Source: a virus (Duplodnaviria; Caudoviricetes). From it: a DNA stretch of 55,865 bases. The position numbers and the translations under genes were made by a program. Location of the stretch: positions 1 to 55,865 of the IMG/VR virus record IMGVR_UViG_3300024520_000090, one strand, 5' to 3'. Under the pieces are notes generated by a model that saw only the letters and a list, made by a program, of their open reading frames with translations, searched no databases and was not told the DNA's origin. This document shows, in pieces, positions 1 through 55,865 of the stretch; the first letter of the stretch is position 1, and each line of letters opens with the position of its first letter.

Positions 1-126
1 CTAAGCTCGCACCACGTTTTATCGCCTGGCCCATATAGCCTAGCGCCACCTTCGAGCGAGAAAAGCCTTGCGCAGAAGCGTAGGCTCCCTGAGCCAACCG
101 ACCGGAGTATTTATTTATCTTCGCCT
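1..126. repeat. Terminal direct repeat (circular-assembly overlap), copy 1
   Basis: 1-126 is identical to 55722-55847, implying a circular or terminally redundant unit of 55,721 bp. Confidence 0.95.
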
Positions 127-547
127 TTGCCTTCTGATCTTGCCCGTAGGTCCAAGGCCTCTTGCCCAGAGCACGATTAGTCTGGTCCGAGATTAGGGGG
201 CCCTGGTGCCGCTTCTTACGCCAGTCTTCTAGTAACTTAGCATCACGACCTGCCTGCATCTTACCCCTGTTTGCGGCAAGGGTGGCCGTGTTGACTACGT
301 CCGTAACCTTTGTGACAGCGTCTTTTCCCGCAGTGTAGGCCCCGTGCGCCCTAGCCCCGCCTTCGATAGCCGCAGCCTCAGGCCATAAAGATATAAGAGG
401 TTGCAGGGCCTCTTTGAGGGAGCGGGAGGCACGTTGGCCAGGGCTAAAGAACTCACCCAAAGCCTCTTCTTGAGAAGGTGACTCTGGCACCAGCTTCTTA
501 GCTACGGCGTCTCGCATTAACTTAAACTCGTCTCGATCTTGGTCCAT
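1..547 (-). CDS. N-terminal part of a ~323-aa hypothetical protein spanning the circular join (MDQDRDEFKLMRDAVAKK...)
   Basis: ATG at 547 overlaps the terminase stop (TAATG); hand translation shows no stop down to position 1 and the frame continues into 55297..55847. Confidence 0.8.
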   Translation of the reverse strand, partial: MDQDRDEFKLMRDAVAKKLVPESPSQEEALGEFFSPGQRASRSLKEALQPLISLWPEAAAIEGGARAHGAYTAGKDAVTKVTDVVNTATLAANRGKMQAGRDAKLLEDWRKKRHQGPLISDQTNRALGKRPWTYGQDQKAKAKINKYSGRLAQGAYASAQGFSRSKVALGYMGQAIKRGASL

Positions 548-2298
548 TATCGCCTCCTCCGGTATCGAGCGCGTCTGCGGCTCTTGTCTTTTCCCTTTCG
601 CTGAGTCTCTTCCTTCCGATATTTCTCAACCTGGTTCCAGGTCATATCTCGGAACAGGACCACGTTCTCTTCTATACTATCTTCCGAACCTTTTTTCAAT
701 CGCTGGGGGGCTCGACGGGCAGCCACGATGGCCATCTGTAGGGCAGAAATCTTATCCCAGTGGTGACGACTTCGGCGCCTCTTGCCAGGGCCTTTGCCAT
801 ACAAGATCTCGTTTGAGGCCGCTCTCTCTACGCGTTTATCGTGCTTGTAGCTAGTTAACTGGTCTACAGTGTCTGCGTCATGGAGCACGAGTTCATCTTT
901 TAGTGCTTCCTGTAGCCAGCTTAGCATCTGGTCTACGGACTTCGATGTGGCTGTGATCCCCGGTCTGTAGGCCTTCTCGTAGTAGACGTTCTTGCACTCC
1001 ATCTCTTCGAGCAGGGCTAAGACTGCCGCTCCGACCCCGTTTGACTCTACGGCCACGGTCGCGTTGTTATATCTGCAAGCTACCTCCATGATCTTTCGGG
1101 TAAATGGTAGGGGCTCGGTGTGCGTGGCGAAGCAGGCTACCTGCGTCCACTCCCCTTCGTAGACCTTAAGTACCTGAAAAGCAGCATGGTCCCTAGAAGC
1201 ATAACCAGCAGGGTCGACCCCGATGACATAGAGGGCTCCTGGTTCTGGTTTCTCATATTCCATGTAGGGGTCAATCCAGGGTGTGAGGATCTTTTCCCGA
1301 TGGCGGGTGAGTAGGCTTGGGTGGATCACAGCATTGCTCGCTGCAAGCCAGCAGGTGATGTCATCGAACGGATAGTAGACCCCGAATAGGTCCGGGTTCC
1401 TGCGGATCTCCGGGTCAATATCTAGCATCAACCTGCGGAAAGCCAGGTTCTCCTTCTCCAAACCCAGATGCCCGTAGCGGTCGAGCAGCTTAAGCTCGTC
1501 GATCTCTAACCGCGCCCCTTCGGGCCACGCTCGACGGTTGAGTTTAGAATCCCAGAAGGGGAAGAAAGCATAAACATGGCGGCTTACCCCCTGCTTTGCG
1601 TCACGGCACTGGTCGTGCCACCATTCGGCGGACGGAGCGTCCATCGGGGCTGGTGTTGCCTCCAACATCATCAGGGAATGATCCCGGTTAATCATCGAAG
1701 GGTAGATAAGCGTGAACTGCTCGGCAGCACTGGCCCAATAAGGAAGCTCGGAGCCGTGAAAGCTATCGGGGGACTGACCGATACCAACTGCACCCGACTC
1801 ACCGGACAAAACACGCATTTTGCCCCCTGCATTCTCGGCAAAGGTCAACTGCCGCACCTCTCGGTTGGGTACAGTCGGAGATCGGATGGCTTCTGGCCAT
1901 CTTGCATGGCAAAAGTGAACCCGTTGGTGCAAGTACTCTGCACGAGCCTTCGTATCTGCTATGCAAATGTGGTCCCAACCAGGCGTATAGGCGGTCTTAG
2001 TATAGGCGCATAGCTCAGCGACAAGGGACTTACCCCCTTGACGATACCCCAGTAGTGTCAGCCACTTTGTCTGCCCGTGCTCTGTCTTAGGTGGGTTTGA
2101 GACGTAGGAAAGTAGCGTAGACTGGAGTGTTTTGGTTATCTTGAACGGGTCATAGGCCACCTCACGCCCACTAGCCTGGTCATGTACCTTACCGTAAGCC
2201 CGCAGGCTAAGTGCGGGGTCAGATAGCGCCGCTAGCGCCTCGGCTGCTGAGTTATTCTCCGTTGACAAGGATCTTCTCTGGGACCTCGGCATCGACAA
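547..2298 (-). CDS. terL: Terminase large subunit
   Basis: Walker A-like GYRQGGKS, C-terminal RNase H-like nuclease motifs IGVDPA and AVESNGVG, HHWD acidic motif near the end; two genes upstream of the portal. Confidence 0.9.
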   Translation of the reverse strand: MSMPRSQRRSLSTENNSAAEALAALSDPALSLRAYGKVHDQASGREVAYDPFKITKTLQSTLLSYVSNPPKTEHGQTKWLTLLGYRQGGKSLVAELCAYTKTAYTPGWDHICIADTKARAEYLHQRVHFCHARWPEAIRSPTVPNREVRQLTFAENAGGKMRVLSGESGAVGIGQSPDSFHGSELPYWASAAEQFTLIYPSMINRDHSLMMLEATPAPMDAPSAEWWHDQCRDAKQGVSRHVYAFFPFWDSKLNRRAWPEGARLEIDELKLLDRYGHLGLEKENLAFRRLMLDIDPEIRRNPDLFGVYYPFDDITCWLAASNAVIHPSLLTRHREKILTPWIDPYMEYEKPEPGALYVIGVDPAGYASRDHAAFQVLKVYEGEWTQVACFATHTEPLPFTRKIMEVACRYNNATVAVESNGVGAAVLALLEEMECKNVYYEKAYRPGITATSKSVDQMLSWLQEALKDELVLHDADTVDQLTSYKHDKRVERAASNEILYGKGPGKRRRSRHHWDKISALQMAIVAARRAPQRLKKGSEDSIEENVVLFRDMTWNQVEKYRKEETQRKGKDKSRRRARYRRRR

Positions 2299-2668
2299 CC
2301 GTATAGGATGCTTCCAGCTTAGGTGCTTCCCTACGCACTGCGACCAAGGCGGTGATCACGTCGCTATAGGCAGCGTCAGGTGTCCCCAAGGCTGTATTCT
2401 CTGTGGCAATAACAGTGAAGATAAGCTCGGTCCAATGCCTAGCTTCCCGAGAGACCGCTGGGGTTAAGTTCCCTTCGACTAGCTCGGCTAGCATCATCTG
2501 GGATAGCCCAATGACGCCCTTGTAGTCCGTGACAGGGTTCTCCTTAATCAGTTTAGCGACAACACTGCGCTTCTCCTCGGGGACTAGCGTCAGCCAACTC
2601 CGGTAATCCGAGCCCTCGCTCGTTTGGCCTCCGCCCTTAGCGTAAGTTGTCTTCTTTTTCTCAGCCAT
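2252..2668 (-). CDS. Hypothetical helical protein, possible terminase small subunit
   Basis: 138 aa, directly upstream of and overlapping terL; call rests on synteny only. Confidence 0.45.
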   Translation of the reverse strand: MAEKKKTTYAKGGGQTSEGSDYRSWLTLVPEEKRSVVAKLIKENPVTDYKGVIGLSQMMLAELVEGNLTPAVSREARHWTELIFTVIATENTALGTPDAAYSDVITALVAVRREAPKLEASYTVVDAEVPEKILVNGE

Positions 2669-3524
2669 TCCGTGCTCCTAAAAAGTGGGGGGCCCCTACT
2701 CGGCCCCAGTGTAATCCCTTCCGTAGCTTGTTTTTCCTGGTCTTAAATACATTTTGTTTTACCAGTTTCCAGAATAAAGGGGAGTCTGTGAGCTTGAGTA
2801 GTTCAGGTTTTGTCATGTAGTGAGGGGCTGTGATCAGTTTATGCCTAAACTTCAGTCTCTCCAAAATACCACCATCGAGTTGAGGTGGCCACGCTGTTGT
2901 TTCCCAGTCGATATTTAGGGCCCATAATTGGAACCGAGGGTCGTCTGCTAGCATCTCGGTTCCCTCGCGCAAAGCATTGATTACCCAAGGTCGAGGGTCT
3001 CCCGTCATCTTCGAGAGGTAGGAGATTGAGACACCCCAAGAAAAGGTGCGTAATAATTGTACGCTTGGATGGCACCAGATACTCATCGGAATGGTGCCTC
3101 GCTTCATTGAGGCCACTTCGTAGGGGTGAGGGACTGGGAGCTTCCCCCACGACCGGAGCACCTCGTTCGGCCAGGACTTCGGGGCTACCATGGAGTTAGG
3201 TTCGTAGAACCACTCCTTGACGGCAGGGGTGCCATCGAGCCACTCCTTGATCCCAGCGTAGCCCTTGCGAACATAGCGCCTGTTGTACTTAGCCCAGCGG
3301 TAGGGGTACCCCCGGCATTCCTCCCCGTACTGGAGTAGGTGGGGGGGCACTGGACCCCATGGATAGTGGACTGCGGCGATACTGCTCTCGGCCCGTAATG
3401 CCGTAAAGAACAGGGGGCACTTGACATATGCGCTAGGTGGGTGGATCTTCCCCGTCTTGAGTAGGTACTTTTTCTCCGGTTCTTCCGAATTTAGTGCACC
3501 CCCTTGTTCCGCTTCAGCTTTCAT
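2661..3524 (-). CDS. Hypothetical protein (possible HTH-like segment)
   Basis: 287-aa ORF overlapping both neighbours; LLRTFSWGVSISYLSKMTGDPRPWVINAL resembles an HTH. Confidence 0.6.
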   Translation of the reverse strand: MKAEAEQGGALNSEEPEKKYLLKTGKIHPPSAYVKCPLFFTALRAESSIAAVHYPWGPVPPHLLQYGEECRGYPYRWAKYNRRYVRKGYAGIKEWLDGTPAVKEWFYEPNSMVAPKSWPNEVLRSWGKLPVPHPYEVASMKRGTIPMSIWCHPSVQLLRTFSWGVSISYLSKMTGDPRPWVINALREGTEMLADDPRFQLWALNIDWETTAWPPQLDGGILERLKFRHKLITAPHYMTKPELLKLTDSPLFWKLVKQNVFKTRKNKLRKGLHWGRVGAPHFLGARNG

Positions 3525-5985
3525 TCCACTTCTCGACAGTGATTAGGTTGCCGAGATCTCTTGGGCTGATGGGCGTGTCTCCTCGTAGCTTGATACCCAA
3601 CCAAGGGCGGTATGTCGTGGCTGAACCCTTCTTCGAGGGCTTGCCCTGACGGAAACTGCGCTCCCGCATGAGCATAGCGAAGAAGCGGGGGTTCATCGCA
3701 CGCTCATGGCTCTCTTCGCACCAGTCGATGTAGGCGTTGTAGAGATTCTTCGGGTTAATCGAGTGCTCCGAGTCCAGTTCGCAGCGGTCCAGGAAAAAGG
3801 GCTTCATCGGGTCAAGCTCTTCGCGGTATTCTTGGGTGGCGTAGATGACTGACTCGGGAGGATTGAGCCCATTGCGCTGCCAATCGAGGCAGCCAGCGAC
3901 TAATCGGTTCAAGATGCCGGGTAACTCCCCTATTAACTTGTTATCAAGCTCCTTATCCTGTTTCTCCTCTGGAATACTGATCTCAAAGGGGACTAAGAGG
4001 ACTCGTCGCCAGATACCTTCGTCATTGCCCTTGATTATCGGCTTATGGTTGGCAGCAAGCCATAATTTGTGGGTAGGGAGGAACTCGAAGAAGTCTTGCT
4101 TCATATATCGGGCCTTGATGGGGTCACCCCCTGTCATTTGCTTGATTGAGGCCTCTGCAAGGGACTTCCCTCGGTCGATCTCCGCGCTAACGACCAAACG
4201 GGCCCCCATTAGGTCGGCTACTTCGGTCGGATGGCGCCCGCTCTTGCTCGCTACGAGTAATTCAGGGGCAGCTTGCTTAGCGTAGGTGCCCATCAGGCGC
4301 TGAATGGTGTTGAGGAAGGTAGACTTACCGTTCGCCCCAGTACCGTAGAGGAAGATGAGCTTCTGCTCTCGGACTGAGCCGGTGAGGGAGTAGCCGAGGT
4401 AGCGGTAGATGAATGAGATGAGGTCGAGGCGCCCCTCGAATATCTCGTGCATGAAGTTATCCCAGATGGGCGATTCTGCGTTGGTGTCATACTCTACCGG
4501 GCAGATCTTTGTTATCAGGTCAGACTTCTTGAAGGCCATTAACTGACCCGTTGTCAGGTCAATCGTGCCATTGGAGGTGTTGAGCTTCCAGGCATCTGCG
4601 TCAAACTTGCGGATAGGGACAGTCATACCAGGCTCGTTAGCTGCTAGCCCGACCATCGCGTGGAGCGAACCTGCGGATTCTGACTTCACGGCGTGCTTGT
4701 AGAACTTGCGGCTGCGCTCAGCGTCGTTCTCAGCGGCTGCTTCCCCGAAGATGTCGGCTACAGCCTCTTCTGCGAGACGCATTATGCGCCCAGTCTCGTC
4801 TAATTCCCACCGCTTGCCCGTGTAGCTTAGCCATTTGGACCAACTGGGAACGTACTTGACGTCCTCTCCGAATCTCTGCACCAGGCGCTTGGCATTACCG
4901 AGGTCGGTAAGCCCTGGAGAAGCAGCGGACGACCCAATAACTTGCGAAGGGGTCCCATCCCCGTCCCCGCTCGCTGTATTGAGCCGCCCGAACTTATCCT
5001 GAAAGGCTCGCCACCCTTTCCTGCCACTCCCAACGCAGCCCTTGTGTAAGCACCCCGCATACACTTCCCCGCTATGGGTCTGCACGATATAGGCGCTTCG
5101 GTCACGGTGATCCTCGTCAAATGGACATTGATCGAGAACCCACTTCCGTCCCTTGTCCCCCCACGGAATGGGAGCGCCTGCGGCAGAGAGATGCGCCGAG
5201 ACCCACAGGTCCAGGCGACGAGCCTTCGCAGAATTCATGGCACCCCGGTTCTCGGGGGCCCGCTTCGCGAATTGTTCTACGAGTTTCTTAGAAACCCGGT
5301 TGAAATCTTCTGGTATCTTGAGGACCTTGGCCAATCGCCAGGGCCTATCCTCGACATCTGCACCTTTGCGCACGGCAGTGCCATATAGCTTCCAGATCCT
5401 GGCTGGATTGAAGACCTTTTGGTCGATTGTTACCCCTTCTGTGTCGAAAAACAGACTCAGAGCGGAGTAAAAGCGCCGAATGATGGGGTCTTTTGGCTTT
5501 AGCGCGACTTTGTAGATGAGGTGCATCCCATTACCCGAGTCTCCGACGATGGGATTGGGCCACCCTTCGGCGTCGAGGCTGAGATAGATCGATCTTAGCA
5601 CTTGAGCGGCGAGTTTCTTCTCGCTATTGGCGGCGCTGACGTGGCTGGGGCGCACTGGGTCGATGTCGATGAGCAGGTAGGTGTGCTCCTGGACGTCATC
5701 GTCGCTTGTGGCGGGCAGCCCTTGCGTGATGCGGTTAGGACTACGGGCAAACAGCGCTGGGTTGATCTGGTTCATGGTGATGTAGACACCAGTGGCCCCA
5801 TCATCAGAACAGGCTGCGGCTGTTGTTGCCAACAGTTCTAGGTCGTTGAAATAACCCGACTTTGCCCGGGTCTTGCCGCCGTAATCGCTCTTGGAAAGCA
5901 CACGAAGCTCGACAACTTGGTCATCAGTAAACAGACTGCGGAGGGTCGCCAGGATCTCTGGGCGATTAGCTGCGGGGGGGTGCAT
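3514..5985 (-). CDS. AEP-type primase fused to D5/P4-family SF3 helicase
   Basis: N-terminal LLIDID and DSGNGMHL primase-polymerase motifs, CPF..H...C.H..C zinc motif, TDLGNAKRL D5_N motif, Walker A GTGANGKST, IKQMTGGD and GIWRR SF3 motifs. Confidence 0.92.
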   Translation of the reverse strand: MHPPAANRPEILATLRSLFTDDQVVELRVLSKSDYGGKTRAKSGYFNDLELLATTAAACSDDGATGVYITMNQINPALFARSPNRITQGLPATSDDDVQEHTYLLIDIDPVRPSHVSAANSEKKLAAQVLRSIYLSLDAEGWPNPIVGDSGNGMHLIYKVALKPKDPIIRRFYSALSLFFDTEGVTIDQKVFNPARIWKLYGTAVRKGADVEDRPWRLAKVLKIPEDFNRVSKKLVEQFAKRAPENRGAMNSAKARRLDLWVSAHLSAAGAPIPWGDKGRKWVLDQCPFDEDHRDRSAYIVQTHSGEVYAGCLHKGCVGSGRKGWRAFQDKFGRLNTASGDGDGTPSQVIGSSAASPGLTDLGNAKRLVQRFGEDVKYVPSWSKWLSYTGKRWELDETGRIMRLAEEAVADIFGEAAAENDAERSRKFYKHAVKSESAGSLHAMVGLAANEPGMTVPIRKFDADAWKLNTSNGTIDLTTGQLMAFKKSDLITKICPVEYDTNAESPIWDNFMHEIFEGRLDLISFIYRYLGYSLTGSVREQKLIFLYGTGANGKSTFLNTIQRLMGTYAKQAAPELLVASKSGRHPTEVADLMGARLVVSAEIDRGKSLAEASIKQMTGGDPIKARYMKQDFFEFLPTHKLWLAANHKPIIKGNDEGIWRRVLLVPFEISIPEEKQDKELDNKLIGELPGILNRLVAGCLDWQRNGLNPPESVIYATQEYREELDPMKPFFLDRCELDSEHSINPKNLYNAYIDWCEESHERAMNPRFFAMLMRERSFRQGKPSKKGSATTYRPWLGIKLRGDTPISPRDLGNLITVEKWNES

Positions 5986-6003
5986 AGCATGGTCCTCAAG
6001 GGG

Positions 6004-6333
6004 TTATTCGTCGAATAGGGATAGGACATCTTCGTCGACATAGGGGCTCGTGTCAACCGGGTAGATGACATCGGAGGGAGTGGCGATTGAGGCGGGAGGA
6101 GTAGGCCTCTCGGGCCACGCGAACTCAGGTAGGGCATCGAAAGCCTGCTTAGTATTCTCTTCGAGGTAGGTGACGAGGTCGCTCTTGTTGACGCGCCATT
6201 GCACGCCCATCTTCACGGCAGGAAGCTTGCGAGCCCGTACTAGGTTGCGAACAGTGTTGACGTGGACACTGAGCTTGCGAGCTATCTCCTCTAGACTGTA
6301 GTAGGCCGCCGTTTTGCTTATTTTTGTTGCCAT
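6004..6333 (-). CDS. Excisionase/MerR-like HTH DNA-binding protein
   Basis: YSLEEIARKLSVHVNTVRNLVRARKLPAVKMGVQWRV matches the HTH_17 pattern; AAGGAG RBS upstream. Confidence 0.85.
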   Translation of the reverse strand: MATKISKTAAYYSLEEIARKLSVHVNTVRNLVRARKLPAVKMGVQWRVNKSDLVTYLEENTKQAFDALPEFAWPERPTPPASIATPSDVIYPVDTSPYVDEDVLSLFDE

Positions 6334-6357
6334 TGTTACTCCTTAGGTCGTATGGGG

Positions 6358-6386
6358 AGACTAAGTCATTGAGAAGGCTATGTCAA
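6358..6386 (-). promoter_or_regulatory. Sigma70-type leftward promoter
   Basis: On the - strand, TTGACA-17 nt-TAGTCT, just upstream of the HTH gene RBS. Confidence 0.7.
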
Positions 6387-6494
6387 GCAACTTTCCACCT
6401 TTCTTACAGCCCCTCATAAGCGTTGCTGCTTAGACACTAAGCGGAACAGGCTACCTCTCGAAGTTACTTTAGGGTTTACATGGAATTGACGGCC

Positions 6495-6778
6495 TGTAAC
6501 CTACTGTAACCTACTTTGTAACCTCTGACTATGGCAGCTTACCCCTAGCTTATCGGAAGATGACTAGGGTGAATTACACAGGTTACAGAAAATCCCGCTT
6601 CCTATATATGTATAATGTGTGTATAACATGTGCGTTGATATGAATAATAAAAAAGAGTCTTAACCACAGAACTGTGGAAAATGGTATATGGGATTCTTTG
6701 TAACTTGTAACTTTTAACTAAGCTATTCCCTATCTAACTAACTTATTTGAGGTTACAGAGAGGTTACAGAGGGTTACA
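6495..6778. repeat. Iteron-like repeat array around an AT-rich core; putative replication origin
   Basis: TGTAACC at 6495, 6505, 6517; GGTTACA at 6581; TGTAACT at 6699, 6706; GGTTACA at 6751, 6762, 6772; AT-rich core at about 6600-6690; next to the primase-helicase operon. Confidence 0.7.
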
Positions 6779-8092
6779 ACCAGTAAAGTATATGTCAAGT
6801 CCAGTATGGAGGCTTATTATCTTAATGGGAACAGAGGATATGCGAAAAACCGCTGTTGGTTTCTGGGACTCCTATGGCAAATGGCAAATGGCATGGCCCG
6901 AAAGGGGGGATGGGTCCCCGTGTTCCGATTTCGGCACCTGGGTATGGCGTGTCGTTTGGGTCGTCTCGCGTGGGGTGGAGAGAGTGCGTCTCTTCCCTGT
7001 ACACGTATTGTGCGCTCAAATGGGAACACTGTCCAGGACTTTCTCAATTAATTGATAACGTAGTTTCGCCCGTACCTCCAACCAGGCTACACGTTATACA
7101 TATATACGCGGAATGTAAACACTGTTCACTTGAAGCTCCAGCGGCATTAGCGGAAGCTTTACAATCCTCTGCCCATTGTATACGTTCCGAATACACCAGA
7201 AAGTGGTCCCGCATAAATGCCCTTGCCGATGCCTTCTATGCGTATCTGGTATCCCTTGTTCGTTATCGGTCTCTCCATTCACTGGATTCAGGCCCTTCGT
7301 CGAGGTGCTCACCAGGGTGCAAGCTGGGGTCTGTCGTGCCCCCCATGGCTGGTCGGTTCCCAATTATCTCACCATTCTATTCGGTAGCGGCAAAGCCTTT
7401 CTGCATATTCGGAACAAATAACGCTACCCCTGGAGCCTCGGTGAATATAGGATGGGGTGTCTCCAGAAATTCTCCGGCGGCACGCTCTCTGAAATTCTCC
7501 GAAGTTTTCCCCGCTACCTAGCGTAGGCCAGTCCATTGCTTTCATTGCATACACGGACGCTACCTGACCAGCGGGGTCTACATACTCGGAGAAACGGTGT
7601 CCAATCGGCACGCAAGCTCGCCAGTCTTCACGGACTGGGTTACCATCGGGGATAACTCCCCTGCTTCTAATCGGAGTTAATGGCAGCCGGCACTCGTTGA
7701 ACGGGCACACCTCACACGGTAGGAAGAGACGACTATATGTCGCCGCGTGTGGGCTTCTAATCGATGATTCAGTATCCATTGGAAGAGAAAGAACCGACGG
7801 GGCTCCCTTTGCCTCCCCGTTGAAATTGCGCAGGATAGGTGCGCTTAGCCCGGGGGTCATACAGATCCCAGTCGACACGAATATGTCTCCGAATTCTGGG
7901 GAGACTAGTGAGTCCGAGTATAAACGGACGGGGATCGGCGGTAATACCTGGCGAGTGCTGAAAACAAGGCTTAGATGCCTTGCGAATACAGTTCTCAACG
8001 CGACAAACGGGAACACCCGGGGTTGACACCCCCGGGCTTCCAATTGAGCAGCACGGCCCAATGGTCCTGCTGCTCTATTGGAGGTTAGTCAC

Positions 8093-8341
8093 ATGAACGA
8101 ACAAGAGCAGGCGCTATTACGGCGCCTTTTATCCGTGCATCCTTGCACCGGTGCCGAGTGCACCGTTACCAAGCACGGCTTCATCGATGGCGACGACGGC
8201 CGGTTTTATCCGGGCTGGCTGGTAGTTGATACCGGTCGTATCACCGCTAACAAATATTTTCTAATGGGTGCCACCGATGGCATCGAGTATCGTTTCATTA
8301 TTGACGGCCGCTACAAGCGAGCCCATGTACAGGCTGTATAG
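8093..8341 (+). CDS. Hypothetical early protein
   Basis: GGAGG RBS, ATG at 8093; first gene of the + arm. Confidence 0.7.
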   Translation: MNEQEQALLRRLLSVHPCTGAECTVTKHGFIDGDDGRFYPGWLVVDTGRITANKYFLMGATDGIEYRFIIDGRYKRAHVQAV

Positions 8342-8354
8342 CCGGGGAGTCAGC

Positions 8355-8576
8355 ATGAGAAAGATAGTAGCCGGAGTGAGGCGGTACGTCCGCATCGAGA
8401 CGAGCCACGACAGGCTCAAGACAAAACCGACACGGAATATCCGGCCAGCCGGGCGCACTAAGCGCAAAACTGAACCCGTCGTTATGATTGGCGAGGAAGC
8501 CAAGTCAATGAGCGCCGCTGAATGGGGCGCCAAGATCACCAACAATTTCACGAGACCACTCGTGATCGCACCCTAA
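8355..8576 (+). CDS. Small basic hypothetical protein
   Basis: GGGGAG RBS, ATG at 8355, fills the gap between neighbours. Confidence 0.6.
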   Translation: MRKIVAGVRRYVRIETSHDRLKTKPTRNIRPAGRTKRKTEPVVMIGEEAKSMSAAEWGAKITNNFTRPLVIAP

Positions 8577-8584
8577 GGAGCACC

Positions 8585-8944
8585 ATGCTAGTATTGTACA
8601 ATGTGACCATCGAGTATCTACAAGATGCCCTCGACTTCCACGACTATCCAAACCAGACCCTAGTCAAGGGGCGGCCGATCGCTCTCGGGATCTCCCCCTT
8701 ATTCGATGAACGGATACAACGGGCACAGGATATGATCCGACGCTTACAGGCTACACTCCAGCCCGACGTGGCGCCGGAGCTTTGCCAACAACTGGACGCG
8801 CTCTACCGCTTCCTGATTGACCAGTTAACAATAGCGCTGGACACAGGTGAAACCGCACCCATTGACTCCGTGCTCAATATCCTCACGGACTTGCGCTCGG
8901 CGTGGCGCCATGCGGTGCACGAAGTGGAGGAAGAATGTCAGTAA
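8585..8944 (+). CDS. fliS: FliS-like flagellin export chaperone homolog
   Basis: AAGGAG RBS; MLVLYN...RIQRAQDMIRRLQATL...APELCQQLDALYRFLIDQL...IDSVLNILTDLRSAW follows the FliS four-helix pattern (LY..A / AQ.I..L...L / L..LY.Y....L / V..IL..LR.AW). Confidence 0.75.
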   Translation: MLVLYNVTIEYLQDALDFHDYPNQTLVKGRPIALGISPLFDERIQRAQDMIRRLQATLQPDVAPELCQQLDALYRFLIDQLTIALDTGETAPIDSVLNILTDLRSAWRHAVHEVEEECQ

Positions 8945-9198
8945 TAACACTTGACCCGATAGGGCTCGCCTTGGAAGATGCGGCACGCCAGCTTGCCCTG
9001 CTACGAGCAGCGCAGCACTGCCCCCACTGGGCAGATGACATGGGGCTCATAGCCCATGTGGCACCTACGAGTACAATCCTCATAGCAGCGGGACGCGACC
9101 ACAGCAACGACGGGTACGGCCAACGCTACGAGTTCACTTATCACATCCCCTACATGGGGCGACTTCACGAGATCGACATCGGGTTGATCATTGACTAA
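8935..9198 (+). CDS. Hypothetical protein
   Basis: GGAGG RBS, ATG at 8935 overlapping the previous gene. Confidence 0.65.
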   Translation: MSVITLDPIGLALEDAARQLALLRAAQHCPHWADDMGLIAHVAPTSTILIAAGRDHSNDGYGQRYEFTYHIPYMGRLHEIDIGLIID

Positions 9199-9212
9199 CC
9201 ACAGGAGAGAAC

Positions 9213-9416
9213 ATGGCAAGCAAGACAGGGCCACTGGCCCAACTACTAGACAGCATGGCACCTAAGGGCGGCATGCCCAGGAGCCAAGCACTAGCACAGC
9301 AACGCTGCGCACAGTGCTCGGGCCCTGCAATAAAGTTCCGGGATGACATATCCCGAAAGGAGTTCACACTCACGGCATGGTGTCAGCCCTGCCAAGATAA
9401 GTTCTTCGGCGCCTAA
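9213..9416 (+). CDS. Small zinc-finger protein (CxxC...CxxC)
   Basis: CAQC...FRDDISRKEF...CQPCQD; AGGAG RBS. Confidence 0.75.
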   Translation: MASKTGPLAQLLDSMAPKGGMPRSQALAQQRCAQCSGPAIKFRDDISRKEFTLTAWCQPCQDKFFGA

Positions 9417-9439
9417 TCACACTAACCACAGGAGACATC

Positions 9440-9712
9440 ATGGCAGCAGCACGGATAACACAAGCAGGGGTGGCTACGATCAAGGTCGTAGCTGGCCCGA
9501 CCCTAGAGAAAACGAGCGGGGACGGGTACTTCCAAACAGTAGACATCTCGATTCGCGATAAGGATGGGCGCTCTCTCCTGGAGATCGTCGCCTACTGTAA
9601 AGATGACATGCCCACCCAGGTAGAGCTTGCTCTACACGGCGCTCGAAGTGGGTGCAAGATACCAGCAGCTAACCCAGCAACCCCGGACAAGGAGGACGAA
9701 TGCGCTAGCTAA
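9440..9712 (+). CDS. Hypothetical protein
   Basis: AGGAG RBS, 90 aa. Confidence 0.7.
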   Translation: MAAARITQAGVATIKVVAGPTLEKTSGDGYFQTVDISIRDKDGRSLLEIVAYCKDDMPTQVELALHGARSGCKIPAANPATPDKEDECAS

Positions 9713-9854
9713 CACAGGGGCGCTCACCCCACATAGGAGCCGCAAGCACTGGTCAGATGTGGCCAGTGCCCGAAGCAATAACACAACCCCCTCTGGGTTG
9801 AGCATCCGAGCAGGTGTAAGGCCTGCCTTTATAGCAACTTTATCAGGAGGACGA

Positions 9855-10670
9855 ATGCTAAGAGGATTTGCGGCATACCACCGCGACAAAATGAAACAGC
9901 TACGGACCCGTGCTCGGCGGATGTTTCGAGGCAGGTTTGGCGATGTCTCCAACGGGGTCATCCTGTACGAGGGCCCGAGCCAACTAGACCCGAGCCAGGA
10001 CATCGTCGTCATCGCAACGGGGCTTAACCGCCCGAGCAAGAACGACAAGACGGATGACATGATCCAGGTTTGGATCCTACTGCAAGACGTGGCACCCACT
10101 AAGGCTAACCAGCAAGGGTTAGACGTGGCTGTATGCGGCGACTGTAAGCATAGGCAGTGGCAACGGCAGGATGACGGCAGCATGGCCAAGGTGGGCTCAT
10201 GCTACGTGGTACTCCACAATGCCCCTCTCTCGGTATACAAAGCATACAAGCGAGGGAACTACCCGTGGCTCGACCCCGAGTCAGCACGAGAGCTACTCCG
10301 CGACACCTGGGTACGCTTCGGCGCCTATGGCGATCCGAGTGCGGTGCCTGTTCACATCTGGGAACCGATTCGGGATGTGGTCAGGAAGTACACCGGGTAT
10401 ACACACCAATGGCGCAACCTTGGCCCCGAGTGGCACTGGCTTATGGCAAGCGTAGACACCCCAGCCGAGAGGCTTGAGGCCATGCGCATGGGCTGGCGCT
10501 ACTTCCGAGTGAAGGGTGAGGACGACGAACTATTCGATAACGAGCAGGTATGCGCCTCCGAGGCACGAGGTACATCCTGCGCAGCGTGCGGCTTGTGCGC
10601 TGGGATGTCAACAGCCAAAGCAAAGAGCCAAGTCATCACGGTGCACGGCGTGTTTGCTGGGAACTTCTAG
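9855..10670 (+). CDS. Cys-rich phage protein (Gp88-like, possible Fe-S or degenerate radical-SAM-like fold)
   Basis: AGGAGG RBS; CGDC...CYV, RFGAYGDP, TGYTHQW, MASVD and CAACGLC motifs. Confidence 0.65.
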   Translation: MLRGFAAYHRDKMKQLRTRARRMFRGRFGDVSNGVILYEGPSQLDPSQDIVVIATGLNRPSKNDKTDDMIQVWILLQDVAPTKANQQGLDVAVCGDCKHRQWQRQDDGSMAKVGSCYVVLHNAPLSVYKAYKRGNYPWLDPESARELLRDTWVRFGAYGDPSAVPVHIWEPIRDVVRKYTGYTHQWRNLGPEWHWLMASVDTPAERLEAMRMGWRYFRVKGEDDELFDNEQVCASEARGTSCAACGLCAGMSTAKAKSQVITVHGVFAGNF

Positions 10671-10692
10671 CGACTATCAACAGGGGGGAAAC

Positions 10693-10890
10693 ATGAGTGT
10701 ATGGCTACTGACGCTGGAGGTGCCCGAGGGCAGCCAAGGAATATGGGTGTTCGCTGGTGACGCAGCGGGCAAGGCGGCAGCCGAGGGCACCATCGCAGCA
10801 TGGAAGCGCGATGCAGGGAACATGGGCGACAGCTACTTCATCTTGAAGTGGGTCATAGTTCGCACCGAAGTATACAACGATGTCTACTAG
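10693..10890 (+). CDS. Hypothetical protein
   Basis: G-rich RBS, ATG at 10693. Confidence 0.55.
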   Translation: MSVWLLTLEVPEGSQGIWVFAGDAAGKAAAEGTIAAWKRDAGNMGDSYFILKWVIVRTEVYNDVY

Positions 10891-11095
10891 GAGGATGACG
10901 ATGGTCATAGTCACGGCCAAGCCCGGCGCCTCACAGCGCACTCGCAACCGACTGCGCGAGCATCCGGGTACCTTCGAGTTGAAACAAACCAGCAACCCAG
11001 TTTGCTTCGACCGTGAGGCCCACCTGCTTGAACACCCCGATGGGTGGACAGGGTGGCTGCCTGCCGACGAGGTGGACATCAAAGCAACCGACTAA
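10880..11095 (+). CDS. Hypothetical protein
   Basis: 71-aa ORF in the early cluster; alternative start after AGGAGG. Confidence 0.6.
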   Translation: MSTRRMTMVIVTAKPGASQRTRNRLREHPGTFELKQTSNPVCFDREAHLLEHPDGWTGWLPADEVDIKATD

Positions 11096-11111
11096 CAACA
11101 CAGGAGAGAGC

Positions 11112-11219
11112 ATGCGTGAGAGAGAGAACCTACTTAGAGCCATCAGGAAATACTGGGGGATCACCCTCGGCCAAGCCGAGCTTATGCTTAGAGACATCGA
11201 GGAGAGACAAAGCAGATGA
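11112..11219 (+). CDS. Small hypothetical peptide (35 aa)
   Basis: AGGAG RBS; ATGA coupling to the next gene. Confidence 0.55.
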   Translation: MRERENLLRAIRKYWGITLGQAELMLRDIEERQSR

Positions 11220-11491
11220 GACTACATATACTACAGGAGTTCCTACGGCATCAGTACACACATTACACGGAGTTCCTACGCATCGACGCCAAACCGCATG
11301 GTGACCGTCGAGGGGGCACCGTTGGTCCTGACTGTACCGTCATTATCACAATGCAACACCCCAGCGAACCAACCATGGTGCGGATAGACTACTGGGAGGC
11401 AAAGGCCACGACCGTAAGCTACCACTGGGAGTGCACCGAATCCCTCACGGCTACCCGCCACGTCTGGGCATTCGATCAGGAGGCATCATGA
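11216..11491 (+). CDS. Hypothetical protein
   Basis: ATGA overlaps at both ends. Confidence 0.65.
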   Translation: MRLHILQEFLRHQYTHYTEFLRIDAKPHGDRRGGTVGPDCTVIITMQHPSEPTMVRIDYWEAKATTVSYHWECTESLTATRHVWAFDQEAS

Positions 11492-11934
11492 CCGATGACG
11501 AGCTAGATGCAGCGTACCTGAAGACCCCGAGCGGGCTCCGCTACTTGGCTACTTGTGTCGCCGTTATGAACGGGGGCAAGCCTAGCAAGGAGTATATGCC
11601 GGAATACTGGGCAAGCCCCGAAGCCTACTGGGACACCTTTCGAGGCTGGCCCGATGATGCTGCGGAGGAGGTGGACGTCCTCGCCAGTCTACTGGCAGGG
11701 ATGACTGATATTCTTCGCCACCGTAGCGAGGACAAGCCCTGGACACACACCTTTGGCGGGGCCTACTGGGCTCTGTACTGGAGCAACGCCCAGATACACG
11801 ACTGGATTCGTCTGGCCGTGTATCAAATACAAGAACGAATGTACCCAATACGGTTCGGGCACCAAGTCATCTGCAAACCCTACGAGCGCCGATCGCTAGC
11901 CGAACTACAAGACTTAGGTCTGGAGCCTAGATAA
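11488..11934 (+). CDS. Hypothetical protein
   Basis: AGGAGG RBS, ATG at 11488. Confidence 0.7.
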   Translation: MTDDELDAAYLKTPSGLRYLATCVAVMNGGKPSKEYMPEYWASPEAYWDTFRGWPDDAAEEVDVLASLLAGMTDILRHRSEDKPWTHTFGGAYWALYWSNAQIHDWIRLAVYQIQERMYPIRFGHQVICKPYERRSLAELQDLGLEPR

Positions 11935-11966
11935 CACACCGAGCACAACCTACTGGAGTACTGCGA

Positions 11967-12374
11967 ATGATCTATGTAACTAGAAACCCCGAAGTGTACC
12001 GGGCTTACCTACCCAACTGCTGCCGGTACCAAGACGTGGTGGCGCTTGTCGATCGCTTCATCGAGTGGGCCCTCTACATCCACGATGTCGAGGAGTTCAC
12101 CATCGTAGACTTTCCCTTCAAGCAAGATCACCCCTGGACTAACCCAGGCAACGAAGCCTGGTTCACCTGCCTCTTCAACCCACTACAGAAAGAGGTAGAT
12201 GAGGATGCCGAGTACAAAGCTGAAAGCGTAGCTAGCACCTTGACCTTCCAGATAGAGCAGCTATCCCACGATTTGAGGGACGGCATGAGGCAAGCCATCT
12301 CCGTTCGCTCGGGGGTACCACGGGTACCTGACTGCCGCGACGACGAGGCCATGCCGTGGCCTGGAGAAGAATAA
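11967..12374 (+). CDS. Hypothetical protein
   Basis: GGAG RBS, 135 aa. Confidence 0.7.
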   Translation: MIYVTRNPEVYRAYLPNCCRYQDVVALVDRFIEWALYIHDVEEFTIVDFPFKQDHPWTNPGNEAWFTCLFNPLQKEVDEDAEYKAESVASTLTFQIEQLSHDLRDGMRQAISVRSGVPRVPDCRDDEAMPWPGEE

Positions 12375-12377
12375 AGA

Positions 12378-12405
12378 TTGACAAACCAAACCAATGCTAT
12401 ACAAT
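12378..12405 (+). promoter_or_regulatory. Sigma70-type promoter
   Basis: TTGACA-16 nt-TACAAT in an intergenic gap upstream of an AGGAG RBS. Confidence 0.7.
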
Positions 12406-12444
12406 AGCGTATAACTAATCACAAACCACATAGGAGCAAGCATC

Positions 12445-12885
12445 ATGGCCTGCATAGCTGTATACGTCAGCGAATGCGTCACTGTTGACGTTGACGAAAC
12501 CATTGACATAAACCTGGACCTGTCGGACTACGGCATCACGTCCAAGATCACGATCGAAGACGGGGATGTCTCCGGCTCAGTCCGAGCCGAGTACCAAGTT
12601 GACACGACAGTTGACTGGGACATCGACGAAGACATGGAGGTAGACATCGATGATGACCAAATCATCGAGTGCCTGGAGCAGGAGGCGGGGGACCTCGACT
12701 TCCTGTATGCGTGGATGCAAGACGAGGAGCTACGCAACGACTTCATCGACTACCTGGTCAAGAACGAACTGTCCGCAGAGGATACCGACACCCTGATCGT
12801 CAAGCTCACCCGCTACAAGCAGGAGCTTGAGTTCAAGAAAGCACAGGAAGAACTAGCAGGAGGCGACGATGCCACCCAAGCATAA
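12445..12885 (+). CDS. Highly acidic protein, candidate DNA mimic
   Basis: About 42 D/E versus about 9 K/R in 146 aa (hand count); first gene after the promoter. Confidence 0.6.
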   Translation: MACIAVYVSECVTVDVDETIDINLDLSDYGITSKITIEDGDVSGSVRAEYQVDTTVDWDIDEDMEVDIDDDQIIECLEQEAGDLDFLYAWMQDEELRNDFIDYLVKNELSAEDTDTLIVKLTRYKQELEFKKAQEELAGGDDATQA

Positions 12886-13276
12886 GACCCAGGTAGAGTG
12901 GGCCCTGATAGAGTTGGCAGAGCAGCTACTGGAGCCAGTCAACGATAGCGACCCGTGCCCTGACCCCTACGTGATCGAGGACATCCTCGTCTACATGGGC
13001 TCCCCTTATGTAGGACCCAACGAGGCCGACAACAACGCGATGCGCAAGATGTACTGCGGAGGATATATCTCGGACGAAGACCGCGAGGGTGACTTCGAGT
13101 ACAACCTCACCAAGCTGAGCCGCTGGCCCGACGAGGATGTTAGTGATACGTTGCTCGCATTTAGAGCCACCTACCGAGTGACCTACCAACCTGGTGAGCA
13201 CGAGGAGGAGGAGCTAAGGTATCTTGAACAAGAATACTGGGAGGCTAACGACCTCCGTAAAGATTGGGATTTCTAG
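12869..13276 (+). CDS. Acidic hypothetical protein
   Basis: AGGAGG RBS, D/E-rich. Confidence 0.7.
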   Translation: MPPKHKTQVEWALIELAEQLLEPVNDSDPCPDPYVIEDILVYMGSPYVGPNEADNNAMRKMYCGGYISDEDREGDFEYNLTKLSRWPDEDVSDTLLAFRATYRVTYQPGEHEEEELRYLEQEYWEANDLRKDWDF

Positions 13277-13477
13277 ATGATAAAGCCAGTAACCACAAAG
13301 ATGATCGCCCGTGTGTTAGACGAGCAGCCCCCGACAGCCACTGTCATGGTGCTGCGCCCTGCACAAGGAGGAGTACACCAACAACTCATGGAGGCGCAAG
13401 CCTCCACGTACAAACCCTGGCCTGGCGATCTCGTCACGGTCAATCAACAGCGGTATCGAATCGTTACCGATCTATAG
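13277..13477 (+). CDS. Small hypothetical protein (SH3/KOW-like end)
   Basis: Starts right after the previous stop; PGDLVTVNQQRYRIV. Confidence 0.55.
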   Translation: MIKPVTTKMIARVLDEQPPTATVMVLRPAQGGVHQQLMEAQASTYKPWPGDLVTVNQQRYRIVTDL

Positions 13478-13488
13478 GAGAACAAAGC

Positions 13489-14664
13489 ATGTCACTAATC
13501 GCATCACAACCCACTAACCTAACCTTCGATAGCAATGCCACCGGCACCACGTTAGAGACTGGTTGGCGCAGTAGTCGTAGCAGCCTACAGGTACGCCACC
13601 TGGAGGATGTCCGGGACAACTTGAGGCGACTCAAGCAGCGCCAACAGCCGCAGGACTTCATGCGGAACGCAAGTCACTTCATCGTCCAGTGGAACGGGAC
13701 TACCCCCGAGGGATTCTTCATCCACCAGGATGGAGTGCGCAGCGCCCCGATGAAGCTAGACAGACACGCCCTACGGCAAATGGCCGCCTTCCTACTCCCC
13801 GCTCGGGGGCTAGGTTTCATCGACAGCCTAACCAAGAAGTCGACCATAGGTGGGGACAAGGTGGCTTCTATGGCCTGGGATCTCCACCGCCAGGCCTACA
13901 ACAACGGCGAAGGCAAGGACCACACCTTCCGCACGATACTCGGAACGGATAACCTGCCAATGGTACGAGCGGTACTGTCTGGGGGCTACCCCAGATATGA
14001 TAACCTGGACCTCATCGAGGACGCCATGGTGGGACTGCGGGAGCGGATCGACGAGTGGGCTGTGGTGGACTACAGTGTCCGCAACTCGAAGATGCGAGTG
14101 CGACTGCTCCACCAGAACGAGGTGCACAGGGCCATGGCGGTGAACAAGCCTATCCCCGGCATCAGCCTACGTGACAGTGAGGTCGGTACCAGTCGGGTGT
14201 ACATCCTACCGGAGACGTTCACACCCTGGTGCAGCAATGGCTGTGGCCACTGGGCGCCGCTACTCAAGCAGGGCTACTCTCGGCCACACTCGGGGGTAAC
14301 CTCCGACCAGATACGTGGGGAGGTAGCAGACAAGATGGAGTCCACCCTCACCGAGGCCTACGGTATCCGCAAGGCTTACAACCAAGCTATGCACGTCAAG
14401 ATTGATGACGCCTTTGCCTGGTTCCAAGCCCAGGTGGGAACCGACATCACCCAGTATCAGCAGGAGCAGGTTGAGACTGCGATGGCATCCGAGCCCACAG
14501 TGCGAGGGACTAACCTCCTCGGTACAGTGGTGGATGCAGTGACCTGGGTAGCCCATGAGCAGATGGACCTGGACACCCAGCATCGCATGGAACGCCTCGG
14601 TGGGCAGCTACTGCACGCTGGCCTTGAGCAACAAGTGGACCGACGCATCCTCATCGACGCCTAA
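13489..14664 (+). CDS. DUF932-like phage/plasmid protein
   Basis: AGGAG RBS; RAVLSGGY..YDN and GISLRDSEVG....WCSNG motifs resemble the DUF932 family. Confidence 0.65.
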   Translation: MSLIASQPTNLTFDSNATGTTLETGWRSSRSSLQVRHLEDVRDNLRRLKQRQQPQDFMRNASHFIVQWNGTTPEGFFIHQDGVRSAPMKLDRHALRQMAAFLLPARGLGFIDSLTKKSTIGGDKVASMAWDLHRQAYNNGEGKDHTFRTILGTDNLPMVRAVLSGGYPRYDNLDLIEDAMVGLRERIDEWAVVDYSVRNSKMRVRLLHQNEVHRAMAVNKPIPGISLRDSEVGTSRVYILPETFTPWCSNGCGHWAPLLKQGYSRPHSGVTSDQIRGEVADKMESTLTEAYGIRKAYNQAMHVKIDDAFAWFQAQVGTDITQYQQEQVETAMASEPTVRGTNLLGTVVDAVTWVAHEQMDLDTQHRMERLGGQLLHAGLEQQVDRRILIDA

Positions 14665-14673
14665 ACCCTAACC

Positions 14674-14691
14674 GCCCCCCGCAAGGGGGGC
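14674..14691 (+). terminator. GC-rich hairpin with GCAA tetraloop (possible terminator or processing site)
   Basis: GCCCCCC-GCAA-GGGGGGC right after the stop codon; no U-tract. Confidence 0.45.
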
Positions 14692-14706
14692 CCACGGAGA
14701 GTCACG

Positions 14707-14931
14707 ATGCCTAGCATCCACCTAACTAACGAGGAGGTACGCCTCCTAGAGACGGCAGCCACCGCCACTATCCGCCACCTATACAAGTCCGAGGAAGAGA
14801 TCGCTCCAGTCCTCGACGCGTTAGGGGTTAATCCTGGTGCGGCTCATGTTGACAAGCTATTCACTAACATCGAGCGTGTCCAGGCAAAGCTAAGGGCACT
14901 GCTATATCACGCCTCCTTTACGGGGAGCTAG
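14707..14931 (+). CDS. Hypothetical protein
   Basis: GGAG RBS, 74 aa. Confidence 0.65.
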   Translation: MPSIHLTNEEVRLLETAATATIRHLYKSEEEIAPVLDALGVNPGAAHVDKLFTNIERVQAKLRALLYHASFTGS

Positions 14932-14953
14932 GTAATGGACTACACTACAGGAG

Positions 14954-15205
14954 ATGACTGACACCATGGAATCACAAATCGTAATTGACCTACAGACAGG
15001 GCGCGTGATGAGCGTGCCTTTACAACAAACCTTGACAGGACAAACCGACTTGCTCCCAGAGGGGGCGCTGAAACGAGAACTAGAGAACAAAGACACAGAA
15101 GAATTCTGCGTTGTCGAACTACCGAACAAAGACTGTATCTGGGTAGAACCTATCTTCCACGACTTACCTAGTCGAGTGAGCGGGAACACCCTAGGGGAAT
15201 GCTAA
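14954..15205 (+). CDS. Hypothetical protein
   Basis: AGGAG RBS, 83 aa. Confidence 0.6.
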   Translation: MTDTMESQIVIDLQTGRVMSVPLQQTLTGQTDLLPEGALKRELENKDTEEFCVVELPNKDCIWVEPIFHDLPSRVSGNTLGEC

Positions 15206-15567
15206 TGGGACTACTTGAACAAATCTACCGAAGCCGAGTAGGCCGACGAGGGGAATGGCACGACGCCCCCCAGCGAGAGCTAACAGTGGTATTCAAAAAC
15301 CTGCTCTTAGAGCTACTGCTTTACGGCGGTGACTCAACTGAGGAGGCCGGGGCTGTCGCCTACCTGACGACAATATTCCAGGTCACTTTGAAGCGCCTAC
15401 AACTGGCTGAGACGATTAAACTTGAGGACCCAGAGGCAACACTAACAGGTGTGCTCGACTCCATTGAGCTTGATAAAGAATCAATCCTAGACATCATCAA
15501 CGACTACTACGAGACAACTGACAATGCGATACCGACTACCGAATGCAAACCTAGCAGCACTGGCTAA
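15199..15567 (+). CDS. Hypothetical protein
   Basis: 122 aa, overlaps both neighbours. Confidence 0.6.
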   Translation: MLMGLLEQIYRSRVGRRGEWHDAPQRELTVVFKNLLLELLLYGGDSTEEAGAVAYLTTIFQVTLKRLQLAETIKLEDPEATLTGVLDSIELDKESILDIINDYYETTDNAIPTTECKPSSTG

Positions 15568-17125
15568 GGTCCCCGGTGCGGTCCCTTCACGGGGCACGTC
15601 ACCGGGACCACCCAGGAACTGTCGGGCACTGCTAGGGCTACCCCCTATCGAGGAGGGGGAGCCTTGGCTGACCCCGCCTCCCGAGCTAGAGGACTGGGTG
15701 CCCGAGTGGCTCACACCCTACCAGAAGCGGGGCTGGGCCTTCCTAGTAGCTAGGCGAGGCGGCCTCCTCTACCACCCCCCGGGGGCAGGCAAGACAGCCG
15801 CAGGCCTATGTGCTGCGCTTAGCTGTGCCCAAGGGGGCAAGAAGATTATCGTCATCACACGAGCTACGACGCGACGGCAATGGGACAGAGAGGTCCAACG
15901 TCTCTCTAGCCTACGCCCAAAGATCGTGCGGGGCAGAACCCCGACTCCGATTGAGCGGGACGTGCGCTGCATCATCCTCGGATGGGAGACACTCACCGAC
16001 TGGGTGGGGGCGCTCATCGCATGGGGAGGGCGAGACTTCGTAGTCATCCTCGATGAGATACACAAGGCCAAGTCTAGTCGCCGCCACGAGAAGTACGTAA
16101 AGGCTGCAGGGGTCATCGGATGGCGCACGGCCAAGAACATCACAGCGAGCACGGCTAAGCTATCGAAGGCAGCAGGGTACCGCATTGGGTTATCCGCTAC
16201 ACCTGCCCCGAACGAGCTATCAGACCTATGGTCTGTGCTCGACATCCTAGAGCCTGGTTGCTGGGGGAGGTCCCTAGACTGGGCACGCCGATACTGCGGC
16301 GCCTTCCAGAACCAATGGGGAGGATGGGACACAGGGGGACGGAGCAACATTCCCGAGCTTAAGGCCCGAGTGGCCGAGATTATGCACAAGGTCAACCGAG
16401 CGGAGGTCTTCGAGAACATGCCACCTAAGCGGCGTGAGCTATGCTACCTCTCAAAGGAAGACCAGTCGAGACCGGTGGGCTTCAAGAAGGACCTCCAAGA
16501 GGCAGCACGCCAGGGTAAGAACGCTCTGTTCGAGATGCGTCTGATGGAGGCAGCCGCTCGCAAGCGCAAGTGGGTCATCGACACTGCCCTGGACTGTATC
16601 ATAGAGTACAACCAGAAGGTGGTGATCCTCACAGGGAGGAAGAAAGACTGCGAGGCTATCGCTTCCAGCCTGGAGAAGAAGCTGGCCAAGGTCGAAGACG
16701 CCGAGATGTGGTGGGGCCATGGTGGAGTAAGCACCCACGCACGGGATAAGATGGTCCAGGCTTATTCGGAACGGCCTAGTCGTGCTGCCTTCGTCGGTAC
16801 CACGGATGCCTTCGGGGAAGCCATCGACGGGCTACAGCACACTGACCTGGCTATCTGTTGCCTGCTCCCCTGGAACGGTGGGCGCGTAGAGCAGATGGAG
16901 GGACGCTTCCACCGGAAGTCATCGACCCGACCCGTTCGTATTATGTACGTCATTGCCGAGGGTACAGTCGATGAACACGTCTCTGACCTTGTCTTAAGAA
17001 AACTAAACAACATCGAGAAAGCACTAGACCACCAGGAAGCCAGGGATATAGCTGACACATTAGCAGGACTAGACGACGAGGATGCGATCATCACAAGCAT
17101 CATCAATAAGATGGGAGGCATGTAA
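15524..17125 (+). CDS. SNF2-like superfamily 2 helicase
   Basis: LTPYQ, HPPGAGKT (motif I), ILDEIH (II), LSATP (III), EQMEGRFHR (VI). Confidence 0.9.
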   Translation: MRYRLPNANLAALAKVPGAVPSRGTSPGPPRNCRALLGLPPIEEGEPWLTPPPELEDWVPEWLTPYQKRGWAFLVARRGGLLYHPPGAGKTAAGLCAALSCAQGGKKIIVITRATTRRQWDREVQRLSSLRPKIVRGRTPTPIERDVRCIILGWETLTDWVGALIAWGGRDFVVILDEIHKAKSSRRHEKYVKAAGVIGWRTAKNITASTAKLSKAAGYRIGLSATPAPNELSDLWSVLDILEPGCWGRSLDWARRYCGAFQNQWGGWDTGGRSNIPELKARVAEIMHKVNRAEVFENMPPKRRELCYLSKEDQSRPVGFKKDLQEAARQGKNALFEMRLMEAAARKRKWVIDTALDCIIEYNQKVVILTGRKKDCEAIASSLEKKLAKVEDAEMWWGHGGVSTHARDKMVQAYSERPSRAAFVGTTDAFGEAIDGLQHTDLAICCLLPWNGGRVEQMEGRFHRKSSTRPVRIMYVIAEGTVDEHVSDLVLRKLNNIEKALDHQEARDIADTLAGLDDEDAIITSIINKMGGM

Positions 17126-17201
17126 GATCGAAAGAAAAGAACCACTATATTCGTTAGATTTTAATTAGCATAGGTTTTAACTGACCTACCCAGGAGATAG
17201 C

Positions 17202-17468
17202 ATGAGCAATTATAAAGGATCTCAGACTACACTCTGGAAGTTCTTGTCTGGGATACCCAAACAGGAAGTTGTCGTAGGTATGGACCTAGCTGAGATGGAT
17301 AAGCAATGGGGTGGGTGCCTCGTTAACCCAGAGAACCTGATGTATTCGGAGCGGGTACTACACCCAGCTACATGGGAAAAGTATTACAGATATGGGTGGA
17401 TTACTAGGGCACGCACTCTATCTAAAAAAGGTTTGAGAACGTACCTCAACTTAAAGGAACAATCATGA
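17202..17468 (+). CDS. Hypothetical protein
   Basis: AGGAG RBS, ATGA coupling to the next gene. Confidence 0.7.
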   Translation: MSNYKGSQTTLWKFLSGIPKQEVVVGMDLAEMDKQWGGCLVNPENLMYSERVLHPATWEKYYRYGWITRARTLSKKGLRTYLNLKEQS

Positions 17469-18295
17469 AGAAACTACTTAACCCAGGGCCATCCGAAGCA
17501 GGATGGCATAGACTACAGAACGTGCTGCAATGCCCGCGTAAGTATGCACTGGACGCTGCTCAAGAGTGGGAGTGGAGTCCTCCCCTCATCAAAGGATCTC
17601 TGGTCCACCTCGGCTTGGCGCACCACTACGCACTCAAGCAGAACCCCGAGGCCGACTTGGCTACTCCAGTGGAGGCGGTGGGGCGCTTGGCCCTGGCCCA
17701 GGCCGGAGAACTAAACGATCCGAGATGGCTAGAGTATGCCGAGTTGGTCAATCAGACTATATCGGAGTACATCGATCATTGGAGAGGAGAACAATGGAGG
17801 GTCCTTCAGGTGGAGGAGGAGCTTAGGGCTCAGGTTCAGGATGATGTCCGGGGCGAGAAGTACCTCTACACCCAGCGCCCTGACTTAATCGTTGAGGACA
17901 AGTGGGGCAAGGTTTGGATCGTAGATCACAAAACTACCTACAGGATTAGCCCCAGCACAATTCGGCGGTACACTTTGTCGGGTCAGTTCCTCGGCTATCG
18001 CATACTGGGCAAAGGTTTTTTCAAAGATCGGTTTGCAGGGATTGTACTCAACATGATACAACTACCGAAGGACGCGACAGGCGGTGCTTCTTTCAAGCGA
18101 CCCAACCTGGAGCCTGCTCCTGTTGCTGACGCAGACCATAAACAAACACTCATCTACGCTGAACGACTAATCAGAGACCACCAACATCTAACCGATCCGA
18201 TGGACTGGCCCGCTGTCCATCACGAAACCGCATGTACGACTCCGTATGGACCGTGCCCTTTTCATCACATCTGCCAATGGGGAAATCACCAATGA
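17465..18295 (+). CDS. Cas4-like / PD-(D/E)xK exonuclease
   Basis: QCPRKY, GSLVH, PDLIV...IVDHKT, C-terminal C-x6-CPF-x3-C (four-Cys Fe-S pattern). Confidence 0.85.
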   Translation: MKKLLNPGPSEAGWHRLQNVLQCPRKYALDAAQEWEWSPPLIKGSLVHLGLAHHYALKQNPEADLATPVEAVGRLALAQAGELNDPRWLEYAELVNQTISEYIDHWRGEQWRVLQVEEELRAQVQDDVRGEKYLYTQRPDLIVEDKWGKVWIVDHKTTYRISPSTIRRYTLSGQFLGYRILGKGFFKDRFAGIVLNMIQLPKDATGGASFKRPNLEPAPVADADHKQTLIYAERLIRDHQHLTDPMDWPAVHHETACTTPYGPCPFHHICQWGNHQ

Positions 18296-19194
18296 AACTA
18301 TACATCTTCGGAATAACCTACGGACCCTCTGGAAGTGGTAAGACCCTTGCTCTTATCCGTGCCTTCCCTAAGGGGCTATTCATTGCGCCAGAAGGCGCTC
18401 TACTCTGTGGCCAGCACCTAGCCTGGACGCCTGAAGGTAGGCTGTTCACGACCCTACAGGACGTGACAGATACTATTCGCAGGGAGCATACGAACTACCC
18501 AGCCATCATCGTTGATGACCTGTCGCTAACGCTGGACACAGAACTGACAGAGATACGCAAGAAGTTCCCTGGGTGGTCAGCCAACAGTGAACTGAACCGG
18601 CGTATCACCGTGTTACGAGATGCCGCTCGCTCGGCCCAGTGTCATGTGTTCTTCACCATGCACGAGAAGGCCCCACGCGAAGTCAAGCAGGATGGCAACA
18701 CCCGCTACATCCCTGGGCACCCGATGGTCCCTGGCTGGGAGATGGCAGAGAAGCTACCCGCCATGTGTGACTTCGTTGCTCGTGTTGTCTATGACGAGAC
18801 CGTACCATGGCCGTGGCCCTACCAATATCAGACTGGGCCTGACCAGAACTACGTCACTAAGGACCGCCTGGGGATCTCCCCGCACAAGTTCCCTATGAAC
18901 ATACGGGCTCTCCTCAAAGCCTCTGGTGCCGAACTGCCGAGGCCCAAAGAACTTCAGTGGATGGACACTGTCGTCTCGCAACTAGCCCCGAAGCTAGTAC
19001 CACTCCTTGATGACGTGGACGAGATGAAAGCCCTCTTCAACAAAGTTGCCTCGAAACTCTCGAAGCATAAACCCGAGCACGTCATCTGGTGTCTTAGTGA
19101 CGCCATCGACGAAGCCCAGTTACTACAACACGAATCGACAAAGGTCGAATCATTCATCAACAACCTAACATTAGGAGATACCCATGTCATCTGA
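18292..19194 (+). CDS. AAA_24/Sak4-like ATPase (recombination)
   Basis: YGPSGSGKT Walker A, IIVDDLS Walker B, KDR arginine motif; lies between nuclease and SSB-like gene. Confidence 0.8.
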   Translation: MKLYIFGITYGPSGSGKTLALIRAFPKGLFIAPEGALLCGQHLAWTPEGRLFTTLQDVTDTIRREHTNYPAIIVDDLSLTLDTELTEIRKKFPGWSANSELNRRITVLRDAARSAQCHVFFTMHEKAPREVKQDGNTRYIPGHPMVPGWEMAEKLPAMCDFVARVVYDETVPWPWPYQYQTGPDQNYVTKDRLGISPHKFPMNIRALLKASGAELPRPKELQWMDTVVSQLAPKLVPLLDDVDEMKALFNKVASKLSKHKPEHVIWCLSDAIDEAQLLQHESTKVESFINNLTLGDTHVI

Positions 19195-19762
19195 CTGGAG
19201 TTTTACCGCCGACTTTACCAACGTAACCGCCGCAGGAATGGGGGGAGCCCCGACTGAGGAGTGCTACTGCAAGGTGAAGCTATACGCTTCCGAGATCCGA
19301 GAGACTGCCAAGGGAGCCCAACGAGTTGTATTTCGTTGCATGGTGACCGAGGGCAAGCACGCCAGCGCAGTCATCACCGATGGGCAGAACTTCCCTACAC
19401 CCGAGAATCAGATCTGCCTCCGCTACTGGAAGGCACTCCTTACTTCGATTGGCGTGACCGCAAAGGCGCTCGCTAAGAAAGAGGTCAAGATCAACGGGAC
19501 GTCCCTGATGGGACGAGAAGGGTTTGTTCACTTCATCCCTGCACCCGAGGGTGGCTACAGCCAAGTGCGCTGGCTCAGTGCTCAGCAGTTCAAGACTCTG
19601 TCCGCTAAGCAGGTCGTAGAAGAGCCCGAGGCTGCACCAGCCAAGAAGGCCAAGAAGGCCAAGAAGGTTGCACCCATCGAAGTGGATGCTGCTCCTGAGG
19701 AGGAGCCTGAAGTTGTCCCTGTCGCTGCTGATTCGGATGACCCCTTGGACTTCTTGATCTAA
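19184..19762 (+). CDS. DUF669-like single-stranded DNA-binding protein
   Basis: OB-like core, acidic tail ending DDPLDFLI; typical position after a Sak4-like gene. Confidence 0.7.
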   Translation: MSSDWSFTADFTNVTAAGMGGAPTEECYCKVKLYASEIRETAKGAQRVVFRCMVTEGKHASAVITDGQNFPTPENQICLRYWKALLTSIGVTAKALAKKEVKINGTSLMGREGFVHFIPAPEGGYSQVRWLSAQQFKTLSAKQVVEEPEAAPAKKAKKAKKVAPIEVDAAPEEEPEVVPVAADSDDPLDFLI

Positions 19763-19771
19763 CATCTAACC

Positions 19772-19830
19772 GGAGGGGGTCCTGTGTAACTTGGGTAACT
19801 AGGTTGCTGCCAAGCAGGGTCCTCTCCTTT
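19772..19830 (+). terminator. Long imperfect hairpin followed by TTT (terminator or RNase III-like site)
   Basis: GGAGGGGGTCCTG...CTTGG-GTAAC-TAG-GTTGC..CCAAG-CAGGGTCCTCTCC pairs with G-U wobbles. Confidence 0.5.
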
Positions 19831-19846
19831 CCCTTTAGGAGAACGT

Positions 19847-20221
19847 ATGGAACCCAAGAATTATTATGTTTATGAAATGCCACCTATTGACTTGTGGCAC
19901 GGTACAGTTGACCTAGACGGACTGCCCCTTGAGTTTCGAGAACGAGCCACGAGCTTGGGCATGATCTTCTCTACCCTACACTCGGAGGATAAGTGGAGAA
20001 ACCCCCCCAGGTTTGGTTTCGCGTATGAACTAGGCAACTGCGAGTTGCAGTTGTGGGCGTTCAGGAAGCTAGAGCACGCTGGGGCCACCGTAATAGCGAG
20101 CCCCACTCCGCCTAACTTTGCTGCACATGGCGAGGAACCGGTCGTAGACCATGGTATACGGTTACTTGGCTGGGAGGACTCCCCCCCGTTTGCCCCACCT
20201 GTACTGAACGCCTGTCTCTAG
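19847..20221 (+). CDS. Hypothetical protein flanked by direct repeats
   Basis: AGGAG RBS; 124 aa. Confidence 0.7.
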   Translation: MEPKNYYVYEMPPIDLWHGTVDLDGLPLEFRERATSLGMIFSTLHSEDKWRNPPRFGFAYELGNCELQLWAFRKLEHAGATVIASPTPPNFAAHGEEPVVDHGIRLLGWEDSPPFAPPVLNACL

Positions 20222-20259
20222 GAGACGGACTTAAGCAACCCCTGTCTTTAGGAGAACCT

Positions 20260-22716
20260 ATGGAACCTCTATGCGAGGAATGCCCTTTGTGCGCCCACTG
20301 GATGGAGCGCCAAAAGTGGTCACCTGTGCCCAGTGAGATCAACCCTGGAACCGACATTATTCTGGTGGGTGAAGCTCCTCGCATGGATGATACCACTGTC
20401 CAACGGCCCTTCATGGACGCGCACGGGGTTGAGGTGGTCGAGGCTCTTCAGGCTATCGGTGAGTCCCGGAAGTCTGTCTCATGGGCTAACGTCTGTGCCT
20501 GTCGATTCCCCCACGACAAACCGGATAACTTCCTGGCTGCGCTACGGAAGACGAACCGCACCCGAGTGCGCGCAGGAAAGGAGCCCGTCCCTTCTCCGAT
20601 GGACTGTTGCCGTCCGCGACTTCAGGCCGAGCTAGATGCCCATACCAATATCATAACAGTGGGATCACTAGCGGCGAAGGCGGTCTTACCTGGCAACCCG
20701 AGCCTGGGGGCCATCCGAGGTGGGCCTACCCGTGTAGGCACAACCAAGGTGCTTCCTGCTCATGCCCCTTACTTCATCCGACATAAGCCCCAATGGCGCT
20801 CTGTCTTCCGTGGCGACATCGCCAAAGCCTTCCGCTACTTCAAGGGCAAGCTACGTTGGGAAAACCCAGCAGTCTTTATGGAACCCAGTGCAGCCGACCT
20901 GCGCGCCTTCCTAGAGAAGTGCAAGGCGTCACGTACCCCTGTGTCCTATGATGTGGAGACCGATGGCATTGAGTCCATGACATGCGAGCTACGCTGCATA
21001 GGCATCGGCACCAAGGACACCGTCTATATTGTCCCCCTGCTCACAATAGGGGGCGAGCCTGCCTTCTACCTCGGGGACCTCCGAGAAGAGATGCAAGAGG
21101 TTCTCCGCTGGTTCTTTGTTGATAGTGACCTAATCAAGATAGGCCACAACGCAGGCTACTACGACCGCATCGTTATCGAGCAGCACCTTGGGGTCACCCC
21201 TCTCCCGCTTATCGATACCATCCTCCTACATAAGCTTGCTCGAAGCGAGTACCCGCATGGGCTGGCCCACATCGGGTCAGTGGAAACCGACGTACCCGCA
21301 TGGAAGTCTGAGCACACGGCGACCACGGCTCAATCTGACATCGAGCTTTGGCGCTACTGCGCGACAGACGTAGCAGTAACCGCCCGCATAGCTCCTATTG
21401 TCTATGAGCAGGTGAAGCAACGGGACCAGCTTTCTCTCTACTCGCTGGACCTGAAGCTCCAGGAGATGTGCGTGGGGATGCACCGGCTAGGTGTACGCAT
21501 CGATGAGGAACGACGTAAGACCCACGAGCGCACGTTGCTGATGGACCAGAACATCCAGCTTACTCTCATCCAAGAACAGGTGGGGGGCACGTTCAACCCG
21601 AATAGCCACGACCAAGTCAGGCGTCTCTTGTTTGACAAGTGGTCGCTACCAGCCCACAGCTACACGGGGACAGGGGAACCTAGCACCAATGCTGCCACCT
21701 TGCGCTGGCTGGTGGCTAACCCGCTCCTCGATGAGCAACAACGGATTACCGTAAACTCCCTACGCAAGTACCGAAAGGTGACTAAGCTACTCGACACCTA
21801 CGTCCGTAAGCTCTCACCCGATGGGGGCTGGGTGGATAGCGATGGGTATGTCTACCCCGACTACAACGTACACGGTACGGTCAGTGGGCGCTTCTCTAGC
21901 TCTAACCCTAACTTCCAGAATATCCCCTACCAGCTACGGAACATCTTTGTCCCTGCGCCGGGCATGGTTTACGTAGGCGCCGATTTCGACCAGCTTGAAC
22001 TGCGCTTAGCCTCGGCACTTTCAGGTGCTACCCACTACCTGGACGCTTTCGGGAAGAGGGAGATAGACCCGCATAACCTGACAGGCGAGATGATGTTCGG
22101 GGATGAGTTCTGGTCAGTCGACGGAGCACCTGACACAAAGCTGGGTAAAGGCTCCGGTCAGTTCAAGTCCTTGCGGGACCTAGCTAAGACCATCTGCTTT
22201 GCCTCTCTCTATGGGGCAGCCCCTCCTAAGGTACATGAGCTTCTCATGCAGGCCGAGGACAAGGCTGGCAACTTACTTTATGCCCACTACTCCATCAGGG
22301 AGGTTAGGGCACTACATCGGCGGTGGCTTCGAGCAGCACCTCAATTCGAGGCATGGTGGGAACAACAGCTAGAATACTGGCGAATCAATGGCTATGTCGA
22401 AGAGCCTGTTTTGCGCCGCCGCCGATACTTTCATCAAGAAGACTTCAACGCTATTGTTAACTTCCCCGTGCAAGCGGGGGGGTTCAGTATTGTCGCGCAA
22501 GGTATGCTCGACTTAATCAAGGAGGTCCCGTTTATCCCTAAGGAGAGGCGGGGGCTTGTTAACCAGTTGCATGACGCGGTGCTATTACAGGTACCGGAGG
22601 CCCATGCAGACACGGTCAAAAGGATAGTTACTGACTGCTTAACCCGGAGGGTAGACGGACTCCCCGTCACCTTTACGGCTGATGCACACGTAGGCTACTC
22701 TTGGGACCAAGTATAG
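20260..22716 (+). CDS. polA: Family A DNA polymerase with N-terminal UDG-like domain and 3'-5' exonuclease
   Basis: CxxC, LVGEAP and NVCACR (family-4 UDG-like); YDVETD and GHNAGYYD (exonuclease); GRFSSSNPNFQNIP, ADFDQLELR, AKTICFASLYG, QLHD (PolA motifs). Confidence 0.92.
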   Translation: MEPLCEECPLCAHWMERQKWSPVPSEINPGTDIILVGEAPRMDDTTVQRPFMDAHGVEVVEALQAIGESRKSVSWANVCACRFPHDKPDNFLAALRKTNRTRVRAGKEPVPSPMDCCRPRLQAELDAHTNIITVGSLAAKAVLPGNPSLGAIRGGPTRVGTTKVLPAHAPYFIRHKPQWRSVFRGDIAKAFRYFKGKLRWENPAVFMEPSAADLRAFLEKCKASRTPVSYDVETDGIESMTCELRCIGIGTKDTVYIVPLLTIGGEPAFYLGDLREEMQEVLRWFFVDSDLIKIGHNAGYYDRIVIEQHLGVTPLPLIDTILLHKLARSEYPHGLAHIGSVETDVPAWKSEHTATTAQSDIELWRYCATDVAVTARIAPIVYEQVKQRDQLSLYSLDLKLQEMCVGMHRLGVRIDEERRKTHERTLLMDQNIQLTLIQEQVGGTFNPNSHDQVRRLLFDKWSLPAHSYTGTGEPSTNAATLRWLVANPLLDEQQRITVNSLRKYRKVTKLLDTYVRKLSPDGGWVDSDGYVYPDYNVHGTVSGRFSSSNPNFQNIPYQLRNIFVPAPGMVYVGADFDQLELRLASALSGATHYLDAFGKREIDPHNLTGEMMFGDEFWSVDGAPDTKLGKGSGQFKSLRDLAKTICFASLYGAAPPKVHELLMQAEDKAGNLLYAHYSIREVRALHRRWLRAAPQFEAWWEQQLEYWRINGYVEEPVLRRRRYFHQEDFNAIVNFPVQAGGFSIVAQGMLDLIKEVPFIPKERRGLVNQLHDAVLLQVPEAHADTVKRIVTDCLTRRVDGLPVTFTADAHVGYSWDQV

Positions 22717-22724
22717 GAGATCGA

Positions 22725-24023
22725 ATGTCCATTCCACATATCACAGGGATACACACTAATATCAAGTTTCCCTCATCTATCGTAATCAACAACCTAAGCC
22801 CGCATGTGCTGGTCACAGGCGCGAACGGATCGGGGAAGACCGCTCTCATCAACGCCCTTGAGCTAGCTCTAACAGGGGAAGCCCGCGACATTGGTGGCCG
22901 CTCCTCCTCTCGGACAGGCTCGATCTTGTCCAACCTGATCCCCCCAGGAGAGGCGAGCCTCTTCAGCTATGTCACCTTTAGTGACGGCACCGAGGCTAGC
23001 TGGGTACTAGAACGGGGCAAACGAGCGAAGCACTCACCCCCACCTCATACGACAGTGCTCCTGATGAAGGAGATCTTGAATGCCTTAGGTGGGAGTAAAC
23101 TCTCTATTGCCCGCTTCCTTATCCGATACTTCACCATGACAACTAAGTACATGTCCCAGGGTGAGGGGTTCCTGAATGCCATCGAGTTCCTCGCTGCCGA
23201 GGAGAGAGCGCGCAAGACGCTTAACTCCTGGAAAGCCGAGTATAAAGCCCTGGCTACGGCGCTAGAAGTCCTTGGCGCCCACGCAGAAGGGGCCTCGGCC
23301 CACACCGCCAAGGTAACCAACCTCCTCGCGATGCAACGCCTGCTTCGACTCCAGCTTGATAATAACCTTACGGGGTGTGGAGTCTGTGGCAAGACCGGCG
23401 CTATGGAGACCTTCGGGGCTCGTCTCGCCAAAGTGGAAGGGGCTATAGCAAAGCTTGGGGGAGCCCAAGTCCCCGAGCGGGTAGAGGCTCTCCAGCACGC
23501 GCTCGCAGAGACCCAGGTCCACATCGACCAAGCGACTGAAGCACTCGCGTTCATCCATGCTCAAATCTATGAGAAGGTAGAGTTTGTGGCCATACCCATC
23601 TTCCAACGGCTCGTCTCGGAAAGGATGGCGGAAGCGGTTGGGGTGACTACCACGAAGCAGCATTACTTCATCGGGTTCCTCGTTGAAGACCCGGATAACG
23701 AGCGTCAGGTGTGCCCTCACATCAGTGGGGCTGAGCTAGTACGCATGGCGTGCGCCATTGCCCGTGCCATTATCGATACGATGGACCAGCAACCTGAGCC
23801 CTTCTTCCCTGTTATGATCACCCCAGACCGAGGGATCGACCCGAAGACGCTGAAAACCCTGATGTTGACTTTAAGGGAGGTTCCTGCTACAACTATCTTG
23901 CAGAATCCCACGCAACCCCGAGGCCGTCCGACTACCGGCTGGACTCGGATTATTCTTGGCTCAGACCAGATAGAGGTTATCCGCGATGGCATCGACGCCA
24001 AAGAACAAAGCAGTGTCGGATAA
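22725..24023 (+). CDS. Rad50/SMC-like ABC ATPase
   Basis: TGANGSGKT Walker A, coiled coil with central CGVC hook, ISGAE signature. Confidence 0.7.
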   Translation: MSIPHITGIHTNIKFPSSIVINNLSPHVLVTGANGSGKTALINALELALTGEARDIGGRSSSRTGSILSNLIPPGEASLFSYVTFSDGTEASWVLERGKRAKHSPPPHTTVLLMKEILNALGGSKLSIARFLIRYFTMTTKYMSQGEGFLNAIEFLAAEERARKTLNSWKAEYKALATALEVLGAHAEGASAHTAKVTNLLAMQRLLRLQLDNNLTGCGVCGKTGAMETFGARLAKVEGAIAKLGGAQVPERVEALQHALAETQVHIDQATEALAFIHAQIYEKVEFVAIPIFQRLVSERMAEAVGVTTTKQHYFIGFLVEDPDNERQVCPHISGAELVRMACAIARAIIDTMDQQPEPFFPVMITPDRGIDPKTLKTLMLTLREVPATTILQNPTQPRGRPTTGWTRIILGSDQIEVIRDGIDAKEQSSVG

Positions 24024-24141
24024 AGTGTCTAAGCTAGCGGGGGAAGGCTACAAGCAAAAGCAAGCTGTAGCCATTGCCTTGAACATGAAACGAGAAGGTA
24101 AGCTAGGCCCCAAAGGTGGCTACAAGAAGGAGAAGTCGTAA
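23986..24141 (+). CDS. Small basic protein with KQAVAIAL motif (51 aa; absent from the ORF track)
   Basis: MASTPKNKAVSDKVSKLAGEGYKQKQAVAIALNMKREGKLGPKGGYKKEKS; GAGG RBS; TAATG coupling to the next gene. Confidence 0.65.
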   Translation: MASTPKNKAVSDKVSKLAGEGYKQKQAVAIALNMKREGKLGPKGGYKKEKS

Positions 24142-24404
24142 TGGAAAAGGACACGGAAGAAGATAAGTATGATGTATCTAAGCTCAGTCTAGAGACTCTG
24201 AAGAACCCTAAGATGCTCATCGCAGGGGCTATTGCAGCCCTGGGTGGGGTCATGTACGCGGGCGACGGGTTTACCTTCGAGTTCTCTACTTGTGTAGTAG
24301 AGGAAGACGAGACTGCCTTAGAGGTTATTGAACTGGAAGCTCCTGAGGAGCCGCAGGAAGATCCCGAGGAAGCTCCTGAGGAGCCTGAAGCTGCGTCGGG
24401 ATAG
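24141..24404 (+). CDS. Small membrane-associated protein with acidic tail
   Basis: Hydrophobic MLIAGAIAALGGVMY followed by an E/P-rich tail. Confidence 0.6.
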   Translation: MEKDTEEDKYDVSKLSLETLKNPKMLIAGAIAALGGVMYAGDGFTFEFSTCVVEEDETALEVIELEAPEEPQEDPEEAPEEPEAASG

Positions 24405-24771
24405 GCGTGCCAATCAAAGCGGCCACCTGCTGTATGTCCGCCATCCGAGTTCCGAATAAAGATAAGGTGATAGCGATCACGATCACGATAGTCTGAGGGT
24501 TGACGAGACTCTTGAGCCATTGCCTATGTGCGATTTGTGCCTTGGTCTCTAGCTCTTCCCTACGAATACGGTACTCGCGTGCGTCCTTCTCCCGTTCCTC
24601 AAGCAGGTCCATCATACGGATCTGTTGGGTGGATAGGATCCCATGCCGCTCTTCCGCCCGGTCTCCCATGACATCTATCTGGATACCGATCTTAGACACG
24701 TCGAGCTTCAACGTATTGACATCGGTCTCTAGTAGGGAAATCCGTCGACCATGTTGATCTAGCTCGCTCAT
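24325..24771 (-). CDS. Coiled-coil plus transmembrane protein, holin/lysis accessory candidate
   Basis: N-terminal coiled coil, TM segment TIVIVIAITLSLFG; coupled to the lysin gene. Confidence 0.55.
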   Translation of the reverse strand: MSELDQHGRRISLLETDVNTLKLDVSKIGIQIDVMGDRAEERHGILSTQQIRMMDLLEEREKDAREYRIRREELETKAQIAHRQWLKSLVNPQTIVIVIAITLSLFGTRMADIQQVAALIGTPIPTQLQAPQELPRDLPAAPQELPVQ

Positions 24772-25352
24772 AGTTCACTGCCCTCAAGAAGAGTATAGGT
24801 GAAATGATCCCCATAACGCGAGCAAGACCTCCTGACAATAGCCAGTAGTTCCGCATAGTCATGCGGGTTCGCGAGCACTTGGCATCCGGCTGACCACCGG
24901 TCTACATTCTGAGAAGTAGAGTTAGCGTTAGCCCGGTGGATATTGATACCGTAGACACCCGAAGAAGTGTTCCCCTCCCAATCAAGGATCTCGTCCTTGT
25001 TGTTGTCGCGCCAGACAGAGATAGGCTTAGCCTGGACAATAGCGTTGTAGCCCTTGTGTAGCCCTAGTGTATAGGCCCCTCGGTACTGTCCAGGTACTAC
25101 GATGGCGCTCCCACGCACGTTGAGAGGGTTCTCGCGGTAGTATACACCTGGGTCTGTAGTGCAGGGCCAACGGCGGAAGGTCCAGTGCCCCCACTCATCG
25201 CACCATGTACAAGTCATCCAGTCATTAAACCCGTTAGAGAGAGGGTCGGGATGTCGGATACCCACGAGGTTGATCGACTCGGGACGGCAGAACCAAGCAT
25301 AGCTCTTGCGTACCATGGCCTCTTGTACGTTATCTAGTGTAGGTAGATTCAT
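24768..25352 (-). CDS. Putative endolysin, L,D-transpeptidase-like (H...SxGC) peptidase
   Basis: NLVGIR, TTDPG, GINIHRA and WSAGCQV motifs; sits at the end of the late arm. Confidence 0.7.
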   Translation of the reverse strand: MNLPTLDNVQEAMVRKSYAWFCRPESINLVGIRHPDPLSNGFNDWMTCTWCDEWGHWTFRRWPCTTDPGVYYRENPLNVRGSAIVVPGQYRGAYTLGLHKGYNAIVQAKPISVWRDNNKDEILDWEGNTSSGVYGINIHRANANSTSQNVDRWSAGCQVLANPHDYAELLAIVRRSCSRYGDHFTYTLLEGSEL

Positions 25353-25570
25353 TTTCTCGCTCGGTTCTTGCTCTGGGCCTCAAACCCCGAGATCTTACCC
25401 CCCTTATGGGAAGCGTCTAGTTTGTCGCCGTTGCCATGCGTGCCCTTGTCCCTGTTGTACTGCTGGAGGTCTTTCCGGTAGTCTTTCCGGGACTCGGAAG
25501 CGTTGTCCCGTAGGTACTCCTTCCGGTAGTTTCTCCGTACCGCTTTTGTCTTGGCTTCTTGAAGCCCCAT
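25349..25570 (-). CDS. Small basic HNH-like protein
   Basis: RNYRKEY...GDKLDASHKGG...SKNRAR pattern of minimal phage HNH proteins. Confidence 0.55.
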   Translation of the reverse strand: MGLQEAKTKAVRRNYRKEYLRDNASESRKDYRKDLQQYNRDKGTHGNGDKLDASHKGGKISGFEAQSKNRARK

Positions 25571-25953
25571 CACCCCTCCAGCTTACCGGCCTCTTCTAGT
25601 TTATCATACACCTGCTGGACGAGTGGCTCTAGCGTACTACGTGCAATAGCCTGGAGCAGTATCCCATCTAGAGCTTCAAAGGGGAGACTCAACCAAGGGG
25701 GTAGACCGTTCCACTTCAGGAAGGTGTCCGCTTGAACTGCCATCTCTTCGATGACCTCTTCCATCTTCCCCCACCCTGGGAGGGCGTCTGCTGCAACTTC
25801 TAGGATTAGCTCTTCTGCTAAGGACTCAAGCACGTCTAGCTTGATCCCCAGGAACGGACCGCGCTCTTCCTTACGCTCTTCCCTACGCTCTGCTCGGAGA
25901 GCTTGACGCGCTTCTCTAGCTAGGGTCTGGCGCTCTTCCTTAGTGAGTAACAT
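25570..25953 (-). CDS. Hypothetical protein
   Basis: 127 aa, translationally coupled. Confidence 0.65.
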   Translation of the reverse strand: MLLTKEERQTLAREARQALRAERREERKEERGPFLGIKLDVLESLAEELILEVAADALPGWGKMEEVIEEMAVQADTFLKWNGLPPWLSLPFEALDGILLQAIARSTLEPLVQQVYDKLEEAGKLEG

Positions 25954-25955
25954 CG

Positions 25956-28322
25956 TTAGATCACCTTACCGTATGTGAAGGCAACGCCTTCGATTTGCAG
26001 CGACCAAATATCAATGTCGTGATTCGTTACCATATGAAGCTTTAGAATGAACAGATCGCCTTCATATAAGTCTGCTATCTCGAAATCGTATGAAGTCACG
26101 GCCGGTTTGTTGATTGTCGTACTAACCGTATTGGTCGTGTTTACCGCTGCGACAGTATCATAGGCTGGTGTGTCGCCTACTGTTCGAGGGATTGGTGTCG
26201 GTAGGCCAGTAGAATCTGCAATCAGGACACCGGCAACTGGCTGTCTGATTAAACAACAGGCCAGATCGATACCCGCCTGATTCGCATCATGGCTGAAGGT
26301 TACATTAAAACGAATCGGGAAAGCAGTACACAGACCGCCCGGCACATTGAACTGAAAGTTGATAAAGTCATCCTGCGTGTCCAACCGGCCCTTCTTTACC
26401 TTATGGTTCCACCCGGTTAGTGACGCTGCGGCTATTCCAGTCCCGACCCCCACTGTGTAATCCTTGGCCCCCGCACCCTCTCCCCACATATTCCCAGCAC
26501 CAAACAAAGTCTGACGCCATTTGGCTAACCCATCGGCTAGTTGCTGGCCCTGCCTGTTAAAAGCGGTGTTGGAGGTGCCTAGCCGGAAACGTTCAAATGT
26601 CGGCGCGGTGCCCAGTGTCGTGGCTATGCGCACTCGACACCACCGACCCGTGACCCCATTGACGCTCTCCTCGGACCAGGCGGTATCCGAGTCAATTCCG
26701 AAGTAGACCTTCTCGCTGGAGTTTCCTCTCAGGAATACGTTGTTAGCGTAACGATACGAATCAACTTCGCTCACTGCCAGTACTGAAATCTCTGTCCAGA
26801 CCGCAGCCGCTGTCTTGATCTCGAAGATAAAACTACCCCCACCTAAGCTCGCCCCCGCCTGTAGCACCGAGAGGGAGTAATGCCTCAAACCTGCTAGGCT
26901 GCTGTCCTTCCGTAGCGTCGTCCAGGCAATAGAGTTCCCGGTTGCTCCACCAATTTTATCCTGAAAAGCTACTAGAGAACCTGACTTGCTAGCAGCGTCA
27001 GCAGATACATCGATGAAGTTTCCCCCATCGTTTGTACCATCGGCAGTGTCATCAGTGGTCAGGACGTACATTCCGGTCGAATATGAGCCGCCTTCTCCCG
27101 TTGCGAAGCTTGAGCCTCTTTCGGGAAAACCATACTCAATGTTAGTCCCGAGGGTTCGCTGAAGGCTGTCGGTCGTGTCGTTGGCCTCCTGGAAAAACGA
27201 CATACCAAAGTCAGCCCCGGCTGCAACGGCTGGAGGATAAGAATAATCAGGCTGGTGACTAGCTGTAATTCTAACGACACTCCCAGCACCTGTGAGGCCA
27301 GAATCAACGAGCACCGAATATACTCGTTGGTCCATCTTGCCGCCCAGGACTTCGAGAGCTACCCCATCAGCGGTAATATTAATTGAATTTTCAACGTTGA
27401 ACGTATTGATACCAAAGATAATAGCCGTTCCGCCATCCATGCGAATCGCATCAGTCACGCCTCCAGTACCTAGCGGAGATCCCCCGTTGCCGACATTCAT
27501 ATCAACTAGCTGAAACCTTCCACCATCACAGAGCGCGACGGCATTAATTACTGAGGCTGTCCCGTCAGGAGGAACATGCAATGATTCAAGTGCTATGACG
27601 CTAGGTACACCTGGGATCCCAGACCCTTTGACTCGTAGGACACTATTCAGGCCTCCTTTGTCGCATCGAATCTCTGCGCCGATGATCTTTCCTGCTCCCT
27701 CTTTTACTAGGCCATCCCCAGCAGAGGCGCCTGCTCCCTGGTCTCCGAAGAAGTTGCAGTTGTATATACTGAAAGTAGGCGCTGCAACACCGGTATATCT
27801 TACCGCTGCAAGGTTAATTGTCGACGGAACAAGAAAAGTAAACCCATCAACCTGAGACTGGTCAGAAACCGTGAGAATATCTACTACGGCAGCGTGGAAT
27901 CCAATGGTAGTCTCTAGCCAACCACCTTGACTGATAAGTGTAACACCTGTGGGAAGCGTCAAACCACTCTCAGGATATGTGCCAGGCCTCACGATGATAG
28001 CCTCACCGCTGCCAGCAACAGCTAGAGCGGCACCTATTGTAAGATAGGGCAGGTCTTGTCTACCGCTCGCAGCCGTTCCATCGTTTCCGTTAACCGCGTC
28101 GACCCAGACTGTACTACCTGTATCAATAGCACCACCAGCAGCCCCGCTGGCTGCTGCGGTCAGCCGACCTTTGGTGTCAACTGTAATGTCTGCCGCAGTG
28201 TAACTACCCGCCGCTACGGCAGTGGTTACAAGCGCAGGGGCAGGGTATGTCCCGGTTAAGTCTCCGCCAGCAGCCCCACTCGGGGGGCCACCTGTCGGAA
28301 GGGGGGGCCAAGTCTGTGCCAT
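25956..28322 (-). CDS. Tail fibre/spike with pectin-lyase-like beta-helix
   Basis: [20 protein letters not shown] fibre repeat, then WVDAVNGND...PYLTIGAAL....[13 protein letters not shown] beta-helix cap. Confidence 0.75.
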
Positions 28323-28333
28323 AAAAGTATCCT

Positions 28334-28825
28334 CTAAGCTATCACAACGTCATCAATCCAAACAGCATCGGTGGGAGTGCTCGCAGAGCCATCCTTAGCA
28401 TATCGCCATTCAAAAGTATTCAACCCAGCAGCACAGTTCAGAATGTAGGGCGTCCATGGCGTTGAGCCGGACCACTGGGTAATAAAAACCCCGTTATGAA
28501 ACAACTGCAAGAAATCAAAGCCCGTTTCCGTTTCCGTCTTGAGCTTAAAAGATAACGCCTCAATAGCAGTCAACCCGTTGTTTATATAAAACAAGCTACT
28601 CGTCTGGCCATCGCCAATATCGCCACTCTCCGCCGCGTTAGGGGCTGATCTGAAAGTGGTATTCTCTACAAACCAGTTCGCATCTCCTGAGGTAGTAAAC
28701 CCCGCAGGTAGGCTTAGCGCTCCGTCGAAGTTCTCAACGATCGCGTCACTGCTGCCACCACCCGTAGCTGGGGGCGGCGGCCATGCCTGTGCGCCTCCGG
28801 TTGGTGGTAGCCAAGTCTGTGCCAT
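28334..28825 (-). CDS. Virion accessory protein with carbohydrate-binding/jelly-roll-like domain
   Basis: W-rich beta-sandwich pattern (GFDFLQ, WSG...[17 protein letters not shown]). Confidence 0.65.
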
Positions 28826-28834
28826 GAGGCTCTC

Positions 28835-29290
28835 CTAAAGCTGTACTTCAGCCCAAACGTCAACGAGGATAGTGTGGCTACCTCCGGCCACTGTATCAAG
28901 CATAATGCCTGCGGCTAGATTACTATCTATACCGATCTCTGCCGGGGCAATTGGGGCCACCTCGTACATAGCGCCCCCACTCGCAGCAGGGTTATCAGCG
29001 ATGGAAGCAGCAGTAGCAGACGCGGTTAGCGCCGCCCCAGTGTTTGCATAGAAGACGTCCTCGTCCTTAGGCGTACTTGCCATCGGAGAGAGGGACTTGT
29101 CTGCCACATAGAGGTTAATGGTGCTCCCCGCAGGTCCCCCGGCTTCTAGCCGACACTTCACATGACGGATCTCCCCACGGATGCTGAGATCAAACAGGGG
29201 GAGTGGCGTCAGCCATTGCACACCGGCCACAGCGTCGATCACAAAAACTACCTGCTGGTGCCTCTTTACTGCACGTAGATACTGTGCCAT
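28835..29290 (-). CDS. Hypothetical virion protein
   Basis: AGGAG RBS, beta-rich 151 aa. Confidence 0.65.
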   Translation of the reverse strand: MAQYLRAVKRHQQVVFVIDAVAGVQWLTPLPLFDLSIRGEIRHVKCRLEAGGPAGSTINLYVADKSLSPMASTPKDEDVFYANTGAALTASATAASIADNPAASGGAMYEVAPIAPAEIGIDSNLAAGIMLDTVAGGSHTILVDVWAEVQL

Positions 29291-29299
29291 AAGGCTCTC

Positions 29300-29809
29300 C
29301 TAGAGTGGTGTTGTAAGCGATACGAGTAGAGCACCGTCAGCTACACCAGGGGCTGAAGTTATTTTAATTGTCTTAGCCATTGGACGCACGATGGCAGTAA
29401 CGTCTGCAATAATCGCTGCCGCTTCAGGAGCAGTTACCGAAGCGTCATAGAGCTTCCCTGCGTCACCGCCGACACCCGCAGCGCCCACGATCCAGAGATC
29501 CCCGAAGCCACCTTGTGCCCCACTGTCCACAGTAGCCACGTCGACCCCCTCTACAATCTTCCAGGGCAATGCTACACCGTAAGATTCGGGTGGGATAACA
29601 TGCTTAGCAATAAGCAACCGACCATCCGCAGTCCTAGGACTGCTGGCGTCAGCCAGGGCTACGGTGCCCATGCCCCCGGTAACCCCACTAATATAGAGGA
29701 TGTCATTTGTGTCGATGGTCACCGTGGTCGATGGGTTGTATACCTTCACCGCTTCTGTGTAGTTAAAACTTCCGCCAGGCTTAACCCATTTATTTTTCAA
29801 GTTACCCAC
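29300..29809 (-). CDS. Capsid decoration/cement-like protein
   Basis: LIAKHVIPPESYGVALPWKIV, shared with 30093..30884. Confidence 0.5.
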   Translation of the reverse strand: MGNLKNKWVKPGGSFNYTEAVKVYNPSTTVTIDTNDILYISGVTGGMGTVALADASSPRTADGRLLIAKHVIPPESYGVALPWKIVEGVDVATVDSGAQGGFGDLWIVGAAGVGGDAGKLYDASVTAPEAAAIIADVTAIVRPMAKTIKITSAPGVADGALLVSLTTPL

Positions 29810-29811
29810 AA

Positions 29812-30084
29812 CTATTCTCCTTCAAGATAAAGGGTTAAGCAGCCGCTTTCCCCAACTGCGCTAGTGCGATTAGCATTTGCTGTTTCATACTCAACTACGA
29901 ACTGGACATCCTTCTCGGGAGGTCCTGTCTTTAGCCACTTTTTCATGGCTGAAATTGTCTTCACGATATTGTCTAGGTCCAAAGCTTCCACAGGGTTATC
30001 CGCAGGAGCAGGGCCTGTTGCTACAGGCAGATCACCGAATGAATATTTCCAACGGCCTTGAGCATCTTTAGTTTTCTTCAGCAT
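29812..30084 (-). CDS. Hypothetical protein
   Basis: AGGGGG RBS, ATG at 30084. Confidence 0.6.
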   Translation of the reverse strand: MLKKTKDAQGRWKYSFGDLPVATGPAPADNPVEALDLDNIVKTISAMKKWLKTGPPEKDVQFVVEYETANANRTSAVGESGCLTLYLEGE

Positions 30085-30092
30085 AAGGCCCC

Positions 30093-30884
30093 CTAAATCA
30101 TCGGGTAAAAGCATTGTACGGTAAGCCGGGCATCCCCAGCCGTACCTGCGGCTTCCCATCGCAGTTGAACTGTGTCGAATACACCTAGCGCGGAAGGCCA
30201 TAGTGTGGCACTGAGAAGAGCGCCAATAGAACTCCCCGTATCGTCTCGTACGACCGAGGCCACGATAAAGAAGTTACCGACGATTGCGGCCTTGGCCTCG
30301 GCAGATACACCGGTCATGGGCCAAGCTAAAGAAGTCACTCCCGCAGGCAATGTGACGGATTTCTCAAAAAGCTGCTGTCCCGTACCATTAAGTTTACCCG
30401 CAGGGTTCGCCTGGAGAGTCACAATACGTTCTGCTGGAGGAAGCGTAGCATCCCCTTGGTCGATAACACCCCCAACGACTAAGACGAGGGGGTGACCTCC
30501 TGCGTAGTAGTCGTAGATAAGGTCTAGGTCGCTGGTGTAAAGATTAGTATTGGGGTCCAAGAAGACGTGGCTAAGCGGGACCGCCCCTGGGATCTTGGCT
30601 GAAGGGTCAAGGCTCTCTCGGGTCACCTGAACTATTTTCCAGGGAAGGATAACAACGTACTCGCCTGCTGAGGCGCTGTGTCGTGCGACATAGAGGTTGT
30701 TGAACCCAGGGATGGAGCCACCCGACATTTGGATCGCAGGAACTACCTCTAGGTGAGCACCGAATTGACTATTCACCCCCACGATCATATCAGCACTGAT
30801 GTCAGCACCGGCATGGGCGAGGATACCCTGGGCTAAAGGCTCGTTCACAACAGGGTTAAGCGCGTTTTGCTTAATATTTGGCAC
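30093..30884 (-). CDS. Decoration/cement-like protein with C-terminal extension
   Basis: YVARHSASAGEYVVILPWKIV; GGAG RBS, GTG start. Confidence 0.5.
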   Translation of the reverse strand: MPNIKQNALNPVVNEPLAQGILAHAGADISADMIVGVNSQFGAHLEVVPAIQMSGGSIPGFNNLYVARHSASAGEYVVILPWKIVQVTRESLDPSAKIPGAVPLSHVFLDPNTNLYTSDLDLIYDYYAGGHPLVLVVGGVIDQGDATLPPAERIVTLQANPAGKLNGTGQQLFEKSVTLPAGVTSLAWPMTGVSAEAKAAIVGNFFIVASVVRDDTGSSIGALLSATLWPSALGVFDTVQLRWEAAGTAGDARLTVQCFYPMI

Positions 30885-30963
30885 TATCTTTCTCCAAGAA
30901 CCGACACCCTATCTTCAGGGAGGGTTACTTACCTCTTCGGTAAGCTAGCCTTATGTCGGGATA

Positions 30964-30972
30964 AGTGTAACA
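30964..30972 (-). promoter_or_regulatory. Possible extended -10 promoter
   Basis: TG-T-TACACT on the - strand in the intergenic gap upstream of the decoration cluster. Confidence 0.35.
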
Positions 30973-30979
30973 TAAAAAA

Positions 30980-33900
30980 CTACTTGAAGGGCTCCGGTTC
31001 GTAAACTTTTAGCCCAGAAGCGGGACCGCCCTCTGATTCTGCTTGCTTCTGGTAGGCTTGTCTCCGAGCCTCGGCTTCCCTCGCGATCCTATTCGCTATG
31101 TAATCCCGGCTACGCTCTGGATCGCTCACATATATCCGAGCGGCCCCCGAGAGATCGCCTAGCATGTAGGCAATACCCTTCTGCATACTCTCTTCCCACC
31201 CAGGGTTTGCCCCATAGTAGAGGCGCATAAGGTTGGGGATCTCGTTACCAAGTATAGGCGTAGCCAAGAGCATTTCCCGTGCAGTCGGATTTAAGTAATA
31301 GCCCCGCTCATCTGCGACCACCAGTTCCTGGAGGAAAGGTAGTTTATTAGCCAACCGGGCCATCTCACGTAAGTTCGCAGGAGCGCGGCGACCTCCTGAA
31401 GGGTGCTTGTAGGTAAAGCCGCCCCCTTCGGTATGTTTCTCGTACAGCGCCCCCGTGAAGGCCCTGTACCAAGGGTTAAGGTGGTCCAGGAGCAACTCAT
31501 CGAATATCTCCTCACGAGCATCTCCGGTCAGCTTAAGGTGCTCGGAGCCTAATGCTGTCGCCGCAGTCCCCACCACTCCGTGCATCAGGGTGAGGTACAT
31601 GTTGATGGTATCGGGAGTACCAAAAGAAGGACCCACACGAAACATAGTAGTCACGTCTTCGCCCGTTTCCGCTAAATGCCTACGCTGGAACTCGGCGCCC
31701 ACGGTGTTCGCTATCACAGGGCGCCCACCCGACCACCAGGGTTTATCTTTTAGGTTGGTGTACTGAACAGCCTCTGCGAAATCAAGTTCCTGGTCGCCCT
31801 CTTCCCAAGCGATCCATTCGGGGAAACCGTAGACGGTCTGTCCCATCTTTCTGGCCCGGTTGAGTCTCGACGTGCCTAGAATCGCTTTCTTCGTGGCCTC
31901 ACCCGCAGAGAAAGTCAGGGGCTCAATCAGAGCGTTCCCCATTTGTCCCATTGCCAGCCTGGTCCAAGGGTAAAACCCGGCAAACTGGGCGAGGGTGTCC
32001 ATCTCCCATTTGGTGATCCCGTGCCGCCAATCATATAGAGCCTCGGCTACCGCCTTTCGTGAGACCTCTTCCGTAGACTGCCGACGTAGCCGGTGCTCCA
32101 GGTAAAGCGCTGCCCGCTGGTGGTTCTGGGTTTGAGCAACTAGCTCGGTCATGGTCCTTTGCCATTGTTGCCACGCTTTCTTAGGGGTGCTAAAATAAGC
32201 CCCCCACTTACTGGGCTGACTTTCCTTTGCCCATCTGCCAGCTTGCTCGCGGAGGTCCTTACTGAACATGATGTCGAAGACGTTATTCTCCTGCATCTCT
32301 GCTATAAGTCGCGCACCACTTTTGGGACCATCGACAGTTTCCCATAGCTCGTCCATGTGCCGCCCACTCAAGATCCGCTGGACGGGAGGGTTTAGCATGG
32401 CATTCAGTGGGGTAGTTAAGCTCGGAACGCCCGCTTTTGCCGCAGCCTCACCCATCCCTTCAATCGCAGCCGCAACTCTAGGGCCGATCCCAGGAATGTA
32501 GGTGAAGGCGTTATGAAAAGTCATCGGGAGGGCCCCAGACAAGTAGATAGCCCCTTTGTCCGCTCCCCCCTTTTTCCGCCGAATACTTAAGAGGCCTTCC
32601 GGCATCAGCATCTGGGCAACGTCGCCTACGCCTTGGTTCATAAAATAGCCGGGCCGGGGGTAGATAAGCCCTCTTGTCACCGAGGTCCTCCACAGACGTA
32701 ACCACTTACCCAAGTGGTCTTTATTTATATCGTCAAAGCCTCCGGTTCGCGGGGAGGCGGAAAGGGCCTTGATAGCATCATCGAGTTCTCCCTCTAGCTG
32801 CCGCTTAAGTGGGTGCGGGACGTAAACAGCGGCCCCTGTCATCTGGTCTTCGCCTAACCGAATAAGATCCTTGTTTAAGTTATTCGCACTTTTAAGTCGA
32901 TCCACCACATAGGGCATGATGTCCTTATCGAAGGTCATCCCCCATTTCTCAATGGCAGAGATAGCGTCCGAGGCGTCAAAACCAAGTCCCCCCGAGGTCA
33001 GTAGTACCTCAAAAGTGTCTCTCCCTGACTCGGATGTGGCTTGGGAGAGGATAAAGTTTGCCTTTAATGCTGCCCCCTGTGTCATGGCTGGTCCGAGGGC
33101 CCGGACAAGGTTGTCATTTGTAATCTTGAAGTTCTGGCCCGCTAAGACTGCGCGGGCGAGCATCGAGCGTGCGATATAGTCTGGGTAGAGCACTTCCTTC
33201 TCGCCATCGGCTAGTATCCTATAGATGGGTTTGCCACTAGGCCCAGCTAGCGTCTCTCGACTTATCTTACCCTTAAATGCTGCAAGGGTACTTTTAACCA
33301 CTCCTGTAACGAGGTCCTCCCAGGACTGGGAGCGGAGCACTTTGTCATAAACAAGGGCGTAAATCGTACCGGCCTCTGCCGCCTGGGTGTGCATATTATT
33401 GGGCAAGTAAGATAAAGCAGCGGCACGGAACACTGGGTCCTTACTAAGGACCTCTTGCGCCTCTTTTCTTGTCATGCCCGAAGTGATACCTATGACATAG
33501 GACTTAAAGTTCTGAAACGGGGTGCTACCATTTGTTTTATTGAAGCTTGCAACTCGGGGACCTACCTTTAGGTTCTCCGTTGTGTCCATCGCCAGTGCGA
33601 TCTTAGTCCCAAAAAGCGCAGGGTCATCTGCCCCCGACCTGATTAGATATTCGGATAGCTCGTAGTCCCAGTCGGGACCCCGTATTGCGTGTCTGCCCGC
33701 CTCTATCTGCAAATGGTCTTGCCATGGACCAAGGCGGCTGCGAGCAGCGTCAAACTTACTACCAAAGTCGGCCACCCTTTTTGCTATATAGGCCAATATC
33801 TCCTCGGGACGAGCCCTACTCAGGCGCCTTAATGACAGGTTGTCCTGCCAGGCGCGTAGTAACCCTCGGGCTAAGTCGAGGGGAGCATCGACCTCCTTGT

Positions 33901-36745
33901 AGGCACGTTGGGCCAGCCTGCGGCTAATATCTTTGAGTAGGTCAAATTCGGCTTCGGAGATGTCCATCTGGTCTTTTGCAAGCCGCTTGCGGAAGTTCCG
34001 AGTCGCTGGGTTAATCATCAGTTCTTGGAGCAATTCATCTACGTGATCGGACCCAAACCTCCCTCTGACCTCATCCAACCATTTCTTCGTGGCAAACTGT
34101 ATTGTCTTACGATCGCCCGTGACCTTGTAAAAGGGGTTTAAGTCCACTTGGCGTAGCTTAGCTGCGTCTTCTAGCTCTTCCACTGTCTTCGATAAATGCT
34201 TCGCTAGGTGCCCGTAGGCGTCTCGAACTGTCTCGACCTGGCCTATCATCGAGTCAATCACTTTAGGGCTCGTGTGTTGCACAATCCGTTCGCGAGACAC
34301 GATCTCTTGGGCACCCTCCTTAATGGATGCGGTGACTTTCTTCGACTTTGGGAGACCTTTGACGGCCTCTCTAGCGGAGAGTAGAGTGGCTTGGGTCGCC
34401 TTTAACTCTTTTCCTGCTGCGAGTACCCCCGCCTCCATCCAGGCTGACTTCACTTGGGGCCGCAGTCGATCTGTACGTCTGTTCAGGGCCGCTAGCTCTT
34501 TAGCTAAGATCTTCTTATCCTTAGCTTTTGTTGCTTTTGCTAGCTTATCAGCTACTTTTGGCTTCTTACGAAGAGCGCCGTAATACTCCTTAAACTTAGC
34601 GAAGTTCGCTTCGGCTTTCTTCATCAGGGAAGCCGCAGTTGCATGTATGCTTTTGCCCGATGTCGCTCCGATGGCTTCTGCCGCCTTTATCCAGTTGACC
34701 TGGGCCTCGGCCTCTTTTAGCTCTGCCGCAAGCAAGTTCGTTAACAAGTCGATGGCGTCTTTTTCTTGCTGGGCGCTCTTAAACGTCAGTTTATTTGCTT
34801 TTATCGCGTTACGAACTACCCTTTGCTCGGTGAGTGCCTTCGTCCCTGCGACTTTATCCGCTTCCCCTACAAGGGCCTGCAAGGGACCAGCGATACTAAA
34901 GGAGCTACCTGCACCTACACCCCTGGCGGCTGACTCCAGGGCCTGGATGACTTTGGCTTCCTCAATATAACCTTGCTCTGCTAGCTTGTGTATCTCCTCG
35001 AAGATCGTTTCTACCGTAAGCGTATCTGCTTTTTGAGCCTCCCTAAGTTTCTCTACGAGAGCAGTTGTTGCGTCTTCAGCCCTCTTTGTGCGGAGGCCAG
35101 CGGCACTGATCTCGGCCACTCCCGCAGCCTTAGCGGCTGCTCTAGCAGAAGCCTTCACGGGGGCCAGGGCAAGCTTAGGGGCAATAAACATCGCAGTGAA
35201 AAGGTCTGGTTCGATCAATGTTAGTAGGAGAGCTGCGGCAAAACCGGCGTTTGCCTTGGCTGTTTGACTACTTTCCTCAAAACCGAAGAAGTCGGCGGTC
35301 GCCTCTCCAAGAGCCTCGGCGTCATGGAAGACGTTATAGTTCTTCCCCTGCCTCATGAGATGCTCAATGCTACCCCACTCCACATCAGCCCTGGGGTCTA
35401 AGGCCCATGAGAAGAACGGCTGCCAAGGCCCGAAGTTAAAAAACCAATCAAGGTTACCCGTACCCAGTTGCTCGGCTGTCCTGGCATAGTGGAGCGCACC
35501 ATTCCCCATCCCCTCGATAGTTTGGGGGTAGAGGACTCGGGCAATAGGGGCCCTGAACTGGGCAATAGAATCGTAGCCCTCTTCATCAATCGCTCCTGTG
35601 GCTTTCAGCATCTTACCCAGGGTAAGTAGCGCCGAAGACCAAGCCAGGGGGTCCTCCCCTTTTCTGAGTGCCTTAGAGAACTTTCTCGCGTCCTTCAGGA
35701 AGAGCACCGTGTTCAAGCTTTGGTGTTGTACTTGGGCAACCTCGTCCGAGGCCCTTTTTTTAGCCTCCTCCACGATGCGCCGCTTCTCTTCGGGCGTTCC
35801 CTTTTGGTTTAGAGCGATTATAGACGAGTAGCCTGCCCTCTGGGCCAACTCAGAGCGAATCCCGTAGTCGTAAAAGTGCTCCATCGCGTCAAGATCAATC
35901 GTTGGTAGGCCATTTGAGTGGAGAGTCTGTGGGATTATTAGCTGCTTACCCGCTACAGACTCGCCCCGACGTAGCTTCTGGGCGGCTCTCGCTTTATACA
36001 ACCTACGGTACAAAGGCCGGTCTTCCGGGTCAATCTCCGACACTGGGGTCTGTTCCCAGGCTTGAAGGTACTTATCATAGTTGGGGTCATGAGCAAGGCC
36101 TGCCACATTGCCAACCGCAGTTCCTGTATAGAGGCCACTTAGGTTCTTCTTCAGTGCATCGGCTGCCTTAGACTTCTTCCACCCAGGAACCTCGTCACCA
36201 AGTTCCCCCGTCTCTACGACAAAGGGTATCCGAGTGTACTCTGGAGCCCCCAACGTACCTACGTCTCGTGTGACTTGCTGGTCGAATTGTTCTAATTGCC
36301 TAGATCTTGTCCTACCCTGCCTGTGACCTGCCCTTAGCTGTCGGTGTAACTCGACTAAAGTTGGCTCCTTAGCGGGCTTCTGCTTAGTCCCGTAGCGGTT
36401 AACCGCCTCGTACTTGTAGATGTCCTTTACTTCTTCCCGGAACGCAGGGGCAGCAAATGTCCCCTCCGTGACCTCTTTTACCAACCAATCAGCAAACCTT
36501 TCATGATCTTCTTCGTCCTGAGTGTGGAAACCATATTTAGGCCCCTCCTCCACAAGGAGCTTCTGTAGAGCAGAATCCCGTGAGGCCTTCAGGCGAGGGG
36601 CTATCGCAGTGACATAGTCCGCTCGGTCTTTTTCTGTCGCGATTAGCTGCCCTAAGCCCTCAGGGCTGGTGTCAACTGGCTCAGGAGGAGGCGCCCCGCT
36701 GATGCGCTCGCGTATCGCCGCTGTCTGTTTTTCGCTAAGGGGCAT
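30980..36745 (-). CDS. Very large internal virion (DNA-ejection-type) protein
   Basis: 1921 aa, helical and Ala/Lys-rich; last of the large genes downstream of the tail genes. Confidence 0.65.
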   Translation of the reverse strand: MPLSEKQTAAIRERISGAPPPEPVDTSPEGLGQLIATEKDRADYVTAIAPRLKASRDSALQKLLVEEGPKYGFHTQDEEDHERFADWLVKEVTEGTFAAPAFREEVKDIYKYEAVNRYGTKQKPAKEPTLVELHRQLRAGHRQGRTRSRQLEQFDQQVTRDVGTLGAPEYTRIPFVVETGELGDEVPGWKKSKAADALKKNLSGLYTGTAVGNVAGLAHDPNYDKYLQAWEQTPVSEIDPEDRPLYRRLYKARAAQKLRRGESVAGKQLIIPQTLHSNGLPTIDLDAMEHFYDYGIRSELAQRAGYSSIIALNQKGTPEEKRRIVEEAKKRASDEVAQVQHQSLNTVLFLKDARKFSKALRKGEDPLAWSSALLTLGKMLKATGAIDEEGYDSIAQFRAPIARVLYPQTIEGMGNGALHYARTAEQLGTGNLDWFFNFGPWQPFFSWALDPRADVEWGSIEHLMRQGKNYNVFHDAEALGEATADFFGFEESSQTAKANAGFAAALLLTLIEPDLFTAMFIAPKLALAPVKASARAAAKAAGVAEISAAGLRTKRAEDATTALVEKLREAQKADTLTVETIFEEIHKLAEQGYIEEAKVIQALESAARGVGAGSSFSIAGPLQALVGEADKVAGTKALTEQRVVRNAIKANKLTFKSAQQEKDAIDLLTNLLAAELKEAEAQVNWIKAAEAIGATSGKSIHATAASLMKKAEANFAKFKEYYGALRKKPKVADKLAKATKAKDKKILAKELAALNRRTDRLRPQVKSAWMEAGVLAAGKELKATQATLLSAREAVKGLPKSKKVTASIKEGAQEIVSRERIVQHTSPKVIDSMIGQVETVRDAYGHLAKHLSKTVEELEDAAKLRQVDLNPFYKVTGDRKTIQFATKKWLDEVRGRFGSDHVDELLQELMINPATRNFRKRLAKDQMDISEAEFDLLKDISRRLAQRAYKEVDAPLDLARGLLRAWQDNLSLRRLSRARPEEILAYIAKRVADFGSKFDAARSRLGPWQDHLQIEAGRHAIRGPDWDYELSEYLIRSGADDPALFGTKIALAMDTTENLKVGPRVASFNKTNGSTPFQNFKSYVIGITSGMTRKEAQEVLSKDPVFRAAALSYLPNNMHTQAAEAGTIYALVYDKVLRSQSWEDLVTGVVKSTLAAFKGKISRETLAGPSGKPIYRILADGEKEVLYPDYIARSMLARAVLAGQNFKITNDNLVRALGPAMTQGAALKANFILSQATSESGRDTFEVLLTSGGLGFDASDAISAIEKWGMTFDKDIMPYVVDRLKSANNLNKDLIRLGEDQMTGAAVYVPHPLKRQLEGELDDAIKALSASPRTGGFDDINKDHLGKWLRLWRTSVTRGLIYPRPGYFMNQGVGDVAQMLMPEGLLSIRRKKGGADKGAIYLSGALPMTFHNAFTYIPGIGPRVAAAIEGMGEAAAKAGVPSLTTPLNAMLNPPVQRILSGRHMDELWETVDGPKSGARLIAEMQENNVFDIMFSKDLREQAGRWAKESQPSKWGAYFSTPKKAWQQWQRTMTELVAQTQNHQRAALYLEHRLRRQSTEEVSRKAVAEALYDWRHGITKWEMDTLAQFAGFYPWTRLAMGQMGNALIEPLTFSAGEATKKAILGTSRLNRARKMGQTVYGFPEWIAWEEGDQELDFAEAVQYTNLKDKPWWSGGRPVIANTVGAEFQRRHLAETGEDVTTMFRVGPSFGTPDTINMYLTLMHGVVGTAATALGSEHLKLTGDAREEIFDELLLDHLNPWYRAFTGALYEKHTEGGGFTYKHPSGGRRAPANLREMARLANKLPFLQELVVADERGYYLNPTAREMLLATPILGNEIPNLMRLYYGANPGWEESMQKGIAYMLGDLSGAARIYVSDPERSRDYIANRIAREAEARRQAYQKQAESEGGPASGLKVYEPEPFK

Positions 36746-38834
36746 TGTTGTTAAACCTCGTTGTTACGGCTTTCCCCCTATCTTTAGCGAAGATCCCTCT
36801 TGATAGCTGTCCTGTAGACCGACCTCGCGTGCTCCCCATCAGTGCTTCTTCCGACTCTTCCTCAGTAGGCACTTCCGGTAGCAGCTTTGCTTCGTCCGCC
36901 ACAGTTTGGGGAGACCCCCCTGTAGGTAAGGCTGCCTCTTCTCGATCCGACCGCGCTTGCGCCAACACATTTGATACTGCTTCTTCTGCCGCAGCGGGCT
37001 GCTTAGGCGTGGCTTGGTTTCGTCGCTTCAACTCTTCATAACGTAGGACTTCATCTGGGTTTATGGCGTCTTTCCCGTAACGCTCGCGAGTCGATTCCAT
37101 CGCAGCCAGATCACCCTGTTCCCCTTCTAGAAGGGGCGCTTCGCCCATGTGCTCTACAGGCAGGATGTCTTCAAGGCCCTCGCCTAGCGGGTCATCGAAG
37201 AAGACCTGATCGACCTCCTTTAGCCCAATGTCCGCCTCATCTTGCTTATACCTGCGGGCGACTGCCGCTTTAATCCTCTTGTTCACCTCTTCACGAGGAG
37301 TCATCGGGGTAGCAGGGGCCTCAGGAGATGGCGCCTCGGGAGCCGCTTCGTGGCTAATGTCAGCTACGTCCAAACCTAGCATCTGGGCTTTATCTTCGGG
37401 AAAAGGGGCCCCCCTTGTTTTAAATAGACCTCCTTTTAGGCTAGCTTTAAACTTCTTCATCCCAGCTTGGGGGTAATCCACCCATTCCGTGTCACCCACC
37501 CTTCGGGTAGTCACTTCGTCTCCGTCCAGTCGGTACTCCCAGTCATCGTCGCCATCGACTGTGATAATAGTGCCGGGGGCCTCGGGGGCAACTGCTGCCG
37601 CCTCCTCGGGGGCCTCGGTCACAGGAGTCTCTGTCTCCACCGCAGCGGCAGGTTGAGCCGCTTGCGCGGAGGCAGCCACTTGCTCCCCGCGCCGAGCACC
37701 CTGGGCTAGTTGTCGCCCGGTCTGCTTTTCCTGCCGCCGGGCTTTCCTCCGCTCAATCTGGGCCACACGTAGAGCAGACCTCTTTTCCACGTCTGAAAAG
37801 GGCCTATCCTGTGCTGTACGCCCGTACAGTTTTTCCATGTGAGCGACAAACTCGGGGGTCTCGTAAATGTCTTCTCGTGTTTCCTTAATTGGTCTAGGGT
37901 GTCGTCCAATAGGACCACGCCCCATGACCTCATCAATCAGAGACTGTTGATCAGCGGTTAGGCCGGATGCGCCTGCACCTTGTGGCCCCCCCGATAGGGC
38001 TGCGCTCATCGCTTGTAGCTCGGCTTCACTGGCGCCTTTAAATGGGTCTGCCACCCCCACCGGGATCCCGCGTCTCTTCTGCTGGGCATCCTCAGCGGCC
38101 TTATCCAAGTCATACTTCTCGGCGTATTCTTCGTGAGCAGCCTTCTTTTGGTTGTATAACGAAAGGGCTTCCACTAAAGGTGTTTTGTCGTCATAACTCC
38201 CGGCATCCGTAGCCCTATGCTCTAGCTCCTGGAGAAACTCCTCCGGTGACATTCCCGATGCCTCTGCATATTTTTCCATGTACCCAAGTGCCTCTGCGGG
38301 CACCAACGTCCGCATCTGGGCAGCAAACGGACCTATCTGGGCGTCTACCCAAGGGGCGTCAGCCGTGGCCCCAAGTTGTGTCTGCAAGGCGGGGGAGAGG
38401 TTCGGGTACTTTAGCGTGACATGCTCCTCATGGAGATCCCTTACCCGCTGCTCCTCACCTGCGATGGCCTCGTACTCGGGACCCACTCTCGCCTCGGCGA
38501 TCTTGTAATCACCCTGTAGGGCGATCTCTGCCATCTTATCCCGTTGGGACTGTGCTGCGGCTAGCCTCTTTGAATCCCCTGACTGTTGGGCCTTTCTGAC
38601 AGCAAGTTCAGCCGAAAGTAACTCGTTGAGGCTGGTAATATCTGCGTCAATCTCAGAACGAGAACGGTGGTAGGGTGAGGTCGTTTTAGAATACTCCTTG
38701 GCCGCTCGGGGGTCTATGCCCCCCATTATGTCACCGAAGATGCCGAACCTGCGGCGCACTTCGCCCAAGGTGTAGTCCTTCTTCAGGCGCTGGAAGTCGT
38801 CTACCGAATCGGATAATGTTGGGTCTAATACCAT
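36735..38834 (-). CDS. Internal virion/ejection-type protein
   Basis: 699 aa, low-complexity A/E/P, coupled to the 1921-aa gene. Confidence 0.55.
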   Translation of the reverse strand: MVLDPTLSDSVDDFQRLKKDYTLGEVRRRFGIFGDIMGGIDPRAAKEYSKTTSPYHRSRSEIDADITSLNELLSAELAVRKAQQSGDSKRLAAAQSQRDKMAEIALQGDYKIAEARVGPEYEAIAGEEQRVRDLHEEHVTLKYPNLSPALQTQLGATADAPWVDAQIGPFAAQMRTLVPAEALGYMEKYAEASGMSPEEFLQELEHRATDAGSYDDKTPLVEALSLYNQKKAAHEEYAEKYDLDKAAEDAQQKRRGIPVGVADPFKGASEAELQAMSAALSGGPQGAGASGLTADQQSLIDEVMGRGPIGRHPRPIKETREDIYETPEFVAHMEKLYGRTAQDRPFSDVEKRSALRVAQIERRKARRQEKQTGRQLAQGARRGEQVAASAQAAQPAAAVETETPVTEAPEEAAAVAPEAPGTIITVDGDDDWEYRLDGDEVTTRRVGDTEWVDYPQAGMKKFKASLKGGLFKTRGAPFPEDKAQMLGLDVADISHEAAPEAPSPEAPATPMTPREEVNKRIKAAVARRYKQDEADIGLKEVDQVFFDDPLGEGLEDILPVEHMGEAPLLEGEQGDLAAMESTRERYGKDAINPDEVLRYEELKRRNQATPKQPAAAEEAVSNVLAQARSDREEAALPTGGSPQTVADEAKLLPEVPTEEESEEALMGSTRGRSTGQLSRGIFAKDRGKAVTTRFNNNAP

Positions 38835-38847
38835 TTGTCTCTCCCTC

Positions 38848-39195
38848 TCACCCGGTTAAGGCGCCTAGTCCTGCGGAAATGGGGCTCCCTTCTTTCGCTG
38901 TCGCTAGTGCAACCCCTGCATCGGCTACTTTGCCCCAATCTGCTCGTCGCCTGCCTACCTGCTTCTCCAACATGCCCAGGGCAGCCTGCCCTTGAGCCTG
39001 TTTAAGTTGGTGACTTAAGCCATAGGCGTCCTTTGGGTCTACCCCAGAGGCAATTTGTTGGTCAAGCTCCCCCTGTGTCAGCCCTGCATTCGCGGGGTCT
39101 GCGGCTGTCTGCGCTGCGCGTAGGGTTATATCTTTCATCCGAGCACCCGAGCGCATTCCGCCCAGTGCCCCTCGCTTATAATCTCCTAATGCCAT
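38848..39195 (-). CDS. Small Gly/Ala-rich internal virion protein candidate
   Basis: AGGAG RBS; composition and synteny. Confidence 0.5.
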   Translation of the reverse strand: MALGDYKRGALGGMRSGARMKDITLRAAQTAADPANAGLTQGELDQQIASGVDPKDAYGLSHQLKQAQGQAALGMLEKQVGRRRADWGKVADAGVALATAKEGSPISAGLGALTG

Positions 39196-39207
39196 GTTAT
39201 CTCCTAT

Positions 39208-40011
39208 CTACCGAAGACCCATCCCCGGTTCGCGTCCAGCTTCCGCTTGGGCGCTTTGTTCTAATTTAACTAGCTCGGCTTGGAGTAGCTCGATCTGACT
39301 TTTTATCTCTTCTGCTCGCGCCATATCTGCTTGAATGGCTTGGCGCTCCGGGGCTATGGCTGTGGCTCTTCGGGCTGCGTCTAAGATAGCCTCCTGGCCA
39401 CTGAACTCCCCATAGGGGGGAAACTTACCCAAGTCTGCCGTTTCCTCGTGGTACCGCACGCCCTGCCGAGAACCATGTGGGTCTATATTCTGGTAACCTA
39501 CTTCCGAGGGTAACGAGATGGGTTTGCCTTCTGCCCTCTGAGTAATCATGGCATCAACCGTATCCATCGAATACTTGTGGGGGCTTAGCTCAGTTATCGG
39601 TAGGCCAGTTAGCTGGCTGAAAAGGATAAGCTTAGGTAGGGCATTACTCAGTTCGTCGCTATCCACAAGCCCGTACCGCTCTCTTAGTTGGTTTGCCTCT
39701 ACCACCTGTTTCTCCGAAACGTCGGTTTGCCCCTGACCCAGAAGTGGCTGCGTCATACCAGGGGGCCGCCCTTCGACTGGGGCGTAGATCGCCGCTACGT
39801 CTTCGTAGGACAGAGCCTGCTCTGGGGTAAAGCCGTACCTCTCGTTAAGAGACTGCTCCAGTACATTCCGTGCTACACCTAAGCGTCCCTCCTGGGAGAG
39901 GATGTCATCTCCGGGGGGTAGCGGTGGTGGTACCTGCGATGCCCTGGGCGTATTCACCGGGGCTGGTATAGGCGCCGCTCCCACATCCTCCTCCTGACTC
40001 CATGATGCCAT
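39208..40011 (-). CDS. Hypothetical virion protein
   Basis: GGAGG RBS, 267 aa. Confidence 0.6.
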   Translation of the reverse strand: MASWSQEEDVGAAPIPAPVNTPRASQVPPPLPPGDDILSQEGRLGVARNVLEQSLNERYGFTPEQALSYEDVAAIYAPVEGRPPGMTQPLLGQGQTDVSEKQVVEANQLRERYGLVDSDELSNALPKLILFSQLTGLPITELSPHKYSMDTVDAMITQRAEGKPISLPSEVGYQNIDPHGSRQGVRYHEETADLGKFPPYGEFSGQEAILDAARRATAIAPERQAIQADMARAEEIKSQIELLQAELVKLEQSAQAEAGREPGMGLR

Positions 40012-40877
40012 TATTCACCTCCCCCTTTTCTAAATGCAGCATAACGTAGTGAGCGTGCCCACACACGTGCTTGTCTCTGGGCGCGGTATGTAAATGCCCC
40101 ATCGGTTGAATTAACCGGGGCTTCCTGTGGTTTTTGTTGATCTGTTATCCCATCGAACCCGCTTCCGAGTAGACGCAAACTAGCGGAGTGCCATCCGGGA
40201 GACATTGTTGCCGTGTGATGGCCATGCCAATACCGGTTCTTAACCATCCCGACATGACACTCATCATTGAGGTCCCAGGGCGTGTTACTTGTTGTATCGG
40301 CTGGATCCCAAGTTGCTCCCAGTCCTTCCTTTATCAAGGCATAAATAGACCGACTAGCTTGACGAAGCTGCCCCTCAACGAAGCCGTCATCGAGGAAAAA
40401 GGCGAGGACCGTGTCGGAGCCCGGTTGGGTCCGACTATCCCCTCCACTAGACCTATTTCCGACCCGTGAGTCATTTCCCCAGAGTACGGTCCAGGTAAAG
40501 ACCACGAGAGAGGTCTCGGGCAAATAGAAGGTAGTGGCGCCTCCTGGTATTGGTTTGAAGTCAGCCAGGTAGTCCCTTGGATCGGCCCACACGCCCCCAT
40601 AATTCGTACTCAAACCAATACTCTTAAACCAGTAGTCGAAATAGTCTAAGTTCGCTGTACCTGCCGAGTGACCTGTTGTCTGAAAGGTGTTCTCCTGGAC
40701 TTGGTCGTAAGTTACCTGGGTGAAAGAGGCGTCTGCGTTGTCCTTATCTAGCCACCCGTTTATCCCCTCAAGTGACACGGGCACAGCCGCAGGGAGGTAG
40801 AAGACCTCACTGATCTCAGTACCTGTGGGGGTATCTCCATTAACGAATGGCGTATTGATGAGGTTGATGGTAGGCAT
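40011..40877 (-). CDS. Tail-associated structural protein
   Basis: 288 aa, coupled, downstream of the nozzle-like gene. Confidence 0.55.
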   Translation of the reverse strand: MPTINLINTPFVNGDTPTGTEISEVFYLPAAVPVSLEGINGWLDKDNADASFTQVTYDQVQENTFQTTGHSAGTANLDYFDYWFKSIGLSTNYGGVWADPRDYLADFKPIPGGATTFYLPETSLVVFTWTVLWGNDSRVGNRSSGGDSRTQPGSDTVLAFFLDDGFVEGQLRQASRSIYALIKEGLGATWDPADTTSNTPWDLNDECHVGMVKNRYWHGHHTATMSPGWHSASLRLLGSGFDGITDQQKPQEAPVNSTDGAFTYRAQRQARVWARSLRYAAFRKGGGE

Positions 40878-41773
40878 TAGGGATTGATCTCAACATGGAA
40901 TGGGATGACGCTTAAGTTGGCTTCTCGATAGTAGCCAGCCCCTTCACCAGGAGTCAGATTGGGGTTCCCCCCGGTACCATAGCCGTCAGGAAACTGGTCG
41001 TTACCCAAGTCTACCACACCCCCAACAACCCTAAAACCCCCAACGTCGGACTTGGCAAAGTTATTCTCGTCGAGCCACAACCGCAAGGGGATGTCCTGGA
41101 AGGTATAAACATCCTGTTCGAGGTAATTACCTTCAGTGCCGCCTGCGGCATCTCGGGTTCGGTCAAAAGGCCCATCTCCTAGAGGTGTCCCCGCAGGGAA
41201 CACAGGGCCAGCCGCTCCTCCGGGGGGGGGCTCGGTCACAGAAATAATGCGCTCATTTGAGAACCGCTCGGATAAGGAGATTGCATTCCAAATGCCCGTG
41301 CTGTCGTCCAGGTACTGGACCTGAATCATAAACCCTAGCGGGCCCTCCTTGAGTCTAAAAGAAAGCGAAGCCCGCATAAAGTGGACATTTGCTAGGATCA
41401 AGACCCCACCAACTTTTTGGGCTCCTGCCATCCCTGCCCCAAAGTTAATTGGGCTATTAAACATGATCTCCAGGTCCTGGACGCCATCGCTTAGGACTGT
41501 TTGGTTATTATTCCCCTGCCCCACGTACACGTCATCCGTTACTTGGTCTGTCGTGGGGTTAATCTTAACCGTAAATCCAGAGGTAAACTCTTCCCCGGCA
41601 ATGATGCCCGTTGCTGGGAGATGCACTTCTTGGAAAGCCCCTCGTTTTGCTGCATAGGGCATTATTGCGTTAATACCAAACCCAGGCGCTCCCGTAGCAC
41701 CGAACCGACTATTAAGCGCGAATGCGTCAAACACGGTGCCTTCAACAAGATAGGGGTAGACTAAATCAGGCAT
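40877..41773 (-). CDS. Tail-associated structural protein
   Basis: 298 aa, coupled. Confidence 0.55.
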   Translation of the reverse strand: MPDLVYPYLVEGTVFDAFALNSRFGATGAPGFGINAIMPYAAKRGAFQEVHLPATGIIAGEEFTSGFTVKINPTTDQVTDDVYVGQGNNNQTVLSDGVQDLEIMFNSPINFGAGMAGAQKVGGVLILANVHFMRASLSFRLKEGPLGFMIQVQYLDDSTGIWNAISLSERFSNERIISVTEPPPGGAAGPVFPAGTPLGDGPFDRTRDAAGGTEGNYLEQDVYTFQDIPLRLWLDENNFAKSDVGGFRVVGGVVDLGNDQFPDGYGTGGNPNLTPGEGAGYYREANLSVIPFHVEINP

Positions 41774-41774
41774 C

Positions 41775-42569
41775 TTATCTCCTTAACTCCAGGATAATAA
41801 CTTGACGCGTATTCACCAGTTTTCTCCACCAAGCCACGGTGACAGCAGGATTAGGGGCGACTGGTTTTGGTCGGCTTGGTTGAGGGGTTGCCACTACAAT
41901 CTCAATCGTATGCTGACCAGGAGACACAGGGACAATCGCCTCAACCACAATCCCTGCATGGAGAGCAGCCGGTGCGGGGCTATTAAACGAAAGGATGCCG
42001 CACCCAGGGGGGGTAGCTCGATAGGTCGTAGTGGTCATTTTATCATTCGTTAGATCGCCTGATCCCACCAAGGATTGCTCCAAGACCTGGCCATTGAGCC
42101 TCACAGCAAACATAGCTCCGAATGCTGTATATTCAGATCGATTAAACTGGGTGGCAGCCGCTGTACCGGGGCTTTGAATATCGTCTCGGTACCAGGGTAG
42201 CCGAGTTGCCATTGAGGCTAAGATCCATAGAGTACCTCCCGTGCTATCTACTGTAAGGGTGAGGTCGTCAATCGGTTGCCACGTTTTAGTCTCCTCAATC
42301 ACGAAAGCACCGGGTGCGATCACATCTCCTCTCGGCTCGGGGTCAGTGCTGGCTACCCCAGGATAAACTAGCATTTCGTTACGCCAGGCCCGCATACCGA
42401 CGTCATCGGCTAAATCTGTTAGCCTATTCGACCAAGACCCCGCTGCCCAGTTGTGCTCGTTCAGTTCGCCACTAGCTTCCTCAACAACACCACGGAAGTT
42501 CTCATTGACATCATCAATTTCAATCACACCGACATTTGATACACGGTGCCTCGGATACTTCCAAGCCAT
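41775..42569 (-). CDS. Tail-associated structural protein
   Basis: 264 aa. Confidence 0.55.
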   Translation of the reverse strand: MAWKYPRHRVSNVGVIEIDDVNENFRGVVEEASGELNEHNWAAGSWSNRLTDLADDVGMRAWRNEMLVYPGVASTDPEPRGDVIAPGAFVIEETKTWQPIDDLTLTVDSTGGTLWILASMATRLPWYRDDIQSPGTAAATQFNRSEYTAFGAMFAVRLNGQVLEQSLVGSGDLTNDKMTTTTYRATPPGCGILSFNSPAPAALHAGIVVEAIVPVSPGQHTIEIVVATPQPSRPKPVAPNPAVTVAWWRKLVNTRQVIILELRR

Positions 42570-42577
42570 GTGGCCCC

Positions 42578-45013
42578 CTATGGTGGTATTCTAGCGCCAC
42601 CAGCACCTCGAAGCGACTCGGCTATCTGGACCCCAACGAATTCCCACTTTCCTACGCCGCGAATGCGGAACTTAAAGACTTCGGCAGAAGGCACGTAGAC
42701 AGCGGCTCGTGTCCAATAAGGGCGCTTTTTCTGCCACAGATCATCCGAGCCTAGAGCGGTCTCTGACCAGAAGTCTGGGACGTCGTCCCCTGCATACCGA
42801 GTCGCTGTAGTCGTCTCGATAACTGTATTACGCCAGTCCCGCATGACCTCAATAGTCAGCGTGAGATTAGCCGTTTCTCGCAACCACAGATAGAGAACCT
42901 GCCCCGTCTTGCGCTCTTTTGACGTTGCGGCAGTAAGCCACGCTGTCTCGACGACCGCTTCTCTTGAAGCGATTGCTACTGGTCCATACGTGACTGCCTC
43001 GTGGTCAAGTACCCAAACACCGTTGGTGTTACCCACCTTACCAGAAGCCACCATATAGTCACGGTGGTCCCGCGTAACGCACACATCAGTGGCTCCCACG
43101 TCCGTGCGAGTGCGCCACCCAACGCCATCGTAGATAAAACAGCGGTTATTAGAAATACCGCCGTCAAATGAAACCCAGCACCTATACTCACCTGTTTTGT
43201 TGTCTACCGCAGCGCAGGCCTGACGTCTTCTACTTTGAGTCACTCGATCGACAAACGTGTCCACATCCGTAGAGATGAGAGTGACCCCTCTACTATAGTC
43301 ATCCACCCCGCTGAAGGCATAAAAGCCATCTGTACCTAACCAGACGACCACGCCGGTTTTTAACGTTCGTACTGAATTGGGTGCGGTGCAGCCTACTTCA
43401 GAACTAATGGTAACAGAAGTAAAGCCCGTGCCATCCGTGTTCGGAGTAACAAGGTATGTGGACCCCTCAGTGAAGACAAGTAGACCCTGCGGAATATGCC
43501 ATAGACCTGTAATCTCAGCCCCTCTGGGATCAGGGTACATCTCCTGGCCGCGCAAAAAGGTGCCCCAGAGACCTGGGACTGATGGATGCAGTAGTCCAGG
43601 CGCATCTTTGGTGTTGGCAGCCCAGAGGCGCCCAAATGCCACACGACAGAGCTTGAACACAGGTACTGGGGCTACATCGGGGGCTTCTTGCGTAAGCCAG
43701 GGATCAGGGATGTTATCCGGGTACGTGTCTACGACATTATCCGGGAGTGTAATCGGGGGTGCCTGGGCTCCCATGGCGCTTAGTGGCAGCGCAAAGTACT
43801 TGGCCGTGCCAGAGTGCTTGAGGTCCTGTGTTCGGTAAAGAATACGCCCTATGGTGCGTCTTGGTCCCCGGTCCAAACCAGACCAGGCAATCTGTTTCCG
43901 AGCCCTGTCCGCTTGAGCCACATAGGACTGGCCCTTGAATGAATAAGGAGGGGCTGCACCAGGAGGGAACAAACCGGTCCCTAATTTATCCGTTATGACG
44001 AAGTCCGTAGCATACTGCTGCTCAAACGTGACTTCATTGCTCTCACCAGAGAGCGGGGAGAGGTTACCCCACTGATCGACAAACTGAGCCCGACAACGCC
44101 ATGCACCAGGCTCTAACCAACCACCAACAGTAAAGGCCCCTGCTGCCACTGGGTCAATAGGTCTGCGTGAGTCGTTATACCGGACTGGGCCCTCAGGCGT
44201 AGGGTCCCCTCCTCTCCCTCCTGGTATGTCAACCGGGTTGACGATTGTGCCTGCACCGGCAAAGTTGGTTGGGTTCCTAGTGAGGCCTAACCGGCCATGG
44301 CCAAACGAGGCGACCATACCTGTCGGGCGCCCTTGTAAAGCGTCCCGAGCATAATCGGCGTCATTTGTGCCTGACTTGCGTCGAAAAGTAGGTTTACCCG
44401 AAGTTGTCTCATCTGCGCTAGGGATCACATCGGTCACCCCAGCATAGTCAGGGATGTCTAAGGAGTTGCTAGGCCCATGTCCCACAGGCGCACCAGGAGC
44501 CTCAGTATAACCCAGAGGAGCAATAGTCGTACCATCATAGAAGTAGGCTCGGGCGTTCTGGGGGACAATAACAATACCATTCTGAGTTGCCTCGAACTGG
44601 GTGGGAAAGTCGGGACGCTTTGAATTGAGGATCTCCGCAGTCTCCGTTGCCGCTGAGAACCCAATTAGCTTGCTCCAACGCCTGTTCCAGCCTTCAAACT
44701 CCCATATCTCTGCCCCCGTGTGTACGAGCAGAATGTCCCGTGGGCCGCCTTGGCCCAAGGTTGCATGAAAAACCCCATGCGTGTCCCCGTACTGGGGCAC
44801 AGTGACATCGGCCTCGGTTGCACTCGCAGGTGCTCCTCCCGTGGCATAATCCGGCAGTAAAGGTAGGGGCCCTTCGACAGAGCGTAGGGTCCCCTCCTCT
44901 GTAGGACACAAGTTACTAACTCGTGCCCCCATGTCGTCGGGTAAGAATAAGTTACCGCTCGCGATCCGAATCGCAAGGGGACCTACTTCCACCCTGGTTC
45001 GGTCGTCTGCCAC
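42578..45013 (-). CDS. Tail nozzle / tubular protein B-like (beta-propeller)
   Basis: 811 aa; NLCPTEEGTLR, AFGRLWAA, LLVFTE, GCTAPNSV and WLGTDGFY patterns typical of podovirus nozzles. Confidence 0.7.
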   Translation of the reverse strand: MADDRTRVEVGPLAIRIASGNLFLPDDMGARVSNLCPTEEGTLRSVEGPLPLLPDYATGGAPASATEADVTVPQYGDTHGVFHATLGQGGPRDILLVHTGAEIWEFEGWNRRWSKLIGFSAATETAEILNSKRPDFPTQFEATQNGIVIVPQNARAYFYDGTTIAPLGYTEAPGAPVGHGPSNSLDIPDYAGVTDVIPSADETTSGKPTFRRKSGTNDADYARDALQGRPTGMVASFGHGRLGLTRNPTNFAGAGTIVNPVDIPGGRGGDPTPEGPVRYNDSRRPIDPVAAGAFTVGGWLEPGAWRCRAQFVDQWGNLSPLSGESNEVTFEQQYATDFVITDKLGTGLFPPGAAPPYSFKGQSYVAQADRARKQIAWSGLDRGPRRTIGRILYRTQDLKHSGTAKYFALPLSAMGAQAPPITLPDNVVDTYPDNIPDPWLTQEAPDVAPVPVFKLCRVAFGRLWAANTKDAPGLLHPSVPGLWGTFLRGQEMYPDPRGAEITGLWHIPQGLLVFTEGSTYLVTPNTDGTGFTSVTISSEVGCTAPNSVRTLKTGVVVWLGTDGFYAFSGVDDYSRGVTLISTDVDTFVDRVTQSRRRQACAAVDNKTGEYRCWVSFDGGISNNRCFIYDGVGWRTRTDVGATDVCVTRDHRDYMVASGKVGNTNGVWVLDHEAVTYGPVAIASREAVVETAWLTAATSKERKTGQVLYLWLRETANLTLTIEVMRDWRNTVIETTTATRYAGDDVPDFWSETALGSDDLWQKKRPYWTRAAVYVPSAEVFKFRIRGVGKWEFVGVQIAESLRGAGGARIPP

Positions 45014-45246
45014 TAGCTCGCCTTACGTCGCCGGATCTTTGTAGTCTGGAAAGTGGGAGTAGCTATCAGGGTATACTGGTCAAGGTCCTCCGTCCCCTCA
45101 GTCACTCGTTCTGTCGCGTAACCGTACAGTTCTAGCTTCCCTTGCTTAGATCCGTTTGTCTGGACAACGACGCTAGTACACAGTGCCTGGTACTCTCGTC
45201 CATTTAGTTCTTTGTGGTAAACACCACCGCAAATTAACTCAGTCAT
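45013..45246 (-). CDS. Small hypothetical protein
   Basis: AGGAG RBS, ATG at 45246. Confidence 0.6.
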   Translation of the reverse strand: MTELICGGVYHKELNGREYQALCTSVVVQTNGSKQGKLELYGYATERVTEGTEDLDQYTLIATPTFQTTKIRRRKAS

Positions 45247-45260
45247 CTTCTCTTCTCCTG

Positions 45261-47057
45261 TTAAGTCTTCACTGTCCACCATCGACGTAACTGCCCCCGC
45301 TGATCCCAGCCAGAGCGCGCTCGTGAAAAGCGCCTCAATGTCGGGACCGCAGGTGGTCGTAGATCGCCATACCGCTTTGACAGTGTAAATAAATTCTCTT
45401 GATAGCGCGAACGCGATAGTTCAGCCATCTGAGGGTTACCCATGTTCTCGTAGAGAAACATCAGGGCCCTATGAATAATGAGGTCTACAGCCTCCGCATG
45501 GACTAACGGGGCATCCTGATCATCGACGAGCTTAGGGGGGCGCCGCACGCAGCGTACATCCACTTCATAACGATCATCAGGATAAGGATAAAACTGAATA
45601 GCTTGGTAACCATGGATTTCACGTAGGCGTCGGTGGTAATCTGGGAGTATACGCCCATTATCGATAAAGATACCCGAATTAAATTCATCAATACGGTACT
45701 CGGCCAATAGGAAGAATGCCTTGGGGAGGTCCAGCTTTACTAAGCCAGCTACCGCAGCACCCCCATCTTGGGTCCCTACCCCTGTTGGGCCAATCGAGGT
45801 GGCTAAGGCAGCGTAGTTATTAAAGTCCTCCGCTACACGGCGCCGATAAATACGCACCCACCAGCCACTCTCGCGCCAATTCTTCCTACGCCAGAGAGTA
45901 GCTGCCGGGCCACCACCATCATCAAACCGTTGAGCACCAAGAGCTTGAAACCCCTGCATGTACTCAATATTCGGAAGAGTAAGTCTGATCGCAGGAGAAG
46001 GAGTAAAGACCGGCCCTTCCCCTTCAATCGCGTTTAATGTGGTTACCTGGGCCGATACAGGGGATGGAGACGACTCCCATAGAGGCTCTCTGAAACGACT
46101 TTGGGAGGCATCGATAGGCTGAGCAGGGTCTGTAAAAAACCCTGGGAACCCACCCTCAGGTTGTACATTCTCCCACTGATCTGCGTAACCCAAGTGGTAA
46201 CCCATCGTGGGGTTACGGAGCATAATATCCCGCTTACCCCAGCAATAAGTAATCACATATTCAAACGTACCTGCGGGCTCAGGTCCCAGCCACTTATGCC
46301 CTGGCTCCAATGCGGGATAACCTGCATCTGGGGGGACTGCCGGTCCAGGTAACTGGAAGTGCTCTCGCCTAAAGATGGTTCGGGGTAACCCATGCGCTGC
46401 TACTCTGGGGGTGTCAGCAAACGAGTACGTTTCGGCATCTTCCTGTCCTATCACATCTAGAGGCCAGTTCCTGTTCTGGTGCCACAGCCGCATTGAGCGC
46501 ACTTGCACAACGTCATCAGGAAGGTAATACTTCGCGGTGTAGATTCGATATTTAAACGGCCCCGTACCAAACTTATGGTAAGGCCAAGGAGTAACTACCG
46601 TTAGGCGATAAACTTCGAGTTCACCTACCCCTAGTGAGTTCTTATACACGGCACGTATTATATTCCGATACGTCGTTATCTTTCCTGTAGACGGGTCAGG
46701 GACATCAATCTCAAGCGTCCGACCGTCCCAGGACCGATCTACCTGCCATACCAAAGCATCTGGAGTGCCAATAGGGAGGTCACGCTGAAACACCCAGGGG
46801 TTCTGTTCATTAGGAACCATCGGGGCCGTTTCATCAAAGACTGTCAGAGAGATCGTGTCATTGTCCAACGTAGGGACAGCATCAGGCTGGGTGGCAAACT
46901 TAACCCGGGACTCGAAAAACATAAAAGGGGCTTCAAGACAAACGTCGTTGTAAGCCCGGTTAATGAAGCCATCAAGGCGCGCAACTGCCTCAGCCGACTG
47001 AGTAGGTGCCCAGTCGGTCTGAGAGAAGAGTGCATTGCGTATATCTTTTAGATTCAC
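45261..47057 (-). CDS. Head-tail adaptor (tubular protein A-like) with large insertions
   Basis: N-terminal MNLKDIR...FINRAY, YYLPDD, and C-terminal YPYPD...LVDDQDAPLV..LIIHRA adaptor patterns. Confidence 0.65.
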   Translation of the reverse strand: MNLKDIRNALFSQTDWAPTQSAEAVARLDGFINRAYNDVCLEAPFMFFESRVKFATQPDAVPTLDNDTISLTVFDETAPMVPNEQNPWVFQRDLPIGTPDALVWQVDRSWDGRTLEIDVPDPSTGKITTYRNIIRAVYKNSLGVGELEVYRLTVVTPWPYHKFGTGPFKYRIYTAKYYLPDDVVQVRSMRLWHQNRNWPLDVIGQEDAETYSFADTPRVAAHGLPRTIFRREHFQLPGPAVPPDAGYPALEPGHKWLGPEPAGTFEYVITYCWGKRDIMLRNPTMGYHLGYADQWENVQPEGGFPGFFTDPAQPIDASQSRFREPLWESSPSPVSAQVTTLNAIEGEGPVFTPSPAIRLTLPNIEYMQGFQALGAQRFDDGGGPAATLWRRKNWRESGWWVRIYRRRVAEDFNNYAALATSIGPTGVGTQDGGAAVAGLVKLDLPKAFFLLAEYRIDEFNSGIFIDNGRILPDYHRRLREIHGYQAIQFYPYPDDRYEVDVRCVRRPPKLVDDQDAPLVHAEAVDLIIHRALMFLYENMGNPQMAELSRSRYQENLFTLSKRYGDLRPPAVPTLRRFSRARSGWDQRGQLRRWWTVKT

Positions 47058-47094
47058 AGAACCCTCCCGTTAGGGTGATCCTACACCCAAAAGA

Positions 47095-47580
47095 CTATAC
47101 CAACGCGATACGCGCCTGTCCAATTGCACCGGCGTCGAGGACGCCCATGGTAAAACCACACGCTGGCTGGGTGGCAGTAGCGATAAGAGCCGCTCCACCT
47201 GCGCCACAGAGAAAAGGCTCTCCAGAGGCAATACCAGGACCTGGAACTCCCGTTGCCCCTTCTAAGATAAGACCTACCCCATTCTTGAGGATAAATCCCC
47301 ACGAGCCCTGCGCGATGGCATGTTGTGCCACGCCAATAATCAGGACGGGGTTTTGCGCGAGAGGTGTCGTCTGCACGACGTCGAACCCGGCTAAGGAAAC
47401 GAACTCTCCTATCGCAAGGGGGGCCCCAGCCGCAGGATCTACTCGGACGTAGACCCATTGTTGCTCGCCTGTCCCACCAGTTACACTAGCAGGTACAGTA
47501 TGAATAAATCCGAGAGGTGCTTGTTGATCCGTCGTTACCGTAGTAACGCTGATCCCCATTGCTGTTCCTGGTCCAGACAT
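47095..47580 (-). CDS. Capsid decoration/cement-like protein
   Basis: Immediately follows the MCP; WVYVR and IGVAQHAIAQGSWGFI. Confidence 0.6.
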   Translation of the reverse strand: MSGPGTAMGISVTTVTTDQQAPLGFIHTVPASVTGGTGEQQWVYVRVDPAAGAPLAIGEFVSLAGFDVVQTTPLAQNPVLIIGVAQHAIAQGSWGFILKNGVGLILEGATGVPGPGIASGEPFLCGAGGAALIATATQPACGFTMGVLDAGAIGQARIALV

Positions 47581-47602
47581 GATAAATCTCCTTAAACCTT
47601 AA

Positions 47603-48673
47603 TTAGGGTGTTCCGCCGCCGACAACGACACCGTTGCAACGTAGCTGATTAGTGTTCATACCCATATTCAGGACGATCTCGTAACGGAAAACATCTTGCT
47701 CTGGGATACGGAAAGGACCACGAACGGCGAAGTCGCCTTTCGTCTCTTTCGATGCGTCATGACCCAGTGTGTATGTGTACCAAGAAGCGGACTTCATCAT
47801 GTAGATGACACCGCGACGGGCATTCGGGTCAGTAAAAGCGGCAGCCGTTGTATCAAGGGCATCTTCCAAGAAGAAGTCTGCATCGAGGAACTTGACGCCC
47901 TGGCGAATTTGAGCAGGAGCCTTGTCACCCTCAATCTTAACAACGCGCACTTGGTCGTCCAAGTCCTCGATATAGTTGAGGTAAGAGTTCTCGTCCCCGA
48001 GGAGTAGGTCAACCGGACCCATCGTCTTGCCCTGACGGGAAGCCGCATAGTAGACACGACGCATCTCGCTACGACCGTTAGTCGCAAACGAAGTGATATT
48101 ACCGAACTGGTTTGCCCAGCCAGCGGTACCAGGCTTAGGTAGGTTGAAGACCGTGTTAGTCTGTGCCGCAGGAGCCGCAAACTCAAGTGCTCCGGCTCGG
48201 GCTGTACCGTTCGGGTTATAGGTTGTGTCACCGTTAAGGGTGAGAAAACCGCCTACATCCAAACCATCGCCTACTGCGATCTGACGTGCGATGCGCTCGT
48301 GGAAGTCACCGAGAGCCAACTCGGGGTAATGCTGGATAATCCGAGCAAGGTCCATAGCACCATTCGCTTCCGCGAGGTCTTTACCAGGAACATCGAATGC
48401 ATAAATCAAGCGAGGAGCGAAGGTATTACCTCGCACCGCGTTCTGATTACGCCCACCGGCAATAACCTCTGACCCGGTAAGGATCTGGGTTACGGTACCG
48501 GGACCGTCTGTGACAACCGCGAACTCTCGAAAGGGTCCGGTGAGTACGTCACGATCAATGTTCCCTTTTGTTACGATCTTCTCCAGAATTGGATGCCATC
48601 GAGTAAAAAGTTCGGAATAACCTGGCATTAACTCCTGAAGAGCAGATGCGAGTACGTCAGGGCTAATAGCCAT
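47603..48673 (-). CDS. Major capsid protein
   Basis: 356 aa, strong GGAGG RBS, between scaffold-like and decoration genes; size and composition fit an HK97-type capsid protein. Confidence 0.75.
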   Translation of the reverse strand: MAISPDVLASALQELMPGYSELFTRWHPILEKIVTKGNIDRDVLTGPFREFAVVTDGPGTVTQILTGSEVIAGGRNQNAVRGNTFAPRLIYAFDVPGKDLAEANGAMDLARIIQHYPELALGDFHERIARQIAVGDGLDVGGFLTLNGDTTYNPNGTARAGALEFAAPAAQTNTVFNLPKPGTAGWANQFGNITSFATNGRSEMRRVYYAASRQGKTMGPVDLLLGDENSYLNYIEDLDDQVRVVKIEGDKAPAQIRQGVKFLDADFFLEDALDTTAAAFTDPNARRGVIYMMKSASWYTYTLGHDASKETKGDFAVRGPFRIPEQDVFRYEIVLNMGMNTNQLRCNGVVVGGGTP

Positions 48674-48678
48674 TTGAG

Positions 48679-49563
48679 TTACCTCCTACCACCGGAGTGG
48701 CGTTTGAATGCATTTTGGGCCGCATTAAGCCGCATATCGTCAAGGGTTTTTACTTGGTTCTTATCGCTCTGCTTTAACTGGTGAGGGACAGCCGGGGCTG
48801 AAGTTGCGCCAGAAGTAATCTTTGCTGCGGGTCGTGGCGACGGGACTGGTTTTGACGGAGCAGCTTGTTGAGCTAACTGTATAGCATATTTAGCCGGAAC
48901 GCCATCTTTTAGTGCTTTAGTCGCTGCCGCAATAATCTCGTCGGGTAGCCCTACGAGAGAAGGGACATAGTCAATTTCCCAGCCTTCTTTCAGGAGAGTA
49001 TCCATTTTCTCGACTGCCGCTGGTTCCTGAAACAAATGTCCGTGTGTCCGCTCAAACCAATCCGCGTACCGATTTGCTTCTTCTTCAATGGCTACGTTAA
49101 TCTCCTCTTTAAAGGCGGCATATTCAGTCTGCGCCGTTGTGGAGGACGTGGTTAACTCGTCGAATTTCTTTTGAAGAGACTCATGTTTAGTATTTAATTC
49201 CCCGTAGCGTGGATCGTCATGTCCATCGAGCAGGGCATTGTATATTTCTTTTACACGGTCAGCTTCAGCGGTGCTCTCCGAGACCTTGCTATCCACCCAG
49301 CTTTGGCGTTGGTCGTAGACCTTTTGCGCCCACGGTTGGACCATCTCTGGTAAATTCGAGACCTCTCCAGCCCAATTATCCCAACCGAAATCATCATAAG
49401 AGGGAAAAGTAGGAGTTTCAGGCGCATCCGCCACCTCCGAGGGGGAGGAAGAAGAGGCAGCACCGTCGTCTGCAACAGGAGAATCAGAGATGGAAGAAGC
49501 CTCAGAGGCCGAACTCTCGGCCTCGGCTGCTGCCCCCCCTTCCAAAGTTTCACCGTCCATCAT
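48679..49563 (-). CDS. Capsid scaffolding protein
   Basis: Acidic disordered N-terminus, coiled coil, directly upstream of the MCP. Confidence 0.65.
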   Translation of the reverse strand: MMDGETLEGGAAAEAESSASEASSISDSPVADDGAASSSSPSEVADAPETPTFPSYDDFGWDNWAGEVSNLPEMVQPWAQKVYDQRQSWVDSKVSESTAEADRVKEIYNALLDGHDDPRYGELNTKHESLQKKFDELTTSSTTAQTEYAAFKEEINVAIEEEANRYADWFERTHGHLFQEPAAVEKMDTLLKEGWEIDYVPSLVGLPDEIIAAATKALKDGVPAKYAIQLAQQAAPSKPVPSPRPAAKITSGATSAPAVPHQLKQSDKNQVKTLDDMRLNAAQNAFKRHSGGRR

Positions 49564-49900
49564 GTCCTCCCTTGTGCTTGTCTAAGGCCTTCTTTGAGGC
49601 ATCGACCCGAAGGGCCACAATATCAAGCTTTGGGGGTTTATGTTTAGGCACCATCTCGGGCATCGGTGGAAGCTCGATCTCGACTTCCCCTTCCTCACCC
49701 ATCTCCGGCCCCCTATCTTCGGGCATTTCCATTTCCTCAGCGGCCTCCTCGCAAGGGGACTCGGTGGGAGCCTCGGAGGAGGCTAACTCGAAACCGTGTG
49801 AGGCGAGCATCTGTAAAAGCTCGGCTCCGCTTCCGGCTTCATTGGCGATATAATCAGCCATTTCCTCGGTAGTATACGACTCTTTATCTTCGTAGGGCAT
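49550..49900 (-). CDS. Acidic hypothetical protein
   Basis: GGAG RBS, 116 aa. Confidence 0.6.
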   Translation of the reverse strand: MPYEDKESYTTEEMADYIANEAGSGAELLQMLASHGFELASSEAPTESPCEEAAEEMEMPEDRGPEMGEEGEVEIELPPMPEMVPKHKPPKLDIVALRVDASKKALDKHKGGHDGR

Positions 49901-49942
49901 ACGAGGTCTCCAATATTCATTTACTAAAAAATAAACGCAACG

Positions 49943-50311
49943 TCAAGGTGTTAGGGCATTTTTCATGTGGTCAGCATCTCTGAAGCCCTGACCTTTTGCT
50001 TTCTTATTCAGTTTTTCTCGTGCTTGATCCTTATGTTTTCGCCAAGCCCCACTGGATGCGCTTAAAATCTCAACGTCAGGGTTCTCTTTCTGGTAGGTAC
50101 GCCACTCCCGCTCACTGTGAAAGGTGCGTCCGATCTGTTTTACTTCAAGGGGCTTAGAAAAAGTGGGTCCTATCGTCCTAACTGGGCTAATAACCCTGAC
50201 TACCGGCTTGGAGCACTCCGAGCAAAGCATCTCGTCGGCGTCAGCGAGTAAGGCAAACACATCCTCGAAATAGCCACACCCCGCAGTACATCTGACATCG
50301 TAAATAGGCAC
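49943..50311 (-). CDS. FmdB-family zinc-ribbon protein
   Basis: MPIYDVRC...CG..FE..........CSEC.....RVIS pattern. Confidence 0.8.
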   Translation of the reverse strand: MPIYDVRCTAGCGYFEDVFALLADADEMLCSECSKPVVRVISPVRTIGPTFSKPLEVKQIGRTFHSEREWRTYQKENPDVEILSASSGAWRKHKDQAREKLNKKAKGQGFRDADHMKNALTP

Positions 50312-51042
50312 TAGGGCTGTGCCTCTTCTTCGGCAAGAAGCCGCTTGGCTAGCTCGTATAGCTTCGACAGACCTCCCGATACATCCCCAGACTGCTCCCT
50401 ACCTATAGCGGCTTCTTCGCGCTCGGCCTGTCGTCCAGCTTCTTCCTCTTGTCGAGCAGCATCCTCATCCACCAATGTCTGCTCTGCATCTAGTTCGCTC
50501 TGCTCAGCTAAAGCTTCTTGGGGGAGGCTCTCTTCAAAACCCTCACGTAGTTGCCCAAGGTGCTCTTCGTCAGCGATATAGGTAGGCATTGTGCCCTCTA
50601 ACGATGCCATGGCAGCGTCAGGCTCCTCGATCTCGGGGGTAGGCATCTCGATCTCAGGCGCTGCCTCGGGCATTTCGACTTCAGGTGCAGGTGAGCTAAG
50701 TCGCTCCATTTCTGCTGCATCTTCTGGCGTAGGTTCTGCGGAAGCTTCTGCGCCGAGCAAAGCGTCTTTGATCGCCCCGTGCATCTTACCCTCGGTGAGC
50801 ACCGTACCCACACCAGAGGGACCCCCGATAATTTGAATTGAACCATCGTCATACACCCGGTATGAGTACGGGTCGCCATCAGGGTTCATGTAGTTTGTGC
50901 CTGGGCCCTTCCCGTAATATTGGGCCATCTCGGGGGGCTCGTCCGTAGTAACCGTTTCTTTTTCCTCAACAACCTCTTCTTTCGGTTCGGTCTTAAAGGC
51001 ATTCTCAGCGACACTATCTCTCATTTCTTTTGCGGTAGCCAT
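50311..51042 (-). CDS. Acidic hypothetical protein
   Basis: 243 aa; GDPYSYRV motif resembles GDDDWEYRL in 36735..38834. Confidence 0.6.
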   Translation of the reverse strand: MATAKEMRDSVAENAFKTEPKEEVVEEKETVTTDEPPEMAQYYGKGPGTNYMNPDGDPYSYRVYDDGSIQIIGGPSGVGTVLTEGKMHGAIKDALLGAEASAEPTPEDAAEMERLSSPAPEVEMPEAAPEIEMPTPEIEEPDAAMASLEGTMPTYIADEEHLGQLREGFEESLPQEALAEQSELDAEQTLVDEDAARQEEEAGRQAEREEAAIGREQSGDVSGGLSKLYELAKRLLAEEEAQP

Positions 51043-51057
51043 CGGGACTTCTCCAGC

Positions 51058-52869
51058 CTATTGGTTGCGGGCCATGATCTGTTGTAACATACTTTGTGGT
51101 GACGCGGGTGCCGTAGATCCGGCTCCTCCTGCGGGTAACGGTACCTGCGGGGGCTCCTCAACCCCTGGCGGGAGGCCTCCTGCGACGAGGTTATCCTGCC
51201 CCTGAGGTGCGGGCATCGGCATACCCTCCATCCCGGGCATCGGCATCCCGGGCATCTCTGGTTGTGGTGGGTTGTCCTGCATGATGCCGTTTAGCTCCAG
51301 TAGTTCGAGTAACTTCAAGATCAGTTTTTCTTTATCCACCTGGGGTGATTCAAGTAGCAGGGGCATGTATTGCTGTATCTTTTGGAGTTGGATCAAGGAG
51401 TGGTTCTCTGTTGGAGAATAGGGAACAGCAGAATAGTCGTAGTCCATTGGGCCCTCGTTGGGATCGCGTTCATCCCGGACACGCAGAGCCTCGCGAGTCA
51501 CCTCTAAAATCTCACGGCTACCAGTCAAACGCAAGGGAAGAATTGTATCTTCAGGAAGAAACTCCTCGTAGAGCCCGATTACATTGTTGCCCAGCAGTGT
51601 AACAAGGTCCTCAACCGCCTTGATCCTACGTCCGTTCCGAGTACGAGTGGCCGTATCAGCCAGGGCTACCTCGGTGGCAACATCAGCTACGCCCACTACA
51701 CCGCGACTGTACTGGGGGATACCCAAGATAAACTCAATAACCTGGGTGCAGCGTTCCCGCATCTGGCTAAACGACGGCTGAAACTGGGGTGTCGGGGTTT
51801 GTCCAATGAGATCCCGCAGGGGTGCATCGGCTTTACCCATGACAGCGACCATAGATCCGGGCTCACTTGCATCCCGGAGTGCTGTCGTAATGGTCTCCGG
51901 GTTATCCACGAGCCCTGTATTGACAAGCAGAACCGGGGTAGACGCATGGGCGTGCCATAGCTCTAGCGTATCGATCTCGTTCAGACGCTCTTGTAGCGAG
52001 CTAATTAGCTTAATATCAGACATGCCACCAAGATCCGACATGTTGTCGTTGAACTGGAGCATGGCAAATGGGTTACGGACATAACGATAAGGAAGCTCTC
52101 CCTCGAAGAGGGGCTCCTCGACATTGTCCAGCATATGGTAATACTTGCCTTCGCCCTGGAAGTCGTAGACCTCGTAGACGGTAACCCAGTTGTAGACCTC
52201 AACGCTCGCCTGATTGATGGCATCCTTGTTACGGACACTGTCTTTAAGCCATACGGGATAGCCCCCGAACTGAGCTTTCTCTGCGACCTTCGGTCGATAC
52301 ATGGCGCCTTTTCCGCCCTTGCGCTTTGCTCGTTGCTTGAACTCTTCCTTCGTAAGCACGCTAACTTCGATAAGGTAGCGCAGGTCCTCCCAGCGGGGGG
52401 CTGACATATCGAAGAAGACGAAGCGAGGGTCTATGCTAAAGAACTCGGTCATCTGCTTATTGAAGTTCCAGACGGCTTTCAGGAACCCGCGCCCACATAT
52501 CGAGGTGTGAGTGGCTGTCTTCCACAGTAGCGTATGGGTGTTATTCCGACTAAGCACATCGTTAATCAAGGCTTCCCGGAACTTAGCTACCTCACGTAGC
52601 TCTTCGCGCTTCGCTGCGACTGTGACCTGGGGGTTTGTCGGGCAGACATTTGCGATCATCGTGTCGATGTAGGCATAGGGGTAGTTGGTCTCGAAGTTAA
52701 TCTCCTCCTCACCGAGGATGGGACCCGAGCCCTGGGGCTGCTCGCTAGAAGCACGCCAGTATTCCGCGAGGTACCAGCTACGCCAGCGGTCCCATGAGGT
52801 GCGCTCTGTCCGTGTTTTCGTCTTGTGGGTCTCTATGATCCCACGGATCTGCTTTGGTGTCAGTGCCAT
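51058..52869 (-). CDS. Portal protein
   Basis: 603 aa; ICGRGFLK, IDPRFVFFD, LQERLNEI and ATEV portal-like motifs; M/P/G-rich tail; between terminase and capsid genes. Confidence 0.8.
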   Translation of the reverse strand: MALTPKQIRGIIETHKTKTRTERTSWDRWRSWYLAEYWRASSEQPQGSGPILGEEEINFETNYPYAYIDTMIANVCPTNPQVTVAAKREELREVAKFREALINDVLSRNNTHTLLWKTATHTSICGRGFLKAVWNFNKQMTEFFSIDPRFVFFDMSAPRWEDLRYLIEVSVLTKEEFKQRAKRKGGKGAMYRPKVAEKAQFGGYPVWLKDSVRNKDAINQASVEVYNWVTVYEVYDFQGEGKYYHMLDNVEEPLFEGELPYRYVRNPFAMLQFNDNMSDLGGMSDIKLISSLQERLNEIDTLELWHAHASTPVLLVNTGLVDNPETITTALRDASEPGSMVAVMGKADAPLRDLIGQTPTPQFQPSFSQMRERCTQVIEFILGIPQYSRGVVGVADVATEVALADTATRTRNGRRIKAVEDLVTLLGNNVIGLYEEFLPEDTILPLRLTGSREILEVTREALRVRDERDPNEGPMDYDYSAVPYSPTENHSLIQLQKIQQYMPLLLESPQVDKEKLILKLLELLELNGIMQDNPPQPEMPGMPMPGMEGMPMPAPQGQDNLVAGGLPPGVEEPPQVPLPAGGAGSTAPASPQSMLQQIMARNQ

Positions 52870-55293
52870 CTACTGTTCCTCTTCGCCTTTGCGATCTTGT
52901 AATGCCTTAGCTCCTGCTGCGCCTGCTGCGCCTGCTGCTAATACGGCTGCGAACTTATCATAAGGGAGCATCGCTCTACCTTTAACTGCATCGGTTAACC
53001 AGACAACAGGGAACTCCTCTGAAGTAACCTCGCCTGGAGCCTGGGGGATTTTTATTATAGTCTTCTCTATCGGGACTTTAGAGACACCTTTGGGTGCCGC
53101 TATCTTCGCTGCCACACTGGGGACGATTGTGTCATAGTAATACGCTCCCTCGGGCTTCATCCGACTATATTTCATGGCATCTTTGCCCCGCGTAAACGCA
53201 ACGCCCTGATAGCCTTCTTCTGCTGCTTTACGCATGATCCTCTTTATCGCAAGTCCTGTCCACTCTTTAGTCCCTTTGAACATACCCTCGGGAACAGGGC
53301 CCATGTCCGCCCGCCGAAGTCGATTCCTCACTATGTCGGCCTTCTTGTGGATGGTGGCGTATAGGGCGAGGGCGCGCTGTTCCCGGCGAAGCCGAATCGT
53401 CTTCGCGATGGGGGACACTTCGCGCTGTGCCATGAGGCTCCAACCCTTTGCCTCATTTTTGGCTTGGCGCAGGGCGTCAGCCAGTTTCTTATTCTCCAGC
53501 AATAATTTCGTATGTATAGCCGCGTTCTCTTCGGGGGAATAGCCGCGTAGCCTCCCCTGCTGGTGCCAGTCGGACTGAATCTCATCCACAAACAAAATCC
53601 TACGTCCCTGCTCGTCAACCCTATCTGTATGCCGGAAGTGGACTACCGCGTTCTCTTCGCCCTTTTTGGTCCAGTGTGCTGCCATATAGGGTTCATCTTT
53701 TAGTGCTTTAGTCTCAAGATGAAGAGTTGTCTCTCCATAGTTCTCTCCCCCTGGGGCATGTGCTCCCATGTGTTCCCACTTTGTTGGTCTGTTGAGGGTG
53801 CTCTTTGCCTCTTTGAGGCGCTTATTGGCGTCTACATACTTTTGCCAAGCGGGTGCGCCCCTAATCTCGTCTAAAATCTTACTGTGCGCTAAGAGCTTCG
53901 CCTTATACGCGGGCCAATCCGCATAATACCCAAGTACTTGGTCTGCATCTTTTAGGTCATCAACAATCGCAGCAGTATCGAGCCCTTTCTCCGGGATAAG
54001 TGTGGTACGGTCAACCGTATTCTGTGCCGCTTCTCGATACTTCCTAAGGCCTTCTAGGGCCTTATCCACGTAGCCCGTTACCTGAATCACGTCCTGTTCG
54101 AGCACATCCTGTCCCGGCCAGAGAGTTTTGGCGGGATCCGGGTGCCTGAGACCGCTCTCGAAGCGGCCACGGCTACGACCCACCATAGCGGTCAGTTCAT
54201 CGCCTGCTTCCGCTAATTCGCGGGAACCGCTCGGGTAGCCTCCGTAGGCTTTGTCTAGCCTATTTAACGCCTCAAGGGCCGGGCGCTTCCTCGTGTCGCT
54301 TTCTATCAAATCTAGGGTAGGGTGTTGCATCTCAGGGTACCACTTCTCCCAGCCTTCCGGCCAGATTCGGGCCAGTTTCTCAGGGGATTCCTTAATCTGA
54401 TTCCAATCGAGGTTTTCGGCCGTGTACCCAGGGCCGCCTCGGCCGGCATACTTTAAAGATCCGGTTGGGACGTCAGGGGTAGGTATGCTCAGTTTGTCGA
54501 GTAGCTCATCGGCGCCCCCGTGCCAGGCATAACCCACCTCATCTGCAAGGGCTTTCACTTCGGGGGTCTCAGGGAGGCGCCCTCTCGCAATCTCGGTAAT
54601 GCCGACAGGAGTCTCCTCGATGTGCTCAAGGATCTCCTCTTTTGAGATGCTCTTCTGCCCACGCTCTTCTGCTGCCTTGACCAAGCTGTCTAGCTGAGTG
54701 GCGTTCATCTCGGCCTTTCTTACTCCCCGCTTCGTCAGTTCATCCCTTAAGCCTTGGGTGGCTATTTTCTGCCCTGGTTTCAGCGAAGCCACCGCTTCTG
54801 CGAGCTTTGACTTAAGAAGTGGGCCTGTCCCTGTGGGGATGAGGAGACCTAGCCCTGCCATGTCGAGACCCAACATCCCCGTACCAAGGGCGCCTTGGGC
54901 TGCCCCGACGGCTACTTTTTTAGGTGAGCCCTCTTCTACACCCGATACAACATTTTTCCCGCCCTCATAGGCCATCTCCGCACTACCCCAGGGCGAGGCC
55001 TCTTTCAGGAAAGCCCTCTGTGCTGCTGCTCTGCGTGCCGCAGGAACCATCCCGGTAGCCCCCACTTCCTTGAGGCGCCCCTCTTGGGACATAATTGAGT
55101 CACCTTTACGTGGCTCTGGTGGCGCTGCCGCAAGCTCTTGCTCAACCTGCTGTCCGATAGGCCGCTCTGGTAAGGGGACCTTGGCCCCGCTTGCTCGCGC
55201 AGTCATCTTGGCCAGCGTCTCTGGGCTCTCAAACTCTTTCCCAGCCATGGCTCTCATTGCAGCTATCTTACGGGCGTCTGCTATGGATGACAT
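52870..55293 (-). CDS. Large polyvalent-type protein with EIQSD domain
   Basis: HFR..DR...LFVDEIQSDWHQQGR...WTGLAIKRIMRKAAEEGYQGVAFT...YYD, a motif set I recall from phage internal/polyvalent proteins. Confidence 0.6.
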   Translation of the reverse strand: MSSIADARKIAAMRAMAGKEFESPETLAKMTARASGAKVPLPERPIGQQVEQELAAAPPEPRKGDSIMSQEGRLKEVGATGMVPAARRAAAQRAFLKEASPWGSAEMAYEGGKNVVSGVEEGSPKKVAVGAAQGALGTGMLGLDMAGLGLLIPTGTGPLLKSKLAEAVASLKPGQKIATQGLRDELTKRGVRKAEMNATQLDSLVKAAEERGQKSISKEEILEHIEETPVGITEIARGRLPETPEVKALADEVGYAWHGGADELLDKLSIPTPDVPTGSLKYAGRGGPGYTAENLDWNQIKESPEKLARIWPEGWEKWYPEMQHPTLDLIESDTRKRPALEALNRLDKAYGGYPSGSRELAEAGDELTAMVGRSRGRFESGLRHPDPAKTLWPGQDVLEQDVIQVTGYVDKALEGLRKYREAAQNTVDRTTLIPEKGLDTAAIVDDLKDADQVLGYYADWPAYKAKLLAHSKILDEIRGAPAWQKYVDANKRLKEAKSTLNRPTKWEHMGAHAPGGENYGETTLHLETKALKDEPYMAAHWTKKGEENAVVHFRHTDRVDEQGRRILFVDEIQSDWHQQGRLRGYSPEENAAIHTKLLLENKKLADALRQAKNEAKGWSLMAQREVSPIAKTIRLRREQRALALYATIHKKADIVRNRLRRADMGPVPEGMFKGTKEWTGLAIKRIMRKAAEEGYQGVAFTRGKDAMKYSRMKPEGAYYYDTIVPSVAAKIAAPKGVSKVPIEKTIIKIPQAPGEVTSEEFPVVWLTDAVKGRAMLPYDKFAAVLAAGAAGAAGAKALQDRKGEEEQ

Positions 55294-55296
55294 TTA

Positions 55297-55847
55297 TTAC
55301 CTCTTTAGGCGTGCCGGTTGGAGGGATTCGATCTGTTCTTCCGTAATAGCTGCGTCATCGTCATCGTCATCGTCTTCAGCAAGGTCTCCCAACAAATCGT
55401 CCACCTCAAGACTTAGTCTGCCCTCCCACGCGCCGCCACTAGCTATGGCATCACGGTAGAGATCCTCGGATAAGATCCCATCCGAGTAGAGCTTTTGGGC
55501 GCGATCCGGGTTGTCCCGAAGGTATGTTACCAGCATGGCTGGTCTAGCGAAATCTTCCGCGACAAGCGGGGAAGGTTTCTCGTTCACCTTTGACTTTGAA
55601 TCTGCCATCAAAGTCAAATGCTCAACCGGGTCTGCCGCCTTGTTTGCCTGTTGGAGGGCCAGGATAGGGGCGTAGAATGCAGCTTGAACTGGCATGGTGC
55701 CCAGGATCCCGAGCGTGTCTACTAAGCTCGCACCACGTTTTATCGCCTGGCCCATATAGCCTAGCGCCACCTTCGAGCGAGAAAAGCCTTGCGCAGAAGC
55801 GTAGGCTCCCTGAGCCAACCGACCGGAGTATTTATTTATCTTCGCCT
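55297..55847 (-). CDS. C-terminal part of the join-spanning hypothetical protein
   Basis: In frame with 1..547 through the 126-bp overlap. Confidence 0.8.
55722..55847. repeat. Terminal direct repeat, copy 2
   Basis: Identical to 1-126, followed by 18 divergent nt. Confidence 0.95.
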
Positions 55848-55865
55848 GGGCCAACCGAGCCTGCC

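Follow-up and report, generated by a model that had tools for sequence, protein, structure and literature searches.

What would a phage do with a flagellin chaperone that lacks the very part with which such chaperones dock at the flagellar export gate? The question is raised by a 119-residue open reading frame in a stretch of DNA (hereafter the window) that is an entire IMG/VR virus record, 55,865 bp long and given a CheckV completeness of 100%. An original prediction, made from the sequence alone, had read the frame as a FliS-like protein that might act as a decoy for host flagellin. Here this reading was followed up by profile, structure and homologue searches and weighed against its alternatives.

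The locus and its open reading frame

The frame lies in a block of plus-strand genes, which is preceded by a long non-coding region. The features referred to below are as follows.

6334-7699, no strand assigned: non-coding divergent control region with repeated GTAACC/GGTTAC and no convincing ORF
7700-8092, plus strand: conserved, apparently structured leader (RNAalifold, covariance model R1)
8093-8341, plus strand: first ORF of the plus-strand block, 82 aa from the ATG at 8093, no family match
8355-8576, plus strand: basic protein of 73 aa, adjoining the FliS-like gene, no Pfam or PHROG match
8575-8580, plus strand: Shine-Dalgarno-like AAGGAG, read directly from the sequence, 4 nt 5' of the ATG
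8585-8944, plus strand: FliS-like gene (protein P0001), 119 aa plus stop; Pfam FliS, AlphaFold2 bundle, top Foldseek ranks FliS
8588-8644, plus strand: bundle helix 1 (aa 2-20), at which the protein begins, with no cap or FlhA-docking helix before it
8645-8695, plus strand: variable loop (aa 21-37), differing in length among relatives, low pLDDT
8696-8935, plus strand: bundle helices 2-4 (aa 38-117), containing the region that matches the Pfam FliS profile

The frame and its own ribosome-binding site are present at 8585-8944 (+), and all motifs that had been quoted as FliS-like were found in it. An alternative in-frame ATG at 8522, which would supply 21 further residues, was considered as the source of an N-terminal cap and rejected. 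We take the ATG at 8585 as the real start, not that at 8522, because the extension adds nothing to the Pfam match, overlaps the conserved upstream gene at its 3' end and is absent from relatives, whose starts all lie at ML.LYN or MT...; in a sister phage (IMG/VR record G001, described below), the frame corresponding to the extension is an alternative frame of the conserved neighbour gene. The gene had been placed among the first early genes of the phage. As to position this holds: the gene is the third ORF of the plus-strand block starting at 8093, which comes after 1.75 kb of non-coding sequence, and the sister phage has no ORF between the leader and this gene. Early expression is presumed from this position.

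FliS family and fold

For P0001, the Pfam profile PF02561 gave a score of 56.2 bits (E 4.9e-15), passing the gathering cut-off of 26.7, with aa 41-110 aligned to positions 45-114 of the 115 in the profile; a six-frame search of the whole record with the same profile yielded 54.8 bits. The FliS helical pattern noticed in the sequence was thus confirmed by profile search. The NCBIfam equivalog TIGR00208 scored 41.4 bits, under its cut-off of 53.75. In a phmmer search against PDB sequences, residues 2-114 aligned to residues 23-124 of Aquifex aeolicus FliS (E 1.3e-7), and eight of the nine distinct sequences at E<=1 were FliS.

An AlphaFold2 model, computed from a four-sequence alignment, had a mean pLDDT of 85 and showed the antiparallel four-helix bundle of FliS, with helices at residues 2-20, 38-56, 64-87 and 91-117. 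Searched against the PDB with Foldseek, this model of the protein alone recovered the FliS fold at all listed rows through rank 16 (TMq 0.72-0.78), the top match being 6gow_E (TMq 0.77, TMt 0.83, rmsd 1.7) and the first match other than FliS having an E of 0.12. ESM Atlas feature scores of 0.85-0.88 agree with FliS; they lie under the counting level and were treated as leads only. P0001 is a true FliS homologue, with a match far above chance, and both the significant profile match and the structural match on which the original prediction had made its case depend were found.

Since Pfam aligns aa 41-110 only, helix 1 and the following loop have diverged from the family. What had been described as an odd insertion between helices 1 and 2 is real, its nature being that of a variable loop: it is 14 residues longer in P0001 than in the 87%-identical P0002, differs in every branch, and was modelled at a pLDDT of 51-64, falling to <50 at residues 24-27.

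The missing N-terminal helix

The absence of an N-terminal cap, likewise noticed at the outset, was evident from the phmmer alignment, which opens at residue 23 of Aquifex FliS. In P0001, as in the five kinds of relative closest to it, the chain opens with bundle helix 1 and has ~22-25 N-terminal residues fewer than the FliS used for comparison (12 from outside the clade described below, 11 of them full-length). A larger alignment of 155 proteins was assembled from the best 150 of 192 HMMER representatives and cluster members added later, without the flagellin P0159 and without P0005, P0053 and P0097, which are long and contain several stretches or domains. P0005, a metagenomic protein of 374 aa, consists of three consecutive FliS-like stretches and reads as a triple-FliS fusion. 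Rows with at least 15 residues before helix 1 were counted as full-length, which applied to 117 of the 145 rows outside the clade.

In this alignment, the column of the N-terminal Tyr (Tyr10 in Salmonella) holds Y in 92% of the 117 full-length FliS outside the clade and is a gap in all 10 of the 10 clade members. The core columns Y74, L70, L58 and A84, present in 100%, 97%, 96% and 90% of cellular FliS, respectively, are kept in 10 of 10. P0001 lacks the N-terminal FlhA-docking helix with its conserved Tyr; it truly belongs to the FliS family but departs from it in one defining feature. The remaining 28 of the 145 non-clade representatives also have <15 residues before helix 1, many of them beginning at the internal Met of MLYDGA. 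These may be artefacts of gene calling or start-codon choice, contig-end truncations or true cap-less cellular paralogues; in the last case, the truncation may have arisen before the phage acquired the gene, and may serve an everyday function in the cell.

The part that is missing has a described function. In the structure of the Salmonella FlhA-C/FliS/FliC complex, FliS helix alpha1 forms the main contact with the FlhA cleft through Ile7, Tyr10 and Val13, Tyr10 is essential and 'absolutely conserved', and FliC and FlhA do not touch (PMC5932034). In free FliS, alpha1 is buried and autoinhibitory, and is displaced by flagellin (PMC5932034). As regards filament formation and swarming, the B. subtilis alleles fliS(delta2-18) and fliS(Y7A,Y10A) amount to a deletion of fliS, and the residues affected in them lie outside the flagellin interface (PMC6070490), and FliS(Y10S) lowers FliC secretion (PMC8527033). 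The last ~40 residues of flagellin wrap the FliS bundle in all four solved complexes (PMC7248283). The structural premise of the decoy reading is therefore sharper than originally claimed, as the absent part is the FlhA-docking helix of the literature and the bundle core is retained. Judged by its sequence, the phage protein would be the natural equivalent of the engineered cap-less FliS.

The phage genome and its lineage

PHROG matches were obtained for the large terminase, portal, DNA polymerase, primase-helicase, helicase, exonuclease, a Sak4-like protein and an excisionase-like (xis-like) HTH protein, while no tyrosine or serine integrase and no tRNA genes were found in the record. Two minus-strand ORFs that are open-ended at the ends of the window (2..547 and 55297..55863) join in frame across these ends with three bases between them, and the record for this reason fits a complete, circularly permuted genome. 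On the circle, the joined ORF has ~370 aa. It lies between the terminase and an 807-aa protein and is absent from the sister record, where those two abut.

With megablast, the window had no DNA match among cultured phages. Its DNA polymerase is at most 26% identical to those of cultured phages, and its terminase matched only that of Roseobacter phage CRP-7 among them, at 20%. At E<=1e-20, 285 relatives of the terminase were found; the 120 listed are 54-85% identical, many of them located on 47-57 kb contigs and several originating from Tara data. The phage belongs to a large lineage of ~50-57 kb genomes in marine data that has no cultured relative. The region is present in contigs of seawater, cold-seep and other sequencing runs.

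The statement that the genome holds no other flagellar gene stands for the four families within its scope, as Flagellin_N, Flagellin_C, FlgM and FliW had no match anywhere in the record at E<=1. The FliS-like gene is also outside the usual flagellar neighbourhood (fliD-fliS-fliT/flagellin locus), its neighbours being genes without known family. The phylogeny that was proposed as a way of inferring the host did not lead to one: among named cellular FliS, those nearest to P0001 come from Deltaproteobacteria and Polyangiaceae MAGs and are 33-34% identical to it (alignment A3), too distant to name a donor. A profile search of genome contigs with the phage FliS alignment A2 gave no match, and one with P0009 a single distant Actinomycetes MAG.

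Distribution and evolution of the FliS-like gene

A word-indexed search of 5.8 billion proteins returned three close relatives of P0001. Exhaustive HMMER search of 1.84 billion representatives yielded 192 proteins at E<=0.001, two of them at E<=1e-10. A tree of 154 rows, computed without P0118 as well, places ten sequences (P0001-P0004, P0154, P0010, P0155, P0016, P0156 and P0157) together on one side of a branch with an SH-aLRT of 86. Paths within this clade measure up to ~1.4 changes/site, with cellular FliS at least 2.1 away, and 24 columns are invariant among six aligned members.

The search of viral databases for further phage FliS, suggested with the original prediction, succeeded in IMG/VR, where a sister record was found, and found none in 50,697 phage records. 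The sister record (G001, comprising L007/L012; 30 kb, rated 57% complete) carries a clade member and is syntenic with the window, sharing the primase, the xis-like gene, the long non-coding region and a phrog_2554 gene. IMG/VR scans with P0001 and with alignment A1 gave no match, and that with alignment A2 the sister record only; a metagenome scan added one short relative (L002) and cellular loci. In PHROG, no family was found for P0001 (best E 0.11), and eight other FliS (five cellular, three from the phage clade) had no match at E<=0.001; BFVD held nothing under E 0.17.

By tblastn, P0001 and P0157 had no match in the 50,697 phage records. The cellular FliS query P0013 had a sole match there, MT836588.1 (L011, 1-5775), which was rejected as a bacterial locus. 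Filed as 'UNVERIFIED: Bacteriophage sp.', this entry encodes FlgL, FliW, a FlaG-like protein, FliD, FliS and a FliT-like protein, with nothing phage-like in the part read, and is probably a misfiled bacterial contig.

Among 27 IMG/VR loci with related terminases, an HMM built from A3 detected FliS (E<=1) in one, that of G001. Six of the loci extend at least 2.9 kb past the xis-like gene (L012, L013, L016, L017, L020 and L026), and FliS is found in one of these six. As it is absent from five of the six covering relatives, the FliS-like gene is accessory within the lineage. It is furthermore the most diverged of the 14 genes common to the window and G001, with 38% identity (window 8585-8944, L012 1421-1696) against 60-97% for the others, and the two phages carry it on opposite sides of the basic gene. 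Its low identity and switched side suggest replacement by a different allele, or exchange of the cassette, rather than drift, and the pattern of divergence fits a gene that interacts with the host. Between L002 and the near-identical L007, dN/dS is 0.30, weak evidence obtained from 5 synonymous and 5 non-synonymous differences.

Contigs of sequencing runs that belong to three separate studies also carry the FliS-like gene or a variant of it. In one contig, of run X10, the leader is followed by an approximately FliS-sized stretch unlike that of the window, the basic gene and phrog_2554; in a contig of the sister run X13, the leader leads straight into sequence that reads as the start of an L007-type FliS; and a cold-seep run holds a variant that differs in the 5' half of the gene.

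Leader and control region

The leader has a length of ~390 nt and was located at 7700-8092 (+) in the window, at 9560-9979 in L007 and at 3645-4090 (-) in L016. RNAalifold predicted 110 pairs for these three sequences, 25 of them with compensatory changes on both sides, and the GGAGG of the first ORF lies within the final hairpin. Covariance model R1, which covers the 3' 163 positions, detected the window, L012, L016 and L002 only, among 23 sources, and the leader had no match in Rfam. On the basis of these models, it is a candidate for a new RNA of these phages, either a structured leader or a regulatory one.

Positions 6334-8084 align to L007 with a mean column identity of 78%. The GTAACC/GGTTAC repeats lie roughly within 6475-6625 and 6695-6810, and 9 related IMG/VR loci share them in conserved form. 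In appearance they resemble iterons or operators, and they may constitute an origin or the binding sites of the neighbouring xis-like HTH protein. Scans for promoters and terminators performed no better than on shuffled sequence, and no RNA datasets were listed among the sequencing runs that hold the region.

Proposed function as a flagellin trap

Because the bundle core is kept and the docking helix missing, the phage protein would, by analogy with the characterized FliS, hold flagellin yet be unable to present it to the export gate. We favour the reading that it is a dominant-negative trap, which retains host flagellin instead of exporting it, and regard this as a serious possibility, if one that falls a little short of probable. 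Binding of flagellin, dominance over the FliS of the host and a benefit to the phage are features that we infer from the sequence.

The mechanism would run as follows. The protein is probably made early in lytic infection, and its bundle would capture cytoplasmic host flagellin by the C-terminal D0 segment, constitutively so in the absence of an autoinhibitory cap. As the complex could not dock at FlhA, the flagellin held in it would not be exported and filament growth would stop. In hosts with a FliW-CsrA circuit, the retained flagellin would occupy FliW and leave CsrA free to repress flagellin translation, an effect derived from the model in PMC6070490. In hosts with FlgM, the additional FliS-type protein would be expected to retain FlgM and keep sigma28 off, given the findings on FliS and FlgM in PMC8527033. 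In flagellated bacteria, flagellin ranks with the most abundant proteins (PMC6070490); lowered synthesis of it could free resources for the phage. Given that no integrase is present, the benefit is more likely to lie in resources saved, or in an export apparatus silenced, while lytic growth proceeds than in lysogenic conversion. Exclusion of flagellotropic phages, which had been proposed as a purpose, is less convincing, since existing filaments persist.

Several observations weigh against a flagellin trap. Filaments already built stay in place during the lytic cycle, so that the benefit is not obvious, and the host may not be flagellated. The gene is accessory, missing from five of six covering loci; its product scores under the equivalog cut-off of TIGR00208 and is aligned by Pfam over aa 41-110 only. 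N-terminal shortness is shared by 28 of the 145 FliS outside the clade, and the constant presence of the 73-aa basic neighbour hints at a different partner.

In its widest form, the proposal is that abundant marine lytic phages carry an early cassette, composed of the cap-less FliS and the basic 73-aa protein behind a structured leader RNA, which traps host flagellin, and perhaps FlgM as well, in dominant-negative fashion and so switches off flagellar export, with the FliS allele being swapped among phages to match the flagellin of the host. This we put forward tentatively and consider somewhat doubtful as a whole. A phage-made FliS able to hold flagellin and unable to deliver it would, with a single protein, halt filament growth and, via feedback, flagellin synthesis; flagellin export depends on one small chaperone.

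The basic neighbour and other explanations

The basic protein may be a functional partner of the FliS-like protein. The two genes adjoin each other in the window, in G001 (L007/L012) and in L002, in either order, and in the run X10 contig the basic gene adjoins the approximately FliS-sized stretch. Among the 27 related loci, the basic gene occurs in one, the same that also holds FliS, and the two homologue clusters of the basic protein have their longest contigs (5767 and 9730 bp) in common with the FliS clusters P0002 and P0156. This association supports an explanation in which the phage FliS is a private chaperone or holdase for a partner other than flagellin, most likely the 73-aa basic protein, within an early module unrelated to flagella; for such a use of the binding site there is a precedent in H. 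pylori, where FliS binds the non-flagellin protein HP1076 at its flagellin site (PMC7248283). Against it, the basic protein has neither a flagellin-like nor a FlgM-like profile, and it was not found alongside the P0003, P0004 and P0010 branches at the sensitivity of the homologue search used. The two proteins have also evolved at very unlike rates, with 75% identity for the basic protein and 38% for FliS between the window and G001; across the two phage types, the basic protein is 74-76% identical. We consider a private chaperone unlikely.

Alternatively, FlgM could be the main target, which the phage protein would hold in the cytoplasm, so that sigma28 stays off and late flagellar and chemotaxis transcription is shut down. 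Salmonella FliS binds FlgM and suppresses its secretion (PMC8527033), and the bundle is retained in the phage protein. Many bacteria, however, do not have this circuit, and the sequence does not separate FlgM binding from flagellin binding; as the principal function we hold it to be quite improbable.

It is similarly improbable that the protein is a working helper and not a decoy, one that keeps flagellin soluble or sustains motility of the infected cell, the export gate of the host being able to do without the N-terminal Tyr. The 28 of 145 non-clade representatives that have no N-terminal segment would agree with such a role, but the phage has no flagellin of its own, and loss of the N-terminus abolishes chaperone function in both systems tested in the literature (PMC5932034; PMC6070490).

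A captured host gene fragment without function in the phage is the least probable explanation, and a very remote one: although the gene is accessory, absent from five of six covering relatives, and lies in a variable region of small ORFs without known family, it has an intact frame with its own ribosome-binding site and a dN/dS of 0.30, and belongs to a monophyletic, deeply diverged clade of ten members with 24 invariant columns in the six aligned and the same clean N-terminal boundary in all.

Comparison with known systems

With the bacterial FliS of known structure (1ORJ and 1ORY from Aquifex, 5MAW and 6GOW from B. subtilis, 6CH3 from Salmonella, 3IQC from H. pylori), the phage protein shares family, fold and core residues. 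It differs from them in having no N-terminal helix with the docking Tyr and a longer, variable loop between helices 1 and 2, in the location of its gene, which is the early region of a phage and not a fliD-fliS-fliT/flagellin locus, and in its score under the TIGR00208 cut-off.

There are phage proteins that block type IV pilus assembly for superinfection exclusion. The logic would be shared, with a small early protein disabling a motility organelle; organelle and proteins are unrelated, and the likeness is one of analogy only. For phage-encoded FliS, full-text literature searches brought up no paper, in agreement with the original remark that this was not known as a described strategy of phage takeover. 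The sole apparent match was discarded, being the name of an author in a reference list.

Two further systems are comparable. FlaG of Campylobacter jejuni limits filament growth by disturbing the transfer of flagellin to FlhA (PMC11536152), and the phage protein would do likewise. FlaG belongs to the host and interferes with docking at FlhA, whereas the phage protein would compete for flagellin, and the two families are unrelated. The temperate Enterobacter phage FR-phi acts on the flagellar filament of its host, as is proposed here, by a different route: in lysogeny, it represses host fliC by RNA-guided TldR and provides a replacement flagellin (PMC13418256). FliS or a chaperone is never mentioned in the text on FR-phi (PMC13418256), and the present phage has neither integrase nor flagellin.

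Closest in architecture are the engineered variants fliS(delta2-18), fliS(Y7A,Y10A) and FliS(Y10S), in which, as in the phage protein, the bundle remains and the FlhA-recognition element is lost, here by nature. These mutants are unable to support flagellin secretion (PMC6070490; PMC8527033). The engineered alleles are loss-of-function ones and replace the sole copy of fliS, whereas the phage protein would act beside an intact host FliS. The phage FliS would represent a natural separation-of-function variant, usable to study the hand-over of flagellin to FlhA.
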